Part shown: positions 1 through 64,000 of the stretch, piece by piece | How the letters are laid out: each line of letters begins with the position of its first letter | Numbering within the stretch: position 1 is the stretch's first letter | Assembly: GCA_963716725.1 (NCBI GenBank) | Contig: CAVQUB010000020.1 | Coordinates: 64,001 to 128,000 of the forward strand | Reading direction: 5' to 3' | Source of the DNA: an uncultured delta proteobacterium | GTDB taxonomy: Bacteria; Myxococcota_A; Polyangia; Polyangiales; Polyangiaceae | DNA: 64,000 nt | Position numbers and translations under genes: made by a program | The notes under the pieces: model-generated | Databases searched by the model: none | What the model saw: only the letters and a program-made list of their open reading frames with translations | What the model was told of the DNA's origin: nothing

Positions 1-2879
1 TCGGCTCCGACTCCATCGTGGCTCATCTCGGCGCCCGGCACTCGGTGGGAACCGAGGCCACCACTGCCCTCGAGCTCGGTCGCAAGCTCGCTCACGCAGG
101 CGCGCGCGTCGGGATCGCCAGCGGACGTGCGCGCCTGAACCTGACCACCGACACCGGTGAGCTCCAGCCCGTCGGCGAGGTCGTGGACCGCGCCTCGTCG
201 CTGGCTCGCGACGCCGATCCGTCCATGGTCCTCGCCGACGCCACCACCAGCGAGCTCGGGCGCGGGCGTTTCGAGTTTCGCGCGCGAGACGACGGCTCGA
301 GCAGCATCGTCGGCGAGCAACTGCGCGGACCCCGGGCCGAACGGGCCGGCGGTGCGCCCTTCGTAGGGCGCGAGCCGGAGATGGCTCAGGTGGTCAGCGC
401 CTTCGAACGCTGCCGAGGTGACTCGACGCCAATTCTGGTCACGGTCACCGGGCCTCCGGGCATCGGCAAGAGCCGCCTGCGGCGCGAGGTGCTGGCTCGC
501 ATCACGGCCAGCGCGGATGCACCCGTGGTGGTGTTGCAGCGCAGCGACGCCTACGGCAGCGGACACGCCCTGGGCGCAGCCGCGGACGTGTTGCGCTCCA
601 TCGTTGGCCTGTCGAAGGGCGCGACGGCCAAAGAAGCCGAGACCGCCATCGTGAGCCGGCTGGGCCCGGCGACTCGCAGCGATCTGACCAGCAAGAATCG
701 CGAACTCTTGGCGCGCCTCCTGGCAAACGAGGCGCTGCCCGAAGGGCTCGACCCCCGCGGCGCCCGCGACGTCCTGTGGTTGGCCATGACCGACTTGGTT
801 CTGCAGGTCGCCGCCCAAGAACCCACGGTGCTCGTCATGGAGGACCTGCAATGGGCCGACCAAGAGAGCATTGGTTGGATCGACCACATGCTGGGTCGCG
901 CGGCGCAAAAGCCCCTCTTGGTCTTGGCGCTGGTTCGACCCGCGTTTTGGCACGACCACCCCCTCCGCTTTGCCGGTCGCGACCACGTGCGGCTCGAGCT
1001 GCGACCGATTTCGAAGAGGGCAACCCGCACCATCGCTCGGGCGCTGATGGGCGAGAGCGCCCCCGAGGACGTGCTCGATCGCATCGCCGAGCAGAGCGCC
1101 GGGCTCCCGCTGTTCGCCGAAGAGCTGGCGCGGATCGCGGTCACACGCCAGGAGCCAGTCAACGCTCCCACCATCGAAGCCGCCATCCAGGTGAGTCTGG
1201 ACTCGCTCGACGACGAGTGTCGCGACGCCGTGGGGCGACTCAGCGTCTTCGGCCAGAGCTGCTGGGACACCGGGCTGGAGGCGCTGGGGCTGCCCAACGC
1301 CGAGAGCGTCATGAAGGCGCTGGCCGCCGCCGAGATCCTGATGGAGCAGAACGTCTCGCGCTTTCCCGGCACCCGCGAGTGGGTATTCAAACACGCATTG
1401 GTGCGCGAGGTCGCCTACTCGAGCTTGGGAGATCGCGAACGCGACGAGTTGCACGCGCTCGCGGCGGGGTGGCTCGCGCGCATGGGTGAAGACGCCGCCA
1501 CGGTCGCTGGCCACTACGACCTCGGCAAGGAGCACGTCGCCGCCGCCGCGCATTGGTCCCGGGCAGCGCAGCGCGCTCTTGCCACCAACGCCATCACCGA
1601 CGCGCTTCGCATGGCCGAGCGCGCCCTGGCCTTTGCCGAGGAGAAACCAGACGCTTTCCTACGTGCTTCGTACCTCGACGAAGCTCACAGCCGCCTCGAC
1701 CCGCGGGCCAGCGAGCGAGAAACGGCCGTCGGCGCCATGGAAGACAACGTCTACGACGAGGCCAGCGCGGTGCGTGCAACCGGTGCGCGTGCGCGCTACG
1801 ACGATGCGCGCGGCGTCGGTCACGACATCACCGAGCGCCTGGCCGAAACCCGGGACAAGGCCGCGGCGCTGGGCCTGCATGACGAGGAAGCTCGCTGCTC
1901 AGCGGTGCTGGCGAACCGCCTCGCGTTTGCGGGCCGCTTCGCCGAGGCCGAAGCCGAAGCCACCCGCCTGCTCGAGCTGGCCGAGCGAAAGGCAACTTCC
2001 GCGGCGGCCGTGGACGCCTGGCAGACCTTCGCCATCGTTCGGCAGACCCAGGGAGCCGTGACCGCGGCGCTCGACGCACGTCGCAACGCCGTCAAAGCCG
2101 CGCGCTCCGCCGGGCTGAAAGAGCGGGAAGCCATGCTGATGACCAACTTGGGCTTTGCGCTGACCAGCATCGGGGCTCGCCAAGAGGCGCGGGGCGCCCT
2201 GGAAACGGGGCTTGCCCTGGCGGACGCCATCGGGTCGTCCGGAGCGGTGCGCCACGCGCAGATGAATTTGCTCGGCTGGGCGGCGACCTTCGGCAACGAC
2301 AAAGCACTCGAGGTGCACCTCGCCGAGGTCCGCGCCGAAGCGGACTCGACGGCGAGCGGGGTGTGGGCGGCCCCCGACCGAGCAAATCTAGGCGTGCTCT
2401 TCTACCGAGGCATGGAGCTTTTGCGTGCGAAGAACGAGACCTCATGCAAGCGCGCGGCGGCCCTCCTGCGCATGGCCGCTCAGGGTTATCGGGCCACGGG
2501 CAATCGTGACATCTTGCCCGCCGCATTGGGGCTCTGGGCCGAGGCCGAGCGCCGTTGCGGGAACTCCCAACGCGCCGCCGAGCTCGCTCGAGAGGCCGCG
2601 GAGTTGCTCGAGAGCGGCGCGCCCAGTCTCCTGAACGAGTCCAGCGTATATCTGCCGCTGCACGACGCCTGCGTGGAACTCGAGGACGCAGAACATGCGA
2701 AGCAGGCGGTGATCAGGGGACTGCAACCGCTGCAGCGGCGCCTCGAGGGTCTGCTCGGCACCACCTACGCGCGCTTGTTCTTGACCGAGTTGCCCAACAA
2801 CGCGGCGCTCCTGGCCGCGGCTGAAGGCTATGGCCTGGTGCCGGAGCGTATCCACCGGCTGCTCGAGACGAAGAACTAG
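1..2879 (+). CDS. AAA/STAND-type ATPase with TPR-like helical C-terminus (myxobacterial kinase/cyclase-ATPase type); 5' end lies outside the window
   Basis: Motifs FVGREPE, Walker A GPPGIGKS, Walker B-like LVMEDLQWAD, GLPLFAEEL, FKHALVREVAY. Frame is open to the window edge. The stop TAG (2877-2879) is part of the IS target CTAG. Confidence 0.8.
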   Translation, partial: GSDSIVAHLGARHSVGTEATTALELGRKLAHAGARVGIASGRARLNLTTDTGELQPVGEVVDRASSLARDADPSMVLADATTSELGRGRFEFRARDDGSSSIVGEQLRGPRAERAGGAPFVGREPEMAQVVSAFERCRGDSTPILVTVTGPPGIGKSRLRREVLARITASADAPVVVLQRSDAYGSGHALGAAADVLRSIVGLSKGATAKEAETAIVSRLGPATRSDLTSKNRELLARLLANEALPEGLDPRGARDVLWLAMTDLVLQVAAQEPTVLVMEDLQWADQESIGWIDHMLGRAAQKPLLVLALVRPAFWHDHPLRFAGRDHVRLELRPISKRATRTIARALMGESAPEDVLDRIAEQSAGLPLFAEELARIAVTRQEPVNAPTIEAAIQVSLDSLDDECRDAVGRLSVFGQSCWDTGLEALGLPNAESVMKALAAAEILMEQNVSRFPGTREWVFKHALVREVAYSSLGDRERDELHALAAGWLARMGEDAATVAGHYDLGKEHVAAAAHWSRAAQRALATNAITDALRMAERALAFAEEKPDAFLRASYLDEAHSRLDPRASERETAVGAMEDNVYDEASAVRATGARARYDDARGVGHDITERLAETRDKAAALGLHDEEARCSAVLANRLAFAGRFAEAEAEATRLLELAERKATSAAAVDAWQTFAIVRQTQGAVTAALDARRNAVKAARSAGLKEREAMLMTNLGFALTSIGARQEARGALETGLALADAIGSSGAVRHAQMNLLGWAATFGNDKALEVHLAEVRAEADSTASGVWAAPDRANLGVLFYRGMELLRAKNETSCKRAAALLRMAAQGYRATGNRDILPAALGLWAEAERRCGNSQRAAELAREAAELLESGAPSLLNESSVYLPLHDACVELEDAEHAKQAVIRGLQPLQRRLEGLLGTTYARLFLTELPNNAALLAAAEGYGLVPERIHRLLETKN

Positions 2880-2944
2880 TGCCGCGCGGCAGAAGTTTCG
2901 CTGGTTTCTTTTCCGTGTGCGTGTCGTCGGTGTAGTGGGGTGAC

Positions 2945-4098
2945 ATGATCGACTACAGCGCGTTCGCGGGCCGAGCGCACGGTGGTCGTCCGACGGTTCC
3001 GCTCGCGCTGAGGGCTGAAGAGCGCGCGCGGATCGAGGAGGCGTTGCGACCCGCCAGGGCGGAGCAGCGGCTGGTTCGTCGGGCGCAGGCCGTGTTGATG
3101 ATGGCGGACGGAGTGCCTGCGACGGACATCGCCCGGCTCCTCGGGGTGCACGTGCGCACGGTGGACGACTGGCGCAAGCGCTTCGACTGCGCGGCACCTA
3201 GCGAGAGACTGGCGGACGCCCCGCGCTCGGGACGGCCGCCCTCTCTCTCTCGGACACCGTAGCGGCTCGAGTAGAAGCAGAAGCGTGTCGACCGCCGAGC
3301 GACGTCGGCGTGCCCGTCACGCACTGGTCAGCGTCGTTGCTTGGCGTGCACGTTCGCGCGCAAGGAATTCAGATCAGCGACCGGTCGGTGGGCCGCATAC
3401 TCAAGGATGCTGACCTGCAACCGCATCGGCAACAAATGTACCTGACTTCGCACGACGACGAGTTCAGGGGGAAGCGCGACGACGTGCTGCGCGTCTACTA
3501 CGAGACGCCAAAGAAGGAGCACATCGTGTGCGTCGACGAGAAGACCGGCATCCAGGCGCTCGAACGCCGCTACGCTGACATTCCGATGGTGGCCGGACAG
3601 CCCGTCCGCCGCGAATTCGAGTACGTCCGCCATGGCACGCTCTGCTGGATGGGAGCGCTCGATGTCCGCCGCGGCAAGCCGTTCGGCTTCATCTCGGACG
3701 GGCACGACAGCGACACCTTCGTCGAACTACTCGACGTCATCGAGGCGGTCTACCCGCCGGGTCGTGGCCACATCATCATGGACAATCTCTCCGCCCACGA
3801 CACGCCCGACGTGAACGAGTGGTTTGACGAGCACCCACGCTGGACGCGCCACTTCACGCCGAAGCACGCGTCGTGGCTCAACCGGATCGAGTGCTGGTTC
3901 TCGATCCTCACGCGCCAACTTCTCGCACGAGGCTCGTTCACGTCAACCGACGACCTCGCGGCGAGGATCGACGCGTACGTCGCGTGGTATCTGCAGACCG
4001 ACCGACCCTTTCGCTGGTCGTACCGCCCCAAGTCGTGGGCCGAATCCAGAAAAATCTCCTCACTTTCTGCGAAGAAAGCCGCAACTGTTTCGGAGTGA
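2945..4098 (+). CDS. IS630 transposase, split into HTH ORF (2945-3262) and DDE ORF (3310-4098) at a (CT)5 tract
   Basis: HTH (DIARLLGVHVRTVDDWRKRF, DAPRSGRP) and DDE motifs VCVDEKTGIQ, HIIMDNLSAH, SWLNRIECWF. Removing one CT unit, as in copy 2, fuses the two ORFs. Confidence 0.9.
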
Positions 4099-4115
4099 GG
4101 CCCGACCACACGGGG

Positions 4116-4611
4116 ATGGCACAGGAAGGGCGAAAGCTCGGAAGATTTGGGGATGGGACGGACGAGGTGATCGGTGCGCTGATCGAGGTGCATCGGCATC
4201 TCGGTCCAGGGCTGATGGAATCCGCATATGAGGCCTGTCTATCTGCCGAGCTGTCCGAACGACGGCTCAAGTTCGAGCGGCAGCGACCGCTACCAATCCG
4301 CTACAAAGGCGTACACCTTGACTGCGCCTATCGCCTCGACCTGGTCGCTTCCAGATCGTATCCTCCTGGAGCTCAAGGCGGTCGAGCGGCTGCTCCCGAT
4401 TTACGAAGCGCAGGTCATCACCTATCTGCGCCTTTCGCGGTTGCCCGTCGGCCTGCTCGTCAACTTCAACGTGACCGCGCTCAGAAATGGCCTGCGGAGG
4501 CTAACGCCTGACCACCCCAAATCCTTCCGCTCTTCCGCCCTTCCTGTGAGAGCCCAAATGAGCGCAGGTCTCAGGGGCGAATCCACTCGAACTTCGGCCG
4601 CGCGGCACTAG
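4116..4611 (+). pseudogene. GxxExxY protein, copy 1, +1 frameshift at about 4348-4352 (real or assembly error)
   Basis: LGPGLMESAYEACL and the ELKAV motif are split across ORFs 3873-4511 and 4228-4611. CTTCC here versus TCGA in intact copy 2. Confidence 0.8.
4120..4548. repeat. ~37-bp imperfect inverted repeat pair bracketing the GxxExxY core (arms 4120-4156 and 4512-4548)
   Basis: Left arm CACAGGAAGGGCGAAAGCTCGGAAGATTTGGGGATGG; reverse complement of right arm CACAGGAAGGGCGGAAGAGCGGAAGGATTTGGGGTGG. Confidence 0.9.
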
Positions 4612-5813
4612 CGCGCGAGCGCTTTGCCGATCCGCGTGCAGGCTTCTTCGACCCGCGGCGGATCTTCGATCAGCGCAAAGCGCAGGAATCCCTCGCCGCC
4701 GGGCCCGAAGCCCGTGCCGGGCGACAGCGCAACGTGCGCCTCCTCGATCAGCCACGTGGCGGCGTCCCGCGAGCTCTTTCCCGCGAGCTTTCGCGGGATC
4801 TTCGCCCAGACGAACATGCTGCCACTCGGCTCGGGCACGTCGCCCCAGCCCGAAGCCGCGAGCCCGCGGGTCAGGGTGGTCGCGCGCGTTTGGTAAAGGG
4901 ACCGGATCTCGTCCACCAGCCCGTCGCCGTGGTCGAGGGCCCAAGCCGCCGCGTACTGCAGCGGCATGAAGGTGCCGTAGTCCATGTAGGTCTTGAGGTG
5001 CGAGAGCGCAGCGACCATTCGGGCGTTGCCGGCCATGAAGGCGATGCGCCAGCCCGGCATGTTGTAGCTCTTCGACATCGAGAAGACTTCGACGGCAAAG
5101 CTCTTCACCTGATCGTGATCGACCCCGCAGTCGAAGATGCTCGGGGCGTGGCGCGTGCTAAAATCGAGATCCGCGTACGCCGCGTCGTGCAGCAGCATGG
5201 CGCCCCCGCGCCCGACGACGCGCACGAGATCCGCGAGGGCCTCTCGCGAGATGACGAACCCGGTGGGGTTGTGCGGGTAGTTCGCGATCACGAGCTTGGT
5301 CTTGCCGCCTGCCTTCTCGACCTTCTGCATCGCATCTGCAATGGCCTTGGCCGGCTCCAGCTCGGCGGCCACTGAGTAGCCGACCACGGCGGCACCCGCG
5401 ATGGCGGGCGCCCCCTCGTGAATGGGATAACAGGGGTCCGGAACCACCGCGGAGTCCCCACGGTCGAGGATGGCGAGGCACAGGTGGCTGATGCCCTCCT
5501 TCGCACCCATGGTGACCAAGACCTCGGAGTCGACGTCGAAGCGTGTCTGGTAGCGTCGCTCGTACCAGCGGCCGAAGGCGGCCCGCAGCGCCGGCAGACC
5601 ACGCCCAGGGTGGTAGCGGTGGTTCTTCCCGATGTCGGCGGCAGCGTGCAGCTGATCCACGATGGCCTGGGGCGTCGGCCGATCGGGGTTGCCGAGGCCG
5701 AGATCGATGAGGTCGGCACCCGCGTCGATGGCCTTCTTCTTCACCGCGTCGGTGGCGACGAAGGCATAGGTGGGCAGGGCTTCAGCACGGGGGAAAGGCC
5801 AAGGGTTCGTCAC
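4608..5813 (-). CDS. PLP-dependent class I/II aminotransferase, AlaC/LL-DAP aminotransferase-like
   Basis: IDLGLGNPDRPTP, NYPHNPTG, DAAYADL, SMSKSYNMPGWR (PLP lysine), KTYMDYGTF, GEGFLRFALI. Confidence 0.88.
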   Translation of the reverse strand: MTNPWPFPRAEALPTYAFVATDAVKKKAIDAGADLIDLGLGNPDRPTPQAIVDQLHAAADIGKNHRYHPGRGLPALRAAFGRWYERRYQTRFDVDSEVLVTMGAKEGISHLCLAILDRGDSAVVPDPCYPIHEGAPAIAGAAVVGYSVAAELEPAKAIADAMQKVEKAGGKTKLVIANYPHNPTGFVISREALADLVRVVGRGGAMLLHDAAYADLDFSTRHAPSIFDCGVDHDQVKSFAVEVFSMSKSYNMPGWRIAFMAGNARMVAALSHLKTYMDYGTFMPLQYAAAWALDHGDGLVDEIRSLYQTRATTLTRGLAASGWGDVPEPSGSMFVWAKIPRKLAGKSSRDAATWLIEEAHVALSPGTGFGPGGEGFLRFALIEDPPRVEEACTRIGKALAR

Positions 5814-5871
5814 GCCGGGTCTGCTACCAAAATCCGGAGCCGGCGGCGAGGGGCTTCGACGGAAAACCCGC

Positions 5872-6720
5872 TCACCAACGCCGGGCGCGACCGGAGCGCT
5901 GTTCGGTGAGGGTGGACTGATCCTGTTCCTTCTTGATCAGCACGCCTCCGAATGGCAGCTCGCTCTTGATCCTATCTACGCCGACGTTGCTCTTGGACAG
6001 CACCGCGATCCAGTCGATGAGTTCGCTCGTGCTCGGCCGCTTGCGTACCCGGGGCACGGCCCGCACGTCGTAGAACGCGCCGATGGCTTGATCGACCAGG
6101 TCGTCGTCGACTTCCGGGTGGTGGACCCGCACGATGCGCTTCATCAGATCCGGCTCGGGGAAGTCGATGAAGTGGAAGACGCAGCGCCGAAGGAAGGCGT
6201 CCGGCAGCTCCTTTTCGTTGTTGCTCGTGATGATCACCACCGGCCGGTGCCGCGCGACGATCTCGTCCCCCGTCTCCGAGACCACGTAGCGCATGCGATC
6301 GAGCTCGTGGAGCAGGTCGTTGGGGAACTCGAGATCGGCTTTGTCCACCTCGTCGATCAAGAGCACGACGCGCTCGGCCGACGACAGGGCCCGCCCGAGG
6401 GGACCGAGCTTGATGTAGCGCCGGATGTCCTTGACGGCCTCGGGGCCCGCGTCGCCAAAGCGGGCCTCGTAGAGGCGCTGCACGGTGTCGTAGACGTACA
6501 GACCGTCCTGAGCACGCGTGGTGGATTTTACCGGCCAGTGAATCATCGGATGGCTCATGGCCTCGGCGATGGCGGCGGCCAGCAAGGTCTTGCCCGTACC
6601 GGGCTCGCCTTTGACGAGCAGCGGTCGTTCCAGGGCGATCGCCGCGTTCACTGCCGCCTCGAGCGACGGGTCGGTGATGTAGCTCCGCGTGCCGCAAAAT
6701 TGCCTAAATGACTCGATCAC
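5872..6720 (-). CDS. MoxR-family AAA+ ATPase
   Basis: PLLVKGEPGTGKT, LLIDEVDKADLEFPNDLL, ITSNNEKELPDAFLRRC, KRPSTSELIDW. Start placed at GTG 6720. Confidence 0.9.
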   Translation of the reverse strand: MIESFRQFCGTRSYITDPSLEAAVNAAIALERPLLVKGEPGTGKTLLAAAIAEAMSHPMIHWPVKSTTRAQDGLYVYDTVQRLYEARFGDAGPEAVKDIRRYIKLGPLGRALSSAERVVLLIDEVDKADLEFPNDLLHELDRMRYVVSETGDEIVARHRPVVIITSNNEKELPDAFLRRCVFHFIDFPEPDLMKRIVRVHHPEVDDDLVDQAIGAFYDVRAVPRVRKRPSTSELIDWIAVLSKSNVGVDRIKSELPFGGVLIKKEQDQSTLTEQRSGRARRW

Positions 6721-6792
6721 GAGCCAGGTTCTTAGCACGGGCGCCGCGACTCGCCCACCGCGATGCGGCTCGTGATAGACCCCTGGGTCCCG

Positions 6793-7830
6793 ATGTCGGT
6801 GCGCTACGAAATCCGAGCGGCTCTGCCGGAGGACGAGCAGCAGATCCTCGTGCTCGCCCAGCATCTGAACACGGTGAACCTGCCCAACGACCAGGGCCAC
6901 ATCCATCGCCTACTGGACCACAGCAAGAAGAGCTTTGCGGCGGAGATCCGCAGCGTATCCCACCGCAAGTTCGTGTTCGTGCTCTGGGATCTGAGCGAGG
7001 ATCGCGCGGTGGGGACCAGCATGATCGTGGCCCAGCTCGGTCGCCGCGACGCCCCCTACATCTACCTCGATGTGATCGACGAGGAGAAGTACAGCCGGAG
7101 CGAGGATCAGCACTTCCATCACACGGTCTTGCGCATCGGCTTTTCGTACAAGGGGCCCACCGAGATCGGCGGGCTGGTGGTGCTGCCGAGCTACCGGGCC
7201 GCCAGGGAACGGCTCGGCCTCCTCATCTCGTACGTGCGCTTCCTGTACATCGCCAGCCACCGGGATCTATTCCAGACCGAGGTGCTGGCCGAGCTGCTTC
7301 CGCCCCTCGAGGCCGACGGGACGAGCCACCTGTGGGAAGCGCTGGGGCGCCGCTTCTGCAATTTGAGCTATGCCGCCGCCGACTTGCTCTCCAGCGAGAA
7401 CAAGGAGTTCATCAAGGATCTGTTCCCGAGCGGCCTCATCTACGCGTCGCTCTTGTCGAGCGAAGCGCAAGCAGTCATCGGCAAGGTCGGCGCGCAGACC
7501 AAGGGAGTCGAGAAGATGCTCAAGCGCGTCGGCTTCCGCTACGCGCACCGAGTGGACCCCTTCGACGGTGGCCCGCATTTCACGGCGCCGACCGACGAGA
7601 TCAGCTTGGTCCGCGAGACCGAGGTGCGCCGGGTGCTCGGCCCCTCGAGCCCAACCGACGCCAGCCTCCCGGGCTTGTGCGCCTGCGAGGCGCCGGAGCG
7701 GCCGTACTTCCGCGCCGTGCCCGCGGCCTTGGTCTTTCAGGGCAAAGACGGCGTGCGCCTGCCCGCCGCCGTGATCGCGCACCTCGGCCTCGCCGAGGGC
7801 GACGCGGTCACCTGCCTGCCGGTTCGCTGA
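6793..7830 (+). CDS. astA: Arginine N-succinyltransferase family protein
   Basis: TVNLPND, GPTEIGGLVVLPSYR, VLAELLP, LWEALGRRF, YAAADLLS, KEFIKDLFP, GFRYAHRVDPFDGGP. Confidence 0.82.
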   Translation: MSVRYEIRAALPEDEQQILVLAQHLNTVNLPNDQGHIHRLLDHSKKSFAAEIRSVSHRKFVFVLWDLSEDRAVGTSMIVAQLGRRDAPYIYLDVIDEEKYSRSEDQHFHHTVLRIGFSYKGPTEIGGLVVLPSYRAARERLGLLISYVRFLYIASHRDLFQTEVLAELLPPLEADGTSHLWEALGRRFCNLSYAAADLLSSENKEFIKDLFPSGLIYASLLSSEAQAVIGKVGAQTKGVEKMLKRVGFRYAHRVDPFDGGPHFTAPTDEISLVRETEVRRVLGPSSPTDASLPGLCACEAPERPYFRAVPAALVFQGKDGVRLPAAVIAHLGLAEGDAVTCLPVR

Positions 7831-7834
7831 CGCG

Positions 7835-9526
7835 CTACTTGATCGGCGGCGGCGGCGGCGCGATGAGCGTCAGGTTCAGCCCACCGGGATACTGATAGCT
7901 GGTGTAGCTGCCGTAGCCGACGACCTGGATACCCACCGGCTTGTCGCTGATGAGCAAGTGGGCGCCGCCCAGGCCCGACGACAGCTGGGCGCGCAAGATC
8001 GAGTAGCCGTTGCCGATGGGCGTCGCGCCGCCCACGGCGGACCCGTCGATGACGACGTTGGCGCCATCGGGCATCACGACGTCCACGTACGAGACGTCGT
8101 AGTCGTCTGGCGCGAGGAACACGTACTTGGTGCGGAACTGCTCCACCGCGGTGGCCAAGCTCTGCGCAGGGTCGCCCTTCTGGTTGGGCGCGGGTGTTCC
8201 GGGGTCGACCATGGCCGCACCCAACTGGAACATGCCCACCGCGAACTCGTGATCGCCCACGACCTCGAAGGCCTGCTGCGTGACTCCCAGGTCGACCACC
8301 TGTCCGGCGCCGATGGTGGATGGCGCCTTGGCGGGCTGGCCCCCCGGGTACGTCAGCTGCGTGTTGTCCACGTTGCCGTAGATGCGCACGACGTGACCGG
8401 GCGCGTTGCCCTTGGGTCCCGTCGGCGGCACGACGAAGTAGTGCTTGCCGAGGGTCTCGGCGGGGAACACGCTCTCTTCGATATGGTCGCAGGCCTGGGT
8501 GCCGACGGGCGACTGGACACAGGGGATGCCGTGGATGATCTGGATGGGATTGTTGGCCTGGACCAGCGTTCCCGAGAGATCGCCGGTGGCCGCGCCGAGG
8601 AGCTGCACGACCTCGCCGCGGTTCACGTTCAGTTTCAACACCGAGCCAGGACCGGTCTGCGCGACGCCGCCGCCGGCGATGATGGTACCCCCGAGTCCGG
8701 TCAGCACCGTGACCTCGGTGTTGTCCGCCGTGCCGGTGACCGCGAAGTACGGGCCCATGTTCAAGCCGGCTGTCGCCCAGCCTTTTTGACCGGTGATGCG
8801 ATAGTTCCCGGTGAGCGCGCTGGTGGGCAGGAGTAGCGACGCGTCGTTGGAGAACGAGAAGCAGCCAATGCCGCTGGTATTACCGGGACACGACGCCCAG
8901 CTCTTCCCGGGCGGGCCGCCCTGGCCTTTGTACTCGAGCGCGTTGAACTGGTAGACCGTCACCGGAATGGTGCTGGTCAGGTGGTAAGCGCCGCCCGGCG
9001 CGCGGATGGTCTGACTGACCGGAGTCGCCGCACCCGTCGGGCTGGCATCCGGGCCCTTCAGCTCGGGCACCCAGGGCAGGTAGAACTTCTCGAGCCCGTT
9101 GGGCTGGACCACCCCCGTCGCGATCTGTGAGCCGTTGCGTTCGATGATCACGTTCGCGGGCAGGTCGCCCGCGTTGGCGACCACAACCGCGAAGTCGAAG
9201 ACGGACCACACGTTGTTGGCCACGACCGTCGGCCAGAAGTCGCAGCCGATGTACGTCTTGGCCTGACCCGCCTGCTCGCAGGTCTTCGGATCACCGACGA
9301 AGCCGCCGCCGGTGCCGCCAGCGCCACCGCCGCCGACGTTGAGGCCGCCGGAGCCGCCCACGTTGAGGCCACCACTGCCACCGCTGCCGCCACCGCCGCC
9401 CCCGAAGCCCGCGCCGTTCCCCGATCCCGCCGTGCCGCCGCCACCGCCAGCGCTCGAACAGGCCGACATCGCCAACAGCGAACCAAGGACCGCCGAAACG
9501 GTCCCACCCCAAAGCTTAGGCTGCAT
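7835..9526 (-). CDS. IgGFc-binding domain lipoprotein with Gly-rich linker
   Basis: Lipobox LLAMSAC, Gly/Ser linker, GCDFWPT, FAVVVAN, VTVYQFNAL, SNDASLLLPT, CDHIEE, YTSYQYPGG. ATG 9526 lies 6 nt after CATAAT. Confidence 0.8.
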   Translation of the reverse strand: MQPKLWGGTVSAVLGSLLAMSACSSAGGGGGTAGSGNGAGFGGGGGGSGGSGGLNVGGSGGLNVGGGGAGGTGGGFVGDPKTCEQAGQAKTYIGCDFWPTVVANNVWSVFDFAVVVANAGDLPANVIIERNGSQIATGVVQPNGLEKFYLPWVPELKGPDASPTGAATPVSQTIRAPGGAYHLTSTIPVTVYQFNALEYKGQGGPPGKSWASCPGNTSGIGCFSFSNDASLLLPTSALTGNYRITGQKGWATAGLNMGPYFAVTGTADNTEVTVLTGLGGTIIAGGGVAQTGPGSVLKLNVNRGEVVQLLGAATGDLSGTLVQANNPIQIIHGIPCVQSPVGTQACDHIEESVFPAETLGKHYFVVPPTGPKGNAPGHVVRIYGNVDNTQLTYPGGQPAKAPSTIGAGQVVDLGVTQQAFEVVGDHEFAVGMFQLGAAMVDPGTPAPNQKGDPAQSLATAVEQFRTKYVFLAPDDYDVSYVDVVMPDGANVVIDGSAVGGATPIGNGYSILRAQLSSGLGGAHLLISDKPVGIQVVGYGSYTSYQYPGGLNLTLIAPPPPPIK

Positions 9527-9629
9527 CCGGGGATTATGAACGAGCCGGCGAGCCAGGTCCAAGCCTCGGCGACGCCCCCCGGGGAAATCGTGGCGGAACC
9601 CGCCCTCACCCTGGCGGCTTCCGCCTACC

Positions 9630-10385
9630 TCAGTCCGCCGCGGGCGGAACTTCGACCTCGGCTGGAGCGCCCGGGTTCGGCACCTGGCGAGCGCTGGTCC
9701 CCGCGTCGTCCTTGAACACGCGACCGTCCACCATGCGCACGACGCGGGGCATGCTCTCGGCAAATCCCGAGTTGTGAGTCACGACCACGATGGTGGTGCC
9801 GTGCTCCTGGTTGATCTGGAAGAAGAGGTCGTGGATCGACCCGCTGGTGGTGCTGTCGAGGTTGCCGGTGGGCTCGTCGGCCAAGAGCAGCTTGGGACCG
9901 AGCACCAGCGCGCGGGCGATGGCGACCCGCTGCTGTTCACCGCCCGACAGCTCGCCGGGACGGTGCGTCGCGCGCGCCGAGAGGCCGACCTCGTCGAGGA
10001 GCGCGGCGGCCTTCTTTTCCATCTCCTTCTTGCTGCGACCCTGGATCAACCCCGGGAGCATCAAGTTCTCGAGGGCGTTGAACTCGGGCAAAAGGTGGTG
10101 GAACTGAAACACGAAGCCGATCTCGCGGTTGCGAACCGCGGCCAGCCGGGTGCCGCTCATGGTGGTCAGCTCCTCACCCGCCAGACGGATGCGCCCACTG
10201 GTGGGCAGATCGAGGGTGCCCATGCAGTGCAGCAGGGTGCTCTTGCCGGCGCCCGAAGCTCCGACGATGGCCATGATCTCGCCGGCGTTGATGTTCAGAT
10301 CGATGCCCTTGAGCACATGAAGCGTCCGCCCCATGTGCTCGAAGCTCTTCTCGAGGCTCTCGATGATGACCAGCGGCTCTGCCAT
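9630..10385 (-). CDS. lolD: Lipoprotein-releasing ABC transporter ATP-binding protein
   Basis: GASGAGKSTLL, IGFVFQFHHLLPEFNALEN, ELSGGEQQRVAIARAL, LLADEPTGNLD; adjacent to a LolC/E permease. Confidence 0.9.
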   Translation of the reverse strand: MAEPLVIIESLEKSFEHMGRTLHVLKGIDLNINAGEIMAIVGASGAGKSTLLHCMGTLDLPTSGRIRLAGEELTTMSGTRLAAVRNREIGFVFQFHHLLPEFNALENLMLPGLIQGRSKKEMEKKAAALLDEVGLSARATHRPGELSGGEQQRVAIARALVLGPKLLLADEPTGNLDSTTSGSIHDLFFQINQEHGTTIVVVTHNSGFAESMPRVVRMVDGRVFKDDAGTSARQVPNPGAPAEVEVPPAAD

Positions 10386-10393
10386 GACGTCCT

Positions 10394-12138
10394 TCACTCG
10401 TAGCGGATGCCATCGACGGGCCGGAGACGGCTCGCGGCGATGGCCGGGTAGATGGTGGCGATGGTGGTGATGACCATCGCCGAGAGCGCGACCAGAGTGT
10501 AGTCGACTGGGTCCACGGAGATGGGCAGGCGATCGACGTAGTACACGTCCGGATCGAGGCGCACGCCGAACCACAGGAGCCCCAACACGGTGCACAGGCC
10601 CGTGACGACCCCGAACACGGTGCCGATGCCCCCGATGATGACGCCCTCGGCCATGAAGATGCGCAAGATGGCGCGATCGCTGGCGCCCAAGGCCTTCATG
10701 ATCGCGATCTCTTTGCTCTTCTCGGTGACCATCAAGAGCAGCGTGCAGATGATGCAAAAGCTCGCCACCGCGATGGCGATGCTCAGGATGATGAAGGTCG
10801 CGATCTTTTCCAGCTTCAGCGCCGAGAACAGGTTCTTGTTCAGCTCTTTCCAATCGCGGATCTTCATGTCCTCGCGAGCCAGCGCCGTCGCGTGCCGCTT
10901 CACCAGCGCCTCCAACTCGGGACGCACGGCGCCGACCAACTCGGCGTCGTCGAGCTTCACCTCGACGGCGGTAGTCTTGCCCCGGAGATCGAGGAACTCC
11001 TGGGCGTCGTCGCGCTTCATGTAGAGGTGGCTGGAGTCGTACTCGTACATGCCGCTGTAAAAGATGGCGGCCACGCGGAACTTTCGGCTGCGCGGCAAGA
11101 CTCCCATCGGCCCGAGATCACCGAGGGGAGCCACCAGCGTGACCTCGTCGCCCACGTAGACGTGCAGGGTCTTGGCCAGCTCGCGACCGACGACGATGCC
11201 GGGATACACGGGCTCGGTGGCGGCGCTCACGTCGTCGTCGAGGTCCCGCTTCAGCCACGACTTGACCCGCGGTCCCTTCAGGAAGATCTCACCCCCGGTA
11301 GAGATACCAATCACCTCGTCCGCAGGCAGATCCGCCAGCTTTGCCGGCTCGTCGAGGTACTCGAACTTGCCCACCTCGATGTTCTGCACGAGATCGATCA
11401 CCGATCCGATGCTGGTGGTCTCGATGCCGCGCACGATGGTGCCCGCGGTGTTCGAACTCGACGAGGCCATGGCTTCACCCGCGGTCACGGGCGTGGCCGC
11501 CTTGACGCCCTTGAGCAGGCGCAGGTCCGTCAGCAGATCGTCGACGCCCTCGAAGCCGCCGTGGGCGCCGGCCTCGATCTTCATGTGGGCGTTGTTGCCG
11601 AGGATCTTGCGCTTCAGATCGGCGCCGAAGCCGCCCATGATGCTGACCACGGCGCAGAGCGCGAAGGCGCTGACGGCGACGCCGGCAATGCTCAGCCCCG
11701 AGATGACGGTCAGAAACCCGCTCTTGCTCGCGCGCACGTGGCGCACGGCGATGAAAGGCACGAAGCCGCGACCTTCCACCCGGTCGAGCAGGCGCGGCAG
11801 CGCCAGGGTCATGAAACCCACCATGAACCCGGTTCCCGACAGCGCGGCCCCGACCCGCACGACTTGGTGCCAGAAGACGAAGAAGCTGCCGCGGTGTTCG
11901 GGCAAGGTCGCGGCCCAGCCGCCGAGCACGAGCACGCCCACCAGACACACACCGGTCAAGACGTAGAGCAGGCTGCGTCGTCCCCGCTGTCCCAGGCGGC
12001 GGACCGCCTTCCAGATCAGGACACCGACCACGACCGCGACAAGAGCGACGACGGCGACCCGACCGTAGAAGCCGAGCATCACCCACAGCTTCGCCATCAG
12101 CGAGAGCTGCTCGGGTTTGGGAGAAGGCGGCGCAAACA

Positions 12139-12139
<1 letters not shown>
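10394..12139 (-). CDS. lolC: LolC/E-type ABC permease with extra N-terminal hydrophobic segments
   Basis: FLTVISGLSIAGVAV, VVSIMGGF, DWKELNKNLFSALKLEK, EKSKEIAIMKALGAS, YYVDRLP, TIYPAIAASRLRPVDGIRYE. Start overlaps the lysS stop (TGATG). Confidence 0.85.
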
Positions 12140-13857
<1,718 letters not shown>

Positions 13858-13945
13858 GGGGCCCGGCCGTCTAGCGCGGGCCGGCGTGGGCGTCCACCGG
13901 CTGGGCGGGGCGTAGCGGAATCGACGAGTGGGCGACCGAGAGCGG

Positions 13946-14353
13946 TCAGAGTCGCGATCGGATGGCACTCGCGAACCCGAGCAGATCCACCAGGTGGTGC
14001 TCGACGACGTCTCGAACGACCTCTGGATCCACCGCGGAGTAGCCGTGCACGACCACGTTTCGGAACCCCGCCGCGCGCCTCATCGCAGCCGCGAGGTCTC
14101 GGGTCAGCCAGCCGGCGTCCGCGAGCAGGTCAAAAAGCGCTTGGTGGGTGCGCGGCTCGCCCAGGCGCGAATCCGATACGATGTGAGAAGCGACGTCGAG
14201 GGCTGCTTGGATGGCGATTTGGAGCGTGTGCTCGACGAAGCGTCGCTCACGAACGTCGGATGCGATCTGGTCGGGACGCGCCAACCGCTCGAGCTCGGCA
14301 ACGTAGGTCTCGATCAGGGCGAGCTTCTTCGCGACCAACTCCGCGTCCGTCAT
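13946..14353 (-). CDS. hepT: HepT-like HEPN RNase toxin (DUF86), type VII TA
   Basis: RX4HXY motif RNVVVHGY; 135 aa; ATGA overlap with the upstream MNT gene. Confidence 0.88.
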   Translation of the reverse strand: MTDAELVAKKLALIETYVAELERLARPDQIASDVRERRFVEHTLQIAIQAALDVASHIVSDSRLGEPRTHQALFDLLADAGWLTRDLAAAMRRAAGFRNVVVHGYSAVDPEVVRDVVEHHLVDLLGFASAIRSRL

Positions 14354-14793
14354 CGCTCCCTCGGGAGGCGGCGATACTCAGCGAGAACGGGCGCGAGGTC
14401 GAGGTATCGCGCACGCAACCGAGTCTCGACGGCGACGCGACGCGAGCGATCGGCTTCATGAACGAGGATACCGTCCCGCAAGACGCGGTGCCCAAGGTCC
14501 ACCGGCGCACCTTCGAGATCGATGACCTCGACCCTGCGATCGAGCAACCGTTCCAGCTCGCCGGCGAGCTCGGCATGGAGTCGCTGCGCCGGTCGCTCCA
14601 CGGGTTGGCTCCGAATCAGCGCCAAGTCCAGATCGCTGTCGTCTCGAAACGAGGCGCGGGCCACGCTGCCGAAGAGGTACACGGCGGAATAGTCGCCGGA
14701 GCATTGCCGGAAGAAAGCCCGGAGCTTTTCCACCAGGGCGTCGCGCTCCGCGGCCCTCCGGGGGTCGAGAGACGATTGGGCTGCCGGCTCCAC
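14350..14793 (-). CDS. mntA: Minimal nucleotidyltransferase antitoxin (MntA-like)
   Basis: GSX10DXD motif YLFGSVARASFRDDSDLD. Start placed at GTG 14793, 6 nt after TATGCT. Confidence 0.87.
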   Translation of the reverse strand: MEPAAQSSLDPRRAAERDALVEKLRAFFRQCSGDYSAVYLFGSVARASFRDDSDLDLALIRSQPVERPAQRLHAELAGELERLLDRRVEVIDLEGAPVDLGHRVLRDGILVHEADRSRRVAVETRLRARYLDLAPVLAEYRRLPRER

Positions 14794-14843
14794 TCCCCGA
14801 GCATAGCGCCCATCCGACCCTGGCGCGAAGCAACCAGAGGCGC

Positions 14844-15059
14844 TCAACCCAGCGCAGCGATGACTTCTGCGTGCTCGGGAAAGCGGCCCGCCGCGGACTT
14901 GGAGAACACGACTCGGCCATCAGCGACCACGTCGAACTGCCCCACCTTGCCCGAGACGAGCGTCACGGTGTGACCCGTGGCCGCCTGGATGTCGGCCGCG
15001 AGACTCGCAGCCCGAGGCTTGTAGTTTCAGACGCGGCAGTAGTGAATTGCGATCTGCAT
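14844..15059 (-). CDS. SelT/SelW/SelH (Rdx family) selenoprotein, 71 aa, in-frame TGA at codon 11 (15027-15029)
   Basis: Manual translation MQIAIHYCRVUNYKPRAASLAADIQAATGHTVTLVSGKVGQFDVVADGRVVFSKSAAGRFPEHAEVIAALG*. CxxU and G.F(D/E)V..DG..VFSK...GRFP motifs. Absent from the ORF track. Confidence 0.9.
14994..15012 (-). promoter_or_regulatory. Candidate bacterial SECIS hairpin
   Basis: GGCUGCGA-GUC-UCGCGGCC starting 14 nt after the UGA, with G first in the apical loop. Confidence 0.65.
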
Positions 15060-15065
15060 GACGCC

Positions 15066-16188
15066 TCAGGACTTGGGGCTCTTGTCCGCGTTCTGCAAGA
15101 GGTAGGCCTCGATGAAGTCGTCGATCTCTCCGTCGAGCACGCGCTGGACGTCGCCGGTTTCGTGATCGGTGCGCAGGTCTTTGACCAGCTGATAGGGCTG
15201 CAGCACGTAGGATCGGATCTGGTTGCCCCACGCGATGTCGGTCTTGGAGGCTTCGTAGTCAGCCTGGACCTGCTCGCGCCGCGCGAGCTCCATCTCGTAC
15301 AGCTTCGCCTTCAGCATCTTGAGCGCCATGGCGCGGTTCTGATGCTGGCTACGCTCGGCACGGCAGACGATCACGATGCCGCTGGGCAAGTGCTTCATGC
15401 GCACCGCCGTCTCGACCTTGTTCACGTTCTGCCCGCCCTTGCCGCCGGCGCGCATGGTCGTGATCTCGAGATCGGTGTCCTTGACCTCGATGTTGATTTC
15501 GTCCTCGATGTCGGGCGTGACCTCGACGGCGGCGAAGCTCGTCTGCCGACGCGCGTTGGCGTCGAAGGGGCTGATGCGCACCAACCGGTGCACCCCGACC
15601 TCCGCGCGCAAGTAGCCATACGCGTTCGGGCCACTGACCGTGAACGATGCGCCGTCGATGCCCGCGTCGTCACCGACCTGATAGTCGACGATCTCGGTCT
15701 TGAAGCCGCGTCGCTCGCACCAGCGGAGGTACAGGCGCAAGAGCATCTCCGCCCAGTCCTTGGCGTCTGTCCCGCCCGTGCCCGGATGAATGCTGATGAT
15801 GGCGTTGGCGTGGTCGGCCGGACCGCTCAGCATGCGCTGAAGCTCCGCCTTGCGCACGCGAAGGCCGAGCACCCGGCCTTGCTCCGCCGCGTCTGAAAGC
15901 GCGCTCTCGTCGTCCTCGGCCGCGCACAGCTCGAGGAACTCCGCGCCGTCGTTCACGTCCTTCGACAGGGCTTCGATGCCGATCAGCTTCTCGCTCGCGA
16001 GGGACCGCTTGCGCAGCAGCGCTTGGGCTTTCGCCTGATCGTTCCAAAAGTCCGGAGCTGCGGACAGCGTGTCGAGCTCTTCGATTTCCCGCGTCAGTGC
16101 CGGGACGTCAAAGAGACCCCCTTAGCGCATCGACACGCCTTTGGAGGTCCTCGAGAACGGAGCGAACTTCTGCAACCACGATAGCCAT
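15066..16188 (-). CDS. prfB: Peptide chain release factor 2 with programmed +1 frameshift
   Basis: 26-codon first frame [26 protein letters not shown] ends at CTT TGA C. +1 frame continues [11 protein letters not shown]...FWND, with SPF and GGQ motifs and [13 protein letters not shown]. Confidence 0.97.
16107..16122 (-). promoter_or_regulatory. prfB frameshift cassette
   Basis: AGGGGG-TCT-CTTTGAC on the minus strand (internal SD, 3-nt spacer, slippery CUU UGA C). Confidence 0.95.
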
Positions 16189-16201
16189 GGCAAGCGGAGG
16201 T

Positions 16202-16999
16202 CTACTCCGAGCGGCGCCTCCGGGAAAGGGCGTTTTTTCGCAGCGCCGGCGCCCGCGGCGAGAACCAGCCCCCGGTCATGACGTCGAGGCGGACTTCGGC
16301 CTCGATCACCCGCAGCTCGGCCAACTCGCGCTCTTCGGGGGGAGCGTCGGGGGCAGCCGCGTCGACGACCGCGCGCTGCCACGCAAACAAGGCTCGGAGC
16401 ACGTCCTCGACCAACCGCGCGTCTTGCTGCGCCCGAAGCCGCCGGAGGTGCTCGACCTGTAGCTCTTCATCGGCAAATACGGCCCGGTCGAGGTTCCACG
16501 TGGCCTGGGCCTCGAGCGCCAAGCTCACGCCGCCGGCCTGCGTGTAGCGATAGGGATCGCTGGAGGTCGGCGTCAGCCGCAGCGACTCGTCGGTGGTCCG
16601 GGTAGCGCGGAGTCGAAGCACGGGCAACGCCGCCGACGCGCGCGCGCGGCTCGCCAGGCTGCCGTAGCGGGACTCGGTCCGGGCCCGACTGCCTGCGCGC
16701 AGGGCCGCGCGAATGGTCGCGTGGGCCAACCCGGGGGTGACCAGCAGCGACGAGGTGCGCGGCGACGGCGCAGCTCTCGGCGCAGCAGCCGACTCGGTCA
16801 GCTTCAGCGCGCCACGCGGCGCCAGAGCGCGGTCCAATGGCACGCCAAGCGACAGCATCGCTACTAGCTCGCGTGCGCCGTCCGCGCGGGCCACGTAACC
16901 TCCCCTGAGCGCGAGCTCGAGCGAGCTGGTGGACGCACTCGCGTCCACCGCGTGGAGGCCAGCACTGAGAGTCAACGCGAGCACACGCACCTTCGTCAT
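16202..16999 (-). CDS. Hypothetical exported protein
   Basis: Signal-peptide-like MTKVRVLALTLSAGL; ends 13 nt before the prfB start; C-terminal LDVMTGGWFS. No family recognised. Confidence 0.6.
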   Translation of the reverse strand: MTKVRVLALTLSAGLHAVDASASTSSLELALRGGYVARADGARELVAMLSLGVPLDRALAPRGALKLTESAAAPRAAPSPRTSSLLVTPGLAHATIRAALRAGSRARTESRYGSLASRARASAALPVLRLRATRTTDESLRLTPTSSDPYRYTQAGGVSLALEAQATWNLDRAVFADEELQVEHLRRLRAQQDARLVEDVLRALFAWQRAVVDAAAPDAPPEERELAELRVIEAEVRLDVMTGGWFSPRAPALRKNALSRRRRSE

Positions 17000-17169
17000 G
17001 CGAGCTGCTCGGGCACGACGAGAGCGTGGTTGCGTGATTGGTCGCTGGAGTTGGAAACTGGCGGATTGGCGGGCGCGCTTCCTGGGTGACGCTCGGCGGT
17101 TGCCGTGATGGGGCGAGCCTGGGTGGGCTCTGGGTCGATCAGGCCAGCGAGCCGTCACGATCGTACGGG

Positions 17170-19869
17170 TCAGTCGCTCGCCTCGATTCGGACCTGCGTG
17201 CCCGCATCGAGCAAGTAGCCGTCGTCGCGCGTGACCAATGCTGCGCCGAGCCCCATCGACCGCAGGCGCGATACCGCGGCGTAGACCCGATTGCAGGCGA
17301 GCTCGTACTCGGTGCGCTGGCCCGGCCAGCCCACCTCGAAAAGCTCGAGGACCGAGAGCGCAACCCCCGGCTTCGAAACACGATCTGCGAGCATCCGGGC
17401 CGCGATCTTGCGCAAGGCTCCTCGTCGCCCGAGCGTGACGCGCTCCGCGCCCGGCTTGGCGAACCAACTCGCGTCCGGCGCGAACGCGATGCCAGGGCGC
17501 TCCCCATCCGCAGCGACGGGCTGCGGTGGTCCCGAGCGCTTCGAGTCCTGGCCTTCGGCCCCTCGCGCCAAGACCTGAAGCGCAAAGCGCGCGTGTGAGT
17601 CGAGACCTGAGCACTCTTCGAGGTTCCTCAGGTCTTCGGTGAGCTCGCTTGGCCTCACTTGCCCTGCCGCGCGAGCACGCGACAGGTCGATCTGAGCGTT
17701 GGCGATTCGGAGCAAGGTGAAGAAGCGTGCGCCCGCAGGCTGGAGCGCGCGCTCGGCCGCCATCAGCTCACGCACGGACTCGTCGACATGACCGAGACTC
17801 GCGAGGGCCATGGCGGAGCGCAGCCGAACCAGACCTCCGACTAGTACGTCACCGACCTCATCGAGAAGAATCAGCGCGTCGGTGTAGCGGCGCGTCGCGA
17901 GAGCAACGTCGCCTCGCAGAAACTCGACGTTGCCGAGTTGAGCCACCAACCACGCCTCGAGATGAGTGTCACCGATGGCACGCAACTGGTCGATCGCGTC
18001 CCGGCTGCGCGACTCGGCGGCAGTCAGGTCTCCGTCCTCGAGGTCGATCGCGCCGAGCTGACCCGAGAAGTGGGCCGCATAGCGGCGCTCCCCGTTTTCG
18101 ACGAGAACCCCGATGGCGCGTTCGAGAAGGTTCCTGGACTCGACCAGGTTCCCCAGCTCGTGGTGTCTCACTCCCATTTGACCAAGCAAAATCGCCGCTT
18201 CGCGCGGGTCTTTGCTGCCGCGAAGCAAGCCGAGCGCTGCTTCATACTCTGCGAGCGCATCCTCTGCTCGATTGTCGCGCGCGAGGCGATAGGCGCGCGT
18301 GCGGTGAAAGAATGCTCGAACTCTCGGAGCATTCGTTCCGTCCAGCGCTAGTCGGGCGCGTGCCAAGGCATCGTCGCCCAGATCGTAGCGCGCCCGTGCG
18401 ATGTGTGAGGCTGCAAGAAGCGACAGCGCGAAGGCTTCGACTGACGCCTCCTTCGCACATACCGCACTAGAGACTGCGCGCTCGTAGGCGTCCTGAGCCG
18501 CGGCGTGCGCGCCCTGCGCAACGTGGACCAACCCTCTGGCCACGTGCAGTCGGGCGAGCGACGACGGAGCGAGGGACTCGAAACGCTCTTGAGACAGCAT
18601 TGCGTCGAGCAGGCCGGCGTATCCATCGGCGGGACCTTTCGTCAAGAACACCGGCTCGAGCGCCAGCGCAATTGACGCGGCCATGCTCATCGCCTCGGTG
18701 TCCTCGCCCTGCTGTGCCAGCGCCCAGGCGTGGGCGCGCAACAGATTGTCGAACTCGGCCCCGGCTTGCTCCGCGACCTGCAGCGCGGCGCCTTCCTCGG
18801 CGAGCTGGGCCCAGCTTGCGCCGAGCTCCGCAAAGTACGCCGCGTGGGCCCGCTCGGCGCTTGAACGCAGGGGGTCATCGAGCTTGTCGGATGCGTATTC
18901 GCGAACGGCCGCATAGAGACGGTATCGCAGCCGACCGCTGCCGATCTCGTCGGCTCGGACCAGGGATTTGTCCACGAGCCGCGCCAGCGCTTCCACTCCA
19001 CCAGTCGGGTCCGTCGAGATCGCGGTCTGCGCGAGCAATCGCTCGGCTGCTTCCAGCTCGAACCCCCCGGTGAACACGGAGAAGCAGGCAAGCGCCGCGC
19101 GATCCGCGGGAGCGAGCAGCTCCCAGGAGCGCTCGATTGCGGTTCGAAGCGCGCCCGCTGACAACGCTTCGGGCCTCTGCCGCGACATCGACAGCAGCTG
19201 AGAGGGGCCGAGCGTCGCGCCGCGCGCCGCGCAGAGCTCGATCGCGAGCGGATTGCCGTCCAGGTTGCGGACCAATTCGGCGACAATCGGCGCCGTTGCG
19301 TCGGTCAACGCGAAGTCGGAGCGGACGCGTCGAGTTCGGTCTTCGAACAGTTGTACGGCCGGGCTCGCTGCGATCTCCACCATCGTTGCCATGGTCCCAG
19401 GTACGACCAGACCATCGACCAGCACCACGTGCTCGTCGGCCAGGCGCAGCCGTTCACGTGATGTGGTCAAGAAGCGCAGCTCCGGAGCTCGGTGCATCCA
19501 ACTGACGAGAGTTGGAGTCGCGAGCTCGAACAACGGGTCGATGTTGTCGAGCAGAAGCAAAATCGCACCGCGCTGGTCGAGCACACGTCCGAGCACCCGG
19601 CTGCTGGCGTCGCCCACCGTCGTACTGCCGAGCGGGGCATCGAGCGCCTGGGCCACGGCGCGCCAGAGGTCGCTCGGCGTCCGCGCCGAGGCGAGATCGC
19701 AGGCCGCGGTGACCGATGCCTGCCCACTCGCGGCGAAGCTCGCCGCCAACCGCGACTTGCCGACCCCCGCGCTACCGCTCAGGGTGACAAAACGCGCGCT
19801 TTCGGCGAACAAACGCGCCAGCTTGGCGAGGCTTTCGTCTCTTCCAAAGAGCCCGACCGGTGGCATCAC
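17170..19869 (-). CDS. STAND-type ATPase/TPR regulator with putative C-terminal DNA-binding module
   Basis: LFGRD, GSAGVGKSRLA, LLLLDN, FLTTSRERL, SPAVQLF, LDGNPLAIELCAAR, LVDKSLV, TPR-like helices, C-terminal ELFEVGWPG...RVYAAVSRLR...GYLL. Confidence 0.8.
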   Translation of the reverse strand: MMPPVGLFGRDESLAKLARLFAESARFVTLSGSAGVGKSRLAASFAASGQASVTAACDLASARTPSDLWRAVAQALDAPLGSTTVGDASSRVLGRVLDQRGAILLLLDNIDPLFELATPTLVSWMHRAPELRFLTTSRERLRLADEHVVLVDGLVVPGTMATMVEIAASPAVQLFEDRTRRVRSDFALTDATAPIVAELVRNLDGNPLAIELCAARGATLGPSQLLSMSRQRPEALSAGALRTAIERSWELLAPADRAALACFSVFTGGFELEAAERLLAQTAISTDPTGGVEALARLVDKSLVRADEIGSGRLRYRLYAAVREYASDKLDDPLRSSAERAHAAYFAELGASWAQLAEEGAALQVAEQAGAEFDNLLRAHAWALAQQGEDTEAMSMAASIALALEPVFLTKGPADGYAGLLDAMLSQERFESLAPSSLARLHVARGLVHVAQGAHAAAQDAYERAVSSAVCAKEASVEAFALSLLAASHIARARYDLGDDALARARLALDGTNAPRVRAFFHRTRAYRLARDNRAEDALAEYEAALGLLRGSKDPREAAILLGQMGVRHHELGNLVESRNLLERAIGVLVENGERRYAAHFSGQLGAIDLEDGDLTAAESRSRDAIDQLRAIGDTHLEAWLVAQLGNVEFLRGDVALATRRYTDALILLDEVGDVLVGGLVRLRSAMALASLGHVDESVRELMAAERALQPAGARFFTLLRIANAQIDLSRARAAGQVRPSELTEDLRNLEECSGLDSHARFALQVLARGAEGQDSKRSGPPQPVAADGERPGIAFAPDASWFAKPGAERVTLGRRGALRKIAARMLADRVSKPGVALSVLELFEVGWPGQRTEYELACNRVYAAVSRLRSMGLGAALVTRDDGYLLDAGTQVRIEASD

Positions 19870-19887
19870 CCGCCAAGAATACACCGC

Positions 19888-19917
19888 GTCAGGTTCTGTC
19901 AGGTTCTGTCAGGATCT
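19888..19917. repeat. Three tandem 10-bp direct repeats in a divergent promoter region
   Basis: GTCAGGTTCT-GTCAGGTTCT-GTCAGGATCT. Confidence 0.9.
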
Positions 19918-20000
19918 GGAAGGGAGTGAAGGTTGTCGGTCGGGACAGGCCGTCCTAAGGCCGCAGCTCGTTTCGCTACGGAAATGGGCCAGGGAAAGCC

Positions 20001-22676
20001 ATGATGAAGCCTGAACTGATTTGCTCGATTTCACTCGCCTGCCTCTTCGTCGCTCTGACGGCCTGTGGACCACGGCCCCCCGAGTTGGATCGCGCCGACG
20101 GGGCCAACACCCAGTCCGCGCTGATCTTCGAGGCCGAGCCGGCCCTGCAGAGCGCGGCGCGGGCGCGTCTCGACCCCCGCGTGCGGCTGGCCCTGTCTGC
20201 GCGCAGCACCGGGCAACCGAACGGTTTCAGCGCCGACGCGCGCTTTGACGAGAGCGGGCGGTTTCCCGTCTACGTGCGCTTCGCTGCGTCGGGCGCGCCC
20301 GGCGGCGTGGCCCCCGAGCTTCCTGGCGTCGAGTGGGGCAATGGCGCTGAGCCGTTGCCGTCGGGGGCCTACCTGGCCCGCCTCGACCAGGCCGGCCTCG
20401 GCGCTCTCGAAGCGGATCCCGCGGTGCTCCGTGTCGAATCAGGCATGGAAATGGAAGAGTTGCAGCTGGACGCCGCTGCTGAATCCGTCCGAATCACTCC
20501 GCTGCGACGTAAGGTCCTGGCCGTCGATGGAACGCGCCTGGATGGTTCCGGCCGGCTCATCGCCGACATCGATTCCGATGCCTTCGTCTTCCACCCCGGA
20601 TTGTTCCGCGCCGATGCGGGGGCCTACGCCTGGCTCGACGTCGACAACGACGGCCACTTCGTTCCCGGCGTCGATCTGGTCGACATCGATCGGAATGGCG
20701 TGGCGACGCCGGAGGAACTCGCACATCAGCTGTTGGTGCAAAAGGTCAACAGCCAGTTCGCCCCCTTCGATTCGCACTCCGATTTTCGCTCGGACGAGGA
20801 CTTTCTGTTCCTGGATTCGAACTCCAACGGAGAGCGTGACTACGGCGAGGGATTCACGGAAGACACACCTGCCTACGGCGAGCCGCTGTTCGTCGCGGAC
20901 GACGCCAACGGCAACGGCGTCCTCGACCCCAGCGAGCGAGTGCTCCGCCTCGGCACCAGCGTGTTCCAGCGGATCCGAGACGAAGAGGGAGCCGTCTTCG
21001 TTCGTGGCGCGTCGCAAGCAGGCATCATCGACTACGGTCGTGCGCTCGTGCAGGACACCGAGCGACTGCGATCTGCGGCGCACGGCACGATGATGTGCGG
21101 CATCCTCGCGGGGGGTCCGTACCCGGGGCACCGGTGGTCCGGTATGGCGCCGGGCGCGGATGTCGTGCTCGGTGCCGGCAGGCTGCGCCCCGAAGGCATC
21201 GCCTGGGCACTGAAGTTCGCTCCTGATGCGATCAGTATGCCCTTCAGCCAACACATCTTCAGCCCGCTCGACGGCTCGAGTGAGCTCGAGCAGCTAGTGG
21301 ACTCGGTGATGAAGTCAGGATCGATTCCGGTCGTTAGCGCGGGCAACAGCGCGATCCGGGCGACGCACGCCGAGGTGACGCTTCCTGTCGGCAGCTCGTC
21401 CCTGTCCCTAACCGCCAATCTGCCGTCGTCAGGGCTGTACATCTCGGTGCTATCCCGCCGGCCCGTCGAATCGCTGGCGCTGTCGCTGAAGCTTGCCGAC
21501 GGTACGCTCGTGGACATGCCTTCCGACTCGACCTCGACCCCCGTGACGATCAGCGGTGGTGGGCGTTCGTTCAACCACATCGCCGACGTCTCGAACCGCG
21601 GCACGTTTCAGCGGCACATTCAGCTGTGGGCGCCCAACCAATTCCCCACCGGTACTTACACACTGAATGCGACGCTCTCGGATGGGAAACCACTCGAAGT
21701 GCACGTCTACTCGTCCGACGACTACCGCTATGGGTTCACCTTCAATGATCACGCGACGGTCTCGAGCACGATCGGGTCGCCGGCCACCGCCGACGACGCT
21801 CTGACGGTCACCGGCTACTCGGTTCACGAGGGTCCGAACGCCGGATTGGTCGGTCCGGCCGGTCAGCTCGCCGATTTCGCAGCGCGCGGACCACGCATTG
21901 ACGGCTTCCACAACCTCGATCTGGCCGCGCCCGTCAATCCGCTGAGCACATCCATCGACGCCGACCACCCGCACACCGCCACGCAGATGGTCTGGCCGGG
22001 CACCTCGTGCTCGGCGCCGATCGTCGTCGGCGCAATTGCGCTGCTTCGACAGCTCTATCCCCACGAAAGCGCAGAGAGCATCCGGCAACGCATACTTTCC
22101 ACCGCGAGCAAGGACGCCTACGTGAGCACGGACGTGGACCAGTGGGGTCAGGGCAAGCTCGATCTCGCTGCGGCGGCCGGCATCGAGCCCTCCGCCGGCA
22201 CGCCGCCGACGGTTCAGCTCGAGCTGCCAGCATCCATCGAGCTCGGCCAGACGCTCACTGCGCGCGTGGTGGTGACCGACGATGGCGTCGCTCACCGAAC
22301 GCGTTGGGACGTCGGCTACGACGGAAACTACGATACCGAGTGGCTCGACTCGAGCGAGCACCTGATTGAAGCGACGTCACTCGGCCCGCTTGCAGTCCGC
22401 GTCGAGACACACGATGAGGACGGCTACCTCGTCGGCGCAACGGCCACGGTGAACGTGCTCGAGGGCACCTCGGCTCCGCCGCATTCGGCAACCGGCTCCG
22501 CCGCCAGCGACTCGTCGTGCGCCATGACCGGTCGCAGTTTGGCCGCGCGCGGTCGGTTGGGCTGGCTCATGCTCGCGGTCATCGCCGGGATTTTCGGCCT
22601 GAGGCGGCTGGCATCGGGACCAGTCGTCATGCTAGCGCGCGCTGCGGGACGAGCGAGGCCCAGCGCCGAGGAATAG
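20001..22676 (+). CDS. S8 (subtilisin-like) serine peptidase lipoprotein with MYXO-CTERM-like tail
   Basis: Lipobox VALTAC; triad IADIDSD / HGTMMCG / GTSCSAP; SAGN; C-terminal SSC-linker-TM-RR. Confidence 0.83.
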   Translation: MMKPELICSISLACLFVALTACGPRPPELDRADGANTQSALIFEAEPALQSAARARLDPRVRLALSARSTGQPNGFSADARFDESGRFPVYVRFAASGAPGGVAPELPGVEWGNGAEPLPSGAYLARLDQAGLGALEADPAVLRVESGMEMEELQLDAAAESVRITPLRRKVLAVDGTRLDGSGRLIADIDSDAFVFHPGLFRADAGAYAWLDVDNDGHFVPGVDLVDIDRNGVATPEELAHQLLVQKVNSQFAPFDSHSDFRSDEDFLFLDSNSNGERDYGEGFTEDTPAYGEPLFVADDANGNGVLDPSERVLRLGTSVFQRIRDEEGAVFVRGASQAGIIDYGRALVQDTERLRSAAHGTMMCGILAGGPYPGHRWSGMAPGADVVLGAGRLRPEGIAWALKFAPDAISMPFSQHIFSPLDGSSELEQLVDSVMKSGSIPVVSAGNSAIRATHAEVTLPVGSSSLSLTANLPSSGLYISVLSRRPVESLALSLKLADGTLVDMPSDSTSTPVTISGGGRSFNHIADVSNRGTFQRHIQLWAPNQFPTGTYTLNATLSDGKPLEVHVYSSDDYRYGFTFNDHATVSSTIGSPATADDALTVTGYSVHEGPNAGLVGPAGQLADFAARGPRIDGFHNLDLAAPVNPLSTSIDADHPHTATQMVWPGTSCSAPIVVGAIALLRQLYPHESAESIRQRILSTASKDAYVSTDVDQWGQGKLDLAAAAGIEPSAGTPPTVQLELPASIELGQTLTARVVVTDDGVAHRTRWDVGYDGNYDTEWLDSSEHLIEATSLGPLAVRVETHDEDGYLVGATATVNVLEGTSAPPHSATGSAASDSSCAMTGRSLAARGRLGWLMLAVIAGIFGLRRLASGPVVMLARAAGRARPSAEE

Positions 22677-22995
22677 TGAACCGCCAACGCGAGTTCGCCG
22701 TTGCGGGATGCGGAAGGGACAACGCGGCCAACGACTCATCTCCCGGGCCCAGACCGCCCTCCAGTGAACGCTGCGGCTGACGCCCGTCAGCTCGGAACCT
22801 CGAGACTTCTGATCAGGTCGGCCGAAAGCGCTAGAACTGCAAGCATGTCTCCGCCCGAAGGCCGGGGCAGCCGCGCAGAGCTTTCGTGGAAGCGTGGCCG
22901 CGCGAACCGCTAGTATTGCGGTCGGGACTCGTTACCATCAGCTGCGCGGGGTCCGCCGTCAGCGCTCGGTCAGTATCGAAGGAAGAGCCAAAACC

Positions 22996-24981
22996 ATGAA
23001 GCGAAGCCACCTGTTTCTCATGAGCGCCACCCTGTGCGCGGGGCTGGCCGCGCTGCCAGCATGCTCGGACGACGAGGCCGGGGGCGCGACGGGCGGCACC
23101 GGCGGAGGCAGCGGCGGTTCGGTGACGGGTGGCGCGGCCGGGACAGGCGGAAGCATTGGCGGCGCGGCGGGAGGCGGCGGGACCAGCGGATCCGGCGGCG
23201 CCGCCGGCAGCGGCGGAGCCGGAGGCGCCTTCGCCTGCGACTCGACCAAGTACGACCCGACGACCTACAAGACCAGCAAGGGACAGAGCATCCCGCAGGT
23301 GTACGCGGGTGCCTGCCAGGGCTGTCACGGCGTGTACCGCCAGGGCAACCTCGGCCCGAACCTGCTGCCGGAGGGCCAGATCGCGGGTCAGCCCGATCAG
23401 CAGCTGTGGACGACGATCAAGAACGGCAAGAAGGGTACTCCGATGGACCCCACCTACTTCCCGGAGCTCGCCGGCAGCGACGCGGACATCTGCGCCATGG
23501 TCGCGCTGCTCCGCAGCCCGGTCGACAGCAGCAAGCTCACCTGGACCACGGCGGACATCAACGGGTCCATGCGCATCACGTACCCGGGCTCCGAGTGCGG
23601 AGGGCTCAAGGACGACGGCAAGCTGGACGCACCATGCACGGTGACGCTGGCTCAAGTCGAGGCGCTGCTGCCGGCGACGAGCACCGCGACGCACGACCTC
23701 GAAAACTTGATGCTGGTCACCGAGCGCGAAAGCCGCAAGATCGCCGTCTTCGATGCCGCGAAGACCGACACCGGTGGCAAGAAGGGCGTCTTCGTCGGCG
23801 AGATCGCCGCGTCGTACCGCGCCCACGGTTACACCTTCGATCCAGCGATGTCGGTCAGCGACGGCAGCATCGTCAGCAACCGCAAGCGCTGGGTCTACAA
23901 CGTGGGACGCGACGGCTTCCTGTACAAGATCGATCTGGTGACGCTCAAGGCGCTCGCTAGGGTTCGAGTTGGGATCGACGCCCGAGCCATCGCTGTCTCG
24001 GACGACGGCAAGCACGTGATCGTCGGCAATTACATCCCATACAGCGCCGTCATCGTGGACACCGCGACCATGCTGGTCGCCCAGTATCTGGACACCACGG
24101 CGGCGGGGACGATGGCGGGCAAGGACAGCCGCGTCGCCGGCATCAACGCCACGCAGCGCTGGATTGGCTACGACGGCAGCGCCTACAAGAAGGCCGGCGT
24201 CGGGGGCTACTTCTTGATGTTGCTCAAGGACGCGGGCGAGGTCTGGCGCGTCGACACCACGGGCACGTCCGGTTCGTTTGCCATCAAGAAGCTGGACAAG
24301 GTCGGGCAGATCCTCCACGAGGCCTTCAACTCCAGCGATCAGAAGACGCTCTTCGCCACGGCGCAGGCCAGCGGCTACATCAGCGTGATCGACGTCCCGA
24401 GCTGGACCGAGAAGGTGAAGATCTTCAGCAGCAACCAACCTCACCCTGGCCCGGGGGCGGTCTGGACCTTCGACGTCAACAAGAACAACACCATCGACGC
24501 CGACGAGACCTTCGCGGCGACCATCCACATCGGTTCCGCCCAGCTCTTGGTCTGGAACGTGGACAAGGCCGCGGCAGGTACCGAGGACGCCTTCTCGGTA
24601 GGCACCGGCGGCCCGGGACTGTTCGTGAACACCACCGACAAGGCCACGGGCGTTTGGGGCGATCAGACCTTCAGCACGACCGACACCGCCAGCATCACCA
24701 AGTTCTCCAAGGACCCCGCGGTGCTCGCCGACGCCAACAAGCGCTCCGACCTGTCCATCGTCGGCGCGAGCAAGTTGGTCCACCCCGAGATGGACGCCAG
24801 CGGGAAGTACGTGTGGGTGAGCGACTGGACCGGACACAAGGTCTACGTGCTCGAGGAGAACCCGACAAAGCCCTACGCCGCGGGTAAGAACTCGGTGACG
24901 CCCTACAAGACCTTCCCGAACATCCCGGACCCGACCGGGATCTTCAACACCCACCGCCGCTACAGCCCGCTGGGGCACTGA
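22996..24981 (+). CDS. Cytochrome cd1 (NirS/NirN-like) lipoprotein
   Basis: Lipobox LPAC with Gly linker; CQGCHGVYRQG heme c motif; GTPM; propeller motifs DLENL, YRAH, VGRDG, ILHE, QPHPGPGA, VHPE, PTGIFN. Confidence 0.78.
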   Translation: MKRSHLFLMSATLCAGLAALPACSDDEAGGATGGTGGGSGGSVTGGAAGTGGSIGGAAGGGGTSGSGGAAGSGGAGGAFACDSTKYDPTTYKTSKGQSIPQVYAGACQGCHGVYRQGNLGPNLLPEGQIAGQPDQQLWTTIKNGKKGTPMDPTYFPELAGSDADICAMVALLRSPVDSSKLTWTTADINGSMRITYPGSECGGLKDDGKLDAPCTVTLAQVEALLPATSTATHDLENLMLVTERESRKIAVFDAAKTDTGGKKGVFVGEIAASYRAHGYTFDPAMSVSDGSIVSNRKRWVYNVGRDGFLYKIDLVTLKALARVRVGIDARAIAVSDDGKHVIVGNYIPYSAVIVDTATMLVAQYLDTTAAGTMAGKDSRVAGINATQRWIGYDGSAYKKAGVGGYFLMLLKDAGEVWRVDTTGTSGSFAIKKLDKVGQILHEAFNSSDQKTLFATAQASGYISVIDVPSWTEKVKIFSSNQPHPGPGAVWTFDVNKNNTIDADETFAATIHIGSAQLLVWNVDKAAAGTEDAFSVGTGGPGLFVNTTDKATGVWGDQTFSTTDTASITKFSKDPAVLADANKRSDLSIVGASKLVHPEMDASGKYVWVSDWTGHKVYVLEENPTKPYAAGKNSVTPYKTFPNIPDPTGIFNTHRRYSPLGH

Positions 24982-25099
24982 ACGGCTCGAGCCTGTCGCG
25001 CGTATCAGCTCGCCGCGACTCCCTCGCGCTCGACGCTGCGGGCCCCATTCTATTTGCCATCGTCTCGCCCTAGTTCGGGCGAGGGAGCGGACCCAAACC

Positions 25100-27763
25100 A
25101 TGGGCAGCGACGATCAGATCGAACGCAATCGGCCTGGAATCGGCCTGCGCGGAGCGGCGATTGTAGCGATGCTCCTGGCGGTGACGGCCATCTTCAGTGC
25201 CGTCGACCACACGCTCTCTCCGGCCGCATCAGCCCCTGTGGGCGCGGCCACCGCCGAACCCGAGCCCACGACGCCGCCAGCCGAGCGAACCTTGGTGCTC
25301 TTCGTCGACTCACTGCCGTTGGCGGTGACCGCCGACCCGAAGCTGATGCCGAACCTTGCGCGATTCAAAGCGGAAGCCGCCTGGGCACCGTCCAGCGGGT
25401 GTCGCGATCAGGTCACCGTTCCCGCGGTGCGCGCGGCCTTCTCGGGGCGCGATCACTTCCGCATCTTCGGCTTCGTGGAGAACTTCGCCAAGGGCGGCCA
25501 GGCCTTCGAGTCCATCTTCGATCAATGGCGCGCCGCGGGGCGCAAAGTGCTGGTGTACTCCGACGACTCCTTCGATCAGTTCGGGGCGGCCGCGCTGACC
25601 CACCGCGCGGTCGATGCGCCGCCCCAGAACCAGAGCTTGGCTGCTCACCAGTACGGTCTCTTCCAGCAGGCGCTGGGGGAGTTCGGCGACGGCAACTGGG
25701 ACGCCCTGCTGTTTCACGCGACCTTCGCCGACGAGACCTCGCACCGCGTCCCGCATGGTGGCGGACGCTACCGCTGGGCTTGGAGCGAGGTCGATCGCTG
25801 GATCGGCCAGGCCATGAGCGTCGTGCAGCCGGACCAGAACCTGATGATCATGGGTGATCACGGCCACGACGAGCGTGGCGTGCACGTCATGGGCCTCGAC
25901 CTGCACACCTTCGTTGGTGTTCGGGGGCCACGTTTTGCCAAGGGCCACGAGCTGCCCGAGCAACCGATCACGTCGGTGCGCTACCTTCTCAGCTGGGCCA
26001 CGGGCACGCCGCTCTCGCGTGGCTACCAGGGAGACAGTCTGCCCGCGGCGCTGTCGAGTCAGTCGGTCGTGCCCGGGTCCTTCACCCGCACAGCCCTGAC
26101 CGCGCCAGCGCGCCCCGCGGGCTGGGCAGTGGCAGCGCTCGTCGCCTTGATCGGCTCACTGTTCGGGCTCTGGTTCTTCGGCCAGAGACGCGGTTTTGGC
26201 CTGGCGGACTCCGCGGCCGTGCTCGTGCCCAGCGTCTTGGTGCTCGCGGCAGCGCACCACGCTTGGGGTCTGCCCGCTGCGGCAGCCGTGGCCCTGGCTG
26301 CACTGGCGCTCCGGCTCCGCTCCGACAGGCCGGCACCGGCGAACGACCGGCGCTTCGCCGCCGCTGGCGCAGCGCTCACCGCGTCGATGGTCGGCTATGG
26401 CTACGTGAGCGCTGCCCAGGTCTTGAGCGAGCGGCTGTCATGGTCGGACAAGTTCTCGACCGTGCTCACCCCCGCGCTCGGTGTCGCCTGCGTGGTGTGC
26501 GCGGTGCTCGGTCCGAAATGGGGAAGCTGGATTTGCGCCGGCGCAGCGCTGCTGCTCTTGCCCACGACCAACTACGCATGGGGAGCCGTCAGTGTCTGGG
26601 GTCCGCTGCTGCTCTTGGTCGCGCTGGCTCACGCTACGGCCGCCGAACTCCCTCGATTCCGTGACGGGACGCGCGGCTGGTCCCGCGCCGAGAGCGTGGC
26701 CAGCGTGCTTGCCGTGCTCGCCGTCTTTTGGATCGTTCAGCAACACTGGGTCGTCGTCGGCTGGGACTTCAAGTTCCGCCGCTTCGACCCTTGGTTCGTT
26801 GCGCTGGCGTGGAGTGGCTCCCTGGGGTGGCACACGGCGTCGCTGGTCGCCAAGTTCGTGTTCTTGGTGCGCTGGACCCGCAGTTGGCGCTTGCACTTCA
26901 TCTCGTTCGGCGGAATTGCGCTGCTCACGGCCTACGAGTGGGGAGTCTTGCCGCGAGCCTCGCTCTACAACGTTCCGCTGATCGCGGGCTTGTTCGCCGC
27001 GGCAGCAGTGGTGCCGCGGCTCTTCGCGCATCCGGACACGCGACGGGAGTCCCGGCACGTGCTCCTGCTGGTCGCTTCGATGCTGGCGTTTTTCTTCCTG
27101 GTGCGCAGCCCGGTCAACATGCACCTCTCGCTGGCTCCGGCCGCGGCGGCCCTCGGCCTCAGCGCCCGCCTCGTGCGTCCGCTGCGCCCGGACGTGCGGC
27201 GCGCCGCGCACGTCTTGCTCCTGTGCTTGGGGCTGATCATCGCCGGATGGGTCGGCGTCTGCTGGTCGACCACTCACGTGGAGTGGGCCTTTTTGTCCGA
27301 ACACTTCGGCGCCGAGCAGATCCGAAGCCACATCTTGCTCTTCCTACCGTTGCTCGCACTCCGCTACGCGCTGCCCGTATTCGTGTTCCGCCAGGTGGTG
27401 CAGGCGGAGCTCGGTGACACCGATCGTCAGCAGCACGACTGGGTCTGGACGGCCTACGGCGCGAAGCTCGGTGCAGTCGTGGCCGGGACCCTTGGCGTCG
27501 GCCTGGCGATCGGCACGACCGCATTCTTCCTCGAAGGCGTCCAGCAGGCAGCCGTGTTGGCGATCCTCGGCTTCGGGTTGCTCGGATTGCCCCGCGCGGC
27601 TCGCGCTCAAACGCCCGCTGCCGAGACGTCCTGGCTCTGGGGCACGGTGGCCGCCGCCGCGCACGCTCTCGGGCTGGCAGGACGGTCTCCGACCGACCCG
27701 CCCGGGGCTGTCGACCTCGTGTCGGTCGCTAGAAATCCCCGAACGCCTGCTGGATCAGGCTGA
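25100..27763 (+). CDS. Alkaline-phosphatase-superfamily polytopic membrane protein resembling GPI ethanolamine-phosphate transferases
   Basis: N-terminal TM; LVLFVDSL, QVTVP, VYSDDSF, WDALLFH..ADETSH, IMGDHGH..GVH; then many hydrophobic segments. Confidence 0.7.
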   Translation: MGSDDQIERNRPGIGLRGAAIVAMLLAVTAIFSAVDHTLSPAASAPVGAATAEPEPTTPPAERTLVLFVDSLPLAVTADPKLMPNLARFKAEAAWAPSSGCRDQVTVPAVRAAFSGRDHFRIFGFVENFAKGGQAFESIFDQWRAAGRKVLVYSDDSFDQFGAAALTHRAVDAPPQNQSLAAHQYGLFQQALGEFGDGNWDALLFHATFADETSHRVPHGGGRYRWAWSEVDRWIGQAMSVVQPDQNLMIMGDHGHDERGVHVMGLDLHTFVGVRGPRFAKGHELPEQPITSVRYLLSWATGTPLSRGYQGDSLPAALSSQSVVPGSFTRTALTAPARPAGWAVAALVALIGSLFGLWFFGQRRGFGLADSAAVLVPSVLVLAAAHHAWGLPAAAAVALAALALRLRSDRPAPANDRRFAAAGAALTASMVGYGYVSAAQVLSERLSWSDKFSTVLTPALGVACVVCAVLGPKWGSWICAGAALLLLPTTNYAWGAVSVWGPLLLLVALAHATAAELPRFRDGTRGWSRAESVASVLAVLAVFWIVQQHWVVVGWDFKFRRFDPWFVALAWSGSLGWHTASLVAKFVFLVRWTRSWRLHFISFGGIALLTAYEWGVLPRASLYNVPLIAGLFAAAAVVPRLFAHPDTRRESRHVLLLVASMLAFFFLVRSPVNMHLSLAPAAAALGLSARLVRPLRPDVRRAAHVLLLCLGLIIAGWVGVCWSTTHVEWAFLSEHFGAEQIRSHILLFLPLLALRYALPVFVFRQVVQAELGDTDRQQHDWVWTAYGAKLGAVVAGTLGVGLAIGTTAFFLEGVQQAAVLAILGFGLLGLPRAARAQTPAAETSWLWGTVAAAAHALGLAGRSPTDPPGAVDLVSVARNPRTPAGSG

Positions 27764-28472
27764 CACCGACCAGCACCGCGGTCTCGGCACGGAGCACCCT
27801 GCCGCCGAAACTGAGCGCGGTCGCCCCGCGGTCGGCGAGCCGGGCGCGCTCGTCGTCAGTGAACCCTCCTTCAGGCCCCACCACGAAGGCAACGCTCGCC
27901 ACGTCGTCCCCGGGCACGAGCGTCGATCCGTCGCGCGCGCGATCATCGAGGGTGTAACGCCGGGTCGCACCTCGAAAGCTCTGGGCGTCGAGGGCGTCGA
28001 CGAGGGGGATGGCGGGTTGAACGTCGGGGACGCTGGCCCGGCGACACTGCCGCGCCGCGCGCAGGGCTTGCCCCGGCCAGGCGTGGGCCTTCTCGTGCGC
28101 CAGCCCGCTGCGTTGCACCGAGCGCTCACACAGCACCGGCACGATCCGCACAACGCCGAGTTCGGTGGCCTTCTGCACCACGCCCAACATGCGCTGCCGC
28201 GCGAGCACCGCGCACACGAGCGTGATCTCCACCGGCGACTCCGTCGATTCGGACATCTGCTCGTAGACGAGCGCCTCGCCACCGTCCGATCCGAGAACTG
28301 TAAGCGACGCGCGAAAGAAGTCGCCGCACTGATCGACGATGGTGAAGGCCTCCTTGGGATTGATCTGGCGAAACCTCAGGCCTCGAGCGTGCGTGTCGTC
28401 GAGCTCGATGCACTGCCCTGCAGCCAGCACCTGAGCGTGACGAAGCGGAGCGTTGGGTACCGGGAGCGGCAC
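27729..28472 (-). CDS. rsmE: 16S rRNA m3U1498 methyltransferase
   Basis: VVQKATELGVVRIVPVLCERS, AARQCRRA, VVGPEGGFT, GRVLRAETA. Confidence 0.9.
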   Translation of the reverse strand: MPLPVPNAPLRHAQVLAAGQCIELDDTHARGLRFRQINPKEAFTIVDQCGDFFRASLTVLGSDGGEALVYEQMSESTESPVEITLVCAVLARQRMLGVVQKATELGVVRIVPVLCERSVQRSGLAHEKAHAWPGQALRAARQCRRASVPDVQPAIPLVDALDAQSFRGATRRYTLDDRARDGSTLVPGDDVASVAFVVGPEGGFTDDERARLADRGATALSFGGRVLRAETAVLVGVSLIQQAFGDF

Positions 28473-28484
28473 TCGAGTGGTCTT

Positions 28485-29633
28485 TCAAGCTCCGCGCAGC
28501 GCCGCCGCACGCGCTCGGGCCACCGAAGGCGCGTCGACGTGGGCGCCGGCCGGCAGGAATGCGACGCCGTTCTCGTCGAGCACCGTCGCGATCACGCGAG
28601 GCAAGAACTCGCTGGCATCCACGTGACCGAGGGCGGCGCGAACGACCGCGCTCGCGCCGAGACCCGGCACCACGAGGGACCCCGCCGGCTCTCGCACGAC
28701 GACGTCGCGTTGCAGCTTCCTCGCGCCGGTCACGCAGGGCGACAGCGCGGCAATTCTCAAGACCCAGCTCTGATCGGCGGCGGCAGCCCGAGCGCGGTCG
28801 GACAGCTCCCAGTGCAGGAAGAGGGCGCCGCCCCGTGGGATCGCGACCAATACGTCCGTCCGCGAATGAGGATCGTCCGCGCGGGGCTCGGGCGCACGCG
28901 CCGGGGCTTCGACGGCAACTGCGACCTCGACAGCTTCGACCTCGACGACTTCGACCTCGACGACGGCGCTCGCCACCTCGACGACTTCGACCTCGACGAC
29001 GGCGCTCGCCACCTCGACGACGGCGCTCGCCACCTCGAAGCCGGGGGGAGTCGCGGGCAGCAGCTCTGCTTCGACCGGCGGGGATTCGTCCGGCGGGGAT
29101 TCGTCCCAGACCTCGTCGCCAGGCGCAGGCGCCGCCGGGAGCTCTTCGGACTCGGGGGCCGGGACGTCTTCGGGCGCTTCCGGCTCGACGACCCGAGCCG
29201 GTGCCGGTCGCGGCGTCGCAAGGCGATCGCGGAGCGCTCGCGCAGCGGCGTGGTCGGGCTCGTTCTCGAGCACCTGATCGAGCATGCCGAGGGCACGCTT
29301 CAGATGGCCCTGTGCGGCGTAGATTTCTGCGAGCGTCACCGTGGCCACGGGCGCTTGGTGCAACACCCGAGTGGGCGCGACTCCCTGCCGCACGAGCTCC
29401 GCGGCGTCGGGCATGTTGAGCCCCTGCTCGATCAAGCTGGCGACCAAGTCGCGCGCCACGCCCAGCCACCCGCGGGCTCTACGTCGGGCGTTGACGTCGG
29501 TCTCTTGTCGCCGGATGATCTCGTCGATCATCTCGACCCGCGTCATGACTTCGGGCCGCGGGACACCGAGGCGGCGCGCGCGCTCGATCAGCCCACTTCG
29601 GTTCAATGCCTCGAGCTCGTTACGCGTCGTCAC
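28485..29633 (-). CDS. Rho-N-like/TPR-like/DUF4912-like protein with acidic low-complexity linker
   Basis: N-terminal ELEALNRSGLIERARRLGV..MTRVEMIDEI; TVTLAEIYAAQG; C-terminal LVAIP...LFLHWEL. Confidence 0.6.
   Translation of the reverse strand: MTTRNELEALNRSGLIERARRLGVPRPEVMTRVEMIDEIIRRQETDVNARRRARGWLGVARDLVASLIEQGLNMPDAAELVRQGVAPTRVLHQAPVATVTLAEIYAAQGHLKRALGMLDQVLENEPDHAAARALRDRLATPRPAPARVVEPEAPEDVPAPESEELPAAPAPGDEVWDESPPDESPPVEAELLPATPPGFEVASAVVEVASAVVEVEVVEVASAVVEVEVVEVEAVEVAVAVEAPARAPEPRADDPHSRTDVLVAIPRGGALFLHWELSDRARAAAADQSWVLRIAALSPCVTGARKLQRDVVVREPAGSLVVPGLGASAVVRAALGHVDASEFLPRVIATVLDENGVAFLPAGAHVDAPSVARARAAALRGA
28924..29038. repeat. Coding tandem repeat of 15- and 21-bp units (EVASAVV / EVEVV)
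   Basis: Repeated ACCTCGACGACGGCGCTCGCC and ACCTCGACGACTTCG. Confidence 0.85.
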
Positions 29634-29648
29634 CGGGCCGCGACTGTA

Positions 29649-29869
29649 CTAGTGCTGCGTCCCAGAAGTAACCGTCCATGATCGAGGCGCAGCTTAGGGG
29701 ACGCAGCACTGGCAATCGGTGAAGCCGATTGACTCGGGGTGAATCGGCCGAAGGCTGAGAGGGGCCCGAGGGGCCCCTACGAAGAGATAGTGTTGGCGCT
29801 GCTAAGCAGCGCATGCGGCGGAGCCGCGCCCAGAATTCGCGTAGCGCGAATTCTGGGACAGGACACTAG
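29649..29869. mobile_element. MITE-like non-coding element with IS630-type ends and stacked hairpins
   Basis: Ends CTAGTGCTGCGTCCCAGAAG and AATTCTGGGACAGGACACTAG (imperfect IR, CTAG on both sides); seven internal palindromes; shares its right CTAG with IS copy 2. Confidence 0.72.
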
Positions 29870-29934
29870 TGCCGCGCGGCAGAAGTTTCGCTGGTTTCTT
29901 TTCCGTGTGCGTGTCGTCGGTGTAGTGGGGTGAC

Positions 29935-30420
29935 ATGATCGACTACAGCGCGTTCGCGGGTCGAGCGCACGGTGGTCGTCCGACGGTTCCGCTCGCGCTG
30001 AGGGCTGAAGAGCGCGCGCGGATCGAGGAGGCGTTGCGACCCGCCAGGGCGGAGCAGCGGCTGGTTCGTCGGGCGCAGGCCGTGTTGATGATGGCGGACG
30101 GAGTGCCTGCGACGGACATCGCCCGGCTCCTCGGGGTGCACGTGCGCACGGTGGACGACTGGCGCAAGCGCTTCGACTGCGCGGCACCTAGCGAGAGACT
30201 GGCGGACGCCCCGCGCTCGGGACGGCCGCCCTCTCTCTCGGACACCGTAGCGGCTCGAGTAGAAGCACCGACGACCTCGCGGCGAGGATCGACGCGTACG
30301 TCGCGTGGTATCCTGCAGACCGACCGACCCTTTCGCTGGTCGTACCGCCCCAAGTCGTGGGCCGAATCCAGAAAAATCCCCTCACTTTCTGCGAAGAAAG
30401 CCGCGGCTGTTTCGGAGTGA
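29935..30420 (+). pseudogene. Internally deleted IS630 transposase (HTH kept, DDE lost; 161-aa open frame)
   Basis: N-terminus identical to copy 1, fused to RPFRWSYRPKSW; all three catalytic motifs absent. Confidence 0.88.
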
Positions 30421-30437
30421 GGCCCGACCACACGGGG

Positions 30438-30932
30438 ATGGCACAGGAAGGGCGAAAGCTCGGAAGATTTGGGGATGGGACGGACGAGGTGATCGGTGCG
30501 CTGATCGAGGTGCATCGGCATCTCGGTCCAGGGCTGATGGAATCCGCATATGAGGCCTGTCTATCTGCCGAGCTGTCCGAACGACGGCTCAAGTTCGAGC
30601 GGCAGCGACCGCTACCAATCCGCTACAAAGGCGTACACCTTGACTGCGCCTATCGCCTCGACCTGGTCGTCGAAGATCGTATCCTCCTGGAGCTCAAGGC
30701 GGTCGAGCGGCTGCTCCCGATTTACGAAGCGCAGGTCATCACCTATCTGCGTCTTTCGCGGTTGCCCGTCGGCCTGCTCGTCAACTTCAACGTGACCGCG
30801 CTCAGAAATGGCCTGCGGAGGCTAACGCCTGACCACCCCAAATCCTTCCGCTCTTCCGCCCTTCCTGTGAGAGCCCAAATGAGCGCAGGTCTCAGGGGCG
30901 AATCCACTCGAACTTCGGCCGCGCGGCACTAG
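30438..30932 (+). CDS. GxxExxY protein (PD-(D/E)XK nuclease-like), intact, 164 aa
   Basis: VIGALIEVHRHLGPGLMESAYEACL, YRLDLVVEDRILLELKAVE, AQVITYL, GLLVNFN. Stop is the TAG of the right IS end. Confidence 0.92.
   Translation: MAQEGRKLGRFGDGTDEVIGALIEVHRHLGPGLMESAYEACLSAELSERRLKFERQRPLPIRYKGVHLDCAYRLDLVVEDRILLELKAVERLLPIYEAQVITYLRLSRLPVGLLVNFNVTALRNGLRRLTPDHPKSFRSSALPVRAQMSAGLRGESTRTSAARH
30442..30869. repeat. Inverted repeat pair bracketing GxxExxY, copy 2 (arms 30442-30478 and 30833-30869)
   Basis: Same arm sequences as at 4120-4156 and 4512-4548. Confidence 0.9.
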
Positions 30933-31906
30933 TTCCAGGCGCCATTCGCAGCAGGATCGGGCGCTCGGGACGAAAGCAGTTGCCGGGCTCGGGCCACGTC
31001 TTGGCCGATTTGTCCCACCAGCGCCTCCAGACCATCGAAGCGCTGCTCGTCGCGGAGCCGCTCCACGAAGTGAACCCGGAGCTGTACGCCGTAGAGATCC
31101 GCGTCGAAATCCAGCAGATGAACCTCGGTGCTCGCCCCGGCCCCCAGCGTCGGCCGGACGCCGATGTTGACCACGCCCTTGCCGAGCGCCCGCGCGCCTT
31201 CCTCCTCGATTCGGTCGACCAGGCAGGCGTAGACCCCGCCCCTCGGCGCCAACTCCTCCGACGTCTCGAGGTTCGCGGTCGGGAACCCGAGGCCTGCGCC
31301 GCGAGCGTTTCCGTGGACCACGCGTCCGCAGATCGAGTGCGGCCGACCCAAGATTTGCCCAGCAGCTCCGACGTCGCCGCTGCCCAGGGCGCCGCGCACG
31401 CGACTGCTGGAGAACGCTCCGAGGGCGTCGCCCTCGAGCTCGTGAGCACGCGCCTGAAACCCGAGCTCTTTGCCCAGCTGGCAGAGCAGCGCGATGTCGC
31501 CCTTGCGCCCGCGGCCAAAGCAGAAGTTCTGCCCCACCAGCACGGCGGCGGCGCCGAGATCGTCGAGCAGGAGGCGGTCGACGAACTCCCGGGGCTCCAG
31601 CTCGGAGAGCTCCAGGGTGAAGGGCTCGACCACCACCGTGAGCGTCGGCGACACCCGTTCCATGAGCTCGACACGACGAGCCATGGTGGTGAGCACGCTG
31701 GGCGTGCCCTTGCCGAGCACCACGCTGGGGTGCGGGTCGAAGGTCAGCACGACGGGCGCCAGCCCGAGCGACCGCGCCTCGTCCACCGCAGACGCGATCA
31801 CGGCCTGGTGACCGCGGTGCACGCCGTCAAAGTTGCCGATCACCACCAGCGTGCTCCGCGGCGGAGCGCGGAGCAGCGACGAGCGGGCGACCTGACGCAG
31901 GGACAC
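30929..31906 (-). CDS. ribF: Bifunctional riboflavin kinase/FAD synthetase
   Basis: IGNFDGVHRGHQ, TFDPHP, VGQNFCFG, SSSRVR, LGFPTANL, NIGVRPT, EVHLLDF, RLRDEQRF. Start approximate. Confidence 0.95.
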   Translation of the reverse strand: MSLRQVARSSLLRAPPRSTLVVIGNFDGVHRGHQAVIASAVDEARSLGLAPVVLTFDPHPSVVLGKGTPSVLTTMARRVELMERVSPTLTVVVEPFTLELSELEPREFVDRLLLDDLGAAAVLVGQNFCFGRGRKGDIALLCQLGKELGFQARAHELEGDALGAFSSSRVRGALGSGDVGAAGQILGRPHSICGRVVHGNARGAGLGFPTANLETSEELAPRGGVYACLVDRIEEEGARALGKGVVNIGVRPTLGAGASTEVHLLDFDADLYGVQLRVHFVERLRDEQRFDGLEALVGQIGQDVARARQLLSSRAPDPAANGAWN

Positions 31907-31986
31907 GCGCGGGGAAATAGTACAGCTTTGCGCGCTCACCAAGGCGCGCTCTTCCCCCGCGGCAGGAGGCGTGTCAAACAGGCGCG

Positions 31987-33042
31987 GTGACGCCCGATCG
32001 AGCGCTGGCCGACCTCCGCGAAGGCAAGCTCGCGCCCGTCTACCTGGTCGCGGGCGAAGAGCGACACCTGGCGCTGGACGTCGTGCGCGCGGTGCGCGAC
32101 GTTGCTCTCGCGGGCGCGACTCCTGGCTTGAACGAAGAGCAGATGGTGGCCGGCGAGGTCACGGCACGAGCCGTGCTGTCGGCCGCCCGCACCCTGCCGA
32201 TGTTCGCGAAACGGCGGCTGGTGGTCCTGCGCTCTCTCGAGCGCTGGGACGCGCACGGTGAAAAGAAGGCGAACTCCGAGGCCCTGGATCAGCTCGCCGA
32301 CTACCTGGACGACCCCTCGCCAAGCACGGTGCTGCTCCTGGTCGCGGGCAAGCTGGACAAACGCCGTAGGCTCTACACCAGCGCACAGAAGAAGGGCTTC
32401 CTGGTGGTGTGCGAGCCCCTCAAGCGCGACGCCCTCCCGGGCTGGATCACCCGGGCAGTGCGCGAACGCGGCAACACCGCCGCGGCCGGCGTTGCCGACC
32501 TGATCGCGGAGCTCGCCGGTCCCGAGCTGGGCGCAGTGGCCGACGCCGTCGAACGCGTCTGCCTCTTCGCCGGTGAGGGCGCCGAGCTGACCGAGGATCA
32601 CGTCGCCGAGTGCATTGTCCGCCTCAGACCGACCACTGTCTGGGAGCTGGTCGATGCCGTGGGGGCGCGGGACGCGGGGCGCGCCCTGTCGACACTCGCC
32701 GGTGTCTACGATCCCTCCGATCGTGGTCTGAGGCTGGTGGGTGTGCTCGCCTGGTCTGCCAGGCAGCTGCTCAAATTCGAGTCCGCCACGCGTGGCGGGG
32801 CGAGCCCGGAGGACGCCGCGAAACGCGCCGGCGCGCCGCCCTTCAAGGCCCGGGACCTCGCCAAGCAGACGCGGCAGACCTCCCGGGCCGACCTGGAGGA
32901 CTGGCTGGAAACCCTGGCAGGTCTCGATTTCGCGCTCAAGGGTGGCTCCAAGCGACAACCGCAAGCCGTGCTCGAACACGCCATCCTGGCGCTCTGCACC
33001 AAGGACCGCCCGCGGGCCGCGCCGGCGCGCCGCCCCGCTTGA
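31987..33042 (+). CDS. holA: DNA polymerase III delta subunit
   Basis: PVYLVAGEE, ARTLPMFAKRRLVV, YLDDPSPSTVL, VWELVDAV, DFALKGG. Confidence 0.88.
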   Translation: MTPDRALADLREGKLAPVYLVAGEERHLALDVVRAVRDVALAGATPGLNEEQMVAGEVTARAVLSAARTLPMFAKRRLVVLRSLERWDAHGEKKANSEALDQLADYLDDPSPSTVLLLVAGKLDKRRRLYTSAQKKGFLVVCEPLKRDALPGWITRAVRERGNTAAAGVADLIAELAGPELGAVADAVERVCLFAGEGAELTEDHVAECIVRLRPTTVWELVDAVGARDAGRALSTLAGVYDPSDRGLRLVGVLAWSARQLLKFESATRGGASPEDAAKRAGAPPFKARDLAKQTRQTSRADLEDWLETLAGLDFALKGGSKRQPQAVLEHAILALCTKDRPRAAPARRPA

Positions 33043-33127
33043 CCGATCCGGAGCCCAGCCCCATGCTCCGATTCGTTGAGCGCGGCCCTAGCGCATGATC
33101 CGCTTCCCGGGCCGCCAGACACCGCAC

Positions 33128-33823
33128 ATGACGAAGGAAAGCCGCCATTTGGAGCACTTGGCTCGCGCGCCGCTTCCGACGCGTTTCGGGACCTTCGAGC
33201 TACACGTCTATCGCTGGGACGATCCGGACGCGGATCCGAGTCTGTCGGACGAGCACCTCGCGCTGGTCATGGGCGACGTTCGAGGTCAGAGCGGCGTGGC
33301 GGTCCGCGTTCACTCCGAGTGCCTCACCAGTGAGGTGTTTGCGTCGTTGAAATGCGACTGCAAGGGCCAGCTCGAGCGCGCCCAGGCCGAGATCGCCAAA
33401 CGCGGATCCGGAGTGCTCCTCTACCTCCGCCAAGAAGGGCGCGGCATCGGCCTCGCCAACAAGATCCGCGCCTACGCGCTGCAAGCCGAGGGCGCCGACA
33501 CCATCGAGGCCAACCAGCGGCTTCACCTGCCCATTGACGCGCGAGAGTACGACGTCGCCGTGGCCATCTTGCGAGATCTCGGCGTGGAGTCGGTCGTGTT
33601 GATGACCAACAACCCGGCCAAGGTCGACGCGCTCTCGGCCCTGGGCATGACCGTCGAAGAGCGCATCCCGATGTTGGTGGCCGCCAACCCCTTCAGTCAG
33701 GCCTACCTCGAGGTGAAGAAGCGCAAGATGCAGCACGAGCTGCCGAGCGGCGTCTTCAACCAGAAGCCCGAGCCCGAGCCGACTGAAGGATCCGAGGGCC
33801 CCGATCCCGCTGCGGCGCACTGA
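33128..33823 (+). CDS. ribA: GTP cyclohydrolase II
   Basis: LPTRFGTF, VRVHSECLTSEVFASLKCDC, YLRQEGRGIGLANKIRAY, MTNNPAK. Confidence 0.95.
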   Translation: MTKESRHLEHLARAPLPTRFGTFELHVYRWDDPDADPSLSDEHLALVMGDVRGQSGVAVRVHSECLTSEVFASLKCDCKGQLERAQAEIAKRGSGVLLYLRQEGRGIGLANKIRAYALQAEGADTIEANQRLHLPIDAREYDVAVAILRDLGVESVVLMTNNPAKVDALSALGMTVEERIPMLVAANPFSQAYLEVKKRKMQHELPSGVFNQKPEPEPTEGSEGPDPAAAH

Positions 33824-33841
33824 CCCTGCAGTGCGTCGTCT

Positions 33842-34471
33842 TCAGTGCTCCGCGCCGCACTTGCCGAGCACATAGTCGGGCTGGCACTGGCAGACGCACT
33901 GGGCGTAGCGCGAGCCCGCCGCGCAGTTCGGTATCACCCACACGCTGCTCGCGCCGCTGCGCTGCGCCACCGCGGGATCTGTGACGCGCACGCTGAGGAT
34001 CCACGGGACCCCGTTCACGGGCCGCGCCCCGTAGTTCGGGCACGGCACCAGGTGGGAGAAGTCCGCGCTGCTCTGGTTGTCGGACTCGACCGCGCCGGCC
34101 TCGGCGAGGCTCGGCACGAAACGAACCTCCCGCTCGTCCGAGACCAGCGCCGTGCCGTCCTCGGGGTTCACCAGCTCGGTGGCGATCCGCACCGTTCCCG
34201 CATCGAGCCCGCGCACCCGGGCTCCGATGAACATGGCGTAGCCGCCCTGCGAGGCGAAACGCACCGCGACGGGATCCCCGTCGGACACCAGCGTGATGGG
34301 CGAGCCCTCAGCCTGAAAGAAGCCGGGCTGGACGACGACCGGGGGCCAGACCGTCGCCGCGTCGGCCTTGACGGGACCGGCTGTGCCTTCGTCGAGGGTG
34401 CGAGCGCCGCAGGCCGAACCGCCCACGCAGAGCACCACCGCCAACGTGGTTCTGACCGCGAGCGGTGGCAC
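33842..34471 (-). CDS. Hypothetical lipoprotein with Cys-rich C-terminus
   Basis: Lipobox GGSAC; SQGGY motif; CVCQC near the end; starts 1 nt after the glmU stop. Confidence 0.6.
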   Translation of the reverse strand: MPPLAVRTTLAVVLCVGGSACGARTLDEGTAGPVKADAATVWPPVVVQPGFFQAEGSPITLVSDGDPVAVRFASQGGYAMFIGARVRGLDAGTVRIATELVNPEDGTALVSDEREVRFVPSLAEAGAVESDNQSSADFSHLVPCPNYGARPVNGVPWILSVRVTDPAVAQRSGASSVWVIPNCAAGSRYAQCVCQCQPDYVLGKCGAEH

Positions 34472-34472
34472 C

Positions 34473-35879
34473 TCACTCGCCCGCCTTCTTCCGCCTGGCC
34501 GCCGCGGCCAAGCGCGCCTTGAGCCGCGGCGCATAGCCGGCCTTGTTCTCTTGGCTGATGCGGCCGATGGCCAGAGCCTCGTCGGGCACGTCCTTCGTCA
34601 CCGTGGTGCCGGTCGCCACGTACGCGTCGCGGCCGATGCGCACTGGCGCGACGATCTGGCTGTCGCTGCCGATGAACGCGCCCGGTCCGATCACGGTGAT
34701 GTGTTTCTGAAAGCCATCGTAGTTGCAGAAGATGGTTCCGGCGCCGACGTTCGCTCCCTCGCCGATTTCGCCGTCGCCGAGATAGGCCAGATGATTCGCC
34801 TTGGCCCCGCGCGCGACGCGGGTCTTCTTGGTCTCGACGAAGTTGCCGATGTGGGCGTCGGGGCCGATCTCACTCCCCGGGCGCAGGTGGGCAAAGGGGC
34901 CGATCTGGGCTCCGGAATCGACGCGGCTCTCGGTGATCACGCTGTAGGGCTTCACCGTGGCGCGCTCGCCGATCTCCGAGTCGGTGATCACGCTGCCGAC
35001 GTCCACCAGCGCGCCGGCGCCGATCTTGGATTTGCCACGGAGGATCACGCCGGCGTCGATCACCGCGTCGATACCGACCGCCACACCGGCGTCGATGCGG
35101 GCATCGCCGCGCACGGTCGCTCCCTCGAGTTGATGGCTGCGAGCGATCCGCTGAAAGAGCAGCGTCTCGGCCTGCGCAAGCTGGCTCCGATCATTGACGC
35201 CCAGCAGGTTGTCCGCGTGGCCGACGATGGCGACCGCTCCTCCGCCGACCGCCGCGAGGGCCACGGCGTCAGTCAGATAGTACTCGCCCGCGGCGTTGTC
35301 GGCGGTGATGCCCTCGAGCGCCGCGCGGAGCGCCGCGGTGCGCGCCACGTAGACTCCGGCGTTCACCTCGCGGACCGCGCGTTCAGCGTCGCTGCGCAGA
35401 TCCCGGTGCTCGCGGACCTCGAGCACCTTGCCACTGCCATCGCGCAATACGCGACCATAGCCCTGGGGCTCGTCGAGCAGAGCGCTCATCAGGCAGAGCT
35501 CGTGCTCGCCAAGGGCGCCGAGGAGCGCACGCAGATCGTCGGCGCGCACCAGCGGCGTGTCGCCGCACAGGATCATCACGCGGTCGGTCCGGACCACGCC
35601 GATCCCCGCCTTCACCGCGTCGCCCGTCCCGCGCGGCACCTCTTGCACCGCCACGCTGACCGGTGCGTGCGGTAGCTCGGCGGCGAGCACCGCGGCGACG
35701 CGATCCTTCACATCGGGACTCACCACGCAGACGACGGCCTCGGCGCCCGCGTCGAGGGCGGAACGAATTGGAAACAGGACCAAGGGCCAACCCGCGGCGC
35801 GGTGCAGCACCTTGGGCAGCGTGCTCTTCATGCGTTTGCCGAGACCGGCGGCCAGGACGATGGCGGTGAGAGCGCTCAT
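34473..35879 (-). CDS. glmU: Bifunctional UDP-GlcNAc pyrophosphorylase/glucosamine-1-P N-acetyltransferase
   Basis: IVLAAGLGKRMKS, PKVLH, GEYYLTD, GPFAHLRPG, IGNFVETK, KANHLAYLGD, CNYDG. Confidence 0.97.
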   Translation of the reverse strand: MSALTAIVLAAGLGKRMKSTLPKVLHRAAGWPLVLFPIRSALDAGAEAVVCVVSPDVKDRVAAVLAAELPHAPVSVAVQEVPRGTGDAVKAGIGVVRTDRVMILCGDTPLVRADDLRALLGALGEHELCLMSALLDEPQGYGRVLRDGSGKVLEVREHRDLRSDAERAVREVNAGVYVARTAALRAALEGITADNAAGEYYLTDAVALAAVGGGAVAIVGHADNLLGVNDRSQLAQAETLLFQRIARSHQLEGATVRGDARIDAGVAVGIDAVIDAGVILRGKSKIGAGALVDVGSVITDSEIGERATVKPYSVITESRVDSGAQIGPFAHLRPGSEIGPDAHIGNFVETKKTRVARGAKANHLAYLGDGEIGEGANVGAGTIFCNYDGFQKHITVIGPGAFIGSDSQIVAPVRIGRDAYVATGTTVTKDVPDEALAIGRISQENKAGYAPRLKARLAAAARRKKAGE

Positions 35880-35983
35880 GGCTGCGCTGATTTCGCACGG
35901 TCTGGCCCGCGGGTCACGGATGCCGCGACGCGTCACACGGCGCCACCCGCCCGGACCGCCGAGGCAGCGTAAACTAGCCGACC

Positions 35984-38900
35984 ATGCGACGCTCCTATCG
36001 GAAGACCACGCTGGTGGTCGGGGTTGCCTTGTCCCTGTCCGCCGCCTGCTCCGGGGACTTCGACGACCGGCGCAAGCTCCGGGAGCCGGTTGGCACCCTC
36101 GGCGACGACATGTACTCGGCGCTCTGCGATCGCGTCGGCGCCTCCGTGCTCACCGAGGACGTCTACGGCGCCTCCTACCGCGGGGTCTGTCACCGCGACG
36201 CGGCGGGCAAGTACCGAGATCAGGTGGACCAGAGCAAGCTGCCGGCCATCAAGGATCCGCTCAGCGGATCGGGCGTGGTTCGCACGCTGGCCATCGCCAA
36301 GGTCGAGGCGATGGGCAAGCGCCGCGTCGATCTGATCCAGGCCTTCAACGCCACCTTCAGCGACGAGCCGATGCCGGATCCATTCCATCCGGGCAAGACG
36401 GTGAAGGGCCACGTCGCGCTCCAGCGCTTCTTGCAGCGCATCGTGCCGCTCTACGAGACGAACCCGGTGAACAAGCAAGGCTCGGGATCTCGCGAAGGCC
36501 TGATGCCCAGCGTGACGCGCTCGACGGGGCGCCTCTTCGCGGCCCTCGCCGGTCCCGGCAAAGACCCCTACGCGAAGTACGGAGATCCGGCCAAGGCCAA
36601 GAAGGCCCAAGAAGCGCTGTCTCGTCTGTCGGGACGCCTGGGTTATCGCCCGCTGCGCGTGGCCCTCGGCGCCATCAAGCCCTCCATGGCCTACCCGGAG
36701 CTGCGCCAGCTCACGCAGACCCTGGCGCTGCGCTTGCGCCCGCCGAGCAAGAACGCCGCGCCGGGCACCGGCACCATGCGCGACGCGTTCCAGAACGTGC
36801 TCGGGATGGCGCAGCACGAGCTCTCGACCAGCCTCGAGGCGCCGCTGCCCATCGCCTACGCGCTCAGCGACGCGGCCAAGCTCCAACCCAATCGGCCACG
36901 CACCAACTCGGAGGTGGCGCGGGCCATCATGCTGAGCACCGATCCGGCCTTCGAGAAGCCCGGTGCGCTGCCCCACTACCTGGTGGTGCGGGACTCGCGG
37001 GGCTACGCGGTGCCCACGGGCAACCAGCCGGGCGTGGTCGGGACCGTCGGCGGCGCGTTCTACGACGGCGACGGCGACGGCTTCGCCGACGTGGACGCGC
37101 GCGGGCGCTTCCTGGGGCCTGCAGGCGTCGCGCAAATCGACACGCCCTTCTTCGTGCCCGGCCTGCCGCGGGTGCTGCCGCCCGATGCCTTCGGACGCGC
37201 CGTCGATCCTTCGGGCACGCCCCTCTTTGCCTACCTCGACACGAGCCAGACCTTCGTCGGCTCGACCACGCGCGATCTCGAGCCGCTGCTCAATCCCGAT
37301 CCCGTCGCCGAGAGCGAGGCCCTCGCCGATCTCTTGAGCGGCGCCTACGCGCTCTACGGCGATCCGATCCAGAACAAGGCCGACTGGGGCGTCGGCGGCG
37401 TCTACCCGACCTTCGACACCGCGCAGTCGCCCCTCGCCGATCTGACCCACGCGACGGGCTGGATGTTCGCCCACAAGAACAGCGACGTGCACCTGAAGAT
37501 GGTCGGCAAGCTGTTCAAGGATCACGAACAGACCATGGCTCGACTGATCGGCGCCTCACTGAAGATCCGAGAAGTCAGCAACGCCCACCCCGAGGCCAAG
37601 TTCGATCCGACGGTCACGATCTGGGACGAGCTCCAGGAGATCATCGTCAAGACCGCCAAGGATCCGAAGCTGTTCAAGGACGTGCTCCGGGCGCTGGCGC
37701 ACCCTGACACCCAGGCCTACCTGGGCAAGGCCTACAGCAACTACGCCAAGTACAAGGACGCCCTCTACTACAACACCAACGACATCAACGGCGCGCTGGT
37801 GAACCTGACGGATCCCACCAACCCCGAACCCCACGTGCCGCCGGACACCACGCAGCCGGACGCCGGGGACAACCGCAGCAACCTGCACCGCATCTTCCAG
37901 CTCATCCACGACGTGAACGGCGTGAACGCCTGCAACAGGCCCGGCGCGAAGGTCCGAATCCAGGTGCTCGGGCTGAACATCTCGTGGCCCCTGATCGGCT
38001 CGTACGAGGAGTGCGAGCTCTTCGACTTCCAGAACATGGGCCTGTTCTACCTGGACTCGATCTTGGGCAAGGCCAAGCTGAACGTGAAGTCAGACGTGCT
38101 CAACTCCCTGATGAACGCGGCGAAGGTCTTCTCGGATCCGAACCAGATGTTCGAAGAGTCGAGCGGCATCGACGGCATGACCCTGACCCCGGAGCCCCGG
38201 GGCCTGAACCGCCTGGTGTTCTTCGGCGCGCAGACCGCCAAGTTCGATGCGCTCTTTGGCGGCACCATGCCCGACCGCGACCCGAACTTCAGCGGCAAGA
38301 ACAAGGTCACCAACGACTTCGTCGCGGCGACCATCGATCCGGTCTCCACCTCGGTCTGCCCCGAGCGTCTGGTCACGAACCCCAAGGGCCAGCCCCCGCA
38401 GCTTTGGCTCTCGGATTGCTCGCTGCCGGGCGGCATGCCGAGCGACGTGCTCAGGATCCGCGGCAAGGGCACCATCTTCCTCTGGGAGAAGTACGAGTTC
38501 TACAAGGCCATGAAGCCGCTGCTCGCGGCCTTCGCCAACAACGGCGCCGGCCAGACCTTCCTCGACAGCGTCGAGACCTTGTACCGCCACTGGCCCACCG
38601 AGCAGCACGGCCCAGAGTGCAACGCGAACATCCCCGCGGGCCTCGGCTTCGCGGATCGCCCCTGGCAGAAGTTTCTGACCCAGTCGGACGCCCAATCGCA
38701 CAAGGTGAACCCGGCCTACAACGCCAAGTGGTGCAATCCGAGCGGCGGCACGCGCTACGAGCCGGTCCTGGCCGAGGCCTTCGCCGGCGACATCATCCCG
38801 GCCTTGGGCGAGCTGATCAAAGCCCTCGACGACCCGAACTTCGTCAAGGACGAGCGCAACGGCGGCGTCGCCAAGAGCGGGCTCGACGTGCTGCACGAGA

Positions 38901-39913
38901 TGACCGTCGCCATGATGGATCCCGACTACGCCGCGAGCGTGGGCATGGTCGATCGCGCAGGCGACAAGGGCGGCAAGTGGGCCAACGGTCTGATCGCCAA
39001 GCCCCAGCTGACCCTCTTCGACATGTTCGCGGACTCGATGGCCAAGATCGACGCGCGCCTCCAGCCGGGCAGCCCCCGCTTCACGCGCTGGAAGCGCGCG
39101 CGCAGCAAGCTGGTGGACCAGTTCTTGGCCGTGGACGGCGACGGCACGGCGGCGGTGTTCCACAACCAGGCGTTCATCAAGAGCGTCCCGATTCTGGTCG
39201 ACGTCATCCGGGAGCAGATCAACGCCAACTGCCCCGACCGCGAGACCAACCCCATGGCCTGCGCGTGGGCGGTCAAAGATCTCGGCGCCAAGACCGCCGA
39301 GAGCATCGGCGGCCCAATGTTCGGGACCACGATGACGCTCCTGGATCTGATCAACGAGGACGAAGAGGCTCGCCGCGCCCTCGAGCGTCACCTGCGCTAT
39401 CTGGTCCAGGAGGCGAGCTCGAACGACGCCATGATCAGCATGCTGGCCAGCTCCGCCGACATGATGCAAATCTTGTCGGACGATTTGAACATGCCCGCCA
39501 TCTACAACGCGGTGGCCACGGCCGCGGCGCCCGAAGACGCGACCGCCAACGACCAGCCGACCCCCGGCACCGCCGACCGCGTGCTCGAGCTGCTGGACGC
39601 GCTCACCGCCGAGCCGGTGGTGAACGGCAAGGCCCAGCCGAACCCCTACGATCCCTACCGATTCCAGGACCGGTTGCTGGCCAACCTGGTAACGCCGCTC
39701 GATCCGAACAACACCGACAGCCTGACGCCCCTGGAGATTTTCTTGGACACCTTCGCCGAGGTCAACCGCCTCGACGCCAGCGCGGGGCGCGAAGAGCCGC
39801 TCTCACCCGACGACCTCGAGCTCGTGTTCGCGACCATGCGGGACTTCTTGACCAGCAAGACGCGCGGCATGGAGCAGCTCTACGAAATCATGCGACACCG
39901 AAACGGCGAGTAG
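35984..39913 (+). CDS. Large (1309 aa) hypothetical lipoprotein
   Basis: Lipobox LSAAC; strong GC3 codon bias; DGDGDGFADVD Ca-binding-like motif; TAAACT 8 nt before the ATG. Confidence 0.75.
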   Translation: MRRSYRKTTLVVGVALSLSAACSGDFDDRRKLREPVGTLGDDMYSALCDRVGASVLTEDVYGASYRGVCHRDAAGKYRDQVDQSKLPAIKDPLSGSGVVRTLAIAKVEAMGKRRVDLIQAFNATFSDEPMPDPFHPGKTVKGHVALQRFLQRIVPLYETNPVNKQGSGSREGLMPSVTRSTGRLFAALAGPGKDPYAKYGDPAKAKKAQEALSRLSGRLGYRPLRVALGAIKPSMAYPELRQLTQTLALRLRPPSKNAAPGTGTMRDAFQNVLGMAQHELSTSLEAPLPIAYALSDAAKLQPNRPRTNSEVARAIMLSTDPAFEKPGALPHYLVVRDSRGYAVPTGNQPGVVGTVGGAFYDGDGDGFADVDARGRFLGPAGVAQIDTPFFVPGLPRVLPPDAFGRAVDPSGTPLFAYLDTSQTFVGSTTRDLEPLLNPDPVAESEALADLLSGAYALYGDPIQNKADWGVGGVYPTFDTAQSPLADLTHATGWMFAHKNSDVHLKMVGKLFKDHEQTMARLIGASLKIREVSNAHPEAKFDPTVTIWDELQEIIVKTAKDPKLFKDVLRALAHPDTQAYLGKAYSNYAKYKDALYYNTNDINGALVNLTDPTNPEPHVPPDTTQPDAGDNRSNLHRIFQLIHDVNGVNACNRPGAKVRIQVLGLNISWPLIGSYEECELFDFQNMGLFYLDSILGKAKLNVKSDVLNSLMNAAKVFSDPNQMFEESSGIDGMTLTPEPRGLNRLVFFGAQTAKFDALFGGTMPDRDPNFSGKNKVTNDFVAATIDPVSTSVCPERLVTNPKGQPPQLWLSDCSLPGGMPSDVLRIRGKGTIFLWEKYEFYKAMKPLLAAFANNGAGQTFLDSVETLYRHWPTEQHGPECNANIPAGLGFADRPWQKFLTQSDAQSHKVNPAYNAKWCNPSGGTRYEPVLAEAFAGDIIPALGELIKALDDPNFVKDERNGGVAKSGLDVLHEMTVAMMDPDYAASVGMVDRAGDKGGKWANGLIAKPQLTLFDMFADSMAKIDARLQPGSPRFTRWKRARSKLVDQFLAVDGDGTAAVFHNQAFIKSVPILVDVIREQINANCPDRETNPMACAWAVKDLGAKTAESIGGPMFGTTMTLLDLINEDEEARRALERHLRYLVQEASSNDAMISMLASSADMMQILSDDLNMPAIYNAVATAAAPEDATANDQPTPGTADRVLELLDALTAEPVVNGKAQPNPYDPYRFQDRLLANLVTPLDPNNTDSLTPLEIFLDTFAEVNRLDASAGREEPLSPDDLELVFATMRDFLTSKTRGMEQLYEIMRHRNGE

Positions 39914-40051
39914 CGGTGGGCGCACCAGGGCCAGGCAGCGCGGCGCCAGATCCGGCGGCCGCCGCCCAGAACCGCCGGCGCGGTCCTGGCTCGGAGTCGG
40001 GCGCGCGATCGCGCTCGCGATTCGGGCTGGGATCTGCCTTAATGCTCCAAG

Positions 40052-41710
40052 GTGACAGGAGGGCGATCGTTGCGAAGCGCTAGCGCATGCGCGTTCGGAT
40101 TGGTGCTCGCGACTGCGACGCACTCGCAGGGCGCCGGCCTCTATTTCGGAGACCGCGGAGTGCGGCCGCTGGGACGGGCCGGGGCCTTCGTGGCCGGAGC
40201 GGACGACGGCGGCGCCATCGCCTACAACCCGGCCGGGCTCGCCTTCGCGGGCCACGCCTATCTGGGTGACTTCGCCTGGGTGAACTACACCAGCACCTAC
40301 CAGCGCAAGCAGCTGGTGCGCCAGGTCGATCCAAACACCGGGCAGCCCACCGGACAGACCTGGGAGTTCACCTTCCCGGAGGTGGAGGGCCGCACGCCGG
40401 TCATTCCGATCCCGACGGCGGTCTACTCGAACCCGCTCGGCCAGAAGGACTTCAATTTCGCCTTCGGGCTCCACGCGCCCTACGCGGCAATCACCAGCTT
40501 TCCCGAGAAGGTGAGCGGCCAGCCGGCCCCGCAGCGCTACTCGCTGATCACGCTCGACGGCTCCGCGCTCGCCGTGCTCGGCGCCTACGCTTCGTATCGA
40601 CCCTCGAAAGAGATCGCGCTCGGAGCCGGCATCGAGGCGCTCGCGGGCTACTTCCAGACCACTGTCTACTTCAGCGCGTGCGTGCCCGAGCGGTTCATCT
40701 GCGCCCCCGAGCAACCCGAGTACGACGCCTACGGTCAGCTGCGGGTCGGCCCCATCGTTGCGCCTACCGGGATCATCGGCGCCATCTTCCTGCCCAGTGA
40801 TTCGCTGCGCATCGGCGCCTCGTTTCACCTCCCGGTCTGGATCAACTCCCCCGGAACCCAGAAGGTCCGGCTTCCGGCCGCCGCGGTCTTCGAAGGCGCG
40901 CGCGTCACGGGCGACGCGGTGAACGTGAAGTTCAACCTGCCCTGGGTCGCCCGGCTGGGCATCGAGGTCCGCCCCGCCGACGGGCTCGCGGTCGAAGCCG
41001 GCGTCGCCTACGAAGCCTGGAGCATGCACGACAAGATCACGGTCAGCTCCGAGGACATCGCGATGGAGAACGTCGCGGGCTTTCCGCCGGTCTACAAGAT
41101 CCCGCCGCTCAGCATCGAACGCGGCTTCCGCGATACGTACTCGGCTCGCGTCGGCGGCGAGTACAAGTTCCCGGTGTCGAGCTACGCCCTCGGGCTGCGC
41201 GGCGGCGCAGCGTACGAACGCAGCGCCATCCCCAAAGAGTACCTCTCGGCGACCACCATCGATCTCGACAAGGTGACTCTCTCGGTCGGCGGCAGCCTGT
41301 ACCTGGGCAAATGGCGCTTCGACGGGGTCTTCGCCCGGGTGATCGGGATGCCGGTCGAGGTTGGCACGGACGAGCAGCGCATCGCGCAGCTGAACCCCGT
41401 GCTGGCGAACCCGCCGGCCAATCCCAACTACATCAACGCCGGCAAGTACTCTGCCAGCGCCAACGTACTCGGCGTCGGCTTGGTCTATCAGTTCGACTCT
41501 GCCGCCGAGCCGCCCACCCGCCCGATCTCGATGCCCGCTGAAGACGACGAAGCCGCGCCTCCGAAGTCGAAACCCAAGAGCTCGGAGGCGCCCGAGGAGA
41601 AGTCGGAGCCCGAGCCCAAGCCCAAGAAGGCGGACGACGATTTCGAGAAGGCCTTCGAGCAGGAGCTCGAGAAGAAGCCCCCGAAGAAACCCGGCAAGGG
41701 CAAGAAGTGA
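40052..41710 (+). CDS. OmpP1/FadL-family outer-membrane transporter with long charged C-terminal tail
   Basis: AGLYF..GVRPLGRAGAFVAGADD..AIAYNPAGLA hatch motif; QRYSLI; barrel strands ending GLVYQF. Confidence 0.82.
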   Translation: MTGGRSLRSASACAFGLVLATATHSQGAGLYFGDRGVRPLGRAGAFVAGADDGGAIAYNPAGLAFAGHAYLGDFAWVNYTSTYQRKQLVRQVDPNTGQPTGQTWEFTFPEVEGRTPVIPIPTAVYSNPLGQKDFNFAFGLHAPYAAITSFPEKVSGQPAPQRYSLITLDGSALAVLGAYASYRPSKEIALGAGIEALAGYFQTTVYFSACVPERFICAPEQPEYDAYGQLRVGPIVAPTGIIGAIFLPSDSLRIGASFHLPVWINSPGTQKVRLPAAAVFEGARVTGDAVNVKFNLPWVARLGIEVRPADGLAVEAGVAYEAWSMHDKITVSSEDIAMENVAGFPPVYKIPPLSIERGFRDTYSARVGGEYKFPVSSYALGLRGGAAYERSAIPKEYLSATTIDLDKVTLSVGGSLYLGKWRFDGVFARVIGMPVEVGTDEQRIAQLNPVLANPPANPNYINAGKYSASANVLGVGLVYQFDSAAEPPTRPISMPAEDDEAAPPKSKPKSSEAPEEKSEPEPKPKKADDDFEKAFEQELEKKPPKKPGKGKK

Positions 41711-42454
41711 TCAGCGCGACTCGTAGACCCGGAGCGCCGGCAGCTCGAGCGCGGTGAGGAAGCCACCCTCCTTGCCGCAGCGCGTGTCGATCGCCACCAC
41801 GTCACCGCGGTACCAGAGGTCGGTCGGATCCTCCGGCGTGTAGGTCGATAGCTCGGGCAGCTCTTCGGTGGCGGTGTGGCCGCACACCACGCGCTTACCG
41901 GCGTACTCACTGAAGAACTTTTCGCTGCGCGACCAGAGCAGGACCATCCGATCCTCTGCCTGGCTCGGGTGGAGAAAGCTCCCGTCTTTGTGCGGGAGAC
42001 CGGCGTGCACGTAGATCGCGTGCTCGTCTTCGTAGAAATGCGGTAGCCCCGACAGCCACTGGCTGACCGCTTCGGGGAAGAAGGAAGCCGAAAACAGGGC
42101 TTCCAGATCCTCCTTGTCGGGCGTGGTCTCCGGCAGCGGGCGCCCACGATACGAGCGCACGCAAGCCCAGCAGCCGTTGGGCTGCGGCAGCAGGAACTCG
42201 GGGAACCCGCCGTTCATCGCCCGGAGCCAGCCGTCTTCGTGGTTGCCCCGCAAGAACACCAGCTTGGCCGGCAGCTCGTCGTGCAGCGCCATCAGGCGCT
42301 CGATGACGCCCTTCGAGTCCGGTCCACGGTCAAGGTAGTCACCGAGGAAGACCAGGGTGTCGCCCGCATCGAGGGCCGGCAGGCGCCCGAGCAGCAGGTT
42401 CAGGTGCCCGAGATCGCCGTGCACGTCTCCGACCACCAAGGTGCGCCCCGCCAT
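41711..42454 (-). CDS. Metallophosphoesterase (PPP/ApaH-like Ser/Thr phosphatase)
   Basis: GDVHG, GDYLDRG, RGNHE, VHAG, GHT, IDT. Confidence 0.9.
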   Translation of the reverse strand: MAGRTLVVGDVHGDLGHLNLLLGRLPALDAGDTLVFLGDYLDRGPDSKGVIERLMALHDELPAKLVFLRGNHEDGWLRAMNGGFPEFLLPQPNGCWACVRSYRGRPLPETTPDKEDLEALFSASFFPEAVSQWLSGLPHFYEDEHAIYVHAGLPHKDGSFLHPSQAEDRMVLLWSRSEKFFSEYAGKRVVCGHTATEELPELSTYTPEDPTDLWYRGDVVAIDTRCGKEGGFLTALELPALRVYESR

Positions 42455-42465
42455 CTGTGCTCCGA

Positions 42466-44712
42466 TCAGCCCCCGACCGCCGGCTCGGGCTGCTCAGCTG
42501 AGCCCCCGGCAGATGGCTCGACTGGCACGGACTCCGACGCCGGCTGAGAGGGCTCGGGATCGTTCGGCGCAGTGAGCGCGGCGGCCTTGGCGCTGGCGCT
42601 GCCAGCGGGAACGTACACGACCAGCTTGTCCCCAGACTCGAGCTTCTTCTGGCGCGACTGCCGGTTGACGCGTTCCATCCAACCCACGCTCATGCCGTGC
42701 CGGCGACCCAGGCTCGCCAGGGTGTCGCCGCTCTTCGCCTCGACGGTGATGCGCTTCTTGCCTTTCAAGCCCTCGAAGTGATCGAAGAACTCCGGAGTCC
42801 CCGCGACGAGCACCCTCACCTCGCTCTCGGAGAGCACGCGGACACCGGACAGATCCGCGCTGGGTTTCACCCACATCGTCAGCACCATCCCGGACACCAG
42901 CCGCGCGTTTGCATCGACGGCGTTCCAAGCCACCACCTCGCTGTTCGAGACGGCGAAGCCCCGGGCGATTCGCTCGAGGGTGTCGCCGCTCTGAACGCGA
43001 TAAAACACCCGCTTCTTGTCGGAGTAGCGGAACTCGCGGGGAGACGTCACCACGACCTCGCCGAGGGCCGGGGCCGCAGCCCCACTCGCTTCACGCTTGG
43101 GCAAGAGCAGGACGGTGCCCGCTCCGAGCCCTTCGTCGTCGCGGAGCTTGTTGAGCTTGGCCACAGTGGCGCGATCCGTCCCCCGCACTGACGCGATCTT
43201 GGCGGCGTCATCGCCGAGGCGCACCACGTAGGGCTCGAGCTCGGGATCGAGCTCGGAGACGTTGGCGAGCGCTCGAGTGATCTGCTGCGCCTTGCCCGCA
43301 GGCACGCGCACGAAGGCCCGTGGCTGCGTGGTGCCCACCAGCGGCGGCACCCGTCCCAAGAGCAGGTGTGGATTCAACGCCTCGAGGGTGGCGACCGGTG
43401 TCTGGGCCGCCTCGGCGATCTTTTCGAGTGAGAGTCCGCCGCGGGCCACGACGCTGTCCAGGTTCTCCGGAGCATCACCGGCCACATCCGCGAGGCCGAA
43501 GGCCTTCTTGTTCGTCATCACCAGGGCGATGGCGAAGATCTTCGGGACGTAGAGGGTCGTCTCCCACGGGATGCCCGCTTCGTAGCGGCAGAGTTCCCAG
43601 TAGTCGTTGGTGTTGAACTTGCGGATGGACCGGGACAGCCCGCCGTAGCCCATGTTGTAGGCCGCCATCGCCAGCTCCCAGCTGCCGAAGCGGCGGTACA
43701 AGTCGCCCAGATAGAGCACCGCGGCGTCCGTCGCGCGTTTGGGATCGTAGCGCTCGTCGACCCAGCGATCGACGTTGAGCCCGTACATGCGCCCCGCGTC
43801 CGGCATGAACTGCCAGAGTCCCGCCGCGCCCGCCGGTGACACGATGGTCGGGTTGTGGCCGCTCTCGATCAGGCTGAGCCAGACTAGATCCGAGGGCAGC
43901 CCCGCGCGGGTCAACTCCGACTTGAGGAACGCCACGTAGCGTCCGCTCTTGCGGGCCCAGACCCGGGCGATGGCCCTGCCCTTGGGGTTGTCTCGGTAAA
44001 ACTTCAAGTAGCGGACGACCCGCGACTCGAGGCGCACCGGCAGATCCGGCATCGTCAGCGATCGAATCCACTCCGCGTCGCTGGCGTTGTCGTTCGAGTC
44101 GTCGAGCCCGGGATCGCTCGCAATCGCGGGCGGCACACCGGAGGCGTGCACGCGTGCCCCGGCGCTCGGGGCGGGCTTCGGCAGATCCCAGCTGAAGCCC
44201 GAGGTGGAGCCGGGCAACGGCTTGGGGAAGAGCACTCGCTCGGCGTCCTTCAGCGCTTCGAGCTCGGGATCCTTCTTGTCGGTGCCCTGCTTGGAGGTCG
44301 CGGTGACGCGGCGACGCGCCGCTTCGTTCGGCGGCGGCGAGGCCTTTCCCGCCGGGAGGGTCGCCGCCGGACGCCGAGGCGCCTTGCCCTTCTTCGTGGG
44401 AGCTGGCTTTGCCTTCGGCTTCGACTTCGACTTCGCCTTCGCCGGAGCGGGCGCAGGTGCCGCCGGTCCCGTCGCGGGAGCGGGCGCCGGATTCGCTTTC
44501 GGCGCGGGCGTGGGATTCACCTGCGGTGCCGGCGCGGGATTCACCTTCGGCGGCGGCGGGAGGTTCACCTTCGGCGCGGGCGCCGGATTCGCTTTCGGTG
44601 CGGGCGCCGGATTCACTTTCGGCGGTGCTTCGGGGAGCACGTCTTGAGCACGAGCGACCGTCGCGAGCGACAGAATCGCCGCGAGCACGATCGAAGCTCC
44701 CGCGCGCTGCAT
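42466..44712 (-). CDS. MltD-like lytic transglycosylase with LysM domains
   Basis: LIESG, AAGLWQFMP, VDERYDP, AMAAYNMG, ETTLYVPK; LysM repeats YVVRLGD, YRVQSGDTL, KSGDTL. Confidence 0.88.
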   Translation of the reverse strand: MQRAGASIVLAAILSLATVARAQDVLPEAPPKVNPAPAPKANPAPAPKVNLPPPPKVNPAPAPQVNPTPAPKANPAPAPATGPAAPAPAPAKAKSKSKPKAKPAPTKKGKAPRRPAATLPAGKASPPPNEAARRRVTATSKQGTDKKDPELEALKDAERVLFPKPLPGSTSGFSWDLPKPAPSAGARVHASGVPPAIASDPGLDDSNDNASDAEWIRSLTMPDLPVRLESRVVRYLKFYRDNPKGRAIARVWARKSGRYVAFLKSELTRAGLPSDLVWLSLIESGHNPTIVSPAGAAGLWQFMPDAGRMYGLNVDRWVDERYDPKRATDAAVLYLGDLYRRFGSWELAMAAYNMGYGGLSRSIRKFNTNDYWELCRYEAGIPWETTLYVPKIFAIALVMTNKKAFGLADVAGDAPENLDSVVARGGLSLEKIAEAAQTPVATLEALNPHLLLGRVPPLVGTTQPRAFVRVPAGKAQQITRALANVSELDPELEPYVVRLGDDAAKIASVRGTDRATVAKLNKLRDDEGLGAGTVLLLPKREASGAAAPALGEVVVTSPREFRYSDKKRVFYRVQSGDTLERIARGFAVSNSEVVAWNAVDANARLVSGMVLTMWVKPSADLSGVRVLSESEVRVLVAGTPEFFDHFEGLKGKKRITVEAKSGDTLASLGRRHGMSVGWMERVNRQSRQKKLESGDKLVVYVPAGSASAKAAALTAPNDPEPSQPASESVPVEPSAGGSAEQPEPAVGG
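44477..44623. repeat. Coding 24-bp tandem repeat, about 6 units (PK[VA]NPAPA)
   Basis: Repeated GGCGCCGGATTC(GC/AC)TTTCGG-like units in the transglycosylase N-terminal linker. Confidence 0.8.
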
Positions 44713-44801
44713 CGCCCAGTCGTAGCGACGAAGGTGGGTGGGGTCAAATCGCGCGGGGATCTCGCGGAAGTCTTGTGCGCGAGCCGCGAGGTGTGCGGGG
44801 G

Positions 44802-45272
44802 TCAGAGCACGGCTTGTTTCGAGACCATCATCCAGAGCACGGCCATGGTCACGGTGAACGACGGCAGTCCGAGCAGGGCCCACGTGCGCTGCATACGATA
44901 CCACTCGGCGGGCAACGCCCGCTCCTCAGCCGCCGCGAGCTTTGACAGCGTTCGCATGCGGATCTGGAGGTACGCGGCAGGAAGCCAGGTGATCCCCGCG
45001 ATGGCGTAGCCCGCGAGCCCTTGCCAGACCCACGGCGTCTGGAGCGGGAGCCGATAGATGACCACCAGCCAGAGCCCGGTCACCGGCATGATCAGCCCCG
45101 CGGGCACGGTGAAGATCCAGTCGGCGCGGACCACCTCGGCGTCGCACCACGCCACCACGCGGGCGTCCTTCGAAGCGCCAGCGCGGAACTTGTAATACGC
45201 GCTGCCGAGCCCGGTCCCCAAGAAGAGCACCGCGCCGAGCACGTGGATCGTCTTCAAGACCAGGATGAGCAT
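44802..45272 (-). CDS. DUF2269-family membrane protein
   Basis: LKTIHVLGAVLFLGTGLGSAYY, ADWIFTVPA, WLPAAYLQIRMR, WALLG.P, LWMMVSK. Confidence 0.8.
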   Translation of the reverse strand: MLILVLKTIHVLGAVLFLGTGLGSAYYKFRAGASKDARVVAWCDAEVVRADWIFTVPAGLIMPVTGLWLVVIYRLPLQTPWVWQGLAGYAIAGITWLPAAYLQIRMRTLSKLAAAEERALPAEWYRMQRTWALLGLPSFTVTMAVLWMMVSKQAVL

Positions 45273-46012
45273 CGGCGGAGGATGACCAGGGTGCCGAGCA
45301 GGACGGGCACGTTCTTGGTGAAGGGACCGAAGGGGTGGAACCAGAGCCAGGGAACGAACCAAGAGACCACGACCGGGAGCACGATCAGACCACCGGCCTG
45401 CGCGATCAGCAACCAGCGGAGCACCGGGCCGCGAGTCGCGAGCACGGCGACCCCAGAGGCCACCTGCAACGCGCCGATGACCAGGAGCAGCGTGCCCGGG
45501 CGCCCGAAGGCGAGCCCGGTCTGCGTCGCGATCGACAGCTCCTCCGCCTGCTGGAACAGGATCTTGGGAAACAGCCCCTCGGTGATCCACACCGACGCCA
45601 TGCCACCCCGGAGCAGCCACCGCGCCCTCGGCGAGTAGCCCTCGCGCTCGATCAGGTACGCGACCACCACCGCCGCCACGATGGGCACGTTCTTGGTCAG
45701 CATGCCGAAGGGGCTGACCAGCAGCCGAGGCTCCCCGAGCGCGAGGATGGCCGTGAAGCTGGCCACCATGGAGACCTGGAGCAGCGTGATCCACCAGGAG
45801 GGTCGCCCGAGCGCGACCCAAAACGCCAACGCCACCTCGAAGGCGCAGGTCAGCGGCATGAGCCACTCGGGCAATCCGAGGCGGTGCAGGTAGCTCGCGC
45901 CGATGGCGCGATAGGTCGCGCTCACCACCATCACCCCCGTCGCGAGCCAGACCGACGCGACTCCGACCCTGAGCCAGAGCGAGTCCCGGGAGATGTCCTG
46001 TTGGTCCACCAC
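45254..46012 (-). CDS. Membrane protein with two tandem DoxX-like domains
   Basis: Internal duplication: LRVGVASVWL...PFGMLTKNVP and LRGGMASVWI...PFGPFTKNVP. Confidence 0.75.
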   Translation of the reverse strand: MVDQQDISRDSLWLRVGVASVWLATGVMVVSATYRAIGASYLHRLGLPEWLMPLTCAFEVALAFWVALGRPSWWITLLQVSMVASFTAILALGEPRLLVSPFGMLTKNVPIVAAVVVAYLIEREGYSPRARWLLRGGMASVWITEGLFPKILFQQAEELSIATQTGLAFGRPGTLLLVIGALQVASGVAVLATRGPVLRWLLIAQAGGLIVLPVVVSWFVPWLWFHPFGPFTKNVPVLLGTLVILRRCSSWS

Positions 46013-46039
46013 CCGCGACGTCTATCACGGAGTCGTGAT

Positions 46040-47512
46040 TCAGCGCTGGGCTACGACGAAGAGCGCGCTGCCCTCACGGAACAGCAGAAGCAGGGTTCGG
46101 CCACGGGCCTTTCCATAGAGCTCGCGGAAGCGTTCGACCCCGGTGACCTGCTGCCGATCCACCTCGAGCACCACGTCACCGGCCCGAAGCCCAGCCCGCG
46201 CCGCCGGGCTGCCGCGGTCGACCTCGACCACCACGGCTCCGGCCGCGACTTGCGCGGGCAGGTGCAGGCTGCGCCGGGCGTCCGGCGTGAGCTCCCCCAA
46301 GGTGAGCCCGTCGAGCGCGTCGGCCTTCGACGGCGCGAAGTCACGTCGAAGGTCGCTCGGTTGCTCGTCCAGCGCTGCGCTGATCTCGACGGGCTTCTTC
46401 GCGCGCAGGAGCCCGAGCTTGACCTTCTTCCCGGCGCCGCTGGCCGCGATCTGGTTGCGGAACTGACCCACGCCGGCGACCGTTCGTCCTTCAAGCTGCG
46501 TGATGACGTCACCCCGCACCAGGCCGGCGCGCTGGGCCGGGGAACCCGCCTGCACGTCGGAGACCAGCACGCCGGTGGGCGTCGGCAGCGCCAGCGCCGT
46601 CGCCAGCTCTTGATCCACGTCTTGGATCGACACGCCGAGCCACCCGCGCACGACCTTGCCCTGGGTGCGCAAGCTCTCGACGATGGGCTTGGCCATGTTG
46701 GTCGGGATCGCGAAGCCGATGCCGACGTTGCCGCCGGTCCGCGACAAGATCGCGGTGTTGATGCCGACCAGCCGGCCCTCCATGTCGACCAAGGCGCCGC
46801 CGGAGTTGCCGGGATTGATGGCGGCGTCGGTCTGGATGAAGTCTTCGTAGTCGACGATGCCCATGTTGGCGCGCCCCTTCGCCGACACGATCCCCATGGT
46901 GACCGTCTGCCCGACCCCGAAGGGGTTGCCCACCGCCAACACCACGTCGCCCAGACGCAGCCGCGCGGAGTCGCCGAGCTCGAGGGGCACCAGCCCCTTG
47001 GTATCTCCCGAGAGCTCGAGCACCGCGAGATCGCTCTTGGGATCGGTGCCGACGACCCGAGCGCCCAGCACGCGGTTATCCGCGGTCTTGACCTCCAGCT
47101 TCTCCGCGCCAGCCACCACGTGGTTGTTGGTCACCACGATCCCAGGGCCAATCACGACCCCGGATCCGATGCCCGCTTGCCGATCGGGTGAGCCGGAGCC
47201 AAACGGGAAGGTGACGGGCGCGACACGCGTCGACGCGACGCTGACCACCGAGGGTAGGACCCGCTCCACGACGTCCGCGATGCTCACGCCACCGGCGCGC
47301 GCCAGCGCAGCGCTGGGCAACACCGCCGGTGCCGAAGCGGCGGGCTGAGCCGACGCCTCGGGCGACTCCACTGCCCGCGCTGGTGGCTCAGGGGCGCGCG
47401 CACACGAGACACACCAGAGCAGGGCTGCGGATCCGAACGCCGCCAAGGCGAGTGAACGCCATTGAATCGAGAAGCGCATGTGGCTGGGAAACAGCGCGGA
47501 GGGTCCGGTCAT
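46040..47512 (-). CDS. DegP/DegQ (HtrA) serine protease with two PDZ domains
   Basis: GSGVVI, TNNHVV, SDLAVL, FIQTDAAINPGNSGG, GIGFAIP, RGWLGV. Confidence 0.93.
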   Translation of the reverse strand: MTGPSALFPSHMRFSIQWRSLALAAFGSAALLWCVSCARAPEPPARAVESPEASAQPAASAPAVLPSAALARAGGVSIADVVERVLPSVVSVASTRVAPVTFPFGSGSPDRQAGIGSGVVIGPGIVVTNNHVVAGAEKLEVKTADNRVLGARVVGTDPKSDLAVLELSGDTKGLVPLELGDSARLRLGDVVLAVGNPFGVGQTVTMGIVSAKGRANMGIVDYEDFIQTDAAINPGNSGGALVDMEGRLVGINTAILSRTGGNVGIGFAIPTNMAKPIVESLRTQGKVVRGWLGVSIQDVDQELATALALPTPTGVLVSDVQAGSPAQRAGLVRGDVITQLEGRTVAGVGQFRNQIAASGAGKKVKLGLLRAKKPVEISAALDEQPSDLRRDFAPSKADALDGLTLGELTPDARRSLHLPAQVAAGAVVVEVDRGSPAARAGLRAGDVVLEVDRQQVTGVERFRELYGKARGRTLLLLFREGSALFVVAQR

Positions 47513-47523
47513 TCCCGCCGGCC

Positions 47524-47886
47524 TCAGCCGACCCGCACCGGGATCTTCCGCGGCGTCTGCGCCGACTGCTTGGGCAGGTGGAGGCGCAAGACCCCGGCGT
47601 CGAGCTTGGCCTCGATGCGATCCTTGTCGATCACCTGTGAAATGGTGAAGGTACGGCTGAAGTCGACCGGCTCGTACTCCGTCGCCAGCGCCGTGCCAGA
47701 CGCTGCGCCGCTGCGCCGTGCCTCGAGCGTGAGCGTGTCGCCGTCGGCCTGAATCACCAGGTCGTCTTTGGTGACGCCGGGCAGATCGGCGAGCAGCAGG
47801 ATCTCCTTCTCGTTTTCGTAAACGTCGACCCGCGGGTTGACGTGGCGTCGTTCTTTGGCCTGCGAGAGCTTGTCGTTTCGAGTCAT
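47524..47886 (-). CDS. Hsp20/alpha-crystallin small heat shock protein
   Basis: PRVDVYE, ADLPGV, FSRTF, AKLDAGVLRLHLPK, PRKIPV. Confidence 0.92.
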   Translation of the reverse strand: MTRNDKLSQAKERRHVNPRVDVYENEKEILLLADLPGVTKDDLVIQADGDTLTLEARRSGAASGTALATEYEPVDFSRTFTISQVIDKDRIEAKLDAGVLRLHLPKQSAQTPRKIPVRVG

Positions 47887-47896
47887 GGCTTTCTCC

Positions 47897-48340
47897 TCAA
47901 GCGACGCGAACTGCGATCTTCCGGGGTTGGGCCTCGGCGGCCTTCTCGAGCGTCACGGTCAGGACGCCGTGCTGGAGCACGGCCAGGGTCTTCTCTGGGT
48001 CGACCTTGGCCGGGAGCGCGAAGCTGCGCGTGAAGCGATGAGGCGCCCGTTCTTGGCGATAGGCCGCGTATCCCTCCGGCGCGTCCGCCCTGCGCTGCCC
48101 GCTCAGGGTGAGCACGTCCTGCTCGAGCGTGAGCGAGAGATCAGCGTCCTTCACTCCGGGCAGGTCTGCCTGGAGCACAAACGCGGTGCCCGTGTCGCTG
48201 AAGTTGACCCGAGGGATCCCCCCGGTCGCGGGCTCGGGCGCGCCGCCGGCATCGACGTCGTCGAAGACGCGATCCATGCGGCGCCGAAGCTGGTCCATGA
48301 TGGCCAGCGTGCGGTCGAAATCACTGTGATAGCCGAACAT
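47897..48340 (-). CDS. Hsp20/alpha-crystallin small heat shock protein
   Basis: PRVNF, ADLPGV, RQER, FTRSFALP, GVLTVTLEK, PRKIAV; SD AGGAGA. Confidence 0.92.
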   Translation of the reverse strand: MFGYHSDFDRTLAIMDQLRRRMDRVFDDVDAGGAPEPATGGIPRVNFSDTGTAFVLQADLPGVKDADLSLTLEQDVLTLSGQRRADAPEGYAAYRQERAPHRFTRSFALPAKVDPEKTLAVLQHGVLTVTLEKAAEAQPRKIAVRVA

Positions 48341-48456
48341 CGGTCGTTCTCCTGATCGAGTGGGGTCCGACCTGCGCCGAGCGGCGAGCCGAGTCGAACC
48401 CAGTCCTCCACGACGGGCCTTTCTGAGGGAAAAGCCCGAGATCCGTGGACACCAGC

Positions 48457-48485
48457 ACCATGTGCACCGGCCCCCGACGTGTCAA
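48457..48485 (-). promoter_or_regulatory. Sigma70-type promoter for the hsp20-hsp20-htrA cluster
   Basis: TTGACA (48480-48485), 17 nt, CATGGT (48457-48462) on the minus strand. Confidence 0.55.
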
Positions 48486-48496
48486 CCGCCGAGGGC

Positions 48497-49576
48497 TCAC
48501 CTGAGCGCGCGCAGGTACTCCGCGATCTCGGGCAGCGGCAGCGTGTGCGTCGCCACTCCAGCCCGCACCGCCGCCCCCGGCATCCCGTAGACGATGGCTG
48601 TTGCGTCGCTCTCGACCACCACCACGCCGCCGGCGTCGCGGATGGCGCGGGCTCCCTCGGCCCCGTCGTCCCCCATGCCCGTCAAGATGACGCCGACAGC
48701 CTTGGGTCCGTGCGCGCGGGCGAGGCTCGTGAACAATCGATCCGCGCTGGGCACGTAGCGATCTTCCGCCGTGGGCGGCCACACCCGGGCCTTGGGAGCC
48801 GCAAACGACGTGCTCGCCTCCAGCGTCAAGCAGCGCCCACCCGGACAGACGAGCCCGAGGCCGGCGACGACCTCGTCACCGTCGGCGGCCTCGCGCACCC
48901 TGAGCTCGCTGCGGCGATTGAGCCGTTCAGAGAAGGTCCGCGTGAAGTTCTCCGGCATGTGCTGGGTCATCAGCAGCGCGTTTGGGTATCTCGCCGGCAA
49001 GCGCGCGGCGATCTGCATCAGCGCTGTCGGGCCACCGGTGCTGGAGGCGATGCCGACCACCTGGCGAGCCGGCTGCGCGTCTGCAGAGCGCGGCGGCTCG
49101 GAGTCGGTACCGGAAAACGAATCGAGCTTGGGGCGGGTCACGAATACGCCGCGCTTCAGCGTGCGAGCGAGGAGCACCTTCGCCAACAGCTCCCGGCCTA
49201 TCCGCTGGAAGTCGCCGTCGGGCTTGTGCTCGGTCTTGGCGACGAAATCCAGCGCACCCAGCTCGAGGGCCCGGAAGACGTTTTCTTTCGCGCTGTAGCT
49301 CGAGACCACGATCACCGGCGTGGGTTGCCGGCTCATCAAGATCCGCAAGAAGGTGAAGCCGTCCATCTTCGGCATCTCGAGATCCAGCGTGATCACGTCC
49401 GGCCGCAGGGAGAGCGCCAGCTGCAGTGCCTGCTCGCCGTCGGCCGCTCGGCCCACGACTCGTACGTCCGCAGCGCCGTCGAGGATCTCGGCGATGCTCC
49501 GGCGGTTGACGGCGGAATCGTCGACCACGAGCACGGTCGTGGGAGTTACGCTGGGCAGGTTCATCTCGCGAGTCAT
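48497..49576 (-). CDS. cheB: Chemotaxis response regulator methylesterase
   Basis: REC domain VLVVDDS/TLDLEMPKMDG; GIASSTGGP, QHMP, YVPSAD, LTGMGDDGA, YGMP. Confidence 0.95.
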   Translation of the reverse strand: MTREMNLPSVTPTTVLVVDDSAVNRRSIAEILDGAADVRVVGRAADGEQALQLALSLRPDVITLDLEMPKMDGFTFLRILMSRQPTPVIVVSSYSAKENVFRALELGALDFVAKTEHKPDGDFQRIGRELLAKVLLARTLKRGVFVTRPKLDSFSGTDSEPPRSADAQPARQVVGIASSTGGPTALMQIAARLPARYPNALLMTQHMPENFTRTFSERLNRRSELRVREAADGDEVVAGLGLVCPGGRCLTLEASTSFAAPKARVWPPTAEDRYVPSADRLFTSLARAHGPKAVGVILTGMGDDGAEGARAIRDAGGVVVVESDATAIVYGMPGAAVRAGVATHTLPLPEIAEYLRALR

Positions 49577-50448
49577 GGCAACAGCGAACCCGGCGCCCGT
49601 GCAGCCACGGGCTTGCGGTACACCAGATCTTCTCTCAGGTGGCAGAGTTCGAACGCCGTCGAGACGTTCCACAATGATTCCGAGTGTCCCAGGAGCAGGT
49701 AGCCGCCGGGGAACAAACGTTCGTACAGATTTTCGATGACGCGAGCCCGAGCCTGCGTGTCGAAATAGATCAGGACGTTCCGACACAATACGACATCGAC
49801 GCGGCCGACGATGGACCCACGCGACGCGTCGAGCAGATTGAGCTGGCCGAAGTGGCAGAGTCGTCGGACCGCATCCGCGACGTGGGTCCCGTCCGGTCGC
49901 TCGTCGAAGTACGCACGCCGGATCTCGGGTCCGGTGGAGCGAAAGGCGCTGGGGCGATATACGCCGCGACGCGCCGCCGCGACGCTCTTCTTGGACAGAT
50001 CGCTGCCGATGACCCGAACGTCCCAGCCCTCGAAGAGCTTGGACTCCAGCACGCAGATGCCCAAGGAGTAGACCTCTTCGCCCGTCGCGCAGCCGGCGCT
50101 CCAAATCGCGAGCCGCCGCGAGCGCTGATTCGACTGCGCGAGCGCTGGCAAGAGCTCGTCGCGGAGCGCCCTCAGCTGGTACTCTTGTCGAAAGAAGTAG
50201 GTCTCCTTGGTCGTCAGCAGATTGAGGGCTTCCTCGAGCTCCGCGGCGCCGCCGCGGCTCAGGCGCAGATACTGATAGTAGTCGTTGAAGCTCGGGAGCG
50301 AGAGCGCCGCCAAACGCTCGGACAGCCTGCGCTCGAACGCGTAGAGCGCGTCGTCGTGATACTCGAGGCCGGCGCTCGCGTTGATCAGGTCGCGCAGCAA
50401 GCGAAAGACCTCCGGCGTCAGCCGCGGCCTCTGGGAGGCCGGCGTCAT
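49573..50448 (-). CDS. cheR: Chemotaxis methyltransferase
   Basis: TTKETYFFR, IWSAGCATGEEVYS, CRNVLIYFD, LLGHSESL. Confidence 0.95.
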   Translation of the reverse strand: MTPASQRPRLTPEVFRLLRDLINASAGLEYHDDALYAFERRLSERLAALSLPSFNDYYQYLRLSRGGAAELEEALNLLTTKETYFFRQEYQLRALRDELLPALAQSNQRSRRLAIWSAGCATGEEVYSLGICVLESKLFEGWDVRVIGSDLSKKSVAAARRGVYRPSAFRSTGPEIRRAYFDERPDGTHVADAVRRLCHFGQLNLLDASRGSIVGRVDVVLCRNVLIYFDTQARARVIENLYERLFPGGYLLLGHSESLWNVSTAFELCHLREDLVYRKPVAARAPGSLLP

Positions 50449-52547
50449 TCCCGTCGCATCCCCCGCAGACTCGGCGGCGGAGCGGTTCGGCGCCGACCGC
50501 TCGTGGTCTCGGCTGCGGTGATGGCGCGCACGATCTCGTCGCGCACTAGTTCCTGGGCCTCGACGGACAGCCGGCCGCGCAGCAAGTTCAGCGCGTCGTC
50601 GCCGCCCAACGCGCCGAGCACCTCGGCTGCCAGGCGTCGCACGTCCCACTCGACGTGGTCGAGGCAGGCCGAGAGGCGCTCGACCGTCCGAGCATCCCGG
50701 GCACTGGCCAGCACCCGCATGGCCGACTTCACGACCTCAGAGTCGGCGTGGGCGAGCCCGACGGCCAGCGCCTCGTTCCTCTCCGCACTCTGGAAGCCGC
50801 CGAGGGTCTCCAGCGCGACCACCGCGACGAAGGGTTCTCGTTCGAGCAACGCTCCCAGAACCGGGAGCGCTCTCGGATCCGCCACCGCTCCGAGCGCACG
50901 GCACGCCGCGGCCACCAGGGTGGGCTCGGTCGCGGTCTGCGCGACCTCCAGCAGCCGCTCGACGCCGAGGGGTGCTCCGCCCGCGCCAGTGATCATGCCT
51001 AGGGCGTGCACCGCGGCCAGACGAACTTCGGGCTCCTCGTCGCCGAGGGCAAAGGCGACCGGCTCGAGGGCGTTTGCTCCCCCGATGGCGGCGAGCGCCG
51101 AGAGCGCTGCGCAGCGCGTGGTAGCGGCAGGACTGTCGAGCGCTGCGTGCAAGAAGCCGATGTGTGACTCCCGGTCCGGGAGTTGAACGGCTAGTGTCTC
51201 GATGACGACAGCGGCGGCTTCTGCCTCGGCACCATCGGGCGCAGCGCGACGCACGACCTCGAGGGCGTCCGCCGGGTAGTGGCGCGCCAACGCCACCAGC
51301 GCACGCTGAGCCGCTTGGCGCACGACTGGCCCAGCCGAAATGAGGCGCACTGCGTCGCCCAATGCTCCCCGATCGCCGGCGCCTCCCAGGGCCTCGAGCG
51401 CGGCAGCCACGACCTCTGGGTACGGGTCTCCGAGGGCTCGCTTGGCCGCCGCGTTGGCGTCCGGGTGAAGACGGACCAAGGGGCCCAAGAGCGTGATGCA
51501 GGCGGAGCGTTGCCCCGGCGCCGGAGCCTGCGAGCCGGCGATCAGCGCATCGACGGCGACGCCGCCCAGCTCCGCGAGGGTCGCCTCTGCCTGCTCGGCC
51601 AAGGAGTCGTCAGCGAGGGCCGCCACCGCGACCCGCGCAGCGTCGGCTTCGCCGACGAAGGTCGAGACTCGCAGGGCGCTACGGCGCGCTTCCACGGGAG
51701 CGTCTTCGTCGCCGGCGAGCGCAAAGATCGATTCTCGAACGTGCGCCGGGACACCCAGCATGCCTTGGCGCAAGGCGCGGTGGGCCGCGGTGCTCGAATC
51801 TCCGAGCATCGCGATGGACTCGAGGCCTTCGACGAAGGTCCGGCCGCGCTCCGACGCGAGGGCCGCGAGCATGATGGGAACGGCAGGCTCCGCGCCGCTC
51901 CGACCCGCGGCGGTGAGCACCGCCGGGCGCAGGATCGGATCGTCCGCGAGGGGCTCGAGCCGCTCCCAGGGCACCTCGGCGGAGAGTCGATTGAGGCCAG
52001 AGAGGGCCGCCAACCTGGAAAACTGCTCGGGCGAATCGAGGCAGGCGTCCAAAATGGCGATGGCCTCTTCGGCGCAGGCCTCGCCGATGCACGCCACAGC
52101 CTCGATGGCCGCCCCGCGCACGTTGACGTCATCGTCCCGGAGCAGCGTCCGCAGGATGGGCAGCGCCTCGGGGCGCGCGCCCTTCGCGAGGATGTCCACG
52201 ACCAGCTTCTTGCCGTCGGCGTCCAGATCGACCAGCGCCGCCGCCAACGCCGGGATGGCGTGCACAGCGTAGCCTGCCAAGGCCTCGACGGCGCTGTTCC
52301 GCGCCCCGATGTTGTCGCCAGGTCGCAACTCGTTCACCAACGCTTTGAGCACGGCGGCGGAGGGCGCCAGCGCCAGCGCGGTGAGAACGGCCTCTTTTCG
52401 CACTCGCCAATCGCTATCGCCGAGGGCCTGCGTCAGCAGCGCCACCGACACGGGGCCTTCGGCGCGTCTCATCGCGGACATGGCGCGGCGTCGCTCCTCG
52501 GCGTCGTTCGCCTCGAGCGCTCGCTTCAGGTCCGAGGCATCACTCAC
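50445..52547 (-). CDS. HEAT/PBS-lyase repeat protein in che cluster
   Basis: Repeats such as ALGDSDWRVRKEAV, LRDDDVNVRGAAI, LGDEEPEVRLAAV, LDHVEWDVRRLAA; overlaps neighbouring genes. Confidence 0.88.
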   Translation of the reverse strand: MSDASDLKRALEANDAEERRRAMSAMRRAEGPVSVALLTQALGDSDWRVRKEAVLTALALAPSAAVLKALVNELRPGDNIGARNSAVEALAGYAVHAIPALAAALVDLDADGKKLVVDILAKGARPEALPILRTLLRDDDVNVRGAAIEAVACIGEACAEEAIAILDACLDSPEQFSRLAALSGLNRLSAEVPWERLEPLADDPILRPAVLTAAGRSGAEPAVPIMLAALASERGRTFVEGLESIAMLGDSSTAAHRALRQGMLGVPAHVRESIFALAGDEDAPVEARRSALRVSTFVGEADAARVAVAALADDSLAEQAEATLAELGGVAVDALIAGSQAPAPGQRSACITLLGPLVRLHPDANAAAKRALGDPYPEVVAAALEALGGAGDRGALGDAVRLISAGPVVRQAAQRALVALARHYPADALEVVRRAAPDGAEAEAAAVVIETLAVQLPDRESHIGFLHAALDSPAATTRCAALSALAAIGGANALEPVAFALGDEEPEVRLAAVHALGMITGAGGAPLGVERLLEVAQTATEPTLVAAACRALGAVADPRALPVLGALLEREPFVAVVALETLGGFQSAERNEALAVGLAHADSEVVKSAMRVLASARDARTVERLSACLDHVEWDVRRLAAEVLGALGGDDALNLLRGRLSVEAQELVRDEIVRAITAAETTSGRRRTAPPPSLRGMRRE

Positions 52548-53038
52548 GTCGCCGCGGCTTCCTCGCCGATCAGGCCCTTCGCCGCGAGGGGGGCCACCAG
52601 CGCGTCGAATCGGGCAACGTCGAGCACGAACACCAGAAGCTCGTCGTGACGCGCGACCCCGATGATGCCGCGGATGTCGTCCCCGCCGCCAAGGCTGGGC
52701 GCGGCGCCGAGTTCCTCGCCGCCAGTGCCGAAGACCTCGGTGACCCCGTCCACGATGAGCCCGACCGTGCGCTGTTCGACATCGACCAAAATCCACTTCG
52801 CGCGGCGCCCGTCGTCCCGGCAAGGCAGCCCGAAGCGAGCGCGCAAATCCACCACCGGGATCACCGTGCCGCGGTGGTTTGCGACTCCGGCGACCGCGGG
52901 CGGTGAGTGCGGAAGGGCGGTGAGGTCCAGGGGATTGACGATTTCACGAACGGCGCCGATGGGAACCGCGTAGTGCACGTCGCCCACGGTGAATCCGACG
53001 AGGCTCTTCTGGGGATCGGGTCGCGCTCTGTTCGTCAC
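52544..53038 (-). CDS. cheW: Chemotaxis coupling protein
   Basis: LVGFTVG..YAVPI..VREIV, GVANHRGTVIPVVDLR, VGLIVDGVTEV. Confidence 0.92.
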   Translation of the reverse strand: MTNRARPDPQKSLVGFTVGDVHYAVPIGAVREIVNPLDLTALPHSPPAVAGVANHRGTVIPVVDLRARFGLPCRDDGRRAKWILVDVEQRTVGLIVDGVTEVFGTGGEELGAAPSLGGGDDIRGIIGVARHDELLVFVLDVARFDALVAPLAAKGLIGEEAAAT

Positions 53039-53040
53039 TA

Positions 53041-53544
53041 TCAGTCACCCTCCGGCAAATGATCCACGAGGCGGACGAGGTCGAGCAAGACAATGACGTC
53101 GTCGCCCGGTTTGGGACGTCCAATTCCAACGACGTGCTCCGCTACATCACCGCCAAAGACCGCGCTCGAGAGCTCGACTTCGCTCTCGGACAGCCGTACC
53201 ACCTGCCGAACCTCGTCGGCGAGCACGCCGAATATCTCTCCAGAGGTGCCGACGGTGAGCAAGATCCGCGAGCGACGGGTCGGGGGCGCGGACGGCAGCC
53301 CGAGGCGCCGACGCAGATCCAGCACCGTGACCAACAGGCCGCGGACACTGCACACTCCCAGAACGGCCCGAGGCGCCCGGGGCACGAAGGTCAAGGGCGG
53401 TGGGCTCAAGATTTCTCGGATGCCCGTCAGCTCGACGCCGTAGTCGTCCTCGCCGGCTCGAAGCACCAAGAACTCGCGCACCGGCCCCCGATGCGCCATC
53501 GCACGCCGACCGGCGCGGCCACCGAACCTCGCCAGGTCAGCCAC
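53041..53544 (-). CDS. cheW: Chemotaxis coupling protein
   Basis: EFLVL..YGVEL..IREIL, VPRAP, GVCSVRG..VLDLR, FGVLADEV. Start uncertain (53544 or 53499). Confidence 0.88.
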   Translation of the reverse strand: MADLARFGGRAGRRAMAHRGPVREFLVLRAGEDDYGVELTGIREILSPPPLTFVPRAPRAVLGVCSVRGLLVTVLDLRRRLGLPSAPPTRRSRILLTVGTSGEIFGVLADEVRQVVRLSESEVELSSAVFGGDVAEHVVGIGRPKPGDDVIVLLDLVRLVDHLPEGD

Positions 53545-55646
53545 GCTGGAGTGCCTCCTCGGGCGCCGCATCGGCGACGGCCAGCACTTCTTCGATCAGA
53601 GATGCTGCGTCCAGCACCAGCGCGACCTTCTGGTCGCCGAGCTCGGTGGCTCCGGCCAGGCCTCGCACCTCGGACAGGGACGGGCCGAGGGGCTTGATGA
53701 CGATGTCTTCTTGACCCAGCACGGCGTCCACCACCAGGCCGAGTCTCCGGGTGCCCAGCCTGGTGACGACGACGAATCGACGCGGGCTCGGCCCAGCGCT
53801 GGCGGGCAGCCCCAGGTGCGTGGCCAGGTGGCATACGGGCAGCGTCACGCCTCGAACCGACACGACCTCACGACCATCGACAGTCCGCAGCCCGCGTGGG
53901 TCGAAGACGATGGCCTCCGACACGTGGCTGATGGCGACGGCGAAGACGTGACCCGCCGCCCGCACCAGGAGGGCGTTCACGATGGCGAGGGTGATGGGCA
54001 GCGTGATCGTCATCTTGGTGCCGATCCCGCGCTCGCTGCGCACGTCGATCACCCCGCCGATCTTGGCGAGGTTCGTCTTGACGACGTCCATGCCCACTCC
54101 GCGCCCGCTGAAATCGCCGGCGGTGTCCCGAGTGCTGATCCCGGGCATGAAGATCAACCCGAGCAGATCGTGGCGGGCGAGATCGCCGGCATCGACGCGC
54201 GAGATACGGCCCATGGCCACCGCCTTCTCGACCAGGGCCTCCTCGTCAATGCCCGCGCCGTCGTCCTCGATCTCGATCATCACGTGATTGCCCTTTTGAT
54301 AGGCGTTGAGCGCGATGGTGCCAGCCACGGGCTTTCCGGCGCGCTCACGTTCGCTCGCGGGCTCGATCCCGTGATCGATGGCGTTGCGAATCATGTGCAT
54401 GAGGGGGTCGCTGAGTTCTTCGACGATCAGCTTGTCGATCTCGGTCTCCGCTCCGGTGATCACCAGGCGGATTTCCTTGCCGACGTCCCGCCCGATCTGC
54501 CTCACCACGCGAGCCAAGCGATCGAAGACCTGACCCAGCGGGACCATGCGCACCTCGAGCATGGCGTCTCGCAGCTCCCCCAAGCGCCGTTCGAAGCTGC
54601 GATGTAGTCGCACGATCTCGGTGGCCAGCTGGCGCTGACCGTCGGCGCGCGAGCGGTCCGCGAGACGCGACAGCACTCCGCGCACGATGCCGAGCTCACC
54701 GATGATGTTCATCAGGTGGTCGAGCTTCTTGATGTCCACGCGCACGGTCTGCGTCACGGACTTCAGCGTTTGCGCGGGTTCGGCCGCGAGCAGGTCCTCG
54801 GAGGTCCCCACCGCCGGCATTGCCGGCTCCGACGGCAAGGACACCAGTGTTCCGCCCGCCGCCGCCGGCGCCAGCGTGCCCGCTCCCAGCGAGGGGCGGC
54901 GTCGCCGCGGCACCTCTTCGATGACGACGTTGTCGGCGCCCAGGGTGCCGATCAGCATCGCCAGGTCGTCGCGAGAGGCCATCAGCAAATCGAGTTCGAT
55001 GGTGTCGGAGCTCGCCGATGCGCCGGTGGGCAGATAGGTGATGATCTCTCCGTGGCGCTTGGCTTGGTCCTTGATCTCCTCAAGCGCGCGATCGATGGTC
55101 ACCAGGTCGAACTGCACGCGAAGTCGATACAGCGCACGTCCGTTCTCGATGTTGGTGCGCAGCCGGTGCTCCTCGTACTCGGTCAGCACCGCGAGCATCC
55201 CAGGGTCAAACTCGTACTTGCCGTCCAAGCTCGGCTCCGAATTGCTCGCAGCTCCGAGGCCATCGATGCGTCGGCGCAGCTCTTCGATGGCCGCGGCGGG
55301 CGGCGCGGTCCCACTTCGCTCCGCCTCGAGGACTCGAGCGAAGACGTCGACGGAGCCGAACAGGATGTCGAGCACCACCGGGCTGAGCGGCATGCGTCCG
55401 AGCCGGAGCGCGTCGAGCAGATCTTCGAGGCGATGCGACACCAGGCCCAGCTGCGTGGCGCCAAACAGCCCTGCGAGGCCCTTGAGGGTGTGAACCGCGC
55501 GAAAGGCCTCGTTCACCAGCGCCGGGTCGTCGCCACCGACCTTCAAGGTCGCGTCGAGCGAGAGCAGGTTTCGGGAGAAGGTCTCGACGATTCTCCTGCG
55601 CTTCGGTGAAGAACTCTTCGCGCGCCCGATCCCCCGGCTCAGCCAT
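53537..55646 (-). CDS. cheA: Chemotaxis histidine kinase; one-base frameshift at about 55591 (probably an assembly error)
   Basis: EFFTEAQE, then an extra A, then IVETFS...FRAVHTLKG (Hpt); DPLMHMIRNAIDHGIE, DDGAG, SGRGVGMDVV; CheW-like C-terminus. Confidence 0.92.
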
Positions 55647-56043
55647 GGCCGAGATTGTCCTCTTCGAAGCCCAGGTGTCGGAGAGCTTCTTCCCTCAACT
55701 GCTCGGGGGTGAAGGGCTTCGCGAGGTATCCGACCGCGCCCATCGCCAGCCCGCGCTCCCGATCTCGACCGGCCGTCTGGGTGGACATGAGGAGCACGCG
55801 CGTCGCTCGGTGATGCTCGCTGGAGCGAATGAACGACAGCAGCTCGAGCCCGTTGATATCGGGCATGTTGACGTCGGTAATGACCAGATCCCAAGAGCCG
55901 CGCGGCAGCAGCCTCAGCGCCGCGAAGCCGCTCTCGGCTTCGACGACCTCGAGCGGTGCGTTCCCAAAGTCGACAGACGCCAGCGCCCCGCGCACATAGG
56001 CGCGAGTGACCTCGGAGTCCTCGACCACCAGAACGCGGGCCAT
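55639..56043 (-). CDS. cheY: Single-domain response regulator (CheY-like)
   Basis: VLVVEDS, ITDVNMPDINGLEL, MST, YLAKPF; overlaps the cheA start. Confidence 0.88.
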   Translation of the reverse strand: MARVLVVEDSEVTRAYVRGALASVDFGNAPLEVVEAESGFAALRLLPRGSWDLVITDVNMPDINGLELLSFIRSSEHHRATRVLLMSTQTAGRDRERGLAMGAVGYLAKPFTPEQLREEALRHLGFEEDNLGHG

Positions 56044-56939
56044 CAGCCCGGTCCTCGAGGCTTCTCGGGGGTGGTTCGCGGCTTCTTGGGCTCCTTGCCC
56101 GGCGCCAAGTAGAGCGACTTGCGCTCCTTCGGCACTTCGGCGAACACGCCCAGGAGCCAGGTCTCGAGATTGGCCCACAGCTCGGGGTGCTCTTCGGCCA
56201 GGAACAGCGCCGAGTGGCGCGACCCGTCGTAGCGCTTGACCGTGCCGTTCATCGCCATCTTCTCCAGGGCGTCAACGGGCGCCTTCGAGACGGTGTCGTC
56301 CTTCGCGCCCGCAATGAAGGTCGGCAGGTTCCGAACCTCCGAGTAGGGTCGGTAGAGCGGGTGCCCACTGATGCCCTCTCCGGGCGAAACCAGGCCGAGC
56401 GCCGTGACGTTGCTCGCGGCGAACGCGACCTGACTGGCGAGGGCGGCGCCCAGCGAAGTCCCGACCAGCACGATCCCGCGCGGCTTGGTCGCCTCGGTCA
56501 CGTGGGCGATGGCGGCTTCGACGTCTTTGCTCAGGTCTTTGGTGTCGCCGAGCTTGGCCTTCTCGGGAGGCTTCGAGGCGCCTTGTCCCCGGAGGTCGAA
56601 GCTCAGGACGGTGAAACGTTTGGGAGCGATGACCAGGCGCTCGCGCAAGGGCGCGAGCTCGCTACGGTCGCCGCTGAGGCGGTGAATGAGGATCACCGCC
56701 GGCGCGTTGGGCTCGGATGAGACGAACAGCTCGCCCGAGAGCGCCGCTCCGTCCGCCGACGCGAAGGTCGCGGGACGGCCCGGCGTCGGCGCGATCATGA
56801 TTGAGGGCACCTCGCTCGCAGAGGGAGACGCCGTCGGCGCCTGGCCGGCGGACCCCGGCGCGCCGGACTTGGACGGGCTCGAGTCGCATCCGGTCGCTAG
56901 GACCAAGGCTGCGAGCGCGAGGAACAGCGGCCGTTGCAT
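56043..56939 (-). CDS. Alpha/beta hydrolase lipoprotein
   Basis: Lipobox LATGC; FDLRGQGAS; nucleophile GTSLG; DD..S and RH near the C-terminus. Confidence 0.82.
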   Translation of the reverse strand: MQRPLFLALAALVLATGCDSSPSKSGAPGSAGQAPTASPSASEVPSIMIAPTPGRPATFASADGAALSGELFVSSEPNAPAVILIHRLSGDRSELAPLRERLVIAPKRFTVLSFDLRGQGASKPPEKAKLGDTKDLSKDVEAAIAHVTEATKPRGIVLVGTSLGAALASQVAFAASNVTALGLVSPGEGISGHPLYRPYSEVRNLPTFIAGAKDDTVSKAPVDALEKMAMNGTVKRYDGSRHSALFLAEEHPELWANLETWLLGVFAEVPKERKSLYLAPGKEPKKPRTTPEKPRGPG

Positions 56940-56992
56940 GGCGGGTCATCGTAGCAGCTCCGAGGGCCGGAAAAATGCTCTATCCTCCGCGC

Positions 56993-58063
56993 ATGGGATC
57001 TGAGCCAGGGTCGACGCCGGCCGAAGACACCGTCGAGGCGGCGCCCGGAGGCTCCCCCGCCACCGGCAGCCGATCCCCCTCCAGCCACGATCAGACCGTC
57101 GAGGCGGCCCTCGCAGCCAGCTCGCGCGCCGAGGCGACGCTGGACGCGCTGTACCAGGCCATCCAGCACGTCACTCAGGGCGTGAGCGGCGCTCGCGAGG
57201 CCAACGACCAACTCGCCGAGGAGCTGCATCGCGTTCGCGAGATGCACGCTTCGAGCAACGAGCAACGCCTCGTATACCGAAACCAAGTCGCGCTGCTCCA
57301 GGAGCAGCTCGAGGACGCGCGCAACGATCGCGAGTTCCTGGTTCAAGAACAGGACCGCTTCCTCTCCGGCCTCCTCGAGGAGCACGAGCAAACCCTGTCT
57401 CGTCTCGCGGCCGAGCGCGACGAAGCGTTCGCGCGCGTCGAGAATTTGCTGCGCGAAACCCAAGACACCGCACCGCCGAAGTCCATCAGTCTGCGACGAA
57501 CCAACCCAGGGCTGGGCGATGTGACGCCGCCGGTCCCTCAGGTGGTGTTGACGACGCGCCAGGACCACGATCGAAATCTCGAGAAGCTGCTCTCCGAGCG
57601 CGATCGCTCACGCGACGTCCTCCGACGCCTGCAGCAGCAGCGCGACGAAGCCCAGCAGTCCTTGGCGCAGGTGACGCGCGAGCGGGACCAATACCTGTCG
57701 GAGCTCAGCCGATTCGCTCCGGGCAGAGTCATCCTCCAGCGGACCGCGCCCTCTCCGACGGCGAACCGACGCACGCAGCCCGCGGTACCGCACCTCGCGG
57801 CGCGCGCGACGGATCCGAGCCCGCCCGACCCGAGCGACGCCCTCGGCGACAGCGTCGGCGACCGCGCTACGGCTCCGCCGGGCAATGACCTACAAGCCGC
57901 CATCGCGCTCTCGCGGCCGTCCCCGCCGACGGGGATCCCCGCGCAAATTGGACCGAGGCCGCCCCTCAAGCGCAAGCCCGACGCGGCGACGCAGCCGCTG
58001 GGCGGCTATTCGGTGCGCGGCGATGATCGCGAGGACGGCGACGGCTCGTCGGGACGCGGATGA
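56993..58063 (+). CDS. Hypothetical coiled-coil protein with Pro-rich tail
   Basis: Heptad-rich E/Q/R/L segments; ATG 6 nt after TATCCT; ATGA overlap with the next gene. Confidence 0.65.
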   Translation: MGSEPGSTPAEDTVEAAPGGSPATGSRSPSSHDQTVEAALAASSRAEATLDALYQAIQHVTQGVSGAREANDQLAEELHRVREMHASSNEQRLVYRNQVALLQEQLEDARNDREFLVQEQDRFLSGLLEEHEQTLSRLAAERDEAFARVENLLRETQDTAPPKSISLRRTNPGLGDVTPPVPQVVLTTRQDHDRNLEKLLSERDRSRDVLRRLQQQRDEAQQSLAQVTRERDQYLSELSRFAPGRVILQRTAPSPTANRRTQPAVPHLAARATDPSPPDPSDALGDSVGDRATAPPGNDLQAAIALSRPSPPTGIPAQIGPRPPLKRKPDAATQPLGGYSVRGDDREDGDGSSGRG

Positions 58064-58350
58064 GCGACGCCGGCGACGAAGCGACGAAGGGCATCGCAGG
58101 ACAGATTGCCCAGCGTTCCGATGACCCGCCGGTCGTCGCGCGCATGATCGTCGAAATTCGCTCCGACGGAACGCGCACTATCGCGCGAGGCGCCATCGAA
58201 GAAGCAACGACAGGCGAGCGCGTCGCCATCGAAGCTCATGGCACCACTCCGCTCGCTCTGGCGCGCTCGCTGGCCAAGAGCATGTTCAGCGCTCCGGCGC
58301 TGGCGCGACAAGCCGTCCGCGCGTTGCTGTCCACCAAGAAGCACCGCTAA
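58060..58350 (+). CDS. Small hypothetical protein
   Basis: 96 aa, PPVVARMIVEIRSDGTRTIARGAIEE; translationally coupled to the upstream gene. Confidence 0.65.
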   Translation: MSDAGDEATKGIAGQIAQRSDDPPVVARMIVEIRSDGTRTIARGAIEEATTGERVAIEAHGTTPLALARSLAKSMFSAPALARQAVRALLSTKKHR

Positions 58351-58450
58351 AACGGCGCTGCCCTCGCCGCAGGTCCACGAACACGCACGTGCAGAACCCG
58401 CGGTTGACGCAGGCCGCTGATTCTTCGATGCTGTTCCCCCTGCCGGGCCG

Positions 58451-59329
58451 ATGCCCAACGCGATGTCCATCCCGCTCGATTTCAAGAGCTGCGACGAGAT
58501 CACGCCCGCGTTGATCGAGCGAGCGTTCGCAGCAGAATCCGGCTCCCCGCGAGACCAGGTGCTGAAGCTCGTCGAAAAGATGGCGCGGGTCGCGTCGCCG
58601 GGAAAGGGAGCCGAGCGAATCCTCGAGGTGCTGGCGCGACTCGCGCACAGCGCCTGGGTCGATGGCACGCTAGACATCGTGCTCCGCGACTTCGACTTGG
58701 CGACGCAAATAGACATCCGGGTCGACGTCGGGAAGCACTTCGAAAGGCTGAGGACGATCTCGGTGGCGGTGCCCCTGGCCGAGTTGGCGGAGTGGGCCAC
58801 CGAGAACCCGGAGGCGCTCACTCCTCTGGTCGTCTTCGACTCGCGACGGGACGACGAACTGCGCCTGCGCAAGGGAAGCGTTCTGCACGTCGCGCGCGAC
58901 CGCGCGCCCCACTCGCGCCTGTCCGCGGCGCCCCAGAGCGTTCGAACCCGCATCGCGGCAGCGAGCCTCTCGGCGGTCCCGCAGTCCGCGCGCCCCGCCA
59001 GGCCGGATGCGGCGGCGGACCCGCAGACGCCCGCACCACCCTCGAGCGCGGTCCGCGGGCCCATGTCCGCCGCCCTGCGCAAGAGCGTGCCCCCACCCGC
59101 GGACGTGCACGCCCGACGCACCCTTCCGGACACGGACGACGGCGTCGGGCCCGCGGACGTACACCGCCGGCGCACGCCTCGAGTGCTCGAGCTTCAACTG
59201 CCGCCAGAAGCCTACCCGCCGCGGCCCCAGGCCGACCAAAGAAAGGCAACCACCCGCATCCCCGCGGTTCGACCGGCGCCGGCCCCGGAGCCCACCGACG
59301 TCGATCCGACCGACGAGGGTTGGGAGTGA
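58451..59329 (+). CDS. Hypothetical protein with low-complexity C-terminus
   Basis: Fills the gap in operon orientation; ends in acidic D..W (TDEGWE); GTGA overlap with the next gene. Confidence 0.55.
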   Translation: MPNAMSIPLDFKSCDEITPALIERAFAAESGSPRDQVLKLVEKMARVASPGKGAERILEVLARLAHSAWVDGTLDIVLRDFDLATQIDIRVDVGKHFERLRTISVAVPLAELAEWATENPEALTPLVVFDSRRDDELRLRKGSVLHVARDRAPHSRLSAAPQSVRTRIAAASLSAVPQSARPARPDAAADPQTPAPPSSAVRGPMSAALRKSVPPPADVHARRTLPDTDDGVGPADVHRRRTPRVLELQLPPEAYPPRPQADQRKATTRIPAVRPAPAPEPTDVDPTDEGWE

Positions 59330-59901
59330 AGGTGTCGGAGAGCACCAAGCTGAAGGTGGCGTTTGTCGGCAGCCACGGCGTCGGCAAGACGACCCTCTGC
59401 TACGGCCTGGCCGCACGCCTGAAGGCACGGGACCTGGTGCTCGAGGTGGTGCACGAAGTCGCGCGACGGTGCCCGCTGCCGATCAACGAGGAGACAGGCG
59501 TCGCCAGCGAATCCTGGATCTTGCACACTCAGATTGCGGAAGAAGTGGTCGCGGCCCAGCGCTATCCCGTGGTCATCTGCGATCGCAGCGCGCTGGACAA
59601 CTACGTGTATCTTCTCCTGGCCGCCGGACCCCAGGAAGGTCTCGAGCTGCTCGTGAGTTACTGGATGAAGACCTACGACCTCCTGGTGCAGGTGCCCGTC
59701 GTGCATGAACCGAGCGCCGACGGCTTTCGCACAACGGATCCCGAGTTCCAGCGCCGGGTAGACGACCGGCTCACGGTCGAGCTCGCGACCCGGGGTCTCG
59801 CTGCACATCGACTGGACCCAATCCGTCGAGCCGATTGGCTGAACGACGCCGAAGCGCTGGTCTGGAGTCGGGTGCAACCCCGCCAGCTCTCGTTGCTCTG
59901 A
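59326..59901 (+). CDS. P-loop NTPase, NadR/AAA_28 nucleotide-kinase-like
   Basis: VAFVGSHGVGKTT, HEVAR, ICDRSALD, YDL, DGFR. Confidence 0.8.
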   Translation: MKVSESTKLKVAFVGSHGVGKTTLCYGLAARLKARDLVLEVVHEVARRCPLPINEETGVASESWILHTQIAEEVVAAQRYPVVICDRSALDNYVYLLLAAGPQEGLELLVSYWMKTYDLLVQVPVVHEPSADGFRTTDPEFQRRVDDRLTVELATRGLAAHRLDPIRRADWLNDAEALVWSRVQPRQLSLL

Positions 59902-59906
59902 AGACC

Positions 59907-61085
59907 GTGGACGCCACTTACCAGAGCGCAGTCAACCGAGACGTGCCGCCAGCGCGCGACGGCGAGTTCTCGCCTCTGCGAATCGGCCCCCTCGAGGTCT
60001 GGCCCCCGGTTGTCTTGGCGCCGATGGCGGGCGTCACCAATTTCCCGTTCCGCGCCCTGTGCCGCCGCTTCGGCGCCGGGCTGTACGTGAGCGAGATGAT
60101 CACGGCGCGACCATTGGTCGAGGGCCGCGACAAGACCCTGCGGCTGGCGGACTTCGGCCCCGGCGAGCACCCGCGCAGCCTCCAGCTCTATGGCGTGGAC
60201 CCTCATTACGTCGGAGAGGCGGTCAAGCGTCTGGTCGGCGAGGGTCGCGTCGACCACATCGACATGAACTTCGGCTGCCCCGTGCGAAAGGTCACGCGCA
60301 AGGGCGGCGGGGCCGCCATCCCGGTGAAGCCCAATCTGCTCCGAAGCATCGTCGAAGCTGCGGTGAAGGGCGCCGGCGAGGTGCCCGTCACCATCAAGTT
60401 CCGGATGGGCATCCACGACGGGCTCCTGACCTACCTAGACGCGGGCCGCGTCGGCGAAGACGCCGGTTGCGCGGCGGTCGGACTGCACGCGCGCACGGCT
60501 GCGCAACTCTACGACGGCGAGGCGCGCTGGGACGCCATCGCCGAGCTGAAGAGCCGCTTGCGCATCCCGGTGTTGGGCAACGGCGACATCTGGGAGGCAG
60601 AGGACGCCCTGCGCATGATGCGCACTACCGGCTGTGACGGGGTCATCGTCGGCCGTGGGTGCCTGGGCCGACCCTGGCTGTTTCGCGATCTCGCCGCCGT
60701 GTTCGGCGGTCGTGCACCGGACAACCCTCCGGCGCTCGGGGAGGTCGTCGACGTGATGATCGAGCACGCGCGCCTTTTATGCGAGTGGATTGGGGAGGGG
60801 CCGGCGATGCGCGCATTCCGCCGCCACACGAGCTGGTACACCAAGGGGTTCCGCGGGAGTGCCGAGCTCCGGGAACGTATGATGAAGATCACGACCCTCG
60901 CGGACCTCCAGGAGATCGTCGCAGTGGTGGATCGGGCCCAGCCCTTCCCGGTTTCGGCCATGCGGGTACCCCGCGGAAAAGCCTCGGGAACTCAGGACGT
61001 CAGCCTGCCCGAGGGCTACCTCGACGACCGGCTCGACGCGACCCCGCCGTCCGAAGACGCCGAAGACGCCTTCAGCGGCGGCTGA
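59907..61085 (+). CDS. dusB: tRNA-dihydrouridine synthase
   Basis: VLAPMAGVT, VSEMI, QLYG, DMNFGCP, VTIKFR, LHART, GNGDI, GRGCLGRPW. Confidence 0.92.
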   Translation: MDATYQSAVNRDVPPARDGEFSPLRIGPLEVWPPVVLAPMAGVTNFPFRALCRRFGAGLYVSEMITARPLVEGRDKTLRLADFGPGEHPRSLQLYGVDPHYVGEAVKRLVGEGRVDHIDMNFGCPVRKVTRKGGGAAIPVKPNLLRSIVEAAVKGAGEVPVTIKFRMGIHDGLLTYLDAGRVGEDAGCAAVGLHARTAAQLYDGEARWDAIAELKSRLRIPVLGNGDIWEAEDALRMMRTTGCDGVIVGRGCLGRPWLFRDLAAVFGGRAPDNPPALGEVVDVMIEHARLLCEWIGEGPAMRAFRRHTSWYTKGFRGSAELRERMMKITTLADLQEIVAVVDRAQPFPVSAMRVPRGKASGTQDVSLPEGYLDDRLDATPPSEDAEDAFSGG

Positions 61086-61138
61086 ATCGGGCTGGCCGGC
61101 CCGCGGGTCTCGGGTAGACTCCGGCCGAGGGAATAGCC

Positions 61139-61654
61139 GTGCGTGCGTTGAAGATCCTGACCTCGCTGGTGTCTTGGCGTTGGACGCCCTGCGTCGCGCT
61201 CATCGCTTCGTCGCTCCTCTACGTGTTGATCGTGGTGCTCGTGACGCCCACCACCCTCGCCTTCGGTGGATCGCCCGCCTTCGGTGGATCGCCGAAGGGG
61301 GTCAACGTGATCGAGGGTCCCCCCACCACGAACGCGATGGGCGCGCCGCGCACGCCGCCCGACCGACAACGCGAGGCCGCCGCGCAGCCGCCCGGCGTGA
61401 TGATGGTGGCGCCCGTCGCGCCTCAGCCCCCCACGCCCGCGCCGGCACCCGTCGAAGAAATCCACCGACCCGAACCATCGCCACCTCCGCCGCCGGAGCC
61501 GGAGCCGGCGCCGGCCGAAGCAGATGAACACACTCAGGCGCCCCCTCCGCCGGTGGTGAACACGAAAGATCGCGTCTTGGCGGCGCCGCTCCGCATGATG
61601 CCGCAGATCAGCGCGACCGTGACGCCGGTCACCGGACCGCCGCCGAGCGAGTGA
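61139..61654 (+). CDS. Hypothetical Pro-rich membrane-anchored protein
   Basis: N-terminal TM; duplicated AFGGSP; Pro-rich body; TAGACT and GAGGGA upstream. Confidence 0.55.
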   Translation: MRALKILTSLVSWRWTPCVALIASSLLYVLIVVLVTPTTLAFGGSPAFGGSPKGVNVIEGPPTTNAMGAPRTPPDRQREAAAQPPGVMMVAPVAPQPPTPAPAPVEEIHRPEPSPPPPPEPEPAPAEADEHTQAPPPPVVNTKDRVLAAPLRMMPQISATVTPVTGPPPSE

Positions 61655-61656
61655 TT

Positions 61657-62016
61657 TCACCCCTCGCGCAAGCGCTGAAGGGCGCGGCGATCCATCTTGG
61701 TGGGGCGACCCGCCCCGCGATCGCGGATCCCGACCCTTGGTTCACGCGGCGGTGGCGGTGGCGAGTGGTCGGCGTAGAGCGCCCTGGCGTCGGCGGCTGA
61801 TGCTCGCTTCTCGGCGAGTCCAACCACTTCGAGCACCAATTCGCCGCGCGGAGCGAGGGCGCGGATCTGATCTCCCACTCGGACCCCGTGGCTGGCGCGA
61901 ACCGAGGCCCCGTTGAGCCGGACGTGCCCCCCGCCGCAGGCGTCGGTGGCCTGTGTCCTGGTCTTGTAGATGCGGGCTGCGCACAGCCAGCGGTCGATGC
62001 GAACGGCCTCCACCAC
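61657..62016 (-). CDS. hslR: Ribosome-associated heat shock protein Hsp15 (S4 domain)
   Basis: VRIDRWLCAARIYKTRTQA..AC.GGHV, VRVGD, RDRGAGRPTKMDRR. Confidence 0.9.
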   Translation of the reverse strand: MVEAVRIDRWLCAARIYKTRTQATDACGGGHVRLNGASVRASHGVRVGDQIRALAPRGELVLEVVGLAEKRASAADARALYADHSPPPPPREPRVGIRDRGAGRPTKMDRRALQRLREG

Positions 62017-62033
62017 TCAAAGATACCCCAACG

Positions 62034-62822
62034 ATGGCCACGATGTTGGCCCGAGGACTGCTTGGCACGCGACAATTTCCCCTGCCAAAGGAGTTCGCCG
62101 TGGTCCTCACCCATTCCGAGAAAGCCCTGCGTCCGAGTCGCCCGCCTCCGCTCTGGTTCGTGACCAACGGAGAGATCACCGTGGGGCCCGTGCGGACGGA
62201 TTTGCTCCAGCGAGGGGTCTTCCACGGGCGCATTCCGGAAGACTGCTTCGTGCGGGAGCTGACCTGGCGCACGTGGCGCCGCCTGGACCAGATCCGGGAG
62301 GTCCGCGCGGTGCAGCGGGAGCCTGGCGGCGGCGCGCTCCGGGCCAAGAAGACCGTGGTCGCCAGCCACACCGCTCTGCTGAGTCAGCTCTGCCTCGCCG
62401 CGGACGCCGCGGAGGTCCTGACGCTGAGCCTGCACGCAGCTTTCGAGGCCACCAACGCGAGCTTCGGTCTCGTGCATCGCGCGTACGGCGAGGGCCCGGC
62501 GCCCATCACGACCTGCGTGCGGGGCGTGGCCATGATCGGCAGGCTCGGCGCCGCGCTGCACGATGACGCTGCCGTGCGCCTGGCCCGCCTCGGCGGACTG
62601 ATCGTCGCTCCACCCAACGCGGGCGAAGCCGAGCGCTGCGTGGCAGCGCGGCTGGGCGCGCCTCCCGACCTGGGCGGCGTCGCAATGGTACCCGTCAGCA
62701 TCGGCCCAAGCCTCATGGCCATCATCGAACTCGGGCGTGTTGGGCACGCTTTCCGCGCCAGTGACGTGCTCGACCTGGAGCAAATCGCGGCGGCTGCGGC
62801 CCTCGCGATCCACGGATCCTGA
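62034..62822 (+). CDS. Hypothetical protein with GYF_2/DUF4339-like N-domain and GAF-like C-domain
   Basis: WFVTNG..VGPV..DLLQRG...WR.WRRL; C-terminal VAMVPV...AIIELGR..HAF...D. Confidence 0.55.
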   Translation: MATMLARGLLGTRQFPLPKEFAVVLTHSEKALRPSRPPPLWFVTNGEITVGPVRTDLLQRGVFHGRIPEDCFVRELTWRTWRRLDQIREVRAVQREPGGGALRAKKTVVASHTALLSQLCLAADAAEVLTLSLHAAFEATNASFGLVHRAYGEGPAPITTCVRGVAMIGRLGAALHDDAAVRLARLGGLIVAPPNAGEAERCVAARLGAPPDLGGVAMVPVSIGPSLMAIIELGRVGHAFRASDVLDLEQIAAAAALAIHGS

Positions 62823-62986
62823 GTCGAGCCGCCCGGCGCTGGCGCCGAGGCCGATCGCTCGCTGGGGCATCGTCTCGCGGCGGAGTACCTCGACCAGCAA
62901 GGCGCCGGAGACGGCGTGCTGCTCGCATCGATGACTCGCCGCAGTGACGACGGTCCGGACCAAAAGCGTGAATCGCTGAGCGCTGC

Positions 62987-63870
62987 TCAGGCGAGCTCCG
63001 CGGCCGCGGCGTCGACGCCGTTGCGGAAGATCGCCAGGCCGGCGCCCTCTGGAGCGGCCGTTCCGAGCACGCGGCGCCGAGCCCATCGGGTGGTGGAACG
63101 GGTAGAGGTAGGCGTCGGGGTGCGGCATCAGACCGAACAGCCGGCCGGACGGGATCGCAGATGCCGGCCACGGCGTCCGGGCGAGCCGTTGGGGTTGTGC
63201 GGCCACTCCTCGGTCGGCCGCTCCGTCGGCGCCGACGTAGCGCGCGACGATCTGGCGCTGGTCGCCTCGCAGCCGCTCCAGCAGCGTCGTCGCTCTCGGC
63301 GAGGAACTTGCCCTCGCCGTGCCGCGCGGGCAGGTCCATGCGCTCGAGGCCGCGCGTCCAGACGCAGGGCGACGCGGGATCGAAGCCCAAGCGGACCCAG
63401 GCGTCGCGGTAGCCCAGCGCGGTCGTTGGGCGCCAGCGTCGCGCGCGGCGTGCGGTAGTCGCCGTCGAGGCCCGGCAGCAGCCCGAGGCGCGACCATGGT
63501 CTGGAAGCCGTTGCAGATCCCCAGGGCCAGGCCGCCGCGGCTCGATGAACTCCAGCAGCTGGTCGTAGAGCCGCCAGCGGATCTTGTTGGCGAAGACGAA
63601 GCCGGCGCCCAGGTGATCGCCGAAGGCGAAGCCGCCGATGAAGGCCAGGATCTGGTAGTCGGCGAGCCGCGTGGCGCGCCGCGCCGTCGAGCAGCTCGAG
63701 CAGGTGCACGCGCTCCGGGCGGGCGCCGGCCATGCGGAACGCCGGCCTCGGTCTCGGCCTCGCAGTTCAGGCCGAGCCCGGTGAGGATCAGCACGCGCAC
63801 CTCGCGCCGCGAGCCGGTCCTGCTCCGCGCTCGGGCAGCCGGTCGAACAGCGCTCCAGCGCCGGCGTCAC
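62987..63870 (-). CDS. purQ: Phosphoribosylformylglycinamidine synthase glutaminase subunit, multiply frameshifted in this sequence
   Basis: Motifs spread over three frames: VLILTGLGLNCEAET, GGFAFGDHLGAG, LGICNGFQ, RHGEGKF, PHNPNGS, FGLMPHPDA, IFRNGV. Start approximate. Confidence 0.8.
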
Positions 63871-64000
63871 GTCATCGCCCAGCGTCTCCTTGAAGGCCGC
63901 TCCGAGCGCGTCGACGTCGAGGTCGATCGAGCACGCGCTCCGGCCCGGCGCACCACGAGGCGCGGCGTCGGCCGTGACCCGGCCGACGCGCCGGCAGGGC
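63871..64000 (-). CDS. purL: Probable 3' end of purL (partial, indel-ridden)
   Basis: PCRRVGRVT...DLDVDALGAAFKETL directly upstream of purQ; assigned mainly by context. Confidence 0.45.

What the first reader, a model, noticed from the sequence alone, without database searches (positions are those of the whole stretch)
4041..4585. GxxExxY nuclease cassette inserted into the transposase 3' end between 8-bp direct repeats: candidate new nested mobile system
Seen: CGAATCCA occurs at 4041-4048 and 4578-4585 (copy 2: 30363-30370 and 30899-30906). Deleting the 536-537 bp between equivalent positions restores an in-frame transposase ending ...RPKSWAESTRTSAARH*, with its stop in the right terminal IR. 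Now the transposase runs into the cassette for a new tail, and the GxxExxY ORF has taken over the old ESTRTSAARH* end. Established: IS630 transposases often end in the right IR; GxxExxY proteins are PD-(D/E)XK-like with no settled function. Inference: the cassette is either a mobile unit itself, with the 8-mer as target duplication or crossover core, or a captured accessory nuclease aiding IS persistence, loosely like TnpB. It has transposed with the IS at least once and is intact in the copy that lost its catalytic domain. I know of no description of this arrangement but cannot search.
Basis: partly seen in the sequence, partly recalled or inferred. Interest (0 to 1): 0.85.

Follow-up and report, generated by a model that had tools for sequence, protein, structure and literature searches.

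The report
Nuclease mini-transposon nested inside IS630
A 528-base mobile cassette that carries only a small nuclease gene of unknown function once jumped into the tail end of another jumping gene and has since been copied along with it about 32 times in this genome; such nesting is ordinary transposon behaviour, but the cargo belongs to an enigmatic, apparently undescribed family of hairpin-framed nuclease genes.

Summary
The repeat, the restored transposase tail and both copies are as described. By homology the cassette is 4047-4574, with a 9-bp duplication (8 of 9 identical), not 8 bp.

The "mobile unit" reading is supported. The same element lies free of IS630 in at least three other genomes. 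There it has 21-bp terminal inverted repeats and 9-bp target duplications (13 of 15 exact), plus one paralogous empty site. Its ends match those of a 1252-bp IS4-family (IS10-subgroup) insertion sequence found in a related genome. So it is a transposase-less mobile insertion cassette, most likely moved in trans.

In this genome its ends have decayed. It spreads only as a passenger of IS630: 32 copies, none cassette-free.

The "TnpB-like helper of IS630" reading is not supported. None of 53 other loci shows IS630 linkage, and only 3 of 32 nuclease ORFs are intact.

Open points:
- The nuclease is under purifying selection (dN/dS about 0.2).
- It sits between phased-word hairpin arms, as in distant phyla.
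- IS630 deletion junctions pile up just 5' of the ATG.
- No cognate transposase was found in the cassette-rich genomes.

This scan had already noted hairpin-armed GxxExxY cassettes on other DNA many times.

The parts
2879..4608 (+). IS630-family element, copy 1 (full length), with the nested cassette. TA of the CTAG target lies at 2877-2878 and 4609-4610.
   Evidence: Terminal IR 2876-2908 / 4579-4611, 33 nt, 82% complementary. NF033545 173 bits against a cut-off of 100, and PF13358. It is one of 32 copies, each at a different site; 29 of the 31 ends that were read are followed by TAG.
2945..3262 (+). Transposase ORF1 (HTH part).
   Evidence: PF13384, PF13551 and PF13518. ORF2 lies in the -1 frame. 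The same two-frame layout is seen in 4 of 5 full-length copies; the fifth (C7) has a 1-nt deletion in the CT tract.
3310..4098 (+). Transposase ORF2 (DDE part). The last 17 codons (4048-4098) are encoded by the cassette.
   Evidence: NF033545 matches residues 4-225. Relatives match up to residues 245-247, just before the insertion point.
4038..4046 (.). Left copy of the 9-bp target duplication (GGCCGAATC).
   Evidence: Boundary set by alignment to free elements. It matches the right copy at 8 of 9 positions.
4047..4574 (+). Nested mobile insertion cassette (IS10-subgroup-type ends, now decayed) carrying the GxxExxY gene, copy 1.
   Evidence: 79-81% identical to free elements in G006, G171 and L143, from the first to the last base of their terminal repeats.
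4047..4067 (+). Decayed left terminal inverted repeat of the cassette.
   Evidence: 11 of 21 positions match the G006 repeat and 13 of 21 the G171 left repeat (my count).
4100..4115 (+). Small imperfect palindrome just 5' of the ATG. It is a hot spot for deletion junctions.
   Evidence: 4 of 11 independent junctions in G000 fall at IS coordinates 1230-1236, which are window 4107-4113. A fifth junction comes from a metatranscriptome contig. Palindromes at the same place in G006, L143 and G171 are visible.
4116..4611 (+). GxxExxY (PD-(D/E)XK) ORF, copy 1. It is frameshifted near 4346 (4116-4511 in one frame, 4228-4611 in another).
   Evidence: The alignment shows GCTTCCAG here against TCGAAG in copy 2.
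4119..4155 (+). Left hairpin arm (GGAAG-type words about 8 nt apart). It encodes the N-terminal residues outside the conserved domain.
   Evidence: Complementary to 4512-4548. It pairs in both the MFE and the centroid fold, z = -3.94.
4512..4548 (+). Right hairpin arm.
4554..4574 (+). Decayed right terminal inverted repeat of the cassette.
   Evidence: 17 of 21 positions match the G006 repeat (my count).
4575..4583 (.). Right copy of the target duplication (GGGCGAATC). Together with the bases that follow it restores the 33-nt IS630 right end.
29869..30929 (+). IS630 element, copy 2. It is deletion class A and lacks IS coordinates 403-1068 (the catalytic domain).
   Evidence: The same joint appears in contigs of 4 public runs.
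30369..30895 (+). Nested cassette, copy 2. The target duplication lies at 30360-30368 and 30896-30904.
30438..30932 (+). Intact GxxExxY ORF (164 aa). It reads through the cassette's right end to the IS630 TAG.
   Evidence: TIGR04256 146 bits against a cut-off of 35; PF13366 141 bits. D75, E85, K87, E35 and Y38 are invariant in 16 homologues.

Best explanation
There are three nested layers.

(1) The innermost layer is a GxxExxY PD-(D/E)XK nuclease gene. It is framed by about 37-bp inverted arms built of phased purine words.

(2) That module sits in a 528-bp transposase-less shell. The shell carries the terminal inverted repeats of an IS4-family, IS10-subgroup insertion sequence. It is therefore a mobile insertion cassette (MIC), inserted by a DDE transposase supplied in trans and making a 9-bp target duplication.

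(3) One such cassette landed 28 bp from the right end of an IS630-family element, inside the last codons of its transposase gene. The duplication rebuilt the IS630 right end. Only the last ten transposase codons were replaced, by 17 new ones. The composite therefore stayed mobile and amplified to at least 32 copies at TA/CTAG sites.

In this genome the cassette's own ends have decayed, and no free copies or gene-less hairpins exist. It now spreads only as a passenger of IS630.

Shown: the insertion, its boundaries, the kind of ends and duplication, and the hitch-hiking.

Inferred: mobilisation in trans by an IS10-type transposase.

My working guess for the cargo (about 35%): the nuclease acts in trans on the hairpin structures that frame its own gene, as a selfish maintenance or processing function. 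It would not be a transposase, and it would not be a helper of IS630.
For: Free copies:
- G006 (same genus) holds the cassette without IS630 at about 20 loci.
- The 21-mer terminal repeat occurs 24 times there against 0 for the reversed control.

Target duplications. Among 15 two-ended copies (5 in G006, 8 in G171, 2 in G172):
- 13 have an exact 9-bp duplication.
- 1 matches at 8 of 9 positions.
- 1 has a 7-bp duplication.
- L145, L146 and L163 repeat G006 loci and are not counted twice.
- L147 pairs non-cognate ends and is left out.

Empty site: G006:C28 is filled, while its paralogue G006:C19 has a single AGGGTCGTC.

Partner IS:
- G145 carries a 1252-bp IS with the same kind of ends, a 9-bp duplication and a 386-aa transposase.
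- The transposase scores 215 bits on NF033591 against a cut-off of 152.
- Size, CT ends, the YREK motif and the 9-bp repeat all fit the IS10 subgroup in Table 1 of PMC2266710.
- The same end abuts transposase 3' ends in G174 and G121 and a transposase remnant in G171.
- A 240-bp MITE with these ends, a 9-bp duplication and no GxxExxY remnant exists in G067, so the shell is independent of the cargo.

Original transposase tail: cassette-free IS630 relatives show the predicted tail.

Hitch-hiking:
- All 32 copies in G000 carry the cassette.
- No arms occur outside those copies.
- Contigs of three other metagenome studies bridge the IS630-cassette junctions.

Cargo:
- dN/dS is 0.21-0.24 between the intact ORFs of G000 and G006.
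- 9 of 10 loci from distant taxa have flanking inverted repeats scoring 14-35. The maximum in 36 control placements is 11.
Against: - No NF033591-class transposase above the cut-off was found in G000 (84% complete), G006 (73%), G171 or G172. Yet the G006 copies have perfect ends and duplications, which suggests recent movement.
- In the window the ends are degenerate and the duplication has one mismatch. The assignment therefore rests on homology to the free copies.
- A purely passive cargo does not explain two things. Four of 11 independent IS630 deletion junctions fall within 7 nt just 5' of the ATG (binomial P about 3e-7). And none of the 11 deletions or truncations enters the cassette (crude model P about 0.03).
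- The nuclease's substrate and function were not tested.
Confidence: 0.8

Rival explanations
1. The GxxExxY nuclease is the cassette's own mobility enzyme. The element would then be autonomous, and its IS10-like ends and 9-bp duplication would not depend on a DDE transposase.
For: - Cassette-rich genomes lack a cognate transposase above the cut-off.
- G006 and G171 show the classic pattern of a few ORF-bearing copies plus many internally deleted copies that keep both ends and both arms.
- The ORF is under purifying selection.
- The arms-plus-ORF layout recurs in distant phyla without these ends.
Against: - The ends and the 9-bp duplication are those of a real IS10-subgroup IS with a DDE transposase in related genomes.
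- A MITE with the same ends carries no GxxExxY remnant.
- By established knowledge, a hydrolytic PD-(D/E)XK nuclease has no known strand-transfer activity.
- The MAGs are incomplete.
Confidence: 0.1
2. The cassette is an accessory nuclease recruited by IS630. It would promote the IS's transposition or persistence in a TnpB-like role.
For: - All 32 IS630 copies, including 11 independent deletion or truncation forms, keep the whole cassette.
- Deletion junctions cluster at its 5' edge.
- The three intact ORFs sit in non-autonomous copies.
Against: - None of 53 related GxxExxY loci is IS630-linked.
- Cassette-free IS630 relatives exist with normal tails.
- 29 of 32 ORFs are frameshifted, and most share one lesion.
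- A founder effect explains the cassette's presence in every copy.
Confidence: 0.07
3. There was no insertion. The segment is an original part of this IS630 lineage and the flanking repeat is a chance match.
For: The 8-mer alone is only mildly enriched: 7 found against 2.06 expected, and 2 of 100 shuffles reach 7.
Against: Homology to the free elements starts and stops exactly at the repeat. Removing the segment gives the tail seen in relatives. Free copies have their own ends and duplications.
Confidence: 0.02

Closest known systems
Mobile insertion cassettes (MICs), for example MIC231 mobilised in trans by the IS231A (IS4 family) transposase
   Same: Bracketed by IS-type inverted repeats, no transposase gene inside, a target-site duplication, and a passenger gene in place of the transposase. 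The definition and the MIC231 example come from passages of PMC3913671. MIC231 is also cited in PMC2266710.
   Different: The ends are of the IS10-subgroup type rather than IS231. The element is very small (about 528 bp). The cargo is a hairpin-framed GxxExxY nuclease. Trans-mobilisation is not shown, and no cognate transposase was found in the cassette-rich genomes.
IS10 subgroup of the IS4 family
   Same: The partner IS in G145 is 1252 bp, has 5'-CT ends, a YREK signature and a 9-bp direct repeat. This matches Table 1 of PMC2266710.
   Different: The window's cassette has no transposase, and its ends have decayed to 11 of 21 and 17 of 21 matches.
IS630 family insertion sequences (the host element)
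   Same: A DDE_3 transposase above the NCBIfam cut-off, terminal inverted repeats, TA within CTAG at the ends, and the stop codon in the right end.
   Different: It carries a foreign 528-bp element in its 3' end, and all deletion derivatives retain that element.
REPIN/RAYT systems (PMC3116915, abstract read)
   Same: Hairpin-forming inverted repeat doublets are associated with a single dedicated enzyme gene. Gene-less hairpin copies outnumber gene-bearing ones in some genomes (G006, G171).
   Different: The enzyme is a PD-(D/E)XK fold, not a Y1 HUH transposase. Here the copies have IS-type ends and 9-bp duplications. No RAYT link was seen: PF01797 hits in G000 lie elsewhere.
Ssn GIY-YIG nucleases with their NTS/SRM repeats (PMC11893778, abstract read)
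   Same: A small nuclease is paired with a cognate repeated sequence in the same genome. This serves as a model for a nuclease that recognises the repeats beside its gene.
   Different: The fold differs. No biochemical data exist for GxxExxY. In G000 the arms occur only next to the gene.
23S rRNA intervening sequences carrying an S23p-type ORF (recalled, not checked in a paper here; wording also met in earlier scan notes)
   Same: A small ORF is enclosed by a long stem formed by the two ends of an inserted segment.
   Different: The host site is a transposase gene, not rRNA. The ORF family differs. RNase III processing was not tested.

Membership tests
GxxExxY protein (TIGR04256 / PF13366 PDDEXK_3) | Profile score above the curated cut-off | tested here: met
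   146.2 bits against a cut-off of 35; PF13366 141.3 bits against 22.
GxxExxY protein (TIGR04256 / PF13366 PDDEXK_3) | GxxExxY motif and a PD-(D/E)XK D...ExK catalytic core | tested here: met
   G32, E35, Y38, D75, E85 and K87 are invariant in 16 sequences. The AF2 model has pLDDT 86.8. Its best structural matches are all PD-(D/E)XK nucleases, but only at Z 7.8 or lower, so this supports the fold only.
GxxExxY protein (TIGR04256 / PF13366 PDDEXK_3) | Nuclease activity and substrate | not testable with these tools
   Function is listed as unknown in PMC3424549 (passage read). No solved structure matches by sequence.
IS630 family (host element) | IS630-type DDE transposase | tested here: met
   ORF2 scores 173.4 bits on NF033545 against a cut-off of 100. 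ORF1 matches the N-terminal HTH part of the profile.
IS630 family (host element) | Terminal inverted repeats and a TA target duplication (CTAG) | tested here: met
   A 33-nt IR. TAG follows the right end in 29 of the 31 copies that were read. That TA alone is duplicated is inferred from family habit.
IS4 family, IS10 subgroup (ends of the cassette) | Partner IS of 1200-1350 bp with 5'-CT ends, a YREK motif and a 9-bp direct repeat (PMC2266710 Table 1) | tested here: met
   The G145 element is 1252 bp with CT ends. YGKRFTIEETFRDAK is visible in the translation. The duplication is GATTGTCGG. NF033591 scores 215 bits against 152.
IS4 family, IS10 subgroup (ends of the cassette) | The cassette's own ends match that IS, with a 9-bp duplication | tested here: met
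   This holds for the free copies: 13 of 15 have an exact 9-bp duplication and 21-bp repeats of the same consensus. In the window the ends are decayed and the duplication matches at 8 of 9.
Mobile insertion cassette (MIC) | IS-type inverted repeats, no transposase inside, a target duplication | tested here: met
   The definition comes from PMC3913671.
Mobile insertion cassette (MIC) | Mobilised in trans by the cognate transposase | not testable with these tools
   No cognate transposase above the cut-off in G000, G006, G171 or G172. All are incomplete assemblies or of unknown completeness.
REPIN/RAYT | Associated Y1 HUH (RAYT) transposase | tested here: not met
   The gene between the arms is PD-(D/E)XK. 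The two PF01797 hits in G000 lie on C5, away from any copy, and G006 has none.

The most novel reading that the evidence does not exclude
The GxxExxY gene and its phased-word hairpin arms form a self-recognising selfish module that rides on whatever vehicle is at hand: here an IS10-type shell, then IS630. Its nuclease would cut at the small palindrome or hairpin base just 5' of its own ATG. That cutting would explain two things: why five independent deletion junctions fall within 8 nt there, and why every IS630 derivative keeps the module intact. The module would then bias its own retention or copying, in a homing-like or addiction-like way, rather than being inert cargo.
Probability: 0.2. Interest if true: 0.85.

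Novelty: new variant of a known kind. Interest (0 to 1): 0.55.

Why it matters
GxxExxY/PDDEXK_3 proteins are widespread, and their function is listed as unknown (PMC3424549). My paper searches found no description of their hairpin-framed, cassette-like layout.

This locus gives the family a concrete mobility context. In one lineage the module travels inside a conventional IS10-type cassette with 9-bp duplications. It can then be amplified second-hand by an unrelated IS630.

That separates two questions that earlier notes of this scan had merged: what moves the cassette, and what the nuclease does.

It also offers a natural experiment:
- 32 copies carrying 11 independent deletions.
- A sharp junction hot spot beside the ORF.
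- Three intact genes.

From these a cleavage site and a retention effect can be tested directly.

Tried and rejected
- Rfam scan of 2800-4700 at E up to 1: no match.
- Sigma-70 promoter scan of copy 2: nothing above the shuffles.
- Cassette-free copies of this IS630: none in G000. No contig joint skipping 4047-4574 in 4 public runs. Contigs drop rare variants, so this is not evidence of absence.
- Expression: one metatranscriptome run gave two 151-nt contigs at depth 2 on the element. DNA carry-over cannot be excluded, so I make no claim of transcription.
- L188 at first looked like an IS630-cassette junction (BLAST reached IS coordinate 1144). tblastn found no transposase there, and the extension is a chance match.
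- Inner hairpin module as a separately bounded insert within the shell. L143 and L144 at first seemed to share only the inner part. L143 turned out to have decayed outer ends. This is not resolved.
- Orthologous empty site for G006:C34: its flanks were not found in other genomes of the genus.
- Sequence search of solved structures: no match.
- Foldseek and VIA-align gave only fold-level PD-(D/E)XK matches at Z 7.8 or lower. No specific functional relative can be named.
- The 215-bp CTAG-flanked segment next to copy 2 is not a multicopy MITE; it has one partial relative.
- Complex prediction, the ESM Atlas and the large protein searches were not used.
Full report
OBSERVATION

The 8-mer CGAATCCA lies at the four stated places. 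Taken alone it is weak evidence: 7 hits in the window against 2.06 expected. The flanking repeat is really 12 bp with one mismatch.

The host is an IS630-family element. A 33-nt terminal inverted repeat lies at 2876-2908 and 4579-4611, and CTAG sits at both ends. The transposase is split between an HTH ORF (2945-3262) and a DDE ORF (3310-4098). ORF2 scores 173 bits on NF033545 against a cut-off of 100. Copy 2 (29869-30929) lacks IS coordinates 403-1068.

The ORF in the insert is a GxxExxY protein: TIGR04256 146 bits against a cut-off of 35, and PF13366 141 bits. Only copy 2 has it intact. In copy 1 it is frameshifted near 4346.

THE INSERT IS A DISCRETE ELEMENT

A same-genus genome, G006, carries the segment without any IS630 sequence. 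The match covers IS coordinates 1177-1698 at 79-80% identity. About 20 loci hold it or internally deleted forms of it.

These copies start and end with a perfect 21-bp inverted repeat, and they are flanked by 9-bp direct repeats. The 21-mer occurs 24 times in G006. The reversed control pattern occurs 0 times, and G000 has none.

A scan of species genomes with the protein returned 53 loci. Two more genomes, G171 and G172, hold many copies with the same kind of ends.

I counted each locus once. L145, L146 and L163 repeat G006 loci. L147 pairs non-cognate ends and is excluded. Of the 15 two-ended copies:
- 13 have an exact 9-bp duplication.
- 1 matches at 8 of 9 positions.
- 1 has a 7-bp duplication.

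One G006 copy sits inside a multicopy HNH-gene repeat. A paralogue of that repeat shows the empty site with a single AGGGTCGTC.

Aligning the window with these free elements fixes the insert at 4047-4574. The duplication is GGCCGAATC / GGGCGAATC.

WHOSE ENDS ARE THESE

Allowing up to 3 mismatches, the 21-mer hits 19 of 151 genomes of the order. The reversed control pattern gave one hit in each of two genomes. Many hits lie at contig ends.

In G145 two hits in inverted orientation bound a 1252-bp element. It has a 9-bp duplication (GATTGTCGG) and a 386-aa ORF. That ORF is an IS4-family transposase: NF033591 215 bits against a cut-off of 152, plus PF01609. The YREK signature is visible in the translation.

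Size, 5'-CT ends, YREK and a 9-bp repeat are the features listed for the IS10 subgroup in Table 1 of PMC2266710 (passages read).

The same end abuts transposase 3' ends in G174 and G121 and a 90-codon remnant in G171. G067 has a 240-bp MITE with these ends, a 9-bp duplication and no trace of GxxExxY.

The cassette therefore fits the definition of a mobile insertion cassette: inverted repeats, no transposase, a target duplication, first described as mobilised in trans by an IS4-family transposase (PMC3913671, passages read).

WHAT THE INSERTION DID TO IS630

Insert plus one repeat is 537 bp, so its removal keeps the frame. Read, the tail is then ...SWAESTRTSAARH with TAG in the terminal CTAG.

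The two closest cassette-free relatives end ...YRPKSWSEKHAQTSDWRH* (G068, 67% identity) and ...YRPKSWPTKPAPAADGRH* (G135, 62%). Both have TAG in GGCACTAG. A third relative, G109, has a different tail.

The insertion lies 28 bp from the IS end, inside the 33-nt extended repeat. The duplication restores that repeat.

The composite stayed mobile. G000 holds 32 copies at different sites:
- 5 full length.
- 9 of class A.
- 4 of class B.
- 6 of class C, which are about 94% identical to the rest.
- 8 singular forms.

TAG follows the end in 29 of the 31 copies that were read. Contigs from three other metagenome studies bridge the IS630-cassette junctions, and the class A joint occurs in all four runs laid.

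All five full-length copies need a frame change between ORF1 and ORF2. ORF2 is open in 4 of the 5. Whether that frame change is a programmed frameshift was not tested.

STATE OF THE CASSETTE IN THIS GENOME

Its ends match the G006 repeat at 11 of 21 positions (left) and 17 of 21 (right). No copy lies outside IS630, and no gene-less arms exist elsewhere. No IS10-type transposase above the cut-off was found. The cassette is therefore a fossil that travels with IS630.

Only 3 of 32 ORFs are intact, and all three are in class A copies. Most of the others share one complex frameshift that removes E85-x-K87. Class C has a compensating second shift that still destroys the catalytic strand.

In free elements the ORF stops at a TGA inside the right terminal repeat. 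In the window a 1-nt difference puts that stop out of frame, so the ORF runs on to the IS630 TAG. One intact copy (C13) still stops early.

THE CARGO

The ORF is framed by 37-nt arms at 4119-4155 and 4512-4548, which carry GGAAG-type words about 8 nt apart. The arms encode only the N- and C-terminal residues outside the conserved domain. They pair in the predicted fold, z = -3.94.

Relatives in the same family have different but similar purine-word arms.

In 10 loci from distant taxa, whose record titles name Acidobacteriota, Desulfobacterales, a cyanobacterium, Bacteroidota and others:
- 9 have flanking inverted repeats scoring 14-35.
- The maximum in 36 control placements is 11.

This agrees with many earlier notes of this scan. 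I treated those notes as leads and tested them only to this extent.

dN/dS between the intact ORFs of G000 and G006 is 0.21-0.24.

The AF2 model (pLDDT 86.8) matches only PD-(D/E)XK nucleases, at Z 7.8 or lower.

The literature held here has three papers with the word GxxExxY, two with PDDEXK_3/PF13366 and none with TIGR04256. From the listing and the passages I read, none describes this layout.

UNEXPLAINED

The right-hand ends of 11 independent deletions or truncations of the composite lie at IS coordinates 519, 805, 1069, 1155, 1190, 1194, 1204, 1230, 1231, 1232 and 1236. The ATG is at 1239.

Four of the 11 fall within 7 nt (binomial P about 3e-7). None enters the cassette (crude P about 0.03). 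A contig from an RNA library shows a fifth junction at about 1229.

The hot spot lies in a small palindrome that has counterparts in G006, L143 and G171.

Two explanations seem possible to me. Nascent-strand snap-back of the long hairpin during gap repair is one. Cutting by the nuclease is the other. Neither was tested.

The lack of a cognate transposase in the cassette-rich genomes also leaves room for self-mobility.

VERDICT

The mobile-unit interpretation is supported, with the correction to a 9-bp duplication and IS10-type ends. The IS630-helper interpretation is not supported.

In kind this is a MIC nested in an IS, so it is a new variant of a known kind. Its interest lies in the undescribed cargo module and in the natural experiment the 32 copies provide.

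Noticed in passing
window 2876-2879 and 4608-4611: Copy 1 sits in a CTAG that apparently served as the overlapping stop codons of two convergent genes: the 953-aa STAND-like ORF ending at 2879, and the aminotransferase-like ORF on the minus strand ending at 4608. Duplication of the TA leaves both stop codons intact.
   Followed up: no
window 29652-29868: A 215-bp CTAG-flanked segment with inverted ends abuts copy 2. Its last 70 nt, which contain a CCCAGAATTCGCG palindrome, recur next to another IS630 copy on C6. This may be a preferred target. It is not a multicopy MITE.
   Followed up: partly
L140 (G006:C19:36700-37900) and at least 13 paralogous loci in G006: An approximately 800-bp repeat encodes a 318-aa protein with an HNH-like motif. 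One copy hosts a cassette derivative, and the others serve as empty sites.
   Followed up: partly
L143 (record titled as a Phycisphaerales MAG): This record carries a cassette whose GxxExxY protein is 87% identical to the window's, closer than the same-genus copy (80%). That suggests either cross-phylum transfer or a binning error.
   Followed up: no
window 3243-3256 and the other full-length copies in G000: A CT-dinucleotide tract lies at the ORF1/ORF2 overlap of the IS630 transposase, and its length varies between copies. Copy 2 is 2 nt shorter, which would fuse the frames. This may be a slippage or frameshift site.
   Followed up: partly
window 44453-44646 and 28895-29026: Tandem coding repeats of period 24 nt (7 copies) and period 15 nt (6 copies).
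   Followed up: no
G000:C14:2117-2464 (L044): This is the only GxxExxY gene in the genome outside the IS630 copies. It is a divergent paralogue. The seed search found no long flanking inverted repeat.
   Followed up: partly
run X5, loose end at window 4548: A sediment-metagenome contig follows the cassette up to the right arm. It then continues into a different terminal repeat and non-IS630 sequence. This suggests free copies at least 90% similar to the window's cassette exist elsewhere.
   Followed up: no
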